Origin: Hyaloraphidium curvatum SAG 235-1
Taxonomy: Eukaryota > Fungi > Monoblepharomycota
NCBI GenBank assembly: GCA_025558095.1
Contig: JAIVFI010000007.1
Coordinates: 434,001-498,000 of the forward strand
DNA: 64,000 bases
Reading direction: 5' to 3'
The translations under genes were made by a program, and so were the position numbers. Below, piece after piece: positions 1 through 64,000 of this stretch (position 1 is its first letter; every line of letters starts with the position of its first letter). The notes under the pieces were generated by a model that searched no databases, was not told where the DNA came from, and saw nothing but the letters and a program-made list of their open reading frames with translations.

Positions 1-566
1 ACGAGCGACAGCAGCTTGCGCGCCTCAGCAGCCGCCGACTCGGCCGTGCGCGTCTTCTTGTCGACGATCCGGTTCTCGCTCGTCGAGACGTAGAGGAAAA
101 TGGCTTCAAGCCTGCGCTCGCGTTCGGCAGCTGGCGAGAAGAGCAGGTCGAAAAGGAGTGCGACGAGGTGCCGGTAAGCGACCGAATGCGGCGACCGGTC
201 TTCGTGGTCGAGGCAAGGCCAAGCTTTCGTCACATGCACGCCGCGCGCGGCAGAGCTTTCCAATTGGAGACGTATCGAGTGACCGAGTACACTTGCATCG
301 ACGCGTCGCCCGGTGCCGATTGAGCACACGTCTACGCCAAAGCCGTGCTGGTGGGCGAGAACTTCGGGGAAGAGCCGTTCGAACGCGTCGTAGAGAGTCG
401 CAGTGTCGATGCCGCGGAGGGGGGAGGGCCCCGAGGACTTTTGCGCCTCCAAGGCTCCGAGCCCGAAGGACGAGTCGTCGTCCTCTTCAGCATCCGAGCT
501 CCAGGCCGAGGGCGGTCCATCGGAGCCCAAATCGCTCCCTGCGTCGTCGGCCGCGTCGCCGGTCAT
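1..566 (-). CDS. Hypothetical protein, 3' end outside window
   Basis: ATG at 566 opens a frame (MTGDAADDAGSDLGSDGPPSAWSSDAEEDDD...EAIFLYVSTSENRIVDKK) with no stop before base 1; divergent from the SDR at 733. Confidence 0.6.
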   Translation of the reverse strand, partial: MTGDAADDAGSDLGSDGPPSAWSSDAEEDDDSSFGLGALEAQKSSGPSPLRGIDTATLYDAFERLFPEVLAHQHGFGVDVCSIGTGRRVDASVLGHSIRLQLESSAARGVHVTKAWPCLDHEDRSPHSVAYRHLVALLFDLLFSPAAERERRLEAIFLYVSTSENRIVDKKTRTAESAAAEARKLLSL

Positions 567-732
567 TTTGGACGGGGAAAGCGCGTTGAGAGAATTCTCA
601 ACTGGAAATTGAGAACTTGGAAACGATCCGCGATCCGACGTCAACAGGGAGACAGCACCAACCCTCGTTCCATTCTTCGCGGGCGAACGGTCGGCGACCA
701 GCTCCAGGACTCACTCCGACCCGGGAATCCGA

Positions 733-1467
733 ATGAAAGTCGCAATCACGGGAGCGTCGCGTCCGCGGGGCATTGGTTTCGCCATCGCAACGGCCTTTAC
801 GCATCAGGCCGCACCTTGCCACCTACTGCTCGCCGCTCGGACAAAGGACGCGCTCGAAGCACGAGCGGCGGAGCTCGGCGCTCTGGGATTGCGCTCCGGG
901 ACTCACGCGGACGCGTTCGCGGCCGATTTGTCGACAAAGGAGGGCGCACAGGGGTTCGCCGAATTCGTGCTGACACGGGGCCGGCCTGGGCCCCCGGACG
1001 TACTCGTGAACAACTCCGGGAGCTACGTGCCGGGCACCACATCGGACGAGCCGGAGGGTGCCCTGCGGCGGATGCTGGAGGCCAACCTTTTGGGGGCGTA
1101 CGAGCTGACGCGGGCACTTCTGCCTTCGATGGTGGAGCGGGGATCGGGGCTGATCGTGAACGTGTGCTCGGTCGCCTCGCTGCGCGGCTTTTCCAATGGG
1201 GGCTCGTACTCGATAGCCAAGCACGCCCTCGCCGGGTTCTCGCGAAATCTGCGCGAGGAAACCAAGGGGACGGGCGTCAAGGTGACTGCGATCTACCCCG
1301 GCGCGACGCTGACAGAGTCCTGGGACCAGGAAGGTGTGGGGGCCTTTGACGGTCGGCCGATCATGGAGCCGCGGGATGTGGCAGCGATGATCGTGTGCCT
1401 GGCAAACCTTTCCCCGGGATCGGTGGTCGAGGAGATCGTAATGCGGCCGCAGGGAGGCGATCTGTAG
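733..1467 (+). CDS. Short-chain dehydrogenase/reductase (intronless)
   Basis: TGASRPRGIG Rossmann motif, LVNNSG, catalytic S...YSIAK (YxxxK), C-terminal RPQGGDL. Confidence 0.93.
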   Translation: MKVAITGASRPRGIGFAIATAFTHQAAPCHLLLAARTKDALEARAAELGALGLRSGTHADAFAADLSTKEGAQGFAEFVLTRGRPGPPDVLVNNSGSYVPGTTSDEPEGALRRMLEANLLGAYELTRALLPSMVERGSGLIVNVCSVASLRGFSNGGSYSIAKHALAGFSRNLREETKGTGVKVTAIYPGATLTESWDQEGVGAFDGRPIMEPRDVAAMIVCLANLSPGSVVEEIVMRPQGGDL

Positions 1468-1836
1468 TTTCTTACAGTTACGCTACGTTACTTGCGCTTA
1501 CGGTCATTTCGGAAACGATCAGATGTGTGGTGCGCGATCGCGGCGAAGGCGTCCGAAGGAGGCGCAAGCGTCTGCGCCGGAGGTCACCCAACCGCGGTAA
1601 GTCCCCCGGGCGGATCCGGCGCCTTGAAGTTTGCTGTTTGGATGCATAGCACCGTCCACGTGGGTACTCGAGCTCCGAGGAGCTGCGTAGCGTGCGGAAA
1701 TGCGATTGGATTGCGAGGGAAGGCCCGAGAGTTTTCCAAGGGACCCGGGGCTCTCAAAAGCGGGCCGCCGCCGCCGCAAGCCGCACCCGCCCCTGTCGCC
1801 CGAAACTCCGAACTCGCCATCCCCGCTTCGCAAGCA

Positions 1837-3579
1837 ATGTCGTTCTTCGGATTCCCGCAGTACGGCTATCCCTCCGGCTTCGGCTACCCGGCCGGGGGAT
1901 ACTACGACGACGATGACGACTGGGGAGCTCCCCGGCGCCCTCCGCGTCGCCCGCAGTTTCCCCCTTCCCCGTTCGGCGCGTATCCGTCCTACGAGGACGC
2001 CGTGCGCGCGCAGCAGTACGGCCAGCGCCCGCCTCAGCAGCGCCAGCAACGGCCGCCGTCGCACCCCCAGCAGAGGCAGCCCGCCCCGCCGAGCCGACCC
2101 GCTCCCCAGCAGCCGCGCACCCAGCACGCGCCGCAGCAGGCACACGCCCAGCAGGCTCCTAAGCCCGCACAGGCCCCGAAACCCGCCCCCGAGCAACCCC
2201 CGCCGAGGCCGTCCAGGCCGGCGCCCTCGCCCGACGACGCCGCGCGCAAGATCCAGAAGGAGTTCAAGGTGCACCAGCTGCGCGAGGGCGTCGCAAGCCA
2301 CCTGCCCGCGCTGGCGCAGCTGCAGAAGATCCAGGCCAAGATGACCGAGCTGATGGACACGTACTACGCCGAAGCGATGGGCACGGATCTCGTGTTCCAG
2401 CCGCCCTCGGGCGACCCCAGCAAGCTCCAGTTCACGGCAAAGGAAAACAGGCCCTTCCTCATGCTCGAGGAGAGCCTGATGCGCGTCCTCGTGGACCTCG
2501 ACGGCGTCAGCGCCGGCGGAAACCAAGAGATACGGAAAATGAGGAAGTCCTTGGTGACCGAGATCCAGGGCGTGCTCGACAGGCTGGACGCTAAGAAGCG
2601 CGGCAAGCCGCTGCCGGAGCCCGAGAGCACGGAAACCAAGGCTGAGGAGCAGCCGCAGCCCGAGGCGGAGCCGATGCAGGAGGACGTGACGCCGGCCGCC
2701 GATGAGGCGGCGGCGGAGGAGCCGCAGACGGAGGAGAAGATGGTGGAGGAGAAGCCTGCCGAGGCTGCGAAGGAGGAGGAGCGCAAGGACGCGGAGATGA
2801 AGGCGAACGAGGATCTGCCCGCGCTCGTCGACATGGACACTGTTCCGCCTTCCGAGGCCCGCAAGGCCGACGCCGTCGAGCCCGCGCCGATGGAGACAGA
2901 GACCGCGGAGGAGGCCGAGGCTGCCGAACCCGAGGCGCCAGCCGCGATCGAGCCCGAACCGGAGGAGCCCCAAGTCAAGGAGCCTGTCGCCGAACCCGTG
3001 GCCGAAGCCGCCAAGGCCGCTGAGCCCATGGAGGAGGAAGCTCCCAAGCCGCCGCAGCACTCCTCTCCGCACAAGAAGCATCACCACCACCACGAGCACC
3101 GGCACAACAAACCCTCTATGCCTCCGCAGCAAAAGTACGCCCCACCTCCCGGCCCTCCGCCGCAGCTCAAGCCCGCCAACGCGCTCCACCGCAACCGGAG
3201 CCAGCCCCCGCCAACCTCCCCCGAAGCCGCGGTCCCGCCGGGCCTCGCGCCCGGCCAGCACGCCCACCCCGCGCAGCAGTTCCACCAGCAGGCCTTCCCC
3301 TTCTCCTACTCGGTCCGCCCGCCGGCGGACGAACCCGAGGTGGTCTACAGGCGGATGCCTTCCCCCCAGCCTGGCCTGCCCCCCGGACAATATGTTTATG
3401 ACGCGTACGGAAACGCCTACCGCCGCGTGCCCAACGGCTACGAGGGGCCCTACATGCCCAGGCCGCAACCGGGAAGGCCGAGGGGGAGGCAGCAGCAGCG
3501 GGTCTACTACGACCCCGTCACCGGCGGCTACTACCGTGACGACGAAGATGAGGAGGTGCCGGATTGCAGGCTGCAATGA
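1837..3579 (+). CDS. BAG-domain Hsp70 co-chaperone with IQ-like motif and C-terminal CaaX-like box
   Basis: AARKIQKEFK (IQ-like), then LEESLMRVLVDLDGVSAGGNQEIRKMRKSLVTEIQGVLDRLD (BAG core); ends CRLQ; first ATG at 1837. Confidence 0.85.
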   Translation: MSFFGFPQYGYPSGFGYPAGGYYDDDDDWGAPRRPPRRPQFPPSPFGAYPSYEDAVRAQQYGQRPPQQRQQRPPSHPQQRQPAPPSRPAPQQPRTQHAPQQAHAQQAPKPAQAPKPAPEQPPPRPSRPAPSPDDAARKIQKEFKVHQLREGVASHLPALAQLQKIQAKMTELMDTYYAEAMGTDLVFQPPSGDPSKLQFTAKENRPFLMLEESLMRVLVDLDGVSAGGNQEIRKMRKSLVTEIQGVLDRLDAKKRGKPLPEPESTETKAEEQPQPEAEPMQEDVTPAADEAAAEEPQTEEKMVEEKPAEAAKEEERKDAEMKANEDLPALVDMDTVPPSEARKADAVEPAPMETETAEEAEAAEPEAPAAIEPEPEEPQVKEPVAEPVAEAAKAAEPMEEEAPKPPQHSSPHKKHHHHHEHRHNKPSMPPQQKYAPPPGPPPQLKPANALHRNRSQPPPTSPEAAVPPGLAPGQHAHPAQQFHQQAFPFSYSVRPPADEPEVVYRRMPSPQPGLPPGQYVYDAYGNAYRRVPNGYEGPYMPRPQPGRPRGRQQQRVYYDPVTGGYYRDDEDEEVPDCRLQ

Positions 3580-3673
3580 GGCGCCGATGCTTTGATGTAT
3601 TGAAAAATCGCAGACCTTGGCTGCAACTTGGCGGAGCACGTCCATTTGTCCAGCCCAACTAACTACAGGCTAT

Positions 3674-4843
3674 CTACATGTCCTCCGTGCTCCAGGCATA
3701 AGCCGCCTCGGCTTTGCTCGCCTGCTCGTTGCGCATCTCAAACAGTTTCTTCTCGAAGCCGTTGTCCCGCTGCACGCCGTCCCATCGGTACCCGGGGAGG
3801 ATGCCGAAGCGGTTCGGCGGCGGCGGCGGCCCCTTGTACAGCGGGCGCAGCGTCTTCTTCCGCTTCTTGACGAGCCCGGCCATGGGGTCGCCCCAGCGGT
3901 CGCGGTCCATGAGGTCCTCGTTCATCTCCCTGTCGTCCGCATACCGCGCGAGCGGCTTCGCCGCCTCCCTGGCGTACGCCAGCGCGGATTCCTCCTTTTC
4001 GCGCTCCTGGGCAAGCCCCTTGCCCCATGCCATCTTGGCTTCCTCCTCGGCCTCCTTGCGGCGCTGTTCCGCCAGCTCCTCGGCGCGCCGGGTCGCCATG
4101 TCCACCTTGCGGCCCGACTTTTCGCGGTACACCGTCGCGGCGTTGCGCCCGCTCTCGTGCGAGGAAAGAGCGGAGAGCCTCTTCATCTCCTCTGTCCGCC
4201 GCTTCTCGGCTTCGCGCCGGAGGTCCGCGGCCTTTTGCAGGCCCGCGGCGCTGCCGTCGGCCATCCTGGGCCCGGAATCCCCGGCCCCGGCGGGCGAAGG
4301 CGAGCGGCTATCATGCCGCCGCCGCCGTTTGGTGCCGGGCGGGGACGGAGACCTGCTGTCGTGCCGCCGCTTGGGCTCCGGGCTCCGCCGCGCTCCGTCG
4401 CCGTCGCTGTCCGAATCGTGCCTCCTCCGACGCGGCGGTGACCTCTGCCGCCCGCCGTCGTCCTCATCGTCCGTGTCGTGCCTCCGTCCGCGGCCCCGAA
4501 GCTCGCCCTCGCCGTCTGAATCGGCGCCTCCGAGCCCGGGCTGGACCGTCTGCCACCCCGCCTCGTCGAACCGCTTGAACTTCGGCCCCTCGTCCTCATC
4601 CTCCGACTCTTCCTCGACCTTTGTCAGCACATTGTCGCCCAGCAGGTCCTCCAGGTCGTCCCGCGCCGCGTTGTCCTCGCGCGATGCCTTCCAGGCGTCG
4701 TCCGCGTCCTCGTCGACGATGCCGACCGTCGCGCCGGCCACCTGCTTCGGCCGCTTCTTCTTCTTCTTCTTGCGCTCCACCGACTCGGAGATGTCGTCCC
4801 CCGGGTTCAGATACTTCGCGAGCAGGTATTCCTTACTCGCCAT
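3674..4843 (-). CDS. BUD13: Pre-mRNA splicing factor Bud13/Cwc26 (RES complex)
   Basis: N-terminal YLLAKYL, RRRHDS repeats, C-terminal DRWGDPMA...PPPNRFGILPGYRWDGVQRDNGFE...WSTEDM. Confidence 0.95.
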   Translation of the reverse strand: MASKEYLLAKYLNPGDDISESVERKKKKKKRPKQVAGATVGIVDEDADDAWKASREDNAARDDLEDLLGDNVLTKVEEESEDEDEGPKFKRFDEAGWQTVQPGLGGADSDGEGELRGRGRRHDTDDEDDGGRQRSPPRRRRHDSDSDGDGARRSPEPKRRHDSRSPSPPGTKRRRRHDSRSPSPAGAGDSGPRMADGSAAGLQKAADLRREAEKRRTEEMKRLSALSSHESGRNAATVYREKSGRKVDMATRRAEELAEQRRKEAEEEAKMAWGKGLAQEREKEESALAYAREAAKPLARYADDREMNEDLMDRDRWGDPMAGLVKKRKKTLRPLYKGPPPPPNRFGILPGYRWDGVQRDNGFEKKLFEMRNEQASKAEAAYAWSTEDM

Positions 4844-5075
4844 ATCGTTCCGGCGCCGGTCGCACGCCCGGGCCAATCCCGCCGAATCGAGTCCGCAGCA
4901 GGGTTCGACGCTGTCTGCGGGCCTTCACGCACGCGTCCCGCGTCCAGCTGTCGCCTTGGAGCGAGCTGCGCAGGGGAATAAGGTGATTGCGCGTGCGGGC
5001 GGGCCGGCCGGAGATCGTTGACGGGCCGGCTCTCGCCAAACAGGCGAAACGGACGCTACCCCCTTTCCACCGCCG

Positions 5076-6432
5076 ATGGCTTCATCGGCAAATGGAAACG
5101 GCGATGTTGAACTTACGGGGACCGCGCCATCGGCCGTCGCGTCGGCGGCGACGCTGACGTCTCCGGAACCTGCTCTTCTGCACTCTAACGGGGCGGCTGC
5201 CCAGGGGGCCAAAGCGCCGCCAAAGCCGCCGCAGCCGTCTGCTACCGAGATACAACGGCTGGTCGACCGATACGTGCAGACGTTCCGATTGTGCTACTAC
5301 AAAGAGACGAGCTTCCATGCCTCGCCGCAGGACCCGGAGCTGCGGAAGGGGGCCAACGCCTGGAAGAGGCTCACGGCCTGGCAGCGGCCCTTCCACTGGA
5401 TGTTCCTCCTGATGCTCTTCACCTGGATAACGACGACGGTGGTGTTCTTCGGGATTTCTGGCTGGTTCATCTCCCCGGTTCCGGCGCGGAACGGGGTAAT
5501 GATCTTCCTCGCGGTGCTACATGCCGTGCAGCTGGCCTGCACGGTGCATGTGACAACGGTGAACAACGAGGACAAAAGGGTGCTGGCCGAGGGGAAGCCG
5601 CGGGACCTGGACTACCTGAAACAGCGGGGCGTGCCGGTTGTCTACGAGGGCTTTTGCGGAGTCTGCCAGCTGGAAGTGTACGTCTGCCGCCGGGTCACAT
5701 CTTGCATCCGAGTCACGGGTCGGCTCCCTAGGCTTCCGCAGACACGACATTGCAAGCTGTGTAACAAGTGCATAGCGTGAGGATCCTCGTCGCGGCGGGA
5801 TGGAAGCCTGGTTCTCACCCCCCGTTCTAGTGTTTACGACCACCACTGCGTCTATCTCAACGCGTGCATTGGCCAAGCCAACTACGGGTGAGATCCATGT
5901 GGAGCCGCACATGTCAACATGGTCTGACTTCTTTCAACCAAAAGCTCCTTTTTTGTGGTGCTCCTTCTCTCCTTCCTGGTTACGGGCTTCAACGCGGGCT
6001 GGTCCCTCTATTGCTTCTCTGTCTGCTTCATCGACCCGGAGCGCGCGCGAACTTCCCGTGAGAGCCGATCGGTGTCGTCTCCAACTGCTGGAGCTCACGG
6101 CGCGTTTTTCAGTGCCCTATAATAATCCGAACGCGATCTACGCGGCATACGTCCTGCTGCCCTTTCAGGGTCTGCTGGACGGTGTTGCAATGTCGCTTGT
6201 GGGCCTTCTGCTTCAGTTCCACATTGCGTTGTGTGAGTATCCTCCTTTCCTGTCCTGGGAGAAACGATGCTGAAGACACGTTCCGCATACAACAGGGGAC
6301 CAGAATCTGACCACGCACGAGTACTCAAACCAGGTACCGCCAAAGCGACCGAGGCTTTACAGGCGAATATGGAACCGGCTTACGGAGCAAGGGGAGGCGA
6401 AGTCGGCAATTTATGGATCGTCGGCGGCATGA
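5076..6432 (+). CDS. DHHC palmitoyltransferase (multi-exon)
   Basis: Spliced CGVC...TRHCKLCNKCI..YDHHCVYLNACIG..NY Cys-rich domain, TM helices, TTHEY (TTxE) motif in last exon. Confidence 0.9.
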
Positions 6433-6525
6433 CAGTAGCGATACAGTGTTGCGACGTGGAAGTGGAGGCATGGGAGATGTGCGATGTGCGACGTGCAAAC
6501 AGAATCAATTCCATCAAAAGCAGAA

Positions 6526-7379
6526 TCAGCCAATGTCCATGGCGTTCTCCGTCTGGTCCACCGCCCCTTCCTCTTCCTCCGCAGCCGCCTCTATCGGCGT
6601 GACGACAGAAGCTATTGGCTTCTCCAGGTCCCTGGCCGCTTCCTCCTCGGCCCGCTGCTTGCTTTCCGCAATGATTGTCCGAAGCTGCTGAGCAACGCAG
6701 AGAAGCGACGTAAACTGCTTCTTCCTCAGCTCCCATTCGTCGTCGAGCTGCTTTCCTTCCTTCAGCAGCAGGTTCAGCTCCTCCTGCAGCTGCTGGATCT
6801 GGCGCTCGTTCTCTCTCCGCTCCGGGATCTTGAGGATCTTCTTCGCCAGCTCGTCGTACTCGGCCTTGTTCTTCCGCTCCTCCTGTGCCCGCTCGAGGCG
6901 CCTCTTCAGGCCTTCTATCTCGTCCTTGGCGGCCTGCATGTCCCCTTCGATCCTCGCCTGTTCGTGCCGGTAGCGATCGACCTCCCGAGAAACCATGCGA
7001 GACGTGTAGCGGTTCTTCAAAGAAGCTATTCGCAGATCGTCCACCTCCTTGAGGCATATGTCGAGAGCAAGACGCCTGGAATGCCGAATGCAGTCGGACA
7101 CGGTGCTTCACGGCCCGCAGGCCCGGCCACCCACGCTTCCTCCAGCTTGTTCTCCCGCAGAAACTTTTGAAACAGAGTAAACTGTTTCATGAGGCCCTTT
7201 CGCGGCCTCTCATTGGCCACCAGCCGCAAGTGGATCAGCGTGTCTGGCCCCGTGTGTCCGACGCGTCAAGCGGGCTCAAAGAAGACATCGCGGCGGAGAC
7301 CACCTTCATCGGTAATGTCTGGAAGCTGGAGCGCCTCTCCAGCGTATTTGGACTGTATCGGCGAGGGCTCAATCTCCAT
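6526..7379 (-). CDS. THOC7: THO complex subunit 7 (Thoc7/Mft1), 3 exons
   Basis: Spliced ITDEDTLIHLRLVANERP...; coiled coil with AQEERKNKAEYDELAKKILKIPER. Confidence 0.85.
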
Positions 7380-7442
7380 CGCGAGGTCCTTCGTCGGAGG
7401 TGACAAGCGCGGCGGTGATCACGACGACGTTGTCTTCGAACG

Positions 7443-8189
7443 ATGCCGCGCCCGGAAGACGCGATCGTTCTCGAGTACGGAGACGTGGTTCTCCGGAAGG
7501 CGGATCTGCACACGCTCGAGGATCGGCAGACGTTCCTGACGGACACAGTCATCGAGTACGCCATGGAAAGGCTGGAACTGGAGGGCACCACGAGTCGAAA
7601 CCGTTCCTGGCGCGTGAAGCTGCTCCGTCCCTCGATGGTGCACCTTTTGGCCCATTCTTCTATCGATTCGACGGACGTCGCGAGCCTCCTGGGCCTGACC
7701 CTGCTGGGTGCGAACTCGGACGCCACGGACCAGGCAATCTTTCTCCCATGCAACGACCAGTCTCGCAATGCGGTCGGTGGAACGCATTGGTCCCTCCTGG
7801 TGCTCCATGAGCGTTGCCGCGACGGAGCTCATGAATTTGTCTATCGATACTACGACTCCATGAATAGTTACAACGAGCCCAGCGCGCAGAGGGTGCGAAA
7901 TCGATTGTCCTCTGCGCTCGCGTCGACTTCCACGGACTCGGACACACTCGTGATGCTTCGCAAAGCATCCTTTGCGTCCATGGTCTGCCCTCAGCAGGCG
8001 AACGGATTCGATTGCGGCATCTTCCTTGTCGCGTTTGTTCAGGAACTCGTGGGCCGAATCGCCCACGGCGCAACAGACATTGACACCATGTGGGAGTTGG
8101 CGTCGTGGACAGTGGAGCCAACGGATGTGGTCAGCGAACTGCTGAAGGCCATTCGGAATGAGCCCGTGATCGTCAAACCCGGAACGTGA
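7443..8189 (+). CDS. SENP8: NEDD8-specific protease (SENP8/DEN1, Ulp1 family)
   Basis: LEYGDVVLRKADL, GGTHWSLLV, YYDSM, QQANGFDCGIF (His-Asp-Cys triad). Confidence 0.9.
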   Translation: MPRPEDAIVLEYGDVVLRKADLHTLEDRQTFLTDTVIEYAMERLELEGTTSRNRSWRVKLLRPSMVHLLAHSSIDSTDVASLLGLTLLGANSDATDQAIFLPCNDQSRNAVGGTHWSLLVLHERCRDGAHEFVYRYYDSMNSYNEPSAQRVRNRLSSALASTSTDSDTLVMLRKASFASMVCPQQANGFDCGIFLVAFVQELVGRIAHGATDIDTMWELASWTVEPTDVVSELLKAIRNEPVIVKPGT

Positions 8190-8231
8190 TCCCAATACTA
8201 TGCAACAAAAACCAATGAATGAATCTAGCGC

Positions 8232-10859
8232 CTACTTGGCGCTGGTGCGTCGCGACTGCGTTCCAAACTCTCCTCCATCGGCTGCCTTGCCCGACCGCGG
8301 GGTTGCCTGCCTCTTCTCCAGTTCCGCCAGGAACACAGCGTAGCGCTCCCGATCGCGCTTCACCTCCCTCGCCTCCTGCCATTTGCGACCAACGATTTCC
8401 TCCATCTTCCTCTTCCCCTTGCCGGACAGCGGTCTGAGGAAACTCAGGTGGTTGATCACGCCCCTGATTGCTTCCAGCTTGTCGTTCTGGATGCGTATCA
8501 GGGCCGAAAGCTGGTCCACGGTCACTTTTACCGATGCCGGGGTGGCAAAGAACGCGCTGGCTACGGCAGCGTTCACCGCAGAAACCCATTCGCCAGCATG
8601 CTCTCCCTTGACCACGTAGTCCTTTGTAAAGGGCGGCGACGGCAACCAAAGGTGCCAGCAGCCGGGCGCTTCCTTAGGCACCGCGGTGTTTGCCCGCTCG
8701 GAATCATCTGCGACGTCCTCAGCGCCGCCGCGGTAAAACCACGGGTCCCAGACGGCCACCGCCCCTTCCAGTGGTAGAATTGTTGTCTTGCGGGATGCAG
8801 GGTTGTAGAGCGTCACCGTCCCGTCGTTTTTGAGGGCGACCCATGTCAGAGGCCAGGCTCCAAAGTCTTCGGCGGCGTTCCCCAACGAGGAACCGGGCTC
8901 GCTCGTCGAAAGCGAGCTCTGCAGCGAACTCACGGACGCGCTGGTGACGAGCACGCTCGTCATACCATTTCCGGGGTCGGAAATGTAGGCTGCAGCGGGC
9001 GGCCTCGACGAAGAAGACGCAGATGTCGCATGCGGCACCTTGCGCACGTTCAACCTCGCGTGCAGGAGCACGCTGCTCGGATCCAGCATGGATGCCGGCG
9101 GCTGGGCGTACGATGCCGATTGAGCCTGCGAGGCGAACGAACCAGAGCGAGAGCCCATGACTGAAGATCGCGACGACATGGACAAAGACGGCCGGCTCAG
9201 GCTTCCGTTTGCGGAATAGACGGAAAATCGTCCCAGAGTAGAAGACAAGGAAGGGCGATGCAAGCTCGAACTCGAGCGGGCCGAGTTGATGAACGTGGAC
9301 GACGACTCTGAAGTCCGTGCGTCCACGCCAGGTGCCGCAACAGCGAGCGACAGCCGCTTGACGGAGGCGTCCAAGCCCGATGCGTCCGAGCCCTGCGTCG
9401 CGAGCGCGGGCATCGGAGGATCCGACCCGACTGCTGTCGCTGCCAACACGCCAGCCGTAATGTCCAAGACCTGCGACGGTGCCGTCGAAAGAGGCGCAGG
9501 CGTGGGCTGCGAGGACGAGAACACCGCTTGGAAGCTCAACTGCATAAGGTGGTCGATCGCATCCAAGGCGGATTCGGCAGATTGGATCTGGGAAGCAAGA
9601 ACCTTGAGCGCGGATCCCCGCTTCTGCCGAGATATGGTAACTCACGTCTCCCATGGCCCAACCAGCGCGCTTCTTCAGCGAACCGCCGGTCGCCCAATTC
9701 AGCATCTTCTGAAACGCTTTCTTGCCCCCGCTCTTGTCCAAAGGCACGGCGAGCGGGAGTGATGGCGGCGCCGTAGCCGCCCGGAAGGATGATCGGCTTC
9801 CGCGTTCGCCTTTCTTCAAACCGAGCTTCTTTGCTGTCCTGCCCAAACCCCAGTTCTTCCGCTTGGTGGAATCCGATCCGGGCTCCGCCGCGCCGGGGCC
9901 CATGCGGAACTCCACGCTGGCCACGTTCTCGTAGAGAATCTCCAGCAGCTCGGCAGGAAGCGATCGCGCCGCGGGGCCGAAGCGCGTGTTGTTGATGAAG
10001 TCCGACGGCGACATTTTGCGCTTCACGTGCGGGGAGTGCAGATCCGTGTTCAGCATCAAGAGCGAAAACGTAAGGATGTGTGCCGCGTCTGCGGAGGGAC
10101 GGAGTTGACAACGGTGCGACGCAGCTACGGGGACAGCATGGCGTACCGGCGTTCTCGAAGACGTCCGGATTGTCCTCATGGTACTTGTTGGCGAAGGCCG
10201 CGACGACCCGGTCGATCTGCTGGCTCTCCTTCGGGAGCTCGAAAGTCTCCAGGAAGTCGCGGAGCGACTCGTCGACAGGCATGTTGGTAAAGTCGAATTC
10301 CGAAAGCAGGAGCCTGCGGAGCTCCTCGTGGAACGAAGAGTCGCTGCCGACGGAGCGCAAAAGGTTAGGAGGCACAAGTGCGAAATCAGCTTGCTCGAAC
10401 GAACCCTTGGGCAACCAGTCCAGCAAGTTCGCTGGTGTTTGCGACCTCCTTGAGCTTCTCGTAGAAAGCGACGGGGCTCGCGTAAAGTGAGGGATCATCG
10501 TTGAGAAGATTCATGCGCGACGTCGACAGGTTGATCTTCAGCACGACGGGTTTCGACTCGGTCGAAAGCCGAGGGGTCCGGGGCATGGACGCCGACAGAT
10601 TCCGCGTCGCTGACGACGGCGAAGGAGGCTCCGTGGGACCAGCCAAAGGCCGGGCGCTGGCAGTATCCTCGCTCGCCACAACGTCCCCGTCCGCGTTGAC
10701 AACGATCGTCTCCTCGGGCACCGTGGCGAGGCCAATGCGCGGCACGGGCGGCACGGGCTGCGGAGACATCGACAACTGCAGACCGCCATCCGTGGGCATC
10801 GCCGCCGCGGAAAATGGAGCCGCAAGAGCCATCCCGCCATTAGATTCGGTGGCCGCCAT
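8232..10859 (-). CDS. Sec7-domain ARF guanine exchange factor with C-terminal PH-like region (multi-exon)
   Basis: FELPKESQQIDRVVAAFA glutamic finger, ILTFSLLMLNTDLHSPHVKRKMS; internal exon boundaries approximate. Confidence 0.88.
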
Positions 10860-11655
10860 GGCTAGTCGACTTGGCAGCCTGGAGTCGAGTCCCGAGTCAC
10901 GTCCACGGTGGGCGGAGCAAGCAACCCCCCGACGCAGTCAAAGCAGCGACATGCTGCAACGGAGCGAGCGGGTGCGATGATTCGTACGCCTCAATCGGAG
11001 GCGCGTTCGCCAGCTCTCGGTTGTCGCCGGGGGCCGTTCAAAGCCGAGCACTCCGGCAGGTCGGGGTTGGTCGCTTGTGCGCCAGGTGCCGCTCCTCCGT
11101 CGGGCTTGCGGCTCCAGGCGCAGTTCACCAAATTCAAAGCCTGCGTCGGTCACAGCCGACGGCAATCGGTTTTGTGCGTGGCGCCGCTTACGAGTTGGGC
11201 CCTGGTGAAGCGTGTGCGCCGAGCGGGGTGGCGAGCAGCAGAGGCGCACCCACCCCGCTCGCACCAAGTCACTACTCAGCATCTGCGAGCTCTTCATGAA
11301 TGCAATTTGTTGCCACACCGTCTCTCGTCACTGTTTGACCTTAGTCCGCTCCGCGATCGCAGCTTAGATCGCAGCTCGCAAGCGGGGACGGTCCAATCGA
11401 GATGCCTTTCCAGTCGTCGCGTGGTCGGCCCCTCCTTGTTTGAAAGGGCGATCTTTGTTGTCGCGATAGTCACCGGCAGTCGTTGATTGTCGACCCGGGC
11501 GGTGGCGGTGACGACCAGGTCTCATCCTCATCCATGATTTCGCTCATCTGCGGCCACCCCTCCAATGGCCGTACCCGGTTTCCGATGCATCGAGACGTGT
11601 TCCGATTAGCGGAGGCACGGTAGTCGCCCTCTGAGTCCCATTACTCGGAGCCACG

Positions 11656-14600
11656 ATGTTCCGGAATCTCACCACGAACAAGCTCCTGGCGCTCGGGATC
11701 GCGTTCCATTTCCTCTATGTCGCCTCCATCTTTGACATCTACTTTCGTTCTCCCCTCGTGCATGGAATGGAACCCGTGGATCCGCCTCGGCCGGCTCCGG
11801 CTTCGCGGCTCGTTCTCATCGTCGGTGGGTCGCGGGTCCCGCAAGAAGGACGAGCTCCGTGGCCAACTGGGGACTGCAGCCGACGGTCTGAGGGCGGACA
11901 AGCTGTTCGGGAATCGACTGGAGATGGCGCCCTTTCTCCGCTCCGTCGTGGAGGGCAAGGGGACGTGGGGAGTGTCGCACACGCACGTCCCCACCGAGTC
12001 GCGGCCGGGACACGTCGCGCTCATCGCCGGGATGTACGAGGACGTCAGTGCTGTGACGAAAGGTAGCTTGGAAAGCCGGTGCTGCGCCGAGGTTCCTAAG
12101 CGACGCCACCGTCAGGTTGGAAGTCCAACCCCGTCGACTTCGACTCCGTGTTCAACCGATCGTCACATACCTGGTCCTTCGGCTCGCCCGACATCCTTCC
12201 CATGTTTGCGCATGGCGCGTCACCGAAGGACAAGGTCGACATGTTCATGTACGAGGACGAAGACGAGGACTTTTCCAAAGGTTAGCTGCCCTGTTCGTTG
12301 CTCGCGCATTCCATGACCATCGCCCGCAGATGCTTCATGGCTCGACACGTGGGTGTTTGACAAGGTCGAAGAGCTGTTCCGCAATGCAAGTAGCAACCCG
12401 GAGTTGTCACACCTGATGAGGCAAGATCGCATAGTCTTCTTCTTGCAGTGAGTTGCCCGAAGGCAGCAAGCATGCTTAGGCTGACACCATACCGATAGCC
12501 TCCTTGGGCTTGACACCAATGGGCACGCGTTCCGGCCGCACTCCGACACGTACCTTGGCAACATCCGTTTGGTGGATTCCCGGCTTCCCGCCCTGGTCGA
12601 CCTGTTCGAAGGCTTTTACGGTGACCGCCGAACTGCTTACGTCTTCACAGCCGATCACGGCATGAATTCGCGGGGGGCTCACGGTGACGGGGACAAGGAG
12701 AACACGGAAACGCCGCTCATATGCTGGGGCTCCGGGGTTGCTGGGCCGCGTGGCCGCGAGGAACTGCCGGGGCCAGACGAGAATGGGTGGAAACTTGAGG
12801 ACCTTTCCCGCCACGACGTCGAGCAGGCAGACGTGGCTCCCCTCATGTCGACTCTTTTGGGACTGCCTCCGCCGATGAATTCGGTGGGAAAGTTACCCAT
12901 TGCTTTCCTGGATCCAGCTCTGGGGGACGAGTTTGCTGCCAAGGCGGCGCTCGCAAACGCGCGCCAAGTGCATGCGCAACTGGTCGTCAAGGAGGAGGCA
13001 AAGAGGAGGACGGAGTTGTGGTTTTCCCCGTTTCCCGCACTTGCGGGTGGGGCAGGCGACGACCTTTTAGCACGTGCAGAAGCCTTGGCCACAAAAGGGC
13101 GCTTTGCCGAATCCGAGCGCGTGAGCATGAACGTAGTGGATCTGAGCATTCAAGGAAGCCGGTACTATCAGACCTACGACTGGCTCTTTCTCCGGACGGT
13201 CGTCTCGCTCGGATACCTCGGCTGGATTTCTTTCAGTTCGATTTGGACCGTGATGACGTTCTCATCTGGCCCCGTCGAAAGTTCACCAAGCTCATGGGAT
13301 GACATGGTACGCTCTAGGCAAGCCCGTGTCGCTGCAGAGCCTTGATTGTCTCCCTCGCAAGGCTGACAGAGCCGGGGTGCTTGCGGCGTCACTGATGGCA
13401 GCTTTGCTCCTCTACAAGCGATCTCCCTTCATGTACTACGTTTACGTGGCCTTTCCCATCTTTTTCTGGAGAGAAACCGCGAAGCAATTGCCCGTGCTCT
13501 GGCGTTCTCTGCTTTCCAAGTGGACGCGCAATGAGTGGGCGACCGTGTCCGCGGGCCTTGTCGTCTACGGGTCGGCATTGCTTTGTCTGGTAAGCTGGTG
13601 TCAAATCTTGACGGGACATTGCTCACGTACTGCTCGCAGACAGTTTCATACTTTGATCGGCGCGTTCTGGCAGCTTGCTTTACTGCTCTTGCAGCCGGGT
13701 ATGCATTAGTGCTACCATCACCGGTCAGGGCCAAGAAACGCTCGCTTGTCGTTGCTTGGACTGTCTCGTGCGTTGCGGCTGGGTGGTTTGCACTTCTGCC
13801 CGTTGACCTGCCCGAGAACCTGACGCTAATGTGAGAACCTCTCGTCGTGCGACAAGATGGGATCGCTCACATACATCGTCCACCAGAAACCTCGGGACCG
13901 GTCTGATTGCTGGTATCGGTTTGGTGGCAGCTCGTTCCAGTGATCTAATGGTCATCGATCCTTTGCTTTGCGGCGGGGCACCCGCGGAGCGCCAGCGGAA
14001 GGACATGCTGCGGTTGCTAGCGGTTCAGATCACAATGGTGGTTCTTGCTGGCGCTCTAGTCAACCTGACAAGCAAGGCTTTCGAACGTCGAGATGGACTA
14101 CCGATCCCGAACCAGCTGGCAGCGTGGGTTATTGCCTGTAAGTGCAGCGAGCCTCTCGCTAGTCTGATCTGGCGATGTTCTAATGCTGATGCGGACAGTC
14201 GGATCGATGCTTGTGCCCTTTACTCGGTTGCCGATCTTGGGCCTGTCTGACAATGCACACGACGTGCATTACCTGTTCCGCCTCGTGACTGTTTTCCTCG
14301 CATTTGCTCCCTGCTACGTGCTCCTCACCATTTCCTACGAGGCTCTCTTTTACGGCGTCTTTTGCGCTGGTCTGCTCAGCTGGTTGCTGCTGGAGCAATG
14401 CGCACACGAAGCCACAAAGGCAGACAATGCGAGTGGTGCCGGCCAGAACGGCGGCCACGTGGCCCCTGTTTTGGATGCAGGCCGCGCAGACGGAGTTCTT
14501 GAGCTCATGGGGGGTTTGCGGAAGCGACCGCGGACACGAAAGACAGAAGCCGTCGACGGGAGCTCGTCTGCGCCCGGCGCATCGACGGATCGCACAGCGA

Positions 14601-15073
14601 CGGCGGGCGCAGATCCTACCATTCGGTCGATGCGCTACAGCGACCTTCGGATATCGCTTGTGTTCCTCGTCTTCCTCATCTCGGCCTTTTTCGGCACGGG
14701 CAACATCGCCTCTGTCGCATCCTTCTCGATGGAGTCAGTGCGGCGTTTCCAGTCGGTCTTCAACCCTTTCGTCATGGGCGCGCTGCTCATCTTCCGCGTC
14801 CTCGTGCCCTACTTTGCCCTGTCGGCAGCTTTCGGCGTGCTCAGCCGATGCGTAGATCTGCCGGCCCACGCGCTCTTCCTCCTGACCATCTCGACGACGG
14901 ACATCATGACGTTGCGTTTCTTCTACCTGGTGCGGGACTCTGGGAGCTGGCTCGAGATCGGCACCAGCATCTCGCACTTTGTCATTTCCAGCGGCCTGCT
15001 CGTGTTCAGCATGATCCTGTTTGGCATCAGCAGCCTGCTGGTGGACCGGATCATCGTAGTCGGCTTGCAGTAA
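11656..15073 (+). CDS. MCD4: GPI ethanolamine phosphate transferase 1 (Mcd4/PIG-N), multi-exon
   Basis: [68 protein letters not shown]. Confidence 0.97.
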
Positions 15074-15252
15074 AGGCGCGAGAACGCAACCAGCAGATGA
15101 TGTTGCAGGCCATAGAAAATGGAAAGACGATCTTGGGCCAGTTTTGGCACCGTTAGTCGTCTTCGGGGAGTCTGGATTTGAAGCTCGCCGCGCCCCGAGG
15201 AAGCTTGTCCAAACAAGCGCACTTCAATTCTTGCGAAGCTTCGGACGAACAG

Positions 15253-16004
15253 ATGGCCGACAACGCCTGCGGACGCTGCAGCAAGAAGGTTTGTACCTTT
15301 TTGGCAGGCGCCAATGGTGTCGCAAGACCGATCGGCGGAGGCATCTTCGGTGTTGGCGGGCCGACGCCGGCACTCCGCTGCTGGACACCCACTGCTGGCC
15401 GCCAACCTAGGCCATGCTGAGGACGTCGGCTGATTGTTTCGGATCGGATTCTAAAGCGATGCCTTCCTCCCAGGTCTACGCCACGGAGAGAATCGATGGG
15501 GCCGGCAAGCAGTGGCACAAGCTCTGTTTCCGATGCGCCACCTGCGCAGCACCGCTGAACCTCAAGAACTACGTGGCGGCTAGCGGCGATGTCTACTGCA
15601 AACCTCACGTGCCCATGCCGTCGGCAACGGTCGTCGCAGACCCGCTCTCGGTCGTCGCCGCGGTGGTGGGTCCGGCCGAAAACACTCCCCGTTTCTCCAG
15701 GGCCGTAACTCCTATATCACAGAATGCGCCAAAGCGGGCGGCCGAGGGCCTGAAGAAGACGTCGCTTGCCACGGGCGAGGCCATCGGGATCACTCTCGGC
15801 GCTCTCGACATACAGACGGCCCTGCTCTCGCCCAAGCCGCAGCTGGTGCCCAGCGGGGCCGTGCAGAAAGGGGACGAGAAGCTACTTCGGGAGCTGAAGC
15901 CCGCGGAGATCGTCAACGCATCTGACGCGCCGGAGACCAAGCTGGCGGAGAAACCTTTCGCGGAAATCATCAAGTCGGCGCGGGTCGTCGAGCAGGACCA
16001 ATGA
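15253..16004 (+). CDS. LIM-domain protein (LASP/hillarin-like N-terminal LIM)
   Basis: Spliced CGRCSKKV|YATE...WHKLCFRCATC...YCKPH (intron ~15290-15472), followed by VAD...NAPK. Confidence 0.85.
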
Positions 16005-16183
16005 GGCTTCGACATCGGGGTAGAAGGCACAGCTCCATCTCTGGCATTGTAGATCGTCACAGTCGCAATTGCACTACATCATTGTTCATCATCGACGGAG
16101 GAAAGAGTCGGGTATCGTTCGGGCTGCTTGTGACGAAGTCCACGGGCCAGTGCCTCCACAGCACAGCTGTCATTTCAGCTCAC

Positions 16184-17578
16184 TCATGCCTTCTCGAGCC
16201 ACCGGAAGAAACCGCAGCGTTGACCAACCGCGCGCCCGTTGCCACCGGCGCCAGCACAGCTGTTGGTCCAGGGGTGTTCAATCTTCCCCTTCCTTCCCAA
16301 CAATCCAACCCACCTGTAAAAGTATCGCTCATTATCGCGTTTAAACGCACACTGTAAATCGGCCTTGTTCGCACAGTCGCACGCCGGGGTGTGAGCAGCA
16401 TCGTACTCGTCTCGGTAGCAGCGGAAAGTCAGGTTGATCCGTTCGGAGCCCGAAATGGGATGGCGCTTGAGCGCGGGCAACGTGGAAGTGATCTTCGGTA
16501 TCTCGTGCTTGTAGACTTCTTGCGTCGGAGGGTGCATTATGAGCAGACTGTTGTGAGGCAGGGGCACGAGATAGCTCGGGTACTCTCCCGCACGGGGCTT
16601 CGCCGCCGGGTCCGGGTTGTCGTCGGGATTCATCGGCCGCAGCTTGAACACGCGGCAAGCTCCGAGCGTGAGCGATGCAATCGTGGGCCGTGGGCCGATG
16701 TGCGTCAGCCTGTCCGTGTGCGGACCGACGCCCGATTGGTCGTCGAGGTAGCTATTCGCGAGCACAGTATTGACGGACCTAAAGAATGTTCACTAGCGTC
16801 CAAACAGACGCTATGAGATCCCTCACCACGGGCCCTTGATCTCCAGGCGGTGCCGCTCCCTGCCCTTCATCAGATCGTTGACTTTCTCCTCGATCAGGAA
16901 CTTGGCCCTGACCAGATCATCGGTACAGCGCCGCACGTCCGAGAGGTAGCGTCCGCCGAAAAAGAGGCCAGCGTCTTCCTGCTTCTGAGCGCGGATCTCG
17001 TCGAAGTTGGTGACGTATGTGGCGGAACGGTGCGGAGACTCCGTCTCGCGTTCAAAGATAATGTACCGAGGGGTCTGCCAGGTCTGGCTCTCTTTCATCA
17101 TGAAGCGAAGGATCGAGTCCGCAAGATCCGGAGGCAGAAAGTCGTGGTGGATCGAGAGCGACGGGACATGCGTCCGGACGAGCTCGGGCGTGTCGAGGAT
17201 GACATTGGTGAAAGTGTTGCGTGCCTTCTTGGGTGCAGCGCCTTCCTTCCACTGCAGCGCTTCAAGTGCACTCTTCGTGGTCTCCGCTTCGCCTTCTGCT
17301 GTCTCCGCAGCGCGCGCTTCCGGGTTCGTGAACACGGCGCTCCGAGGCTCCGGTTTCGTAGAGTGGCTCTTTTCGGGAGCCTTGGCAGTGTCCGCGGATC
17401 CGAAGTACTCTGCAATCGAGCGCTTTAGTGGAAGTTTCGGTCGTGCGAAGAGCGCGCTTGCAGCTAAATCGACGTTGCCCCGGGCCCGTTCCAGCGCCGC
17501 GAGGAGTACGGCCTCTGGTTCTCCCGGCAGCACAGATTTCAGCGACTCCAGCGCCGCGGCCCGCGCGTCGGCTGCCAT
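16184..17578 (-). CDS. AlkB-family 2OG-Fe(II) dioxygenase with N-terminal CUE/UBA-like domain and C-terminal GRF zinc finger
   Basis: NSY...HTD...IASLTLGA...H...RINLTFR; LLAALERARGNVDLAASALF; CDC...RYFY...C...CGFFRW. Confidence 0.9.
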
Positions 17579-17945
17579 TGGCGACGCGCGGAAGGCAAGA
17601 GACAGAGAGAGGGCCCGGGACCAAGGCCGGTTCGGCTGCGATTCAAGTTGCCGACTCCCGGGAAACGGTTCCGGCATCCGCGCTACTCCAGCTTCCGCGT
17701 TCCCAAGCTGTCCAGTCCTTCAAAACATTCTGTTCGTCGCTCTGATGAAGCGGCGGGGTCGCTGGACGTGATTCTAAAGCGGAATGGGGTGGTGTGTACG
17801 GAAGCTCGGCCGGGACTAATTAGCTGGGTGTGTACGTAGCCTAATTATTGCCCTTTCTCCAAAGCTTGCCCACCCGCGCGCGCGCAAAACTCAGGCACCA
17901 AACGTCCTCGAATCTGCCCCCCCCCCCAGCCCACGGAAGAAGGCA

Positions 17946-20382
17946 ATGGCGCCTCCGCAGGACCCGGAAAAGTTTCAGATTTCATGCGCTCTATGTGACA
18001 ATTGCGTCGTCTGCAACAGGAACTGCAGGCAGCGCGACGCCCACGAGTCCACGCTCCAGAAGGCCGGCCGCCCTTCCGACTACTTGCGCTGGATCACCTT
18101 GAGCCGTGACAATGCCGAGGTCTGCGGCACGAGAATCAAGGGACAGAAGAAGCTCCAGGCCGGCGACCACTCCGTGTGCAAGACGTGCTACGAGGCAGTC
18201 CGAGCTGCAGGTCGGTTCCCGTTTGAATTCTGGAGGCAGCCGGACTGACAGCACTCCTCCCCTTCAGGAAAACAAGGCACTACTACGAGCAATGAGGACG
18301 TCGACAGCGCGGACGCGGAGAGCTGGGATTTCAAGTGCGTCTGCGGTGCCGAGGGGCACGACTTCGACGACGGCAAGCCCATGATCGATTGCGACGAGTG
18401 CAAGGTTTACCAGCACACAAGGTGCAACGGCATCAACAAGAGGCCCGGCAAAAGCATGAGCTGGATTTGCTCGGGCTGCCAGCAAGGGAAAGGTGGGCAC
18501 TGGATGGTAATTCGTCACGACCGTTACCATCCCCAAGCCACCACGCAGAAGATGGCTCCCAACAGGCTCCGAAGAAAGCACGCATGAGCAAGAAGCATCA
18601 GACGCAGAGCACTGTACCCAAGCCCGCCGTGGTTGTCGAGGAATCCGAGCCGGCATCGGCACCTCTCGACGACACACCGTCCAGAATCACCCATGCTCTG
18701 CCCAAACCGCCGCCCACCCCTTCGAGCGAGTCGTCCGTGGTCGTGGAGGCCGCCTACTTCGAATGGGGGCCCAAGCGGAAGAAGGGAGGAAAGAAGGCAG
18801 ACGAGAAACCGACCAAGCCATTGACGGCCAAGGAGAAGGCTGAGCTCGCTACCGTCTATGAGGGTGTGGAATCGCAGCAATCGCGCTTTTTCTTGCATTA
18901 CGCTCACATGCGATGTTCCAGTCAAGTTTGCGGCTGTAACTGGCACCAAGATGATGGGCTCTACGATGTCCACCGTCCAGCTCGATCTGGGGCCGATCGA
19001 CAGCATCACCATCGCGGCGTTCTAGGGTCAAGCTGCCAAGCAGATCCATAGCCCCAATTGGCACATCGGCGTATTCGTTCCGCACCGCTCGGATGGGGCA
19101 CCTCTGCTCACCTACATCTCGGGCAACCATAACTCGACAAAGCCCAAAGACGTGCATGTCTGCCACGTTACCGATGACGAGGCGCTTCGTAACTTGCTGC
19201 GCCGGCGTCAGCTCATTCCGGGAATCGACATTGTGGAGGTCAAGGGCATCACGTTTGGCTTGTCCCAGGCCGGCGCTCTCGGTGCCCCGCCCCTGTTCGA
19301 CCCCGCCGCCGTCCAGGCTGCCACACAGACTGCCAACCCCTTGGGGACGTCGACCGGTGTGGTAGGATTCGGCGTCTTTGCTGGTTATGTCTATGTCGAC
19401 GAGACTTCCGTGGCCCGAGCAGGTCACTGGTGGGAGAGAAGTTGGAACAGCTGGCACAACATCCAGCCTGCCCGATCGTTTGTCTAAGCTCAACAAGCTC
19501 TACATTCCCGTGTGCAAGACGAGGGGCCACACGCACGTCGGGGACCTGATGACCCGGGTTCACGGCCCACGCTGTTTCCTGATGCACGGCATGTGCCACG
19601 GCCAGTTCGACCTTCAGGACTCCCATCATTGGGTACGGATGGCCGTATGTATCGTTACTTTACCGCGTTGTCTTGTACGCTTACACCGAATTCAGATAGA
19701 GACGGAAAAGAAAGGCTTGACCCCGACCGACCCCGACTACGTCGACTTCGAAAACCCCCCGGGCGGAACGACGGCTCTCGACGCCATTCGGGCATCGCTT
19801 CGGAAGCAAGGTCTTGCCAGGACCGTTCCTGTCATGTCCAAGCCGGACTGGGGCACTGGTGGTGCCCCCCGAGAACAGAATGACGGGAACCCGTTCATGA
19901 GCCCCCTCGCTGCCCCCAACGCGGGCCCCTCGCCAGGTGCGACCGTGCGTACAGCGTCTTTCACACCCATCTGGATGCATCTCCATATTGCAGGCGTGAC
20001 TGAGCCTATGGCCTTTACGCCCGACGGCCCCATGGGCAACTTCAAGCCGACCTACTCCGTTTCGCTGAGCAAGCGCAACGATGACGGTGAGATTGCCGCA
20101 TCAGCTCCGTTGTGGCCCAAGGAGAGACTACTTGGGGACGAGACCGTCTGGAGCATCGTCACGAAGTGTCCCCAGTTCAAAGATCACCACAAGGCTGAGT
20201 GGCAGGACCCTGCAGGGGAAAAGACCATGACCTTTCACCTCCTCCCCTTCGAGATGCTTTCTCCCCAGCAGAAGCTCATCGACGTTCCCGCCGTTGAAGG
20301 GCACATTGCTTTGTACTGCCTCCCTGGGAAGCGCACCAAAGATGTTGTCATGGTCGGGTCCGATCTGTACAGCAACTCGTGA
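17946..20382 (+). CDS. Transposon-borne PHD-finger / Cys-His-rich protein (multi-exon, apparent premature TAG at 19023)
   Basis: After intron 18211-18267: FKCVCGAEGHDFDDGKPMIDCDECKVYQHTRCNGINKRPGKSMSWICSGC (C4HC3 PHD); further introns 18493-18548 and 18864-18921; in-frame TAG at 19023-25 in the predicted exon. Confidence 0.7.
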
Positions 20383-20444
20383 ACGAATTTAACATCTGTT
20401 ATTTGCAAGTAATCGCAACGTTACATTAGTAGCCCTGTACTCGT

Positions 20445-21509
20445 TTAGCAGTCAAAGTCAATGCGGTATCCCGCCCCTTTGAAGCAAGCCCGTGCCATGG
20501 CCTCAGTAATCTGAGTGCACATGAAGTTGATAGCGTCCTTTGCGTCTGGAAACGTCCTGACAAAGTCCTCGTACCTCCTCATGAGCTGCTTGAGGTGAAA
20601 AAAGGAGTGCTCAATGGGGTCAAAGTCCGGGGAGTATGGTGACAGGAACTCGAGGAAAACTCCGAATCTCTCGCAGAGAGGACGAATGCGCGGATCCTTG
20701 TGGATGCTTGCATTGTCCAGAAGGATGACACTGAACGTTGGAATGCGTGGGAGGAGGTCCTTCTCGAGAAAGTCGCAAAAGTCAGCCCCTTTGATTGACC
20801 CCTCTTGAATGCGCCAAGCAACGTAGCCCTTCATGTCCATAGCGGCCAGGATGCTGTACTTTTGGCCCCTCACAAACGGAACGGAAGCAATCGCACGTAG
20901 CCCAATGGGAGCCCAGCCGTACTTGCGGATAAGCGTGTTCTCGTTGTACCCTGATTCGTCCACGGCTACGATCATTCGCGGGTCGTACTTTGATATCCTC
21001 AGCTGGAAATCAATGCGCTGTGCTTCGCAGCGCTCCTTTGCCGCCGTCTCGACGACCTTCCGGGTGATTCCGTTCCGGTGGAGGAGTTCCCAAAGAGCAC
21101 TGACGGAGAACTGTACTCCATAGGCATCCGAGACGCGCGAGACGATCTGATCCAGGTAGAGAGTGTTGTTTGCCACGACAAAGTCTACGACTTGCTGCTC
21201 CTGGCCCGGGCTCAGAAGGCGTTTGCGTCCTCGGCGGCCGGTGAGCGGGCTCGTCACGCAGCCCCACGTCGTGAAGCAGGTAACGACGCGGGCCACGCTC
21301 CGACGAGAAACCAAAAGCTCCCGTGCGATCTGCGCCTTTGGCTGGCCGTCTGCCCATTTGCAAATGATCCTCCACCGCAAAGCGTCAGGCAGGGCGCGAG
21401 TGGTTCCGACAGGAGACCGTGTCGAGCGGACGACTCTGTTTGCTCCATTAGAGCACGCCAGGTGGAAGGCAGCAACAAATATGAACCTTCTCCACCGGAT
21501 TGGCGGCAT
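20445..21509 (-). CDS. IS630/Tc1-type transposase, DD34E
   Basis: HTH (KAQIARELLVSRRSVARV), AVDESG, LLDNASIH-x-SPYSPDFDPIE with 34 residues between D and E; start approximate. Confidence 0.93.
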   Translation of the reverse strand: MPPIRWRRFIFVAAFHLACSNGANRVVRSTRSPVGTTRALPDALRWRIICKWADGQPKAQIARELLVSRRSVARVVTCFTTWGCVTSPLTGRRGRKRLLSPGQEQQVVDFVVANNTLYLDQIVSRVSDAYGVQFSVSALWELLHRNGITRKVVETAAKERCEAQRIDFQLRISKYDPRMIVAVDESGYNENTLIRKYGWAPIGLRAIASVPFVRGQKYSILAAMDMKGYVAWRIQEGSIKGADFCDFLEKDLLPRIPTFSVILLDNASIHKDPRIRPLCERFGVFLEFLSPYSPDFDPIEHSFFHLKQLMRRYEDFVRTFPDAKDAINFMCTQITEAMARACFKGAGYRIDFDC

Positions 21510-21861
21510 TTGTTCTCGAGCTCGGGGTGCACGGGCGATTCCAATTCGGGGCTGTCCGGTGTGGAGCGCGCGCGCGGGTAGGGTGGGCAAGCTTTGCCGA
21601 AACGGCCATAGCTGGGTGTGTACGTAGCCGTGCGTTGCACCTTTTGACCCTCCCTTCCAGCGTCACCCACCAAACGCCGGGCCACGCAACCCACGGACGC
21701 GCCGATTGCGGGCACTACGTTGGGCTCCCTATCATAATCCCGTTTCGTTTCGACGCGGGTGTCCACCACGAGAGCGCCAAGAGGGCGGGCCCGGGCAGCC
21801 CGGGACGCGCCGGTATTCAACATCACGCAACATACCCGGGACCGCTCCCGAAAACGCCGCG

Positions 21862-22862
21862 ATGGCCTCCTCCGCAACAGCAACCTTTGTGCCGACGGTT
21901 CTTCTGTACGCATCATTGGTCCACGGCCGCCTTCGTGTCCGAATGAGCTGATCTTTCTCGTCCTGTCACCCACGCCGCGACTTCATGTTTGGACCAGCAC
22001 CGGCGTTTCGCGTGGGATCGGGTTCGGCATAGCCAAAGCGCTGCTCGAGCAACACGGTGCCAACCTCGTCGGAATCGCGCGGACGGAGACTGCCGAACTT
22101 GGGGAGCTGAAGAAGCTGGGAGGCAGTCGGTTCCACCATGTCCAGGGCGACGTGACAGACCTATCGGTCGTGAAGAAGGGTGAGATGCTCGGTCGTTGCT
22201 TGAATAGCAAGATGCTGAAGGCGATCGACAGCGGTTGCGGACTCGGTCGATCGTTTCGGCGCCCTAGACTCCGTGATTCTCAACGCGGGCGTCCTCACGC
22301 CTTTGCTTCAGCTGCGGGATTCGGGGTCGGAGGATGTGATCAAGCAGTACATGGAAGGATACAACATCAACGTGGTTTCGAACGTTGCCCTGATCGCCGC
22401 GGCGGTTCCGCACCTGCTGCCATCGAAGCTGCCTGGGGGCCCGCGGGTTCTGTTTGTCTCTTCGGGAGCAGCGGAGCGGGCCATCTCTGGCTGGGGAATG
22501 TACTGCTCCAGCAAGGCCGCGCAGTGGTCCCTGTGCATGCAGCTGCACAAGGAAGAGCCCGAGATCATGAGCGTCGCCATCCGCCCCGGAATCGTGGAGA
22601 GCCACAGTGGGTTCCGCCTGAGCTCGCGATTAACCGCGACCTGACTGATGCACTTTCGTGTGCAGTGCAAAAGACGATCCGCTCGGACGTGGGCAAGGCC
22701 GGGATGCCGGACTCGGAACGCGAGTTTTTCCTGAAGGTCAAGGAGGACGGCAAGCTCGGAGACCCGCTGGTCGTTGGGGCCGGCATCGCCAAGATCGCCC
22801 TGACGTGCCCGAAAGAAGCGGCCGGGAAGCTGCTGGACTGGTCCGACAAGGTCTTCGGCTAG
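21862..22862 (+). CDS. Short-chain dehydrogenase (sepiapterin/benzil reductase-like), multi-exon
   Basis: Spliced LLTGVSRGIG, ILNAGVL, FVSSGAA, MYCSSKAA. Confidence 0.88.
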
Positions 22863-22888
22863 AGAGAGTTAGAAGAGAGACGTGTTGC

Positions 22889-24381
22889 CTAGTACGGCCT
22901 GAACTTGCGCTTCTCGCGCATGTCGGCAATCTTCTTCTTGTCCTTTTGTGTCCATGCAGGTGAGAGCGAGCAGCCAAATTGCGCCGGGTCCGCCCACCTC
23001 TTCGAACTTTCTCCGCAGCTCCACGAGCTCGCCGACCTTCTTCTGTCGGATCTGGAAGCGGTAAAAGTCCTGGAGCTCCTTCTTCTTGGGCTTCACGGCC
23101 GCAGCATCTTCGCGGCGGAAGCTCTGCACGGTCGCCCCTCCGCGGCCGCGCGCGGTGTTCCGGCCCTTCTTGGCGCGCACCACCAGGGTAAAACCTTCTT
23201 CGTCCGTAAGGTTCCGCTGCGCCAGAGCCGACAGGCGCGCAGATCGCTCCTCGGTTTCGAAGCGCTCAATCCAGCCGTCCACCAGCTCCGCCAGCTTCCG
23301 CTGATCGGGATGGGTTGCCTCGTCAAAGTACTTCCACTCTGTCGATTCAGAGTGAGCTGTCAGCAAAAAGCAACGACGAGCTCAGAATCTTTCATCACTC
23401 ACTCTCCGTGCCGACCAGGTTGGCCCCGCGCTCTCCTGTGTCCGCACCCTCGGGAACGGTTCCGTCCCAACGCCGCTCCAGCGGCTTCATCGCCAGCGCC
23501 AAATCCACCGAGTCCACTTCCCTGAACACGACGTGCACCGTGGTCCCCGCGGGATGCGGAAGGTACGGCACGGGCCGGAGCGGCAGCAGCGCGTCGAACG
23601 GGTCCTCCTCGGCCCCCAGCTGGCGGTCCCTGTCCGAGTCGCCCCAGACCACCCTCTCGACGGGCCCGCATTCCGCAAACAGGTTCGCGAGGTGGAAATC
23701 CGTCGCATCGGCGGGGATGCCGGTGCAGAAGAGGGTCCGGCCGCGGGGCAGGGGGTCGTCCGACTTGCGGGATTCGTGCCGCCGGAAGAGGAGGTTGTGC
23801 ACGATCGGGATCCGTTCGACCTCAGCGTCCGCGAGCTTCTGCGACATCCGCACCGCGGCTTTGGCGGTCCTGGGGAACTCCTTGGTGACGACGAGGGGGG
23901 GCATAGTGATGGGGAGGACCTTGAAACCGGCGAGCTCCCCGAGGCGGTCCGAAGGTTTGGCGGCCTTTGCTGCCTTTGCTTTCGGGGCCGCGGGAGTGCT
24001 CTTGGATGCCCCGCCTTTTGCAACGGGTTTCGGTCCGGTTCCCGGCCGTTTCGGAGGCTCGCCGTCCTCCGAGTCCGATTTTGACGACGAAGAGGAAGAG
24101 GACGGAGGGGCGGGCCGCTTTCCACCTTTCCTCCCCGGTTCTTTCTTCCCACCGGTGCCATTTGCTGGAGGCACGGGTTTGCCGGACCCTTTGGCCGCGA
24201 GCTTCTGGCCCGCGGGCAGCTTTACAGCACGGACCGGTGTCTCGGCCGAGGCGTCCTCGCCGGCCCCAGTGTCCGCCAGGGGAGTCTCCAGCCACGCCGC
24301 CTTCTTCTTTGGCTTCCCCGTCATGGGAAGCGGGACGCCTGCGAGCTGCTTCCGCTTCCGCGGCGGGTCCGTCGCGGCCAT
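22889..24381 (-). CDS. RRP7: Ribosomal RNA-processing protein 7
   Basis: RTLF RRM-like region, DEEGFTLV, LQDFYRFQIR, RRKFEE|DKKKIADMREKRKFRPY. Confidence 0.93.
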
Positions 24382-24443
24382 TGTTTGGGTTGTTTATGCG
24401 CGGGACGTCTCATCAGCGACGATCGAGTCGGACCACGACGCCG

Positions 24444-26099
24444 ATGGCATGGAGCGCGCAACATGGCCATCTGCTCCTTCTCGTCGCCTTTGTCGGCCTC
24501 CTCGCCGCCACCTTCTGGACCTGGGACCCCGCCGGAGCTCAGGCCGAACTGCGTCCCGAATGCGCGTCCCTGCCACCCTGGGCGACCTCCCCGGACCCTT
24601 GGCGGGACAAAGACGCCGCGCAGCACCTCTGGGGCAATGCATCGACGCTCTGGCGGGCGCGGGGCGGCGGATTTATCGACGTGGGCCGGTCGGACCAGGG
24701 GCTGCCCTTTGTCACCGTCGAGGCGCCGCCGGCGCGGTACCCGCTGGACGCGGCGATGCTGGAGCGGTCGTATACGCCGGCGGGGATCACGTGCAGGCTC
24801 GGGAGGTTTTTTTCGAAGCTCGCGAGCGGGGAGAAGGCGACGATCGTGGTCATAGGCGGCTCGATGACGGCGGGACACGAGTGCGGGATGGAACGGTGCG
24901 CCTGGCCGCGCTACCTGGCGCCCTGGTTTCGCCAGATGAATCCCGCGTGGAAGGTGGAGGTGAAAAATGTGGCCGAGGGGGGCTGCGGACTGGACTGCTG
25001 GCTCACAAAGCCCTTCTTTGCGGAACTCGCGGCCGACCTCTTCATCGTGGACCTGTCGGTGAATTCCCAGGCGATGCCGGAAACCACGGTCACGGAGCTG
25101 ATGGACCAACTGCTCTGGGACCTGTACGACCGGCAGGGAGAGCCCGCGATCCTCGTCGCCGAGGCGTTCCGCACCTGTTCCGACCAAAGGTGGGACTGCG
25201 ACAAGCACTGCAGCCGGGCCGACCAGGGGTCCGTCGGCGACCAGTTCTACTGCAAGAAGTGGTGGCATGCCGCTAGCTACGAGGCGGCGGTCGCGAAACA
25301 CTACCGCCTGCCGATCGCCAGCTACCGCGACGCGGTATGGCCCGTCCTGGAGAAGCCGCCGGCGGACCTGAAACTCCTTTGGAACGGCCTTTCCCACCCG
25401 GACGCCCTCGGGCACGAGCTGTTTTCGGACGTCGTCAAGTACGCCCTGGCGAGAGAGCTGCAGCGCTACTGCCGCTCCCCGCCGGACGCCGAGGCGGACT
25501 GCGGGTTCCGGCCAACGATGCTGACACAGCGGCGGTGCCCGCGGCCGTGCAGGGAGCCGGCGACGGCCATGAGCGCCGCCAACAGGAGCTCGTTCGAGCC
25601 TGCGAGGGAACCTCCGGGGAGGTGGAGGTTCTTTGCCGACCGGCCGAACAAGCCGGGCTGGATCTTCACGAGCAACGCGAGCGCCGAGCCTTCCGAGCCT
25701 GCGGAGAACGCCGGCGCCGGGATCGCGTTCGACGTCGTCCTGGGCAGCAGGCGCTCGCTCGAGGTCACCTTCATGCGATCGTACGCGAACTTCGGCCCCA
25801 TGCTCGCGACTGTGACGGCCGCGGACGGCATGGAGCTGTCACAGCGCGTCCTGAACGGGACCTGGGCCGACCGCTACTCCCTCCCATTCAATGCGCGGTG
25901 GTTACCGATGCAGGAGGACGGTAGCTGCAGGGGACCGCGGTGCGAGGAGGACATTGCGTGCCTCCCGCGCGGCGTGCGGGAAGGGGACCGCGTGGGGGTG
26001 TCGCTGGCCCCGCTGCCGGACGCGGTGGTGGGCAACCTCACGTTTGCCGGGGGTGGCCGGGGCTACAAGTTCAAGCTGCTGTCGATCGTGGCCTGTTAA
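24444..26099 (+). CDS. Secreted or membrane-anchored SGNH/GDSL-type hydrolase (intronless)
   Basis: N-terminal hydrophobic segment; VIGGSMTAG (block I), NVAEGG (II), IVDLSVN (III), SHPDALGH (V). Confidence 0.8.
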   Translation: MAWSAQHGHLLLLVAFVGLLAATFWTWDPAGAQAELRPECASLPPWATSPDPWRDKDAAQHLWGNASTLWRARGGGFIDVGRSDQGLPFVTVEAPPARYPLDAAMLERSYTPAGITCRLGRFFSKLASGEKATIVVIGGSMTAGHECGMERCAWPRYLAPWFRQMNPAWKVEVKNVAEGGCGLDCWLTKPFFAELAADLFIVDLSVNSQAMPETTVTELMDQLLWDLYDRQGEPAILVAEAFRTCSDQRWDCDKHCSRADQGSVGDQFYCKKWWHAASYEAAVAKHYRLPIASYRDAVWPVLEKPPADLKLLWNGLSHPDALGHELFSDVVKYALARELQRYCRSPPDAEADCGFRPTMLTQRRCPRPCREPATAMSAANRSSFEPAREPPGRWRFFADRPNKPGWIFTSNASAEPSEPAENAGAGIAFDVVLGSRRSLEVTFMRSYANFGPMLATVTAADGMELSQRVLNGTWADRYSLPFNARWLPMQEDGSCRGPRCEEDIACLPRGVREGDRVGVSLAPLPDAVVGNLTFAGGGRGYKFKLLSIVAC

Positions 26100-26188
26100 C
26101 TTGCAGGTGTTTTTGGGACACCGGTCCCCTCGAGTCCAGCGCAGCGAGGTCGCGCCCTCCCAACACGAACCAACCCACACACGCCGCC

Positions 26189-29100
26189 ATGGTCCACACC
26201 GCGCGTCCGGCGACGCGCACGTTCGACGCGGTGGCGTTGCCCCCCGAGCCCGAGAGCGAGGGGAGCGTGGACTTTGCGAACCACAGCGACGGCGACGACC
26301 CGCCGGGGGACGACCCGCCGGGGGACGACCCGGCGCGGGACGACCCGACAGCGGAGGCCGAGGGCGGCGAGGGCGGCGGCGCACCCGCGGAGGAGGAGCA
26401 GCCGCGCAGCCGGAACTCGCTGTTGGGCTCGTTGTTCTCCGCCGTCCGCACCGGCGTCCGCACGGGCGCCCGCTTGTTCGGCGGCTCGGCGGGCTCCGCT
26501 CCGGCGCCCGCAGACGACGACGACGCGGACGGGTCGCCCGCCGGAGCCCTGGACATCATGCTGACGCAGGCGCCCGCCGCAAACACCGTGCCCATGTCGC
26601 CCGGCCGCGTCGACCCCGCAACGCCCAGCCAGCAGCGCTCGACGCCCCGCGCACGCAAACCCGCACGCCGCTCGGACGACGAGGAGGACGACGAGGTCGC
26701 GGAGGGCGAGGAGCTCATCAACTGGGACCGCGACGACGACCCAGAAACGCGCTTCCACGTCGAGCGCTCCGTCACGCTGAAGCTCGGCGCCGCCACGCAG
26801 CCGCTGCCGGACACCTTCGCCGCGCTCATGGCCGAGGCCGAGGAGGAGATGGTCGACGAGGAGCCGGCGTCGCAGGCGGAGATCCGCTCGCAGCCCCGGA
26901 CCAGCCCCGCAAAGCCCGCCGCTGCTGACGAAGAGGAGGCCCAGGGATCCGAGGACGGCGAGGAACCGGAGCCGCGGCGCTCCCCGCGCCGCGCACCGCA
27001 GCCCGGACCCAGCCCCAAGCCGCGCGCGCGCTCGCTCTCCCTGTCGCCCGCCCGCGGCCGGAGCACCAGCCCCGCAGGCCCGGCAAGCCAGCCCGTCGGG
27101 AAACCCAAGCGCGGCCCGGGGAGGCCGAGGAAGCGCCGCGGGCGGCAGACCAGGGCGCAGCAGCAGGCCGAAGAAGACGAGGGCGAGGAGGCCGACGCCG
27201 AGGACGCGCAGCCGCGTGGAAGCAGGGGAAAGGCCAGGGTCCCGGAAGTCGTGGTCGAGGAGGCCGAGGACGAGGGGGAGGAGGAGGAGGACGGGCCGCC
27301 GGTCACCCGTAGCCGCGCCCAGACGCAGGAGGTCGAGGAGTCGGTGGAGCCCGAGGACGAGCCGCCCGTCACCAGGAGCCGCGCGAGGTCGCAGCAGGTC
27401 GAGGAATCGGTCGAACCGGAGGACGAGCTTCCCGTTCCGCGCAGCCGCGCTCGTTCGCAGCAGACCAGGGACTCTGCCGCTCCCGAGGACGAAGAGCCCG
27501 CACCTCGGGCCAAGAGGCGGTCGCAGCCTCAGGAGCAGCAAGACTCGGAGGAGCCTGCCGAGGAAGACAAGCCGCGGGTGCGCAGGCGGGGCCGCGCTTC
27601 CCAGCTCAGCGAATCCGAGAGCGACGAGGACGAGCCGGACGTCCGCCGCTCGCTCCGCAACCGCAAGCAGCAGTCCGACAGCGAGGAGGAGCCGACACCC
27701 CGGCGCTCCCTGCGCAGCTCGGAGCCTGCGGGCTCGCAGTCGCAGCGCCGCTCCCCCCGCAAGTCGCCCGCCGTCGACGAGGTCCCCGAGACCGAGGACT
27801 CCGAGACCGGGGTCGAGGACGACGGCCCGGCGAAGCGCACGCGGTCGGCGGGCAAGTCGCAGGAGGAGGAGCTGCCGCCCCGCCGGCGCGGGCGGCCGAA
27901 GTCGGAGCCCATCCCGGCCAAAGAGAAGGAGGACGGCAGGAGGAGGTCAGCGCCGGCCAAGGGTGCCGGATCCGAGTCGGAGGAGGAAGGCGAGGAGGCC
28001 GAGGCGGAGCAGGACACCCCTGCCCGGCACACGCGGTCTCACGACCGCTCACAGGCGCCCAGGGAGCTCCGGCCGCCCCCGGAATCCGACGAGGAGGAGC
28101 AGGGGCAGGAAAGCCCCGCGAAGCACACGCGGTCGCACGACAAGGCCAAGGCCGCGGAGCAGGAAGAGGAGGCTTCCGAGGAGCTCGAAGCGCATACGCG
28201 GTCGCACGACAAGGCCAAGGCCGCGGAGCAGGAAGAGGAGGCTTCCGAGGAGCTCGAAGCGCATACAGCCCCGCTCGCCCCCCCGGGCGCCTCGCAGGCG
28301 GTGGCTTCGCAGCGGCAGGCGCGCGCACCGGTCACGCAGACCCCGGTCGAGATGGCCGGAGACCAGGCTGCGGATTCGGACGAGGCACCGGACAGGCCGC
28401 TCAAGCTCTTCGAGGACGAAGAAGGGAACCCGCTGCGCTTCTTCCTCATCAACGGAGCGGGCAGGGCAGAGGCCCTGAGTGCCATAAGGGTGCGTCGCCC
28501 ACGTGTATTCATCGTTACGTCGCGGCTCACTGGTCCCGCAGGCGCACGGAGGCCAGAGCGTCATGAGCGAAAGCGTCGCCGACTTCCGGCTTGCTCCCCC
28601 GCGCTTCATCAACACCACCCCGAGGGACGCCATTTCATTCGAATGGGTGCACGCTTGCGTCAGGGAAGGGGTGCGGGTCGCTACGGAGGACCACCTCATC
28701 CGCGGGTCCAGGAACAAGGTCAGCGGTTCAAAGTGGGTGACTGGCGCTATCTCCTGGAGAAGCTGCGAGCTAAGCTGCCACTCCTTCAGCCGCACGCCGT
28801 TCACGAGAGACGACGACGTCCTTCTCATCGATCTGGCCATGAAGGGGAAGCTCGGCGAGGGCAAGAAAGCCGGGAACAAGGCGTTCCAGGATTTGGCGGA
28901 GAAGGTGGGCTTGCATTCGTCGCATGGCACTCTGGTTTCTCACCCGAGCACGAAAGTACCCGCATCATTCGGCGCAGGCCTGGCGTGAGCGTTGGGTGAA
29001 GCACCTGCAGCCGGAAGTCGGCCGGCAGCTCGAGAAGGAGCGTCGGGAGGCAAAAGATCGGGAGAGGGCGGAGAGGGCGGCGCAGGGAGAGGGCCTCGAC

Positions 29101-30581
29101 GCCGAGGAGGAGCCCGAGGGGCAGGACGACGCGGATGGGGAGGAGGAGGAAGTGCCTCGCCGGCGGCTCCCCCAAACCGTGCGGCAGCAGGGGTCGGTGC
29201 AGCGCTTTTGTCGCGTCGCCTTCATCTAACATCGGGCAACAGCGACCGCCGGACTCGCCAACCCTTTACGGAAGAGGACGACGACATCCTGATCGAAAGG
29301 TGCAACGTCCCGGGCAAGAGGGACACGAAAGGCAACGAGATCTTCAAGGCCATCGAGGCCGAGGTGGGATGCTGATCGGCTCGCATTTGCGCTGGTTCTG
29401 ACCGAGGAGTGCGCAGTACCCGCATCACACGTACCAGTCCTGGAGGAATCGTTGGGTCAAGACCATCATTCCGAGGCTAGAGGCAAAGGGCGAGCTGCTC
29501 ATTTACGATTCGCGGAAGCGCTCGGCGTCGGACGGCGAGGGATCAGCTCGCGAAGAAGAATCACCCCGCCCCGTACGTCGCAAGCGGCAGCGGACTGCCA
29601 CGGCCCCGCGGGAGGAACCAGAGGACATCGACGAGGACGACTCCGATGCCGAGATGCGCAAAGCTCTGGACGCGCAGGCCCGCATTGGCGACGCAGCGGA
29701 GCGCCGCAGAAGAGAGTCGGCGCGCCCGGCTGCACCTGCAAACCCTCCTGCTGCCTCTTCCTCCGCTGCACCGGCCCCTCGCACGCCGCGCGATGCGTCG
29801 GCCGCTCCGCAGGACACCGGCGCCAACGAGGACGTGGACATGGCGGAGGCCGGCGAGCCCGCCGATACCGCCTTCGACTGGGACTACGCCATCCTATCCG
29901 AGGACGAGGTTGAGCCTGGGGAATGGAACGACGTGGCCGAGGAAGTGGACCTGGTGGAGACGACGGCCTTGATCAAGAATACGACCCCGAAGCGTGCTTC
30001 GGACGCGGGGACCCGCCCGCGAAGCACGGGGAAACCCCCTGTCGCACCGGCGGCCACGTCGACGGGCGGCCGCTCCGGCCTCGCGGGTATTGCCTCCTCG
30101 TTGGCGAGACCAGCGAATGTCAGGGGCTCTTCGCAACTGTCACAACGGCGCGGTAACGAGAACGCGGCGAGCCGTGCAAACTCGGATCGCGCGGCGTCAA
30201 AGGTGCCCGCGGATGCGAGGGAGCTCTTGGCGCTTGCAACGACTGCCGAAGACAGGAGGCAGATCCTCACGGCGCTGAACATGGCAAGTGGCGTCGTGGG
30301 GATCGCGTTTCAGCTGCACAAGGTCAAGAACGACGTGAGCAAGTTGGCTGCCGCGGTGCGGAGACTCGTCTTCACGGAGGAAGAGGACAACCTCATTGAG
30401 CATTACCGGGACGAGGCGGAGTTGATGGACCTCGCCGATCGCCATGGCGCGGACCTCGTGAACAAGCGGTAGGTCCATCCGTCCTTGTCTCAACGACGGT
30501 ATCTCACGTTCATCCAGATGGAACTACCTCGCAAAAACCCGCGAGCGAAGGCAGAGCTTGACTCAGTCTCAAGCGCGGTAG
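26189..30581 (+). CDS. RAP1: Telomere protein Rap1 (BRCT, two Myb domains, RCT) with long acidic/basic N-terminal extension
   Basis: BRCT (LFEDEEGNPLRFFL...FEWVHACVREG), Myb1 RTPFTRDDD...GNKAFQDLAEKYPHHSAQAWRERWVKHL, Myb2 RQPFTEEDD...GNEIFK..YPHHTYQSWRNRWVK, RCT FTEEEDNL...RHGADLVNKRWNYL. Confidence 0.85.
28124..28266 (+). repeat. 69-bp coding tandem duplication in RAP1 (HTRSHDKAKAAEQEEEASEELEA x2)
   Basis: Two near-identical consecutive copies. Confidence 0.9.
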
Positions 30582-30682
30582 GACTCTTAGTTTTGTGGAC
30601 GTTTGTGGCAGTTTGCTTTCGTCTTTTGGTGTACGTGGCACATAGGATACAGGAACTGGCTCGTGCCTCTACGCCTACGCCA

Positions 30683-31390
30683 CTACGCCGACGAGACGTG
30701 TTCGACGAGTCGCTCTACCACAGAGGCCAGGATGTCGGGTAGTTCGCTCGAGCCCGAGTCGTGCTCGATCAGCCTCAATCGCTGCACTGCGTCCGGGTCT
30801 CCGAGGAATGAGTTGGTTGCCAGATACGCAGGCCAAACGAGTTTTTCCCAGTAAGCTGGCGGATCCACAAACACACTCCCTTCCGCCGTAAGATACCCGC
30901 TGCGTGCTTGCCTGCGACTGCGAAGAACAGGCTCTGGCGCAGACAGGAAAACGCGAAAGTCCAAGTGGGGCAGAATCTCGGGCGTAAAGAGACATATCCC
31001 CTCGACCACGACGAAGCTCACGTCAGCAATGCGCGTCAAGTGATCGGCGTGCGATTCGGAAACACGTGCCGCAGCAGCGAGCACCGCGTCCGTTCGATCG
31101 TCCAAATTGAGCGTTGGGTCCGAAAGGTCCCCAGGCTTCGCAGGAAACTCATCCTGTTTGAGGCTCTTTAGGACCAACAAATCTTCGACCAATCGAGAGT
31201 TCTCGAAACTCCCCGGAATGTCCCAGTTCGTCTCAAAGACGGGATGCCGCGGCAAGTCAGATTCCGGGAGGTAGTACGCGTCCTGACGAAGCATGACGCA
31301 TCGCGGTAGGAGACGGAAAACCGAGTCGGCGAGCGTCGATTTCCCCGAGCACGAGGCGCCTCCGATGCCGACAACGAAGGTTCGGCTCAT
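30683..31390 (-). CDS. NRK1: Nicotinamide riboside kinase (uridine kinase family)
   Basis: GIGGASCSGKST P-loop, QDAYY, NWD, RRQARSGYLTAEG...DPPAYWEKLVWPAY. Confidence 0.88.
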   Translation of the reverse strand: MSRTFVVGIGGASCSGKSTLADSVFRLLPRCVMLRQDAYYLPESDLPRHPVFETNWDIPGSFENSRLVEDLLVLKSLKQDEFPAKPGDLSDPTLNLDDRTDAVLAAAARVSESHADHLTRIADVSFVVVEGICLFTPEILPHLDFRVFLSAPEPVLRSRRQARSGYLTAEGSVFVDPPAYWEKLVWPAYLATNSFLGDPDAVQRLRLIEHDSGSSELPDILASVVERLVEHVSSA

Positions 31391-31489
31391 TGGGGAAGCG
31401 CGGGGAGAGGGCAGGGGAGAGGGGGAGAAAGGAATTATACCCTCCTCGGGGAGCCATTACCCTGCAATTCCCAAACCGCCAGCCTCGAA

Positions 31490-32904
31490 ATGGACTCGTC
31501 TCTTAGGCTTCTGAGCGAGACAAATGCTTCTGTAATCATGGACAGCGGTCCTCGGGATAGGCCGCCGGAGCTCGATGGCAATGGCTCGGGGGCCTTTGCA
31601 GCCTCAGGCCCCGTCCCGCCAGGCGCCGGCGCGCAAATCGGGCCCGACCAGGGCGTCGGCCTCGTCTTGGAGAGCCCTACCACAGCATTTGTTCCGACCA
31701 TCGAGGTCAGACTGGATGGGGGCCCGAAACGGAAGAGCCTTCCCGTTGAGCGCACGGAACCACAACCCCTGGACGCGATGGCCCCACCGACTGCTCGGCC
31801 CAAGAAAAGCAGGAAGAGCAAGAAAAGGGAGTCTCGGGAGAGATGGGAGACGGATGGACAGCACCAGCAAGCTCCCTTTGCCTCGTACCTTCCCGACGAA
31901 AGGCGCGCAGGTGGCCGTTTCGCCGTGTACGACTCGTACGATCCAATGGGGGCGCCCACGGACGCTTTTGCCAATCCAACAATGCCGGTACCCCTGGTAA
32001 ACGGGTTCCCGATGCAAATGCCTGCGTTCCAGATGCCTTTCGTTTCGCCCTTCGGCCAGATGACCCTCGACCAAGCCGCACAGTTCTTTCCCTGGAGTTA
32101 TAACTCGGAGGGGGAGCAACGGTACCACGAAGAGCTCTACCACAACTCACTGCTTCTTGAATCGGGTGTTTCTTACGTGCTCCACTTTTCGATTGGCCTC
32201 CTCGGAGGGGCAAGCCTGCTTTCAATGCTTGTACTGCCCCTGGTGGTCCCTTCAAACACCAATACCAGCAATGGCATGACCAGTTTGCAAGTGTTCTTTG
32301 CGTACTTTTCTCCTTATGCCCTTCAGTTCTCGCGACTCTTCAGCTTCCTCGCCACGATCGCTCTCGTCGCGGTGCTCGACATCATGATCGGTGCGCACGC
32401 TTGGACCAAGCCGAAAACGTCGGAAGTTCCTTCGCAGGCCACAAACCATCGTCCTGCATCGGGAAGGCCGCAAAATGAACTCCCGCTCGGGAATGGCGAG
32501 CATCCGGTGCCTCACCGGAAGAGCTCGGCACGATGGGTCGTGCAATGCGCCATGTGCATTTCATCAATCACGTGCTTCTTGACGTCGATTTTCTGCACTC
32601 CGATCGACGACTCGCTGTACTTTTCGGATCAAGGCACGGGCACGGGGCGCTACGGAGCTTCGGGGTGGTGAGATCGATCTCCTTCCTGCAGTCTTTCAAC
32701 CTTGAACGTCTTCTCTTTAGGTACGAGACGCAACCCATTAGCTCGACTGCCCTGGCAGACGCAAACTCGTGGACGATCATGAACGCCGTGAAAGGCGTCA
32801 GCGGCTTGCTTGTTCTGTTTCTGGAGGTCATAGATCTGCGGCTGCTGGCCCGCGAGAACGGCGACACCGCTCAGCGGGTTCTACCGAAGCTGCGCAGGTC
32901 TTAG
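31490..32904 (+). CDS. TMEM237-like four-TM ciliary transition-zone protein
   Basis: Disordered N-terminus, then GLLGGASL TM1, LATIALVAVLD TM2, IDDSLY, WTIMNAV TM4; resembles TMEM237 from memory; one intron ~32668-32721. Confidence 0.55.
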
Positions 32905-33034
32905 ACGTAGCTGATGTATTCTTCATAGCTAGACGAATGTGGAGCTGTGGGCGAGGCGGATTAGACCTTGGCCACCATTGTCCAATCAATCAAACACCGC
33001 TCGACAACGTTCGTTCACAGCGCACGAGACAGTC

Positions 33035-33568
33035 ATGGTACAGCGCGACCGCCGAAACGTGCAATGCTATCGAACGGTCCCAACTGCCCCCCGCAGCGTC
33101 TCATTACCCACAACATGCTGCAATGCAACGCGCGCGGGTGTACCTCGAACAACTTCCCCCTGCGAATCGCCGACGCGGAGCTGGAGGAGACCGAGGCAGA
33201 GTTCAATGCCGATTTTCTGAAACGGATGCTGCCAAAGCTGGAGTGGGGAGCTTTGGTAGAGACCGCGTATTCGGTGCGGTGCCCGCCCGTCAGCAGCGTG
33301 GCGACGGTTCCTGACGGTTCGCCCAGCTCGGGATCGATTCGCTGCCGAAGGAGCTGCCGGAGAACACGGACGACGAAGAGTTCCTGAAGAACTTGCATCA
33401 CGTCCTCCTGGAGGTGGGGCTCGGCTGCGTCCCCGAAGGAGGGGCGGCCGCTGACATCACCCACAGACGCGTGTCAAAGAGGGCAAGATGATCTGCAATA
33501 ACTGCAACCACGTGTTCCCTATTACGGACGGGATACCGAACATGCTCCTCACGGAGAACGAGGTCTGA
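33035..33568 (+). CDS. TRM112: Methyltransferase activator Trm112
   Basis: ATG|intron|RLITHNMLQC...FPL...EFNADFL...LHHVLLE...EGKMICNNC...DGIPNMLLTENEV. Confidence 0.95.
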
Positions 33569-33674
33569 CGTCGCAAGGGGGGAAGGAGGACAATCGATAC
33601 CCCGCGGTCAGGGCCTGCAAAATGGCTCGCGTGATTATACTGTACAAGTGGAGAATCATCGGGTATGGGGAGAC

Positions 33675-35217
33675 CTAAGGTCCGCTTCCCTGCGGTTGCG
33701 AATCAATGTCCATGGGCACCGGCTGGTCCGCGACGGCGGGACGAACAGGCGGCGCCACCGGGACCTGAGGCTGGGGAACAGGTGCCGCAGGTGCCTGCAC
33801 CGGCACAGAAACGGGACGCGGCGCGACCTGCGCGGGCGCGGGCCGAGGAGGCATAGGCTGGGGCCTCGCCACGGGTTGCGGCATCGCGACCTGGGCCGGC
33901 CTGACGGGGGGCAGCGGCCGAGCCATGGGCATCGGCGCGCGAGCGACCCCGGCCGCGGTGGCAGGAACGGGTGGGAATCCGGGTCCCTGCGACGGCCGGG
34001 GTGCAGGTGCTCCAGGAACCGCCGCCGGTCGGGGTGCAGGTGCTCCAGGGACCGCCGGCTGCGGCGGGACCGGCGCACGAATGTGCAGCACCAGAGGCCT
34101 CGGCGGGGTAGGTCCGCCCGCCCCCTGCGGCCTTGGTGGCTGCTGCATGCCCGGCTGCGGTGGGCGCACCGGCGGCCGCACAACGACGGTAGCACCGGGA
34201 GGCGGGGCCGGGCGCGGCGGCATCGGCCGAGGTGCAGATGCAGCGCCGGAGGTTGGCGAAGCCGAGGAAGGGGATCCGGCGGCAAAAACAGGAGGAGACT
34301 GAAAGGTCGCCGGGGGAGCCGATGCAGACCCAGGGGCAACTCCGGCCGGCGCTGGAGAACCGTCTCCGGGGGGAGCCGAGACGGATCCTGCCGGCGTGCC
34401 TTTCTTCGAAGACGATTTCGGCGCGCGCGGCTTGGGCTCCTTCGGCGCCTTGGGAGGCTTCGGCTCCTTCGGGGTAGCAGGCTTCCTCTGTCTGGGCGCC
34501 TTGGGCTCCCCGGATTTGGCGCCCTTCCCCTTCCCTTTGCCCTTGCCTCCTGCCATCGGCGGCGGGGGGTTCGGATTGCTCGGGTCCAAGATGATTCCGT
34601 CCTCCCGCTTGAGGTTGAGCTTGATCTTGAGCGAACCCGGTTTCAGCTTCGAGCGGTCCACGAAGTACGCGGCCGGTTTCGGCGATCCCAGCGCCCCAGC
34701 GTCCTCCATCTCCTCGTCCTCGTCTTCATCGTAGTCATCCTCGTCGCTGCCGACCACCCCGTTCTCGCCGGGCGCCCTCTTCTTGCCCTTTTCGCCGTGC
34801 GCAGCATAGGCTGCCGAGGCGGACCGCGGGAGGCGTCAGAGATCGGCATGCGGGGGCGACGCCGGCGGCACCCACCCGAGACCTTTTCGCGCACGGCCGG
34901 CACCAGGTCGCCGAGCTCCAGCACGCGGTCGAGCGCGTCCAGCACGTCCTCGGCGCCGAGGATTGCCGGGTTGCCCGTGAGCCGCATGTCGGCGACGTTC
35001 GCGGCCGAGCCCGTCAGGTAGCCGGCAAAGAGCGGCAGCGCCTTGAACAGCGCGAGCTTCGCATTGTCGGCGACGTGCACCTTGTCGGGCAGCTGCGGCG
35101 CGTCAGGCGGGCGGGCGCGGCGGGCGCGCGGCGCACCTGCTGGCGGATGAGCCGCTCCACGATCTTGCGCGGCAGCTCGACGAGCTCGAACGACTCGGTC
35201 TCCGGCGCGGACGCCAT
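33675..35217 (-). CDS. Histone-fold protein (Dpb4/POLE3/NF-YB-like) with Pro-rich tail
   Basis: ELPRKIVERLIRQQ|LPDKVHVADNAKLAL...FAGYLT...AEDVLDALD. Confidence 0.75.
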
Positions 35218-35244
35218 GGCGAGAATGCAAAAGGACGAACACTA

Positions 35245-35460
35245 CTGGCCGGCGCTGGTAGCTACACTCTCAGAAACTGCTACTGTGCCCCCTGTGCCGC
35301 AATCCTTTGCGGCCTAGCAGCAATGTTCATCATCGAGCCTGCGAATAAAAGGCGGTCCCTGACGGACTCCACCTCGATCAAGCAAATGCAATGGCGCCCA
35401 CGCGGTGCATGGCACGCCAACTTGTAACTGTTTCCGCGGCCAGGTCAGCTTGCCGGCTTG
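35245..35460 (-). ncRNA. Candidate Fanzor omegaRNA (scaffold plus 3' guide)
   Basis: Lies at the Fanzor 3' end; nested stems CTGCTA(35277-82)/TAGCAG(35315-20) and GCCGCAA(35296-302)/TTGCGGC(35307-13) just inside a candidate TA element end at 35263-64; boundaries are guesses. Confidence 0.45.
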
Positions 35461-38400
35461 AGCTTCTTGACCGACCCATTCGCGGCGCTTGCGGCCGTAC
35501 GCTTGCGGCCTGTGGCGGCACCTGGAGCTCCCGGATCAGCTCGGGATGACGCTCGGGATGACCGTCGCGAATGCGAGCGCGCTCACCCGCGGACTTGCGC
35601 GGCGCTGCACCAGTCCCAGCTCGGAGCTTGGGCTGCGGCTTCGGCTTCCTGGTGTCCGGCCTGAACGGCCAGGGGCGCTCCCCTCCGGTGATGAGGCCGA
35701 ACCAGAAGAGGTGCTCCATGGAGTGCACACTGTTCACGTCGCGCATCCAGAAGCGGCGGCAGAGGGGACAGTATTTCACCCCGCGCACCTCGCCCTTGGA
35801 GCCGGGGTTCCGGATTCCGACGACATAGGTGGTCTTGCAGCTGGAAAGGACGTCAGGCGAGTCGGATGATCACGGCGGCTGCCGCACCAGCTGCACATTT
35901 GGGACGTGAGGTACTCGTTGACCAAGACCATGATCCCGGCCTTGGCCAGCTCCGCCCTGAAGCGAACGATCCGGGAGGCCGGGCCGCCCTTGCTCGCATG
36001 GCCGAATCGCGCGGCGCCGTATGCGATGGTCGTCTGTGGATCGTACTTGCCCGAATACGGGTTGCGACACATGTCGCGACAGATCCAGCTGAGGACCTCG
36101 CGGCGCCGGCGAATCGTGCGCACACGATCCAGGCTGCAGGATGCGTGAGCGAAGTCGTTGCCACAGGGATTGGCTTGCCCACCTCCGTTCTCCGGAACAG
36201 TAGACGTCCAGGATGCGGTCGAGTTGTGGCAGCAGCGCCCTCGTGTAGTCCGAGAAGGCTGCACTGTTCGTTGTGCGTTGAGAGGGCAGGTCGCGCTCGA
36301 AATCGTGGAGAGACTTCTGCACAGGGTTGCCCTCGCAATCGTTGACGTCCAGCATGGTGGTCCGCTTGGTGGCATTCAGACGCGCGGCCGCCTTGTCGTA
36401 GCCGCACAGGCGGCGGTCGAGCTTGGCCGGAACACCGAGGATGAGCTCCGGCAGCGCCGGGGTCCCCGCACGGCCGGCACCAGCGACCTCGCCCCACAGC
36501 TTGGCACCAAACTCGTCCGTGCAGCCGCCAGGGGTCGGGAACAGTTCGACGTTGCGCCGAGCGTGCTTCTCCGCCTTTGCAGCGTCGTTGGGGCGCGAAT
36601 CGGGCGCCGGCGGCTTGAACTCCGAGATCTTGGGCTCCCAGAGCGGGTGGTGTCTGCACGCTCCAGCGGCAGGCGGCGACGGACCGAAAGACCTTGCGAT
36701 CCGCTTAGTATCGGAGCAGGAGTGCTCTAGGTGGAAGCCGACGATCCTCCCGAAGCTGACGGAACCGTCGGCCTTGGACGGGTTCGCCCGCTTCGGCACG
36801 TAGTGCGACTTGGTGCCGTCGGCATTGGTCACGGTGATGCGCTCCGTTGTCCCCGGCAGATGACTGTTGGCGAAGTCGTAGCGTCCGTTCGGCCCGGGGT
36901 TCAGGCTCTTGGCAACGAGCCGCACGTCGACGCGGCGGTTGGCAACAGCCAGAAACCAGCGATTCGGATCCACGTCGACGACCCCGCCCTCCACTGGCTC
37001 GCCGCGCTCGGCCCGCTCGAACATTTCCGCCTGCGTCGGCATGTGCAGGAGATTGGGTGCCAGCACGGACACATGGTCAGGGCGGCTGAGGTAGCAGACG
37101 GGAATGCCAGTCTTGAAGTCGACCGGGGGCCGCGGCAACGGCTCGGCAGAACGCGGCGGGAGCGGAACCGGGGTCGGGGCCAGCTGAGGAGGTACGGGGG
37201 CAGCGAACTTGCCCTCGACCGTTACCGTCGGCGGCGACGGTTCGACCGCGCAAACGACGACTTCGGGAGGGAAGCAAGAAAGGAAGGGGGAAGGAAGTGG
37301 CGGCGAGAAGTCGGGGAAAGGAAGGGCCGCGCATGGATGCACAGAAGTCTCGGGCACCGAGTCACCGGGCGAGACAGTCGCGCAGGGAGGGTCGTTGTGC
37401 CCCGAGCTCAGGGGCGCGAACACGTTGGGCGCACAGTCCACGGCCGAAGGCATGGTGGTGAAGTTAAGGTTGCTGCTGGCACAATAAGAGGGCTCCCAAT
37501 CCATCGGGACCGATTCGTCCCCTTGGGCCGTCGCCTGCAGGTAGTAGACCATGCCCCCATGCCAAATCCGATTCTGGCCTGGAAAAGTGAGGATCCGATC
37601 AGCCTCCGAACCCGTGCGTCACTGAGCAAAATGCCCACCATCGAAGACAGCCATGTCGCACGGCGGGTCCGGATCGCCGTTTGGCAGCCATGGACCGGTG
37701 TAGAGCGGCGGGTAGGGATCCATCGGAACATCGCGAGGGAACGAAACATCCACTTCGAAAGCAGCAAGACCGGCGGGCACATGAGCTGCGGCGGGAACGG
37801 AGACGGTGGGCCGAGTTTGAACAGGAGGAGCCGGCGCGGCTGCTGGCGAATGCGCTGCGCGCTTTGGCGGCTCGACGTCCTGTGTCGTGTTTTGCCGCTC
37901 CTGCTGCTGCGACTGCTGGAACGAGACCTTTTCCACGAAGGAGACTTCTTCGTTAAGAATGCCCAGGGTGCTGCCGCAATGATAGATGCCCCGGACGCCG
38001 GAGTACCTCAGAACGTCCGCGGTGCGACGATAGATGGGCTGCGTGGCGGCGGCATGGCCCCTGGCCGAGACTTTGCCCTGCTGACGGAGGCGGAAGAGCC
38101 GGTCCTCGTTGACGAGTTGGTTGCCGCCGTTGAGCAGGTGGCCGAATAGGTAGTCCGAGTCAACGCGCGAGGTGTCGATGCCAGGCGCGACCTCCACGCC
38201 CAGCTTGGACAAAAACTCGGGCAGATCCGAGGCCGAGATGTAGACGGTCACGGGGGACAAGCTGATTTCGGCGACCGCAGCCCGAAGCTTCCGCCGCGCC
38301 CACGAGGCTGCCTTTTCCTTGCCGGTCTGGGCGGCGCCAAGCCCCGCCATCGCGGCGGCGGCGGCCGCCTTGCGCTCCCGCCGCTTCGTCTCCATGGTCT

Positions 38401-40568
38401 CCTTCTTGGCGAGTCCCTCGGGCCCCGGCTGCGGTCGGCGCTTACGGAAGCTCACGACGAACCCGTGCCATCGCTTCGGGGAGCCATTCTTGCTGTAATG
38501 CCGCTTCTCGACGCGGTGCGGCCGCCACGTGTTGCGGGCCCTCCTGGTCTTGTTCGAAGCCTCCCTGTCCTTGACCGGAGCAGTTGAAATGGTTGGGAAA
38601 GTTGGGGTTGAATCGGGGTCCCTGGCGGTGCTCGTCCTCCGCGCCGTTCCAGGTTCCGGCAGTGCAGCAGCCGCGGACGCGGCCCTCTTCTTCAGCGCCT
38701 CGTCCTGCTTTTCGAGCTCGTGCAGGGCGATGAAGCACATCTGGAAGCCGAAGGCTTCGTCCGCGGGGTTCGTGGATGAACGACACTTGTCGAGGTCATA
38801 CTCGCTCATCCGCGCCACCAGAAGCTTCTCGCTTTCCCAGTGGGGCCGGTTCTGCCCCACCAATGCCGCCGCCGCCGCCTCGTTCATGTCCTCGGCGTGC
38901 TCGGGGACCCAGAACTTGGGTTTCTGCTCTGTCGACCGAATCGTTGCCGTGGTCACGGCCGGGTAGCGGAAGGGGATGCTCCGAAGCTGTAGACGGTTTG
39001 CAACCACCCAGTCCCTCAGCTCCTGCAGCTCCACCTTTCGCAAGTCAGCCTTCTCCGCAGGTGAGGCCCGCGGCAGCGTCTCCCAAATGTTCTGGAGGTA
39101 GCTGCGCACCGCCTCCGTTTCCGCGTCGACCTTTCCGCGCGGCTTGCCCTTCGGCAGGTTCACGGTTCGCACCGCGGCCGCCACGGGGTTGCCCGCCTGC
39201 TTGTCCTGCAGGACCCGAGCGATAACCCTCCGCTGCGAAACGGTTGCCGGCACCGGCGGCTTCTGTTTTGAATCCCGGAGGTCAACGATCCGGTTCAGCT
39301 GCAAGCCTCTGAACGGCCGGAGGAGCCTCCCCAGCCCGACCCTGAGCTCCGTGGCCTCGGCGAGACCACAGCCAAATGCGCTTTCGAACGGGAAATTGGA
39401 GAAGTCGTCGTCCCCATATCCGAGCTTTGCCAGAGCGTAGCTGAGGATTGGGCCAATCCGCCTCCGGCCGACGCCCGCGTTCACCTCCCCGCGTAGGAAG
39501 CGACGGATGAGAACCTTGAGCGCAGTCAGCAGCCGCTGCGGCACGCTTCGAGCTCGGTTGAAAGCGACCTGCTCGGCATAGCGGAGCAAAGGTCCCTGCA
39601 CGAAAAGCGGCCTGAGCTTGTCGTACGTCTCGCCCACAAGTTCCCGCGCCTCTGCAAACGCAGCAACGGCCGCCTTGCGGACAAGCTTTGCCGCTGCGTT
39701 GTGCTCCGCGACGGTGAGAACGGACGGTGCGCCCTGATCAGCAACCTGCGAGAGATCGGGGGTGTCCTCAGCCGTAACCAAGTCCTCGTCCTCAATCTGA
39801 TCCAGCTCGCCGTGCAAGAAGTCGGCCAAGATCTTGGCGCCGGCCTGGTCCTCGGACATCGCGTCGTCATCGTCCTCGAAGTCAACGTCCTCGAGCACCT
39901 CGTCTCGATCGTCGTCGTTGGCTCCGAGGTCCGGACCGCCGTCCACAAGCTGCTCCACTCCTGGCGCCCCCGAATGGCCCGAGTATCTCGCCCCAGCACC
40001 GAGCCCGGCCGACTTCTGCTTTCCCGCGCGGCGGGTTCCAACAGCGGCGGACATCTGGCCGGCACCAAGCACGGCGTGGATGGCAATCTTTGCGACGTAA
40101 GACGGGGGAAAGCTGGCGAGCATGTCCTGCGTGACGGATCCGTCTTGGTCCGGGAGCTCTTTGTTGTGGATCTGCAACAAGATCTTGGTCCAGATGATCT
40201 TGAATAAGATGGCGGCGAGGGTGCAGGCCTTGGTGATGAGGGGCCCGACTTGCTCGTACGGGCCCCGCGCCCATGGGTGGCACACCTCGGCCGCCGGGAA
40301 CCACTCGACGGCCAGCTCCGTCATCGTCTTGTATCGCTCGTGCTGGGGGTCGCCAAGTGCGAGGAAGCCGTTGAGCGCGACCCACCGCCGCTTCGGAGAG
40401 CACTCCTGCCGGTGCCTCCCGCCACCGGCGAAACAGAAAGGGCAGGACGAGCCGCCGAGGCCCGTAGGAATGTTGGCTTTGAGGTTTGTCGACGCGAACG
40501 GGACAATGTAGTGTGCGTTGGCAATGAACTGGCCGAACGACGTGGTGAGATTCCTTGGGGCGACCAAA
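35378..40568 (-). CDS. Fanzor (Fanzor1-like, TnpB-related RuvC endonuclease) moiety
   Basis: RuvC-I VVDVDPN; IAYGAARFGHASKGGPA; RuvC-II VLVNEYLTSQMCSCC; zinc ribbon VRGVKYCPLC; RuvC-III FWMRDVNS. Confidence 0.9.
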
Positions 40569-43500
40569 CTGTCCGCGGCGGCGGTCAGCTTCGCATCGGT
40601 CCCAGGCATGCATGGAAAGCGCGGTGCAACTCACGCCCCACGGTGGTTCTCCTCGACATGCTGCCGGAACTCACTCTCGAGGTCGAACTGATGTCCCTTC
40701 CCCGGGCACGCTCTGCAGGTGAGGTGCGCACCCTTGACGTGGTGGAGGAGCCGAAGCTCGGCGTCATAGACACGCTCCCGCGCAGCTCCGTCAGCCACCA
40801 TCCCCGACGCCGCGACCTTGCGCCGCCGCCCAGCCTTCGCCGGGACTTCGCCTTCCACCTGCACACTGAAGGAACAGAGCGGACAATCCCGCTTCTGGAT
40901 ACGGCCGAAGTCCAGCAGTCCAACGGATTCCGCGTGGAAGTGGAGCTTGGCGTCGAGCGCGGTGCGCGCGGCCTCCTGCCGTGCTTCGGGGTTGCTACCG
41001 CGCACCAGCGCGGGCATACCGCACAAGTCCAGGGTAAAATCGCGCATCTTGGGCCCCGACTCCAGCAGCCGCAGCGTCACCATGGAAGAGTGTTCCCACC
41101 CGAGCTGCTCCGCCTTCAGGAACAGGGTTGCCAGCAGCTTATCGCCCTCTGCATCCAGTCCAGGTACGCCCGGGCTCATCTGGAAAAGGCCCGGGAACGA
41201 AAGCAGCTGCCGGGGCAAAAATCAGTTTGGGATTGCGGGGCTGCTCGACAGGAGATTGCACACCAGCACGGGAACGGAACCCGGATTCTCGATGGCGAGG
41301 GCCTCCTCGTTGGCCGCCATCGGGTTCCACACCGCCCAATCGAAGAATCTCTTGCGCCCTTCCGCATTGCGACTCGCCACACTATCCGGCAAACGCGCCG
41401 CCATGACTATCTTGCATCGCTGCGGGAGGGAGAGCGAAGCAAGGAAGTACTCCAGGCCGGGCGACGCATCAAAAAGCGAGCGGCCCTGCTGGTCCTTCAG
41501 CGTGCGGCACGCTTCCTCCAGTATCTGCCTAAGGTTCCTTGGCAGAGACTCGGTCGAAGCCGCGCGTTCGAGGTACTCCAACCGACAGACCTTCGAAATG
41601 GGCTGGTGAACATAATGCAGAGCACGACGTGCTGTCTCGGATGTTTCGAAGCTGTCCATGCGTGCCCTCCCGGCCGGGCCGAGCTGTCCCCAGAGAGAAA
41701 CAGCGAGCGCACGTAGCCATTCTGGTCCACGACCGTTTCGTACAAGGCCCGATAGGAGGATGGCGAACCTCTCGTCCAGCACGGTGTCGTTTGCAAGGGC
41801 TGAGAGCGGAAACAGCTGTTTCAACGCGGCGCGGCTGGCTTTCTTGAACGAGACGTTAAGTTCCGGTGGGACGTCGGCATAGCGGGCGAGGTTATCCAGC
41901 TGGGAGATGGAGACGTCGGGGGCTGACGGCGGTCCCAGATCCGCGCCATCGTCCGCGGGGCGGAAAAAGGGGGGTGCCGGTGCGTCTGGTCCGATCAGAC
42001 TGGGGGCGACCCGGCGCCGCCGGGCGACGATGTTCCGGAGGCGCGCGACGAAAAGCTCGCGCTCCAGCTTGTACCCCCGACCCGATGCCACCCGCTGACA
42101 GATGAACTCAAAAGGAGCTTCACCGAGGTTGGAGAGGCCCCCGAGGACGTCCGCAGCGTCGAAGCCCGCGGTCCTTTGAGCGGAGTCCGTGAAGTCGTTC
42201 CACGGCCCAAAGAATTCCCTCGCCGAACCATCGACGTGGAGAACTTCCCTCAGGATCAGCAAAGTGTGCTTTTGGTGCGGGTTGATGTGGGCGACGCCGA
42301 GGTTGCGAGCCTGCTCGGAGTGGGCGTTGTCGTGAGTCAGCGCGGTCTGCATGCCCGATGCGCAACCGTCATGGCAGTCCACCTCTTCAGCGAGCCGCTC
42401 GGCCGCGTTTGCTTCGGTCTGGGTCGCTGCTGCGCCCTCCATCGCGGAAGGGCACGTCTGAGGAGCCGGAGAAGCAAAGGCAGAGATCTGACCTTGTAGT
42501 GTGACCTTCCGCGCCACACATTTGCCGGCGGACGCGGATTCCGCGATGCGCACAAACTCAGCCTCGCTTAGCTTCAAGCAGTGCCGGAACGTCGCCATCA
42601 GATCGCCGTGGCCGACGATTTGAATGGCCCTCTCGATGGACCGGACGAGATCCGGCACCGTCCTGGGGCAGTCCCGCCTCACGAGGTTCTTGATCGTGGC
42701 AAACACGTACTCGGTCGGGTTAAATTCCGGCGATCTCGGTCGCAGGTAGATGAGGCTCAGATTGTTGGCCTTTGCTACGGCCTGGACCGCAAGGAACGAC
42801 TTGCCCGAGAGGTTCTTTATTATTGCCGTGCCGTCCGTGGTCTTCCTTGCCCGCAGAGGAGAGCCGTGGAAACCCGCATTGTCCAGGATAACGCCCAGGG
42901 ACTCGGGCCCACAAGCCCCGGCGCGAATAGTCTTGAGAAAAGCACAGAACCTCTCGGTGTTCATGTTGCCGCTGTAGATCTGGTACGAGATCACGTTTCC
43001 AGTGTGATTACCGGGTCGCGGAGTGGGTGAGATGGCGAGGCAAAGGGTCACCTTGGGGCCCCGGTTCCCTGGCAGGTATACGACGGCGGGAGTCCCCTTC
43101 TCCGAGTAGCCGAAGCGCCCCGGATCGTTGAGTTGGAATGAGGACTCGTCCAAGGCACCTAGGCGCCCCAAATCAAGGGAAGTGACCCTCTCGTGGAACA
43201 TGCGGTGCCGCTCGGGTTGTTTCAGGGCTTCGGCGCTCTTAATGGTGAGCTTCTTCCTCGTGACCCTGTTGGCCTTCAGCAGCCGCGAGATATGCTGCTG
43301 CGACACCAAAACGCCAAACTTTTCCGCCAGGTCAGCAGCGAGCTCCCTTTGCGTCACGCGGACGCGAGCTTTGGCCTCGTCAACTACGTGCCGGACCATT
43401 TCCTCGGACACCTTGCGGAAGGCCTTGCGGGGATGGTCCGGAACGGTCTGAGCCCCACATCGGCGGATCCAACGGAAATACGTCGTTCGGTGAATTGCGA

Positions 43501-43579
43501 GTACAGCAGCAATCTCGTCCGGGTCAAGCTTGCCGGTCTGCTTGAGCCGAACCGCGGTTTCTGGCCCGCTCAGAAGCAT
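35378..43579 (-). CDS. Predicted ~2640-aa transposase-zinc finger-Fanzor fusion; exons 43579-41264, 41206-40635, 40568-37639, 37578-36183, 36133-35888, 35840-35378
   Basis: Five GT-AG introns (57, 66, 60, 49, 47 nt) with CTGAC/CTGAT/CTCAC branch-like sites; all joins in frame; exon total 7923 nt = 2641 codons. Confidence 0.65.
41222..43579 (-). CDS. IS630/Tc1-type DDE transposase moiety (785-aa product if intron 1 is retained)
   Basis: HTH (EIAAVLAIHRTTYFRW), winged HTH (VSQQHISRLLK..TRKK), ALDESSF, ILDNAGFH, SPEFNPTE. Confidence 0.92.
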   Translation of the reverse strand: MLLSGPETAVRLKQTGKLDPDEIAAVLAIHRTTYFRWIRRCGAQTVPDHPRKAFRKVSEEMVRHVVDEAKARVRVTQRELAADLAEKFGVLVSQQHISRLLKANRVTRKKLTIKSAEALKQPERHRMFHERVTSLDLGRLGALDESSFQLNDPGRFGYSEKGTPAVVYLPGNRGPKVTLCLAISPTPRPGNHTGNVISYQIYSGNMNTERFCAFLKTIRAGACGPESLGVILDNAGFHGSPLRARKTTDGTAIIKNLSGKSFLAVQAVAKANNLSLIYLRPRSPEFNPTEYVFATIKNLVRRDCPRTVPDLVRSIERAIQIVGHGDLMATFRHCLKLSEAEFVRIAESASAGKCVARKVTLQGQISAFASPAPQTCPSAMEGAAATQTEANAAERLAEEVDCHDGCASGMQTALTHDNAHSEQARNLGVAHINPHQKHTLLILREVLHVDGSAREFFGPWNDFTDSAQRTAGFDAADVLGGLSNLGEAPFEFICQRVASGRGYKLERELFVARLRNIVARRRRVAPSLIGPDAPAPPFFRPADDGADLGPPSAPDVSISQLDNLARYADVPPELNVSFKKASRAALKQLFPLSALANDTVLDERFAILLSGLVRNGRGPEWLRALAVSLWGQLGPAGRARMDSFETSETARRALHYVHQPISKVCRLEYLERAASTESLPRNLRQILEEACRTLKDQQGRSLFDASPGLEYFLASLSLPQRCKIVMAARLPDSVASRNAEGRKRFFDWAVWNPMAANEEALAIENPGSVPVLVCNLLSSSPAIPN

Positions 43580-43844
43580 GTTTTGGCCGTGCCGTTCCCC
43601 GACGCGACGCAGGAGGCACCACGCGCCTTTTGCGATGGAGACTGTGCTCTAGCGGTTGCAAATTCGCACGCGGCGACTCCGGCAAGCTCGAGTAGCGGGG
43701 ACCTGTGTGTGAAACGAGGAGCGCCGGGCAGCCAACTGGGAAACCCCTTACCCCCACACTGCCACCGCGTTCTGCGGGCCGCCGAGCGCCGGACGGTGTC
43801 CGAGGCAGCGAGTTCCGGCCGCGGTAGCGGCGCCCTGGCCCGAG

Positions 43845-46483
43845 ATGAGCGGGGCGAAGTACGAGTATGACAACAACGGCCTGTACTTCTACTACTTCGT
43901 CTCCTCCGTGCTGAGCCTCCTGCTCGTGCCGTGGACCTACTATGTCTGGACGGCAGAGGACCGGGCCGCGAAAGGTGCTCCCGCCGCCTTGTGGCCGCCC
44001 GGGCCCCGCTGAGCGTTCCCCGCAGCGGCCAAGAAGGAGCACTGGGAGTGTACGTGCGAGGGTTGCGCCAAGAAGCGCGCCGTGCTGCAGAATATGCAGC
44101 AGAAAAAGTCCAAGATTACATGGACGTGCGTTGATTGGCGCCTCGGGTCGGGGAGCAGGCGAGCTGACACCGGGATCCCGCAGGCACATCGGGCTCGCCG
44201 CGGGCTGGCTTGTCTTTGCCTACTTTGCGTACTGCGCGGGGACTGCGAGGCTCACCGAGGCCAAACTGTGGGATCCCTTCGAGATCCTGGGGCTCAGAGA
44301 GGTGAGGTTGGCGCGAGCTCTGTCGTCGGCGCCGCTCACACCGTTCTTGCCACCAGGGCGCGAGCGCAGCGGACGTCAGGAGGGCCTTCAGGAAGCTCTC
44401 TCTCGTGTACCACCCGGACAAGGTGGACGCGGACAAGAAAAATGAGACCGAGGGCAAGTACGTTGAGCTCACCAAGGCGTACAAGGCCCTCACGGACGAC
44501 GAGGCGCGGAAGAACTGGGAGGAGTTTGGCCACCCGGACGGGAAGCAATGTCGGTCTAGCTCCGGGCTGTTTTGAGCGCTCGTTTCTCACCGCCCTCGTC
44601 CCGCAGCCATCTCGGTCGGCATCGCCCTCCCCGCGTGGCTCGTGGAGGCCGGCGCCCGCTACAAGGTGCTGGCGGTCTACGGCCTCATCTTCGGCATCAT
44701 TCTGCCCGTCGTCGTGGCTCGGTGGTGGCAACAGTCAAAGACCTTGACCAAGGACCAGATTCTGAACGAAACGATGGCAAAGTTCTTCCGGGAAATGAAG
44801 GACAACATGAAGTGGAACGGTGGGCACATCAGCTGCCCCTTGTTTCGCCCGCAGCTCACGTTGAGCTGCGCCCGTCAGATCTGCTTATTCTCCTCAGCAC
44901 CGCCGCCGAGTTTCGGCGCGAGAGCGTCAAGAACCCCGAAGGGCTGGGGCCAACGGCCATGGCCAAGCCGGAAAAGGCTGGCATGCAGAAGCTCTTTGCC
45001 GCCACGAGGGATGCGATGGAGGAACGGTGCGGGGAGAAGCTCGAGCGGCCCAAGAAGCTCATGGACGACGAGGTGGCGTGGAAGGTGTACCTGCTGCTCA
45101 TGTCGCACATTTCGCGCGCGGAGCTGAACGACGAGGGTCTGGAGGATGGTGGGTTTCCGTTGGGCTCGAACCGATTGCGGAACTTATCTTTGGATCCCCA
45201 GACCGGCGCTTCGTCGTGTCGAAGGCGGCACATCTCCTGGGTGGCATGATGCAGCTCGCCACGAGCCGCTTCTTCGTCATCAACATGGTCAGCTTGATGG
45301 ACCTCGGGCAAATCCTGGTCCAGGCCAGCCACCCGCTCAAGATGGGCCCGCTGTGGCAGCTGCCGTACATGTCGGAGGAGATCATGAAGCACACCAAGTC
45401 GAAGAAGGTGTGTTGGGATGTTTGCTGGGCTTTCTAGCCTGCCGCTGACGGGTTCTTTAGCGCAACATCGTCTCGGTTTACAACGTCCGCGACATGCCTG
45501 AGGCGGACCGACGAGACCTCTTCCGTTCCCTGACGGACGAGCAGTACGACCAGCTCGTGGCGGTGGCGAACAAAGTCCCCCGGATCGAGATCGAAAAGGC
45601 CGAGGCGCGCGTGATCGGCGAGGAGGAGATCGAGACCAACGCGTTGCTCACGGTCTTTGTCAAGCTGAAGCTTGCCAAGCCCGGGGAGAAAGACGGGGAG
45701 AAGAAGGACGGCGACAAGGAGAAGAAAGAGGCCGAGAAGGGCAAGGACGGAAAGGAGAAGGAGAAAGGGGATGGGAAGGCGGAGGAGTCTTCGGCGGACG
45801 AGGATGACGACGAGGAGGAGGAGGAGAAGCTGCCCGAGTGGTGGGAGAAGCGGGAGCACAACACTGAGCCCGTGCACGCGCCGTTCTGGCCAGCGGTAGG
45901 TTGCTCTTGCTGTCATGGCCCCTGCGCGTGCTCATCGTCTCCGTTCGACAGGAAAAGCGTCCCGGGTGGTGGGTCTTCCTCGCGGCACCCGGCGGCCCGC
46001 CACGGATCGTTTCGGGGCCCGCGAAAATCACGGATCTGGCGGATACAAAGACGGTGCGGCTGCAGTTCCAGGCGCCCCCGAATCCTGGCACGTTCCAGCT
46101 GTTGGCGGTGGTGAAGTCGGACAGCTATTTGGGGGCGGATATCCAGAAGGACTTCAAGGCGAGTTTGTGATCCGTCACCTGCTCTAGTGCGCTGACGTCC
46201 CTTGGCCGTCTAGTTTACGGTGAAGAAGGCTGTCGAGCGCCCTGTCGAGGACTTTGACGACGACATCAGCGAGCCGGACGAGGACACCTTCGCCGGACAG
46301 CTCGCGCTTGCCCGCCAGGAGCTGGCTGAGCTTGCAGGCGCCAAGCCCGCGAAGAAGGCAGGCAAGGTCAAGGGCGCGGCCGAGGGCGGGAAGGCTGGGA
46401 CGGCGAAGGCGACGAACGGAAAGCCCGCCGAAGAGTCCGAGGAGGATTCGGACAGTTCCGACGACAGCTCCGACGAGGAGTAG
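43845..46483 (+). CDS. SEC63: ER translocon subunit Sec63 (J domain plus Sec63/Brl domain), multi-exon
   Basis: KYEYDN...YF, WDPFEILG, FRKLSLVYHPDK, KAYKALTD...FGHPDG, GIALP, VHAPFWP, SDSYLGAD. Confidence 0.96.
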
Positions 46484-46657
46484 TTGCTGAGGCGCCAATG
46501 TACTGTCTCGTGGTTCCTGCTGAACAGTATTTTCGTGCCGAAAAGGCTTCAGAGGGAGCTTCGAAATCGGGGCAGCGAAAGGGTTGACGTGACCGTGTCA
46601 CTCTCAGGACCGCGCAGCACGACGACATGAGATTCCAGTGTGCGTAGCTCGGCAGCG

Positions 46658-48236
46658 ATGGCAAAGGGGCTCAATCCTGCCGACGTGAGGGTCGTCCTAC
46701 ACGGTAGTCCGGCCTGCGCTGACCTTCGGTTTGCCGGAATCGCGTCGCGTCGATTCTCCCCCGCCAGGCCGCCAGACGGGCCGCGAAGAAACGCGAGCTC
46801 AAGAAGAACAAGGAGGAGCGGAAGAAGGCCCGAATCTTTGCCGCAGCCAAGAGGGATGATGGGAAGCTCAAGCGCGAGCTGGCCGCGCTCGAGGCGCAGG
46901 AGCGGCAAGGCAAGCTGGACAAGGCGTCCAAGGCCAAGAAAGCGAAGCTGGAGGCCGATCTGAAGACTTTCGAGGAAGCTCGAGAGCAATTGGGCATGAA
47001 CCGGAAGCCAGAGGACGAGAAGGACAAGCCCAAAGTGATCGTGAAGATCCCGGGCCTTTTGAAGAGGAAGAAGGCGGACGAAAGCGAGAGCGAGGACGAG
47101 GAAGTGGACTCGCTTGACATTCCCGAGATACCCGAGGACGAGTCGGAATCCAGCGACGAGGATGAAGAGGAGGAAAGCGGTTCGGAGGTCGAAGAAGAGT
47201 CCGGCAATGAAGGGGAGGGAGGAGATGACGACGAGCCCGAAGGTTGGCCGATTGCTAGAGCAGTTTCTAGTGACATGCTGACATTTGGACGATGTTTCAG
47301 TGATGGAAGTGGATCTGGACGAGGAGGACGTGGTCGTTGTGGAGTTCGGGGACCTGTCGCACATACCGCTTCCGCCGGGCGCGCCACCGGACTCGGCAAC
47401 GAAGGAAGGGCCGCGGTTTTACCCGCTGCTGCATGTCAGCGAAGTGAGGGATAAGGCAGAAACCGTTGCAGCGCCGTCTCCGGCGGTTCCTGGACACACG
47501 GGACCTCGACATGGTCAACCCCACCCGCGACCTCCGCGACCCCCGCGACCTCCTCGACCTCCCTTCGCTCTTGGAAACGGGATGAATCGACCACCATTCC
47601 CCCCTTTCCCTGGCTTTCGACCGCCCTTGGACGGACGGCCTCTTCCCTTTCCCCCACCTGGATTTGCGTTCCCCGGCGGACGACCGCCAATTGGACCCTT
47701 CCCCGGGGGACTTGTGCCCCCACCGTTTATGCCTCGGATGCCTCCTTTCATGCCGCCCGGTTTCCCGCCCGGTTTCCCGCCCGCAACCGTTCAGGGAGCC
47801 CCGGTCATGTTTGGGCAGTCGCCGCCCCCTGTACCGGTTCCAGCTCCTGTGATTGCAGCTGAGCCGCAAATGAGGGATCTGCAAAAAGAGCTCACTACGA
47901 TGGTCCCCGCTGCGCTTTTGAAGCGCAAGAAGGGCGACTTAAGTGAACCGATACCGCAGCCGGTGCCAGTGCCGAAGAGCGCCCCCAAAATCATCGGCCC
48001 GGTCAAGCCATCGGTCAATACCGCGCCGGATGTGGGTGGCGATGATGCCAGTGGTCCTGTTCCAACGCTTGGGAGCTCCCTTCCGAACGTTCTTCCGGGA
48101 CCGAAGCAAGTAGGGCAGACAAAGACCAAGGTGGACGATGGTGAGCCGCAAGATGCCCTAGCATTGGTGCACTCGGACTTACGCATCTGCGACAGAATAT
48201 GAACGTTTCAAGAAGGAGATGGACGGGCTGCTTTGA
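46658..48236 (+). CDS. WBP11: WW domain-binding protein 11 (WBP11/NpwBP), multi-exon
   Basis: MAKGLNPAD..RKRELKKNKEER, IPLPPGAPP, IAAEPQMRDLQKELTTMVP, terminal YERFKKEMDGLL. Confidence 0.85.
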
Positions 48237-48257
48237 CCGCCGAATACATGACTCATG

Positions 48258-50177
48258 TCATTTTGCCGGCGTTCGGGCCATCGTTCTCACGTCCGCACAG
48301 ATCAGTCGAATGAGCGAACGGAAGTAGGACGTCTCGCCAGCTTCGGTGTATCGCGGAACAGAATCCAGGTTTGGAACGTGCACGAGCACGAGCGCTCCGC
48401 TGTCATACTGCTTCCGTATCAGTCCCAAAATCTCTTCGGTCGTGGTAGGGGTGTTGGTCGCCGTGGGGAGAATCGGGAGAAAGCATAACAAAGCCTTTTC
48501 AATGTTTCGAAAGTCAACGACCTCTTGATTGACCAGGGTCTTGCATGTCGTGAGGCTGTTGCGTTGACGAACGATCTCGTACAAGAGTTGCTCGGTCGAG
48601 AGCGTATCTGGAAGAAAGAGCTCCCCGAATTGAAGAGCAAAGTTGATAAGGGCGACGATTTGCTCGACGAGAGTCGCCGTCTTAGGTTTGTCCTTCAGAT
48701 CGGCGGCATGCGCCCCCAAGAAAGTAACCAGCCTACTCAAGGCAAGCCAAACCGTGTTGAACGCGTACGGAAGACGGATCCTGTATCTCTTCTGATGCGC
48801 AAAGCACCGGTGAATGCACTCCAGAGCATGCACGTAAAAGTCAGCAGGGAAGCCACGAATGCGCAGGTTGTGATTGATGGCAATCGCAAGGATGTCCAAC
48901 AGAGAATTGGCCAACGGCATAGGGCCACGGACCTTTGGCACGGTGGGCGGTTTGCTGCGGCAGATGTCCACTGTGAATCGCGCGTTCGCGTCATAAAGCA
49001 GCGCGATTGAGTCCGTGTTCTCCAACAGAAGGGAGACGATGATGAGCGCGAGCCGCGCGAACGCCATCTCCCTCTTCGTGCCGCTGAACTGGAAAACGTA
49101 TGATGCATAGGAGAGAAACTCGATTAGCGTCGAGGCGGCGGGTTTGCTTGGGGTCGGACCATGCGGCGACGTCGGCGACGGCACATCCGCACTCGAAGTC
49201 GTCGGGGTGAGTCCGCGAGCCACCTTTTCCGCCTCTTGAAGCATGGCCGAAAGGAAGCGAGCGTTGGAGCTGATCAACTCGTAGAATGTCAGGAGCGCGG
49301 CCTGCAAGGGTAGGCTGTCCTCGTCTTCGCCTGCCGTGGTACCATTAGAGGCAGGTCGCCACAACAAATCGGTAAGCATGGTTGAGAAGGTCCGGACGAT
49401 GGTGTTGGCTGAGTAGCTGGCCTTGCTAGTACCATGAGCAGCACCTGACAGTTCCTGTGAAGTTTGCCTGAATATAGTTCGGCTAGTTTCGAATATCCGC
49501 TCGAAAACGGGACCACCGACGAGAGTGGTCAGTCCATTCGAGTACAGGTTGTTGATTTCTCCTTTCCTGAAGTTTGCTAGCAATCCAAGAGCAACGGTGC
49601 TCCGCACGGAGAGTGCAAAGTCCGTCTCGGGGTCCCCGATCACCCCAAGGAGGCCGCCCAGCAGGTTGGTCTTTGCGAAGAAGTACTCCGTCAGAGGCTG
49701 CTGATTCAATGTCGTGTTCCCAGCAATCGTGACTAGGAGAAGGTTCACGGCCGCCAGCTTCAAGCTGCGGTCCGTCCCGGAAAGCATCGCGTCCAGCTCC
49801 TTTGCCAGGGCCGGAAACAAGACATCGGCATCGCCGAGGGATGCCGTCAGCAGCTGCAGGATGTCGAATGCAAAGTTGCTCCAGCTCTTCGAGAACACGT
49901 TCGCAAAAACAATGGAGAGCGTCCAGGCGGCGTTCAATCGCCGGAAGTGGCCATTCTTCCCCGCCAAAGTCGCGACAGCCTGCGAGACCAGCTTTGCAAT
50001 CACATTCCGCCTCTTGAGCAGCTCTTCCGTCGTCGCGGTGCCGATGGTCCTCTCCAACCAAATCGCGTTCGGTTCGAGCATCCAAAACTCTGGCCACGGC
50101 GGATCCTTCGAATCCTTCTGGAAGAGCCCTTCATAGTAGACAACCACTTTCTCTTTGAGGGGAGAGCTCCCCGCCAT
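48258..50177 (-). CDS. ARMH3: Armadillo-like helical protein ARMH3/C10orf76 (DUF1741)
   Basis: PLKEKVVVYYEGLF, LLANFRKGEINNLY, IHRCFAHQKRYRIRLPY, GELFLP...LLYEIVR. Confidence 0.85.
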   Translation of the reverse strand: MAGSSPLKEKVVVYYEGLFQKDSKDPPWPEFWMLEPNAIWLERTIGTATTEELLKRRNVIAKLVSQAVATLAGKNGHFRRLNAAWTLSIVFANVFSKSWSNFAFDILQLLTASLGDADVLFPALAKELDAMLSGTDRSLKLAAVNLLLVTIAGNTTLNQQPLTEYFFAKTNLLGGLLGVIGDPETDFALSVRSTVALGLLANFRKGEINNLYSNGLTTLVGGPVFERIFETSRTIFRQTSQELSGAAHGTSKASYSANTIVRTFSTMLTDLLWRPASNGTTAGEDEDSLPLQAALLTFYELISSNARFLSAMLQEAEKVARGLTPTTSSADVPSPTSPHGPTPSKPAASTLIEFLSYASYVFQFSGTKREMAFARLALIIVSLLLENTDSIALLYDANARFTVDICRSKPPTVPKVRGPMPLANSLLDILAIAINHNLRIRGFPADFYVHALECIHRCFAHQKRYRIRLPYAFNTVWLALSRLVTFLGAHAADLKDKPKTATLVEQIVALINFALQFGELFLPDTLSTEQLLYEIVRQRNSLTTCKTLVNQEVVDFRNIEKALLCFLPILPTATNTPTTTEEILGLIRKQYDSGALVLVHVPNLDSVPRYTEAGETSYFRSLIRLICADVRTMARTPAK

Positions 50178-50295
50178 GGGTAGCTTCGGCGTTTGGTTTG
50201 CGGACGCGATCACTCGCTGGGGACGGAGCCCAAAAAGATTGCAATCGTTTCTTCCTTGAGTGCTGTACAGTGTCATAGGATGCTATAGCCCTCCA

Positions 50296-53200
50296 TTATC
50301 TCCGCTTGGTTACAAAGGTCTTAATCTTTGTTCCTGGGGGCAACGATCAACCGGACAGACTAGCGCAGTCAGGACGCAACCTACCCAAGGTGCCGCTTTC
50401 CACCGTCTGCTCCTCGGTTGCTGCGCCGTCCGCAACATATTTGCCCCGCCCCAGGAACAAGTCCCGCGCGTCCTCAGTCAGCTCCGGCGGAAAATGTTGC
50501 GCCTGTTCCTCCCGCGCCTGCCAGGAGTGAAACCGCGCGTTGCGCGCTCTGCGCATGGCGCGCATGCTCTCGCCACTGTTCTTCTCGTGCTTGTGGTGGA
50601 AGTAGTCCTCCGTGTTCTGCACCCATGTGATGCGGTACGTGTTGACGCAGATCTTCAGCTCCAGTCCGCTGTGGGTCACAATGTTGTTCGGCGGGTCGTT
50701 GGGTACCTCTGCAGGCAGGTGCCTCTTGAGGAAAGGCTCCCGCCGGCGCGTGGTGTACCCCTCGGTCGCGTTGAGCTGCACGAAGCGGTCCACGTACAGG
50801 CTCCACTTCTCCTCCTGCGAGATGGTGGTATCGTCCGAGTAGTCGTCCTTCCCAAGCAGCTGGAACGTGAGGGCATTCTCGTGGGCAATCTGAGGAAGCC
50901 CAGTCAGACATGCCACCGCGCTGCGAGGGTGGATACCCACGAATTCGATCCGGTACACGTTCTCGTCGCGGATCATGTCCTCCACGTTCATCCGGTACTT
51001 GGCCTCCTGCCGAGGGCTGTAGGTATCGCGGTCCCTGTCCGCCTTGAACAGGGCCAGGAGCTCCGGGGTCTTCGGGTCCTGGAGGATCGTGTGCACCTGC
51101 TTCGCCACCATCTGGGCCAGCTTGTCCAGGGTGAAAGTCAGGTAGGCCGAAGTGCCAAACAGGTCCCTCGTGGCATCCTCAAAGTCCGCGAGAGCCTTTT
51201 GGCTCTTGGTCTGGTCGTCGCTGAGCTGTCCAAAGAGCTGATGGACCATCTCCATCATCTTCTCGAACCGGTCGACGCCGTGGTTCTCGGGTGCGGCTTC
51301 CTGGCCGTTCTTATCCAGAAGGCCTAGGCTGGCTGCGATGTTGTTGGTCCCCTGCACAGGGGGACCCTCGTTGGCGAGCTCCCGGCTCTTCTCCTTCATC
51401 TTCGCGAGGCGCGAGTAGATGGTCTGCGAGACAGGGCGCATCAGCACGATCTGGCGAGGCGAAAGAGGTTCAACCCACCCCGTAGAGCCGGAAAAAGACG
51501 TAGAAGTGGTTGTTGCCGAAGAACTGGTAGGTCGTCCGGGCCTTCTTGCGCCAAACGGTCTTCGGCACGACCTGTGCGGGGCTGGAGCCGCTCCCTTCCG
51601 GCTTCCCCGCATCATCCATCGTGACGTCACCGTCCGCAGCCGCCGGGACCGCGCCGTTGAGAGGGGACGGCTTGTCGCCGTACTCCCTGCCCGAGCGCGT
51701 GCTCGTGCCGGCGGGACGCCGCGGCTCGTCCTCGTCCACGTCGAAGTCCTCCACGCAGAAGAAGCGCCGCACAAACGTCCGGAGAAAGTCGTCCACCTTC
51801 CTCGAGTCCGCTTCGCTCATGACCTTGTTCGCCGCGGACCACTGCACGACGTGCCGCACGTCCCGGAACACGCTCCTGTCCTTGAGATAGAGCCGCAGCT
51901 GCGTCTTGTCGTTCCACGTCGTGTCCTCCGCGACGTGCAGGTTCGGTACGTGCGAGCTGCCGGCGATGGCCTGCGGGTGGTTGGCGGTGATGGCCGCGTT
52001 GGCCTCGCGCAGGCGCCGCTTCAGCTTCTGCTCGCGGTATATGCTCTCGATCTCGGTGATGAGGCTCTTGCCCGAGAGCATCTTCTTGTCGTTGGCCTTG
52101 AACATGACGCCCTGGTGGTCCAGCGACTTGTTGTAGTTCTTGACCTCGACTTCCCGCCAGACCTTGTTCCACTCGCGCTGCGCGCGCTTCCACTCCTCGT
52201 CCTTCTGCTTCAGCCGCTTGAGCACGATCGGGACGGCCACCGCGGGGTGGCGGTGCAGCGCCTCGATGACCTCGATCCCGCGGTCCTTGTCGTAGATCTT
52301 CTTGATGACGCGCTGGTAGATGGTCTTGCCTTTGTGGCCCAGGCCCGGCTCCAGCGTAAAGCGCGCCTTTTCGTCGGCCGACATCTCCTGGATCCGCTTG
52401 GCGATCGGCTCCAGCAGCGCGATGGTGTGCATGTTGGCCTCCAGGTTGAGGTCGAACTCGTACCGCTCGTCTTCCACCTTGTGCAGGGCCTCCTCGTACT
52501 GGTTCTTCTTGTGCGACTGGAACGCCTGCTCCTCCGACACGAAGATGGGGTGCGAGACCCAGGTGTTGTTGAGAACCTCGTTGCACAGCGCGTCCCGGCC
52601 GGAGCACTTGGGCACCTCGAAGTCGGGCGGCATCATGCGGTAGTGCTGCCCCGAGCGCCGGCACTTGGACATGTCCACCACGGGCCTCTCCGAGGGCGCG
52701 TTGAAGATGACGTCCATGTCCTCGTACTTGACCAGGTTCTTGAGCCACTCGTAGAGCTCCGGGCTGCGGGCCAGGAAGGGCTCGGCGCGCTCCACGAGCA
52801 CCTTGGTGTCGATCACCTCCTGGCTGAAGAGGTTGAGCAGCTTGAGGAACTCCTGGTACACGGGCTTGGGCATGAACCGCTTGACTTTGTCGAAGAACTC
52901 CAGCTCCTCCGCCGACGCGCCGTACGGCGCCGTGGGCGCCGGCTGCGACGCCTTGGAGGTCGTCGAGGACGGCGGCATGCCCTGCATCGGCACCGAGGAA
53001 CCATTCATCGTCCTGCTCTTCTTCTTGGCCGGCATGGTGCTCATGCTCTGCGGCACGCCCACCGGGCCGGCGTGCACCATGCCGCCGCTGGGGCGCTTGG
53101 GCACGCGCTTGCTGGCCATACTGCCGGGGCCGGGCACGACGGGACCGCCGCGGGGGCCGCGGCCGGGCTGGTCCATCCCGCCGGGGCCGAAATTGCCGAC

Positions 53201-54386
53201 AGGCGGGAGCGGTCCGGAGCGAGGCATCGGGACGGCCATGCCGTTGGGCATGGTGCCCAGCACGGCGTTGGTCGCGCGCGGGGGCCCCGAGCCCATAGAA
53301 GGCGGCGGGCCAAAGAGGCCACCGCCGGCATTGGGGGCGTTGTTGTCGGGGAGGAACTGCTTGAACTCCTCGAGCAGGTCGGGCGCACCCTTGAAGAGGA
53401 TCTGCACCTGGTTGTACACCTGCCGAGGGAAGTGCGTCAGGCTCGGTTTCCATCGACGATGCGGAGAGCAAACGGACCTCCTGGATGGGCTTCTGCTCTT
53501 TCTGGTAGGTCTGCAGGATCTCGAGGAACTGCTTGTACGTCTCGGGCTCGTTCTGGAAGCGGTTCTGTGGTGCATGCGAGCAATGAGCGATTCTTATAAC
53601 GCCATCGGAGCGAGTGACGAACCTTAATCTTGTTGACGTAGTTGATGGCGTGGTTGAACTCGACCGGCGTCCGCTGCGGAGGCATGGCGGGCGGCACGTT
53701 CACGTGCGGCCCGCCGCGGCCACCGGGCTGGGGAGGAGCACCCATGCCTGCAGAGCCAAAAGGATGGGTCAATGAACTCCGACACCGTTCAAAGGACGAC
53801 GTCCCCACCTGGCCGCTGCTCCATGTAGCCCGATCCGCCACCGTAGCCGTACGGAGGCGGCGGCGGGCCCGGCATGGGGGGCCCCGACCCGGGGCCGGGG
53901 CCCGGTGCCGTCCCGGCGCCCGTCGGGGGGCTCGCCGCCTCGATGGCGCCGTTGGTGCCCATCATCATGGGCGTGATGACCTGCACGGGCTGGTCGGGCG
54001 AGTGGCCGGGGACTATCCGGTAGCCCGGCGGGAGGAAGGTGTTGAAGCCGAAGATGAGGTTAGGGTGCCCGTTGAAGAGGGTGGAGACGCGCTCGATGAC
54101 GCCGGGGGTGTCGATCCTGCGGCGGCGAGGTGTCAGCGGGGCCGGTGGCCAAACAAACAATCGACGCACGTCTGGGCCTTGAAATCCTTCATGATGTCGA
54201 GGAACCGGTTGTAGACCTCCGGTTGGTCCTGGAACTGGATCTTGACCTGATCCAGGTACGACAGGGCATCCTGCAGAGGCGCGGACGCGTTAGCAAGGTA
54301 GGGAGGTTGTCGCGCGAGGCGGAGCCGCAACCCGCCTTGACGTTCAAGGGCCGGAACTGCTCCTGGGTGTTTGGAGGCGCCGACAT
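50296..54386 (-). CDS. SIN3: Paired amphipathic helix corepressor Sin3, multi-exon
   Basis: PAH1 [13 protein letters not shown]...[12 protein letters not shown]2 [16 protein letters not shown]3, [16 protein letters not shown]...KNQYEE. Confidence 0.97.
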
Positions 54387-55286
54387 CTTGGCCCGGCTCT
54401 GCTACGGCAGGGGGAGGCGATGCGTGGATGGCGGGGGACGGGAGGTGGCGGGGAGTCGGGCAACGGAAGACCTGCACCGAGGCGCGCCCCGAAACGATGG
54501 GTGATGAGAAGACGCTCTCCCAAGTCCCGCGACGCGGCGAGACACCCACCACGCCGATCGCCGAGGAAGGGGCAAGGTGCGAGCGGAGGGCCCTAGTGGG
54601 GACGCGGGAACCAAGCGTCAGAGTGCCGGCAAAAGCGGGGTAGCAGGCCGCGCCGGCGCATGCCGGTGGACCGCCGTGCCCGCGCGCACTCGCTGAGCGC
54701 AGCCGCGTGCGCCGGCGTCCGCTGTTTGGCGCGCCGCGGACGAGCCGGGATTGTGCGCCGCGCGACCCTTGCGCACGCGGGGCGCCCGGGCCGCGGCAGC
54801 CCACCGGCCCCGCGCCGCGCGGCATCCGACGCACGCGGCCGAGCGGCGGCGGGGCCCAGCGGGGCTCGCAGCGCCATTCCGCGGTGCACCGGTGTCCGGC
54901 GCATCCCGGGCTGGTGCGGCCTCCTCGCCGCGGCGGCCGCGCGGGGGCCGTGGGGCCGCTACGGCCCGGCGTGCGCTCGGCGGCGCCGCTCCGCACTCGC
55001 CAGCACCGCACACTCACCGATCCTGCGCCGCTCCCGGCTGCGCCCGCTCCCGGTTGTTGCTCCTCTCAGCGGTGAGGTTGCGGCGCTTGCTCGAAAGCGG
55101 GGCCCTGCCGGGCTTCGGCCGCGCGGGGGCGTGCGGCTGTGCGCACGACGAACGCGCGCTCCGCGGGGCGCCTCCCCGGCTCGGCCGGTGGCTGCGAATG
55201 GGCGTCCGGTAGTGTGCCGACGAACGCGGGGCCAAATCGACCTGGCTGACGCGCCGCCCCTCGCCCTCGTTCACTCCTCCAAAGCA

Positions 55287-56000
55287 ATGGTCTCCCGCGA
55301 TCCGAGCACCGGCGAGCCCGATCCCGCGGCCGAAACTTCTCCGGACGCAGGCGACGAGAGCGACGTCGAGGATCCCTACCCGGAGATGGACGTTGACGCC
55401 GCCATCCGCTTCCTGATCGAGGACGACGGCGCGACCCGCGTCCCGCCCCACATCCTGCTCGGACCCGGCTACGGGCCGCCCTCCGCCGGCGGGGAGACGG
55501 GCGACGGACATGCCGTCAACGGCCGCCGATCGCCGCCCGGGATTCGCCAGATCAACGGGGCCGAGCATCCCGACTCCGACTCGGACGAGGCGCCCGCCCA
55601 GGACGGGGACTTTGGGTACGAGCCGCTGCCGGACGGCGGATCCGATGCCGGGGATGCAGAGGAGGGTTGGGCGGGGGAGCACGGATCCGGGGACCCGGGG
55701 CTGTCCGAACCGCACGCGATTTTTACAGTGGAGAGGGACCTGCAGGAAGCGTCGGCAGGCGCCGAGCTGAGTAGTGGTGCTCCGTCTGCCGAAGCCGCGG
55801 CCGGGCGATCGCTCGACATGGACCGCGAGGACCAGAACCTCATAAAGGCTGTCATGAACGGGATCAGCCTCCCCGCGCCGGCATGGGCGGCCGACGGCGC
55901 CTGGGAGGCGCGCATGGAGGAGATGGTGGCGGACCTGCGCCGGCGGCAGCCAGCCAGAGATGCGGCCGGCGAGGTGGAAGGCCAAGAATCTTCGAAATAG
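55287..56000 (+). CDS. MEA1: Male-enhanced antigen 1-like protein
   Basis: Acidic region, GYEPL, C-terminal MDREDQNLIKAVMNGISLPAPAWA. Confidence 0.7.
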   Translation: MVSRDPSTGEPDPAAETSPDAGDESDVEDPYPEMDVDAAIRFLIEDDGATRVPPHILLGPGYGPPSAGGETGDGHAVNGRRSPPGIRQINGAEHPDSDSDEAPAQDGDFGYEPLPDGGSDAGDAEEGWAGEHGSGDPGLSEPHAIFTVERDLQEASAGAELSSGAPSAEAAAGRSLDMDREDQNLIKAVMNGISLPAPAWAADGAWEARMEEMVADLRRRQPARDAAGEVEGQESSK

Positions 56001-56025
56001 ATTGCGCTCATTAAGTAGCCCGCTC

Positions 56026-56772
56026 CTACATCTGCCAAAACTCCCGCGCCTGCACGTCGCTCCGGAATACCACCTCCACTCGCCGGACGCGGTGCAGCTT
56101 CCCGAACGACTCGAGCCCCTCCAGCGCCAGCGGCAGCGGCTCCTGCACCGTCTCCACCGTATCGTCAAACAGAAGGTCCTCCTCCGTCAGCGGTCTCGGC
56201 TGCGGCGGTCGCACAGGCACCGGATCCCACAGCGCGACGCGCGACAGCTGGGGCATGGCGTTCAGCGCCGCGCTGAACGGGAACTGGCCCCGCGCCGAGA
56301 TCCACGCCAGCGTCGTGGGGCGGATAGGCACCTCGTGCAGGTGCAGCGTGCGCAGGTGCGGGCGCACGCACGGGTGCGAGAGCACGGCGGGCAGGCGCTC
56401 GGCTACGAACTTGAGCGGGTCGCCGCCGCGCTTCGCGGGGGGCTCCTTGCTCCCCGGCAGCGCGCCGCGGCCAAAGGCGACCAGGTGGAGGTGCCTCACC
56501 CTCGGCCGTCCCTCGGGGCCGGACCGGTCCGAGACGAGGGAAACGTAGCCGAGCATGTCACTGAGCCTCTCCACGCGAGTCCAGATGTTGCGCTCCAGGA
56601 TCCGGGCAAAGGGCGCCGCAATCCAGAGTTCCTTGCATGCCGCGGCGAGGCGCAAGGCCGAGACGAGGTCCAAATGCGCGGCAAAGATCAGGAGCAGAAC
56701 GTCTCTGAAGCGGGGAGACAGGAGGGGAGGCACGGCGGGCACAGCGACCTGCAGTTGCTCGATCCCGGCCAT
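56026..56772 (-). CDS. Hypothetical protein with F-box-like N-terminus
   Basis: FRDVLLLIFAAHLDLVSALRLAAACKELW; LRR-like LRTLHL. Confidence 0.55.
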   Translation of the reverse strand: MAGIEQLQVAVPAVPPLLSPRFRDVLLLIFAAHLDLVSALRLAAACKELWIAAPFARILERNIWTRVERLSDMLGYVSLVSDRSGPEGRPRVRHLHLVAFGRGALPGSKEPPAKRGGDPLKFVAERLPAVLSHPCVRPHLRTLHLHEVPIRPTTLAWISARGQFPFSAALNAMPQLSRVALWDPVPVRPPQPRPLTEEDLLFDDTVETVQEPLPLALEGLESFGKLHRVRRVEVVFRSDVQAREFWQM

Positions 56773-56932
56773 GTTTCCTGTCTTCAATAGCAAAGAAATC
56801 TTTTCGACGCGCAGGCGAGTCCGACCGACGTGCTTGACGGACAACTCCGGGCGCGACTGGGGCGCGCAGCCAACACCGCTCAAGTCAACAACGGTTGATT
56901 TGAGACGCACTCCAAGGCACCAACAGACGACG

Positions 56933-57717
56933 ATGCAGGGCCATGAGGAGAAGATAAACGCAAATCCGGTCATTTACGACGTGTCGGAGCGGCGCAAGCC
57001 CCGGCCCGAGCGGCAGCGCAAGCCGAAGCGCTTCGCGGCCCAGCTCCCGCTGACCGCTGACCAGTTCGGGGCCGTGGACCTGCTCGTGGGCACCGAGGAC
57101 GACCGGGAGGGCGACGAGGACGGGGAGGAGGAGCGGGAGGACATCGACCAGGAGGAGATCTTTGACCTGATTCGGAACATCAACGACCCGGAGCACGTGG
57201 GATCGGCCCTATGCCGTCGAGCTCGGAAGCCTGACATCGCGGGTTGCGCGGCAGCCCTTGACCCTGGAGCAGCTCAACGTGACGCAGCAGGAGCTCATCG
57301 ACGTCTCGGATGCCGAGAACAAGATCAAGGTGCGGTTCGTTCCGACCATCCCCCACTGCAGGTTCGTATATTGGTTCTTGGTCCCGGGTCGCGCCTCACC
57401 ACGATTTGGCTCCCAGCATGGCCACCCTCATTGGCCTGTGCATTCGCGTGAAGCTGCTCCGGAGCCTGCCGAGCAGATTCAAGGTCGACATCAAGGTGAT
57501 GGAGGGGAGCCACGCGAGCGAGAACCAGGGTAGGCCCATGTCCGGCGCCCCCCATGCCTCATCTCACTCGTTTCTGCCGCCTTCAGTGAACAAGCAGCTG
57601 AATGACAAGGAGCGCGTCGCGGCTGCCCTGGAAAACTCGCACCTCCTGGAGGTCGTGAACAAGTGCCTCGCGACGACGATCCCGCGCCGCGAAGAGCCGA
57701 GCGCGGCGGCGGCGTGA
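56933..57717 (+). CDS. CIA2: Cytosolic Fe-S assembly factor CIA2/MIP18 (FAM96B)
   Basis: [22 protein letters not shown]|[15 protein letters not shown]|[24 protein letters not shown]. Confidence 0.96.
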
Positions 57718-57833
57718 TGTCGTGGACGGACAGTTCGAGAGGTGCTCAGGGGCACGGGAGCAGTAGGTTTGTGTGTCAATTCTCAATTCCAGATGACGTC
57801 GCCAACTCGTCCCAAGAACGCCGGATAGAGTCG

Positions 57834-58614
57834 TCACGCTTTCGGCTGCTTGGCGTACTTTGCCTTGCCTGCCTCCGAGACCACGCAGACGTGCTCCAGC
57901 TCGCGACCGAGTTCGTCTGCGGTGGCCGATCATCTCACTTCTACCTCGGACGCGCCCGACGGCACCCACTGTAGTCGAGCCCGTAACCGACCAGGAAAAG
58001 GTCCGGAACAGCGAAACCGGCATAGTCCGGCTTGAAGCCGTTCGATCGAGAGGTCTTCTTGAGCACGAGCGTGGCAACGCGCACGCTCTTTGCCCCGCAG
58101 TCCTTTTCGAGCTTTGCCTTCAGCTTGACCAACGTTTTGCCCGTATCCACAATGTCCTCGACCAAAAGAAGATTCTCTCCTCGAAACGTCTCCAAGTCCG
58201 TCAGGCTCGTGATTTGCAGTTCACCAGATTTGTCCCCGTGGTAGCTCTCCGCCCTAATGAACTCCAGGCGAATCGGAACCTCGTAGCCTTCCCGGGACGA
58301 GTACCGCTTTATTTGCTTTGCCAGCTCCGCGAAGAACGTGAAGGCGCCCTTTTGGACGATGAATGCCTCAGTGGCGCCCCAGGTAGCTCCGTGATTGCAC
58401 ACACCTTCAAAACGCAGACCATAACCAGGGGCCCGGGCTCCGAAGCCACGATCTGCTGGGCCAGTCGCTCGACGCGGTCCAGGATCAGGCCCCTGGGAAC
58501 CATGACCGACGCGATGCCCTCCCGCAGATAAGCCGGGATCACGAAGTGCGAAGGGTCCCATTGATCGCTCTCGTCCAAATCGATCCAGTCGCCGGAAAAG
58601 TCCAGCTCGGCCAT
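57834..58614 (-). CDS. HPRT1: Hypoxanthine-guanine phosphoribosyltransferase (animal/bacterial type), multi-exon
   Basis: [16 protein letters not shown]|[36 protein letters not shown]. Confidence 0.93.
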
Positions 58615-58711
58615 CGCGATGGCGCGGTATCAGGCCGCAGGAACGCGTCCGGCGAACCTGATTGATCGCGAGAGTCTGGAACATCTCAGGATTCTCGAGA
58701 GCGACCACGAT

Positions 58712-59861
58712 ATGGTCCTGCATCTGGTCGGCTTGGGGCTGGCGGACGAGAAGGATGTGACTGTCAAGGGCCTGGAGGCGATTCGCAAGTCGAAGCGCGT
58801 TTACCTGGAGGCCTACACGAGTATTCTGCTAGTCGACAAGGAGCGTCTGGTAGGAGACGGCACCTCGCCATGAAGCAAAGGAGCTCTAGAGCCGTGGTCC
58901 GCCATGGTGGTGTCAGGAAGAGTTCTACGGGAAGAAGGTCGAGGTGGCCGACCGAGAGTTCGTGGAACAGGAGGCAGATCGGATTCTCGAAGGCGCCGAG
59001 ACGGACGACGTCTCTTTCCTCGTCGTCGGGGATCCATTCGGGTGCGAAAGATGCCGTCGACCTCGGACGTGTCCCATCTTGACCTGGGAATGTGCGATGC
59101 GGACACAACAGGGCGACTACGCACACGGACCTCGTGGTCCGCGCCAAGGAGCGCGGAATCCCGGTCGTCTCGATACACAATGCCTCCATCATGAACGCCG
59201 TCGGAGCCTGCGGCTTGCAGCTTTACAGCTACGGCCCGGCCGTGTCGATTGTGTTCTTCACGGATACGTGGAGACCGGACAGCTTCTACGACAAGATCAA
59301 GATCAATCGGCAGCACGGCTTCCACACCCTCTGTCTGCTAGGTGCGATTGCCGGCGACCCACAAGTACAGTGATTGATCATGGTGCGCGCCATCTAGATA
59401 TCAAGGTCAAGGAGCAGAGCATCGAGAACCTCGCACGGTGGGCCGAACCTGTCAACACGACGACCTCCAGTTAAGCCCTTCGATCCAGCGGCAGGAAAAT
59501 CTACGAGCCTCCGCGGTACATGACAGTCAACCAGGCTGTCGAGCAGTTGCTGGAGATCGAGGACAGGCGGAGAGAAGGAGGTACGGATCGCGATCGCCGC
59601 CCATCGGCGCCGGGCTGCTGACAATCGTGGCGCGCAGTATACGGGAGAGATACGATCGCAGTCGGGATGGCGCGCGTGGGCGCCCAAACGCAGCACATTG
59701 CCGCGGGTTCCATGGAAGAGCTCCTGACGCATGACTTTGGCCCGCCGCTGCACACCCTGATCATTCCGGGGACGATGCATTTTCTCGAGACGGAACTGTT
59801 GCGGACGTTTGCGATATCGCCGGAGCGATTCGATGCGCTTGTACCGAAGGAAAGCGAATGA
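58712..59861 (+). CDS. DPH5: Diphthine methyl ester synthase
   Basis: [32 protein letters not shown]|[28 protein letters not shown]. Confidence 0.97.
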
Positions 59862-59980
59862 TCGATTCTCAACGAGTCAGTCGGGAGTGGGCCGGAAGGG
59901 CCGACGGCCCACGACAATACATCCCTCGCCCAGTTGCGAATCCGTCATCTCGTCATGACGGGCCGCTCCTACCCGCCACA

Positions 59981-62900
59981 ATGATCAATAATTGGCTCCG
60001 CCTCAATCTGGGCGGTGCCAGTAAGGGTCCGGACGACAGGTTCGCGGAGGCAGCGGGGGATGTGGGAGCCTGGTCCTCACGCGAAGGCTGCCGCAGCAAA
60101 CGCCAGGAAGTCCGGATCCTGTTTCGGCGTTGTGCCGAGGCGCAGACGGAGCAGGTGGAGAGCTCCGCGACGCGGCGCGTCGCGATGGCGCTGACAGCGC
60201 GCGTTCCCCATGAAGGAGCAAGATGGCTACCTGCACCTTCTGCTCCCACTGTACATCGAATGCTTCGGAGGCGCGACGGAAGGTGCCATCGCGGAGAGCG
60301 TCGGAACCCTGGTGGACCTGAGGAAGTTTGCCGCTCTGCTCGGGAAGAAGGTCGAGAGGACGGTCGTTCCCTACTTCCAACCCGGGTCTCTGCCAATTGG
60401 TTGGTCTGGGAAACGGCTGGAAAGGAACGGTCTTGCTGATGGCTGCGTTATGCTGGGACAGAGTTACTTCTGGCTTTGCGAACGTCGGACTCGGGCCTGC
60501 AGGCTCTGGATATCCTCACCAAAGGCCCGGTAAGTCCCGGCCAAGCTGTTTCGATTCCCGCGGCTTGACGTTTTTCTGCAGGCCATCGTCTTCGAGGGTC
60601 TTGCGAGGAGCAGGACCGCTTCCTTGTTGGCCCACGTCGCGTCGGTCCTACCGCGCGCGTCCGCCGCGGTGTTGCCAGCTCTCGCCGGGACTGCGAGACT
60701 CGACGGGGATGGGGAAAGGAGGGCGCTGTCCGGCAGCGAATCGGAGGGTGCTGATTCTTCCGGGGGAGATCGTGCACGGCGAGATCCTCGGATAGTGCGC
60801 GCGGACGACGTGCCCGTGATCGCCCAAGCTCTGTTCGGCCTCCTTCGGCGATGCCTCTCGCGCCCGGAGGTTTGCCTCGAGATTGACGAGCCTGGGAACT
60901 CTGCGCTCGCCGACATCTTCACCGTGGCCTCGCTGGCTCCGACACAGGATGGGTCCGAAGCTGTCACACAGCTCCAGCAAGGCTGGAGGCAAAGGTCTCG
61001 AGCATTGCCGCAGGATCTGGGCCGGAAGTCTCACATGAGTCGCTTCACAGTGCCATCAGCCTCGTGGAAAGTCTCTTGCGGTCCCGTTTACCGCACCGGG
61101 CGAAACTGCTGGACGCGGTCATTCGCCAAAACTGCCTTGGCATTGCTCTTCAAGATCTTCGCAATGGCTCTGGGCCGTACAACCAACCTGTGTTGGATCT
61201 CCTCCTCGTCGTCTTCACGGTGCGTGTTTGTTCCTTCTTTTAGCCGTGACCTGCCTGACAGTTAGGACATTAGGAATCCGTCACCTTCTACAGCAGTGGG
61301 CTGCTTGACGAGTTCAATGCCTCCGGTGGCTACTCCGCACTACAGAAGCTGCTGTGTGAAACGACGGATGACTCTCTGGCCGTGAGATCGATACCCTGGG
61401 CCCTTCTCTGTTTGGGCAGGTGCTGACCCGTACCTTGCAGGCCGGCGTGATAAACTTTCTGGAACGCCTCGTTTACATCGGACCACACGATTTGACGCAG
61501 ACGATACAAGAGGAAGATTCGTTCCATTTCCAGCACGGCGATTTTCGCCTTCCGTCGAACAACGGTGGTGAGCGCGAAGGATGAGTTGATTCGCGACCCA
61601 TTCTCAACGCCCTATGCGCACCAGGACCTAGCGTCAGAAATCCGGACGCATTTCGATGCCTTGTGGATTCTTTTCTTGCCAGCGCTTCCGAAGATTCGAC
61701 CGTCGGCCTCCCTGATGACGGCGGCGTTGCGGATAAGCTGTTCAGGGCGATGGAGACGGTCCTGCGGATAAATCCTTTGAACTACTTCATCCTCGAGCCC
61801 TCCAAGTTTCTGCTGCGCATGGTCGAAAAGTTGGACGTTCTCCGACCGTCCTACAGGGTAAGGCGACTGATCAGCAGCGAGACCGCTTTTCTGATACCCT
61901 TTCTACCCAGCAAAAAGTGATGCAACTGGTGGAGTACGCACTCATCGATCTCAATTACGTCCCGTTCAAGGAGATCGCGTGCTTGTGCATCCATTTCAAC
62001 GGTAGGGCCCGCTGTCGCATTCAGATCGCAGTCCGCTTATGTTTTCCATTAGACACCTCGGCGTCACCCGTGACTGCAATGATTGCGCAGGCGTTGTCTC
62101 GATTCCTTGGGTTGTCGAAACGCCTTGGCAGCATCTATCGAGACGTTGGTCTCGTCACCATTCTCGGCAACATGACCTTCGACATGGCGACGAATCTGCG
62201 TCGACTGCTGGGCAGTTTCCTTTCGGAATCATCGCTTGCGTCGGCGGATGCGTCGTCCCTCTCGCTCGTTGAAGTCGGCTCTGAAGATGGCCAGCCTTCC
62301 GCCGTGCAGCTGGTCGGATCGGCAGACGAGCTGCGTTCAAGCCGGCGGAAGCCGTACACGCGGTTCCCCCCAACGATTCTCGAGAACTACAACGCTATGA
62401 TGGCGCTTGCCATGCAGTTGTTGGAAGGTGACGTGGAAAGCTGCGGCGTCTGGATCAGGTGTGCCAAAGGGTACGCTTTGCCGTGAGATTCCCCATCGTT
62501 CGGCTCATCTCCCGTAATAGCGCGCTCCTTGACCTTGTCGCGGTGGACGAGCTTCGTCCCTCGGCTCTCAAGGTCATGCGCACCATAGGTCTGGCCCTAG
62601 CCTCGCGAGACAAGGCGGCGGTCGGCAACGAGTTCGACAAGATATTTGTCGCTGTCATTGAGACGATTCTCAGCGCACCTGCGCGGAGTGTTGCCTTCAA
62701 GGCCGATGTCTTTGAGGTCAGCACAGTGCCTGCTCCCTGCTTTGTCGAATCTGAAACAGGTCGCCCCTGCTAGGTCATTGGCGAGCTAATGTCGTTTGCT
62801 CCGGTTTTCAAATCTTCCTTCCGTGAAGCCGGAGGCTACATGACTGCGGTTTCCATTCTTGCTTCCCTGGAGGACGTCTTCCTGCGCTCCCCGCCGTTCC

Positions 62901-64000
62901 CTCTCGACTCGGACTTGGTCGTACCTCACGGACATCTCGCTGCGGTCGCAAGCGTTGGGACGGAACAGGAGCGTGAGAGCATCATTCGCTCCTACAATCT
63001 GGCGGAGGACTTGGCACCGTCTTCGGCGCTGGCCGTTGATTACCCCGCCTGTGCGCGCTTGGTGAACGCCAGCTTGCTAGTTCTAATGGAAGCGTCGAAG
63101 AACGACGAAACCGGAAGGGCTTTGCTGGCCGCCGAGCTCGATTCGCTCATGCAGGCGATCAGACTCAGCGGTATCCTGCAGACTCGCTGGGCTGCGCATC
63201 TCCTGGGGACTCTGTTCTCGCTGGCACTGGAGGACGGCAGTCTGCAGCAAGTCTTTGTCGGGAACACGTGGGAAGCGCCTTTGGAATCCACGTGGGCCTC
63301 ACCCTCGGACGATCCGACGCAACGCTCCGGGTCTTCGTCGTCCTTGGGATCGGCAATGAAGGAGGAGTCCGCCGCGACGCAGCAGGTGACTGCCCTGCGA
63401 AACACCATGGCGAGGTCAACGAGGTTGCTGCGTAATCCGTCGACGTTGGTCGCTCTGTTGGCTTTGCTACCCGATCTCGGCGGCGCGGCACCTCCCAAGT
63501 TGGGCTACGCGTGCCTCATTGCGATCCATGGTCTGTCGCTGGGAAATAGGGGTAACCACGCGCGTATGAGTGGTGCCGCCATGCTCATGCGCCTGCTTGT
63601 GGATCTGTATGCTGCCGAGGGCTGGCTGGCTCCGCACAATGCGCACGCGCAACCTTTGCGGACGCAGTGCCGAGAAACGGCTAGGTTGCTGGCGATGCGC
63701 TTACTCGAGCTCGGCGTCGCTTCGGACACCGAACTTCGTTTCCTGTTCGAGCAAGCCAACCCTGACGCTCCGTGGAACCGCGAAGACCCCGCAATCCTGA
63801 ACGATGTCGCGGAAGTGATCTTGCACGGGATCAAATATGGTCGCACGCCGGCGCACGTTCATTTCGACCATAGGACTAGCTCCCTTTCCGGGGTGATGAT
63901 GGAGAACCAGAGCGTCAACTCGTCCTTCCCGCCCAACGGATGGAGCTACTCGATCTGGCTTCGCGTCCAGGACTTCGATCCGCTGGGGAACGTGAACCTG
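59981..64000 (+). CDS. Large BEACH-family protein (WDFY3/Alfy-like), 5' part, multi-exon
   Basis: Long helical-repeat exons ending in HFD...FPPNGWSYSIWLRV (laminin-G/ConA-like start seen in BEACH proteins); BEACH domain itself is outside the window. Confidence 0.65.

What the first reader, a model, noticed from the sequence alone, without database searches (positions are those of the whole stretch)
35378..43579. Single spliced gene fusing an IS630/Tc1 DDE transposase to a Fanzor RNA-guided nuclease (~2640 aa)
Seen: six apparently separate ORFs are linked by five short GT-AG introns matching host intron style: 41263-41207 (GTGTGC..CTGAT..CAG), 40634-40569 (GTGAGT..GCTGAC..CAG), 37638-37579, 36182-36134 and 35887-35841. 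Every join keeps frame (VPVL|LLSF, HRGA|LVAPRN, FDG|QNRI, ERS|LDRV, MCSC|CKTT). Known: Fanzors are eukaryotic TnpB relatives, usually a separate ORF beside transposases of several superfamilies, including Tc1/mariner. Inference: here both activities could sit on one polypeptide, tethering an RNA-guided DNA-binding/cleaving module to a cut-and-paste transposase. That architecture could support RNA-guided integration or excision-coupled homing in a eukaryote.
Basis: partly seen in the sequence, partly recalled or inferred. Interest (0 to 1): 0.95.

Follow-up and report, generated by a model that had tools for sequence, protein, structure and literature searches.

The report
Site-targeting transposase-Fanzor fusion transposon
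A young, expressed fungal jumping gene makes its cut-and-paste enzyme and a CRISPR-like RNA-guided nuclease from one spliced gene, and it lands in one orientation a fixed distance from a short DNA word instead of at the usual TA, so it is a candidate for aimed, possibly RNA-aimed, gene insertion in a eukaryote.

Summary
Confirmed and extended. All five introns are GT-AG, keep frame (2,640 aa) and are spliced at exactly these coordinates in RNA contigs. Exon 1 is an IS630 transposase with intact DDE. Exons 4-6 carry an intact Fanzor-type RuvC triad. The gene fills an 8.5-kb element with 10 near-identical copies; a second family (5 copies) and two diverged copies share the layout. This copy lacks 57 in-frame codons.

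Beyond the finding: the element carries its own terminal TA/TC and duplicates a variable 2 bp outside it (three predictions confirmed). Eight of ten insertions lie 21 bp downstream of an oriented motif, about AAGGGRYTT; all five family-2 copies lie beside a different motif, GCGYCGATC. Integration is therefore sequence-directed at fixed spacing.

The reader of the motif is not shown: an element-encoded protein domain, with Fanzor doing ordinary homing (about 50%); a fixed internal guide RNA (about 30%; candidate at 35309-35300); or a host factor (about 12%). One full-length transcript is not proven. No paper describing this was found. The scan reported this family and its targeting before, on other copies (s1-701608).

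The parts
35259..43717 (-). Whole element, 8,459 bp here (about 8,630 bp in other copies), including its own terminal dinucleotides (TC left, TA right)
   Evidence: Ends from copy-to-copy boundaries; 10 copies at least 99.6% identical
43718..43719 (-). Left copy of the 2-bp target-site duplication (CC)
   Evidence: Sequence; rule tested in other copies
35257..35258 (-). Right copy of the 2-bp target-site duplication (CC)
   Evidence: Sequence
43741..43750 (-). Host-flank target motif TAAGGGGTTT, 21 bp before the duplication; same offset and orientation in 8 of 10 copies
   Evidence: 0 of 3,000 random alignments reach it; leave-one-out
43690..43717 (-). Left end, imperfect inverted repeat with inner GCTACT box; indel hot spot 13-18 nt inside the end
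35259..35286 (-). Right end, imperfect inverted repeat ending in GTAGC-TA
41264..43579 (-). Exon 1 (aa 1-772): HTH and IS630/Tc1 DDE transposase (D144, D233, E290; DD56E spacing), then about 420 aa of unassigned linker
   Evidence: Pfam DDE_3 E=5e-15; NCBIfam IS630 122 bits, cut-off 100; residues; linker 33% identical in family 2
41207..41263 (-). Intron 1 (57 nt); if retained, gives a 785-aa transposase-only product
40635..41206 (-). Exon 2: CxxC and C2H2-like zinc motifs
   Evidence: 38% identical in family 2; C2H2 part matches L027 at E=4.5e-4
40569..40634 (-). Intron 2 (66 nt)
37639..40568 (-). Exon 3 (976 aa): no database match; probably holds the expanded Fanzor REC/WED region (inferred from position only)
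   Evidence: all blank or not significant
37579..37638 (-). Intron 3 (60 nt)
36183..37578 (-). Exon 4: Pro-rich stretch (171 nt missing in this copy at 37445/37446), then RuvC-I aspartate in DPN (D2143, 36970-36968) and a long insertion
36134..36182 (-). Intron 4 (49 nt), same position in L027 and L028
35888..36133 (-). Exon 5: RuvC-II glutamate (E2478) just before the zinc finger; 84% identical in family 2, the highest of the regions compared
35841..35887 (-). Intron 5 (47 nt), splits the first CxxC of the zinc finger
35378..35840 (-). Exon 6: second CxxC, RuvC-III aspartate (D2521), basic tail, stop
   Evidence: (the matching stretch of relatives scores above the PF07282 cut-off)
35347..35383 (-). 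Hairpin just after the stop, 92% identical in family 2; candidate omega-RNA scaffold part
35296..35313 (-). Small palindrome holding CAAAGGATTG (35309-35300), the element's best match to the 10-nt target motif; candidate fixed guide or internal protein-binding site
   Evidence: P about 0.004 for this 119-nt region; not significant for the whole element

Best explanation
An active cut-and-paste transposon family whose single spliced gene encodes HTH-DDE transposase, about 1,700 aa of zinc-binding and helical domains, and a catalytically intact Fanzor1-type nuclease. SHOWN: splicing, open frame, copy number, ends, variable 2-bp duplication outside an element-borne TA/TC, and an oriented family-specific motif at fixed spacing. 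INFERRED: (1) a DNA-binding part of the same polypeptide (the expanded Fanzor TAM-reading region or the zinc domains) binds the motif and holds the DDE core about 20 bp downstream, so the transposase no longer needs TA; the old TA became part of the element. (2) The Fanzor keeps the usual job: an omega-RNA running through the right end and TA takes its guide from the right flank and cuts the emptied donor site, prompting repair from an intact copy. The fusion would let one motif reader serve both target choice and empty-site recognition, much as TnpA target and TnpB TAM coincide in IS200/IS605. Confidence: fusion gene about 0.9; sequence-directed integration about 0.95; this whole mechanism about 0.5.
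For: Splicing and frame. Every close Fanzor exon in the genome (17) has a same-strand transposase 7.5-8 kb upstream. Motif significance and a different motif in family 2. Duplication outside TA; TA versus TC follows copy ancestry, 8 shared SNPs. The RuvC-II exon is 84% identical between families while the middle is 33-38%, so the nuclease core is under strong selection and the parts that could switch specificity have diverged. Fanzor1 scaffolds include the right-hand TA (PMC10711439, PMC13565253), a reason to keep it. No guide-only short copies were found. The transposase has a 22-aa insert after the second aspartate and R(S/T)PE for YSPD in both families, compatible with altered target contacts.
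Against: No DNA-binding domain was identified in the middle region (models at pLDDT 45-58 gave no fold). No conserved TAM lies directly next to the insertion point, which ordinary homing needs, so a distant motif or an excision footprint must stand in for it. The best motif match inside the element lies in the expected omega-RNA region. No omega-RNA was observed. Copies L004 and L007 lack the motif, and L007 breaks the duplication rule.
Confidence: 0.5

Rival explanations
1. RNA-guided transposition. The Fanzor part carries a fixed guide encoded inside the right end (CAAAGGAUUG region), forms a short seed-only R-loop at matching sites without cutting, and the tethered DDE core inserts about 20 bp further on: a one-protein eukaryotic counterpart of CRISPR-associated transposons.
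For: Fixed spacing, one orientation, loss of TA, and a change of motif between related families. The top-scoring 10-nt motif match in 8.5 kb lies in the 119-nt 3' non-coding region, 40 nt after a conserved hairpin; P about 0.004 for that region. Targets L003 and L008 match it at 12 of 13 and 12 of 14 positions.
Against: The candidate disagrees with the target consensus at -32 (targets G in 6 of 10, A in 1 of 10) and at -26. It drops out of the top ten with wider motif windows, and a match this good anywhere in the element has P about 0.27. It sits in a stem-loop. The exact family-2 motif is absent from the two family-2 copies that could be checked and an anchored search was blank. The RuvC triad is intact, whereas Cas12k and the TnpB-family proteins that worked in engineered guided transposition are nuclease-dead; dead TnpB and Fanzor2 fusions failed (10.1101/2025.08.27.672191).
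Confidence: 0.3
2. Host-factor tethering. The fusion protein binds a host transcription factor at promoters, and each family uses a different factor.
For: Several insertions lie 55-455 bp from the start of an outward-facing gene: eIF3h and RPS10, and by eye a SEC63-like gene in the window, a BUD32-like kinase and an SH3 protein.
Against: Neither motif is clearly enriched in the genome once local composition is modelled: 437 observed against 290-380 expected; 9 against 4-6. Survival in promoters is expected from selection in a gene-dense genome. Two sister families would need two different factors.
Confidence: 0.12
3. Two products rather than one. A separate Fanzor mRNA starts inside exon 1 (for example at ATG 42442), and the transposase is made from an intron-1-retaining or prematurely ended transcript.
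For: Introns 1 and 2 contain in-frame stops.
Against: The transposase frame runs 420 codons past its catalytic domain without a stop in both families. The spliced intron-1 joint has the same depth as its surroundings. 83% of sampled words of the whole stretch are in run X1.
Confidence: 0.08

Closest known systems
Fanzor1-carrying Tc1/mariner elements (PGv-1, PUl-1; SPu-1 with TA duplications; Bao and Jurka 2013, PMC3627910)
   Same: Mariner/IS630-type DDE transposase and Fanzor in one TIR-bounded element, transposase first, Fanzor next to the right end.
   Different: Those are described as encoding separate proteins and are flanked by TA duplications; SPu-1 Fanzor is 633 aa. Here there is one spliced frame of about 2,700 aa, an element-borne TA, a variable 2-bp duplication and motif-directed insertion.
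IS630-linked TnpB (DDE-6 branch; Altae-Tran et al. 2023, PMC10691335)
   Same: IS630 DDE transposase paired with a TnpB-family nuclease between symmetrical ends.
   Different: Prokaryotic or giant-virus loci with separate genes; no fusion or fixed-distance targeting in the passages read.
CRISPR-associated transposons (type V-K Cas12k) and engineered TniQ-TldR fusions (10.1101/2025.08.27.672191)
   Same: Oriented insertion at a set distance from a recognised sequence by a DDE transposase, with a TnpB-family protein in the system.
   Different: Bacterial Tn7-like, several proteins (TnsB, TnsC, TniQ), nuclease-dead effector. Here one eukaryotic polypeptide, Tc1-type core, intact RuvC, and RNA guidance unproven.
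IS200/IS605 TnpA-TnpB restorative homing (reviewed in PMC13565253)
   Same: Target motif 5' of the left end; nuclease and omega-RNA region at the right end.
   Different: There the motif directly abuts the left end and there is no duplication; here it is 21 bp away and a DDE enzyme duplicates 2 bp.

Membership tests
IS630/Tc1/mariner | HTH plus DDE_3 catalytic domain with intact triad | tested here: met
   (D144, D233, E290)
IS630/Tc1/mariner | DD34-35E-type spacing | tested here: not met
   DD56E, with a 22-aa insert shared by family 2; a plain Tc1-like ORF in the same window has the short spacing
IS630/Tc1/mariner | Terminal inverted repeats | tested here: met
   Imperfect, about two thirds of 24-26 positions, shared inner GCTACT
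IS630/Tc1/mariner | TA target-site duplication | tested here: not met
   Left dinucleotide is TC in 6 copies and TA in 4 and follows ancestry; the duplication is CC, TG, TG, GC outside it
Fanzor (TnpB family) | RuvC-I D, [TS]S-x-x-C4 zinc finger, RD motif | tested here: met
   D2143; TSQMCS/C..CPLC; RD with D2521. Relatives' matching stretch: PF07282 E=5e-9, above cut-off; exons 5 and 6 match it at E=2e-27 and 2e-23. D-to-finger distance is about 340 aa, longer than the 125-275 given in PMC3627910.
Fanzor (TnpB family) | DPG at RuvC-I and alternative glutamate about six residues before the zinc finger (PMC10711439) | tested here: inconclusive
   Alternative glutamate present (E2478, first Cys 2485); RuvC-I reads DPN, not DPG, here and in three relatives
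Fanzor1 clade | Placement in the Fanzor1 tree and Fanzor1 fold | tested here: inconclusive
   No tree built; no PDB hit by sequence or from a low-confidence model
Fanzor (TnpB family) | omega-RNA spanning the right end with about 15 nt of flank as guide; TAM-dependent cleavage | not testable with these tools
   Only contigs were available; no Rfam match; a conserved hairpin follows the stop
RNA-guided transposons (CAST-like) | Oriented insertion at fixed distance from a recognised sequence | tested here: met
RNA-guided transposons (CAST-like) | Element-encoded guide that matches the targets | tested here: inconclusive
   Candidate in family 1 with two discordant positions; none found for family 2, whose 3' end could not be read
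RNA-guided transposons (CAST-like) | Nuclease-dead effector | tested here: not met
   D-E-D triad intact and conserved

The most novel reading that the evidence does not exclude
A natural one-protein RNA-guided transposase of a eukaryote: the fused Fanzor, loaded with a guide encoded inside the element's right end, picks the site, and the Tc1-type core inserts about 20 bp away with a 2-bp duplication of any sequence; changing the guide changes the target, as between the two families.
Probability: 0.3. Interest if true: 0.99.

Novelty: new variant of a known kind. Interest (0 to 1): 0.9.

Why it matters
Programmable insertion of large DNA in eukaryotes is an open goal, and I found no report of a natural eukaryotic RNA-guided DNA transposase. 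This element is young (copies at least 99.6% identical, most with open frames in the exons checked), expressed, correctly spliced and, by its flanks, site-directed, so the question can be tested directly by swapping about 10 bases or a domain between two sister families. If the targeting is by protein, it is still a Tc1-type transposase that has dropped the TA rule for fixed-distance targeting, and it suggests how a DDE transposon can keep its target choice and its Fanzor's recognition site matched.

Tried and rejected
So right flanks of other copies and the family-2 3' end were not read. After that I used coordinate-only searches and short patterns as yes/no tests (one search had one two-way base).

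Blank results: homologue searches for exon 3 and for long IS630 proteins; Atlas; PDB by sequence and fold; metagenome and viral contigs; tRNA and Rfam genes near insertions. These blanks do not show absence.

Rejected: the 16-fold excess of CGCGTCGATC over its reversed control as proof of a host motif, because Markov models predict most of it; a TA duplication; a conserved TAM next to the left end; targeting of tRNA genes; guide-only ghost copies.
Full report
OBSERVATION. The five introns are at the stated coordinates, all GT..AG, and the six exons give 2,640 codons and a stop. Run X1, which holds 83% of the sampled words of the stretch, has contigs that skip exactly these five introns at depths like the neighbouring exons; precise intron removal shows that the run is RNA. 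The same contig holds 171 extra in-frame letters at 37445/37446. All nine other copies have them, so this copy carries a 57-codon deletion in a Pro-rich stretch. Only 35700-41650 was laid, and contigs cannot prove one transcript.

PROTEIN. Exon 1 scores above the IS630 transposase cut-off, with D144, D233 and E290. The D-E spacing is 56 because of a 22-aa insert that family 2 shares almost letter for letter. Exons 4-6 hit nothing in Pfam alone, but three distant relatives of exon 4 were found. Their contigs continue into a stretch that matches exons 5 and 6 (E=2e-27, 2e-23) and scores above the cut-off of PF07282, the TnpB/Cas12f zinc-finger domain. The triad is D2143 (DPN), E2478 just before the zinc finger, and D2521; the glutamate position is the Fanzor signature of PMC10711439, while DPN departs from DPG. 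L027, from another sample, has the exon-2 zinc motif, a long exon and the RuvC exons in the same order, with intron 4 at the same place; its contig ends before any transposase. The 1,700 aa in the middle remain unassigned.

ELEMENT. The 31.9-Mb genome holds 10 copies at least 99.6% identical, a second family of five copies, and two more diverged copies on contig C2; all 17 have transposase and Fanzor exons on one strand 7.5-8 kb apart. Between families identity is 64% in the transposase, 33-38% in the linker and exon 2, 47% in exon 4 and 84% in exon 5. Family 2 keeps the open frame from transposase to intron 1, and that intron's position and phase. Among family-1 copies, in the exons available, one has a stop and one a frameshift. 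The ends are imperfect inverted repeats, GTTTCACACACAG on the left and GAGAGTGTAGC on the right.

TARGET-SITE DUPLICATION. All right ends that could be followed are trailed by TA, but the left end is preceded by TC in six copies and TA in four, and the four TA copies share eight SNPs. The dinucleotide is therefore inherited with the element. The two bases outside it repeat on the other side: CC in the window. I predicted TG for two copies and GC for one from their left flanks, and fixed-pattern searches found exactly those copies and no others. Alignment ends fit four further copies (L004, L005, L006, L009), conflict for one (L007) and are silent for one.

TARGET MOTIF. Aligned on the left end, ten family-1 flanks share a motif at -35 to -26 (about NAAGGGRYTT; T at -27 in 10 of 10). 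Its information content is 9.5-10 bits; the maximum in 3,000 random alignments is 6.2. In leave-one-out tests five copies rank their site first among about 3,000 windows, three more are in the top 3%, and L004 and L007 do not fit. All five family-2 flanks hold a different word, GCGYCGATC, at the same offset in the three copies with intact TA and closer in two copies that lost 3 and 15 bases of flank; it occurs once in the 64-kb window. Neither motif is clearly enriched genome-wide. Several copies sit just upstream of outward-facing genes. In the window the element splits a short divergent promoter between a SEC63-like gene (ATG 43845) and a histone-fold gene (ATG 35217), both named by eye.

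MECHANISM. The 2-bp stagger says the DDE core integrates; fixed spacing and orientation say something holds it at a ruler's length from the motif; that makes a TA requirement impractical, which fits the absorbed TA and the altered catalytic loop (inference). For RNA: the best 10-nt match in the element, CAAAGGATTG at 35309-35300, lies in the 3' non-coding region after a hairpin that is 92% conserved in family 2, P about 0.004 for that region. Against: two positions disagree with most targets, the rank depends on the window chosen, no family-2 counterpart was found, and the nuclease core is intact and the most conserved part compared. For protein: the middle region diverged as the motif changed, an internal imperfect site is as easily a binding site, and the kept right-hand TA is what a normal Fanzor1 scaffold includes (PMC10711439, PMC13565253). 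I put protein readout with ordinary homing at 0.5, a fixed guide at 0.3, a host factor at 0.12 and separate products at 0.08.

UNEXPLAINED. Three of four family-1 copies with left TA carry deletions starting 13-18 nt inside the left end, one joined through a short inverted piece; none of six TC copies does, apart from one added C in the window copy. In family 2 the three TA copies have deletions about 31 nt inside, and the other two lost the TA. These look like repaired breaks and hint at self-cleavage that needs the left TA, but the copies are related and no guide source is known.

LITERATURE. Fanzor1 in mariner elements is described as a separate protein with TA duplications (PMC3627910); IS630-linked TnpB occurs as separate genes (PMC10691335); a 2026 review lists no fusion in the passages searched (PMC13565253). 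Eight searches found no report of a fusion or of fixed-distance targeting; the library lacks most subscription papers.

EARLIER SCAN NOTES. Consulted only after the motif and duplication results. Other copies were noted many times, and follow-up s1-701608 reached the same site-targeting reading; this is the same family, not independent support. Notes name the host as the fungus Hyaloraphidium curvatum, which I did not verify; the introns look fungal.

VERDICT. Real, expressed, young and unusual: a new variant of Fanzor-carrying IS630/Tc1 elements, with about a 30% chance of being a categorically new RNA-guided eukaryotic transposase. Interest 0.9.

Noticed in passing
window 43697-43703; L008, L009, L010; L021-L025 left ends: Deletions cluster just inside the left end in copies that keep the left TA, and are absent from TC copies; possible scars of self-cleavage, with TC as an escape variant.
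   Followed up: partly
window 20445-21590 (-): A plain IS630/Tc1 transposase ORF of about 350 aa with ordinary catalytic spacing and no Fanzor match nearby; similar copies on C19 and C2. Its ends were not found.
   Followed up: partly
G000:C2:427078-435543 and C2:397656-406415: Two diverged transposase-Fanzor copies with the same 7.5-8 kb layout, probably further families; their flanks would give new motif-versus-guide tests.
   Followed up: no
G000:C5:421650-422693, C23:314189-315232, C13:321467-322540: Related transposases (45-47% identical) in long open frames (822, 913, 446 aa) with no detected Fanzor exon; may be fusions with more distant partners.
   Followed up: no
L026:160-1401: Intronless relative from a metagenome with two in-frame TAG codons in an otherwise well-conserved RuvC region; pseudogene or a host with TAG reassigned.
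   Followed up: no
L027:3470-4010: The relative's long exon holds a stretch that reads like an OTU-type protease (GDCF...C, H-YN) by eye, absent from the window's exon 3; the middle of these proteins may swap domains.
   Followed up: no
window 43845 (+) and 35217 (-): The element sits in a divergent promoter of about 170 bp; its transcript points into the histone-fold gene that starts 42 bp past the right end.
   Followed up: no
window 41207-41263 and 40569-40634: Introns 1 and 2 hold in-frame stops, so retention would give transposase-only products of 785 or about 963 aa; no retained form was singled out in the contigs.
   Followed up: partly
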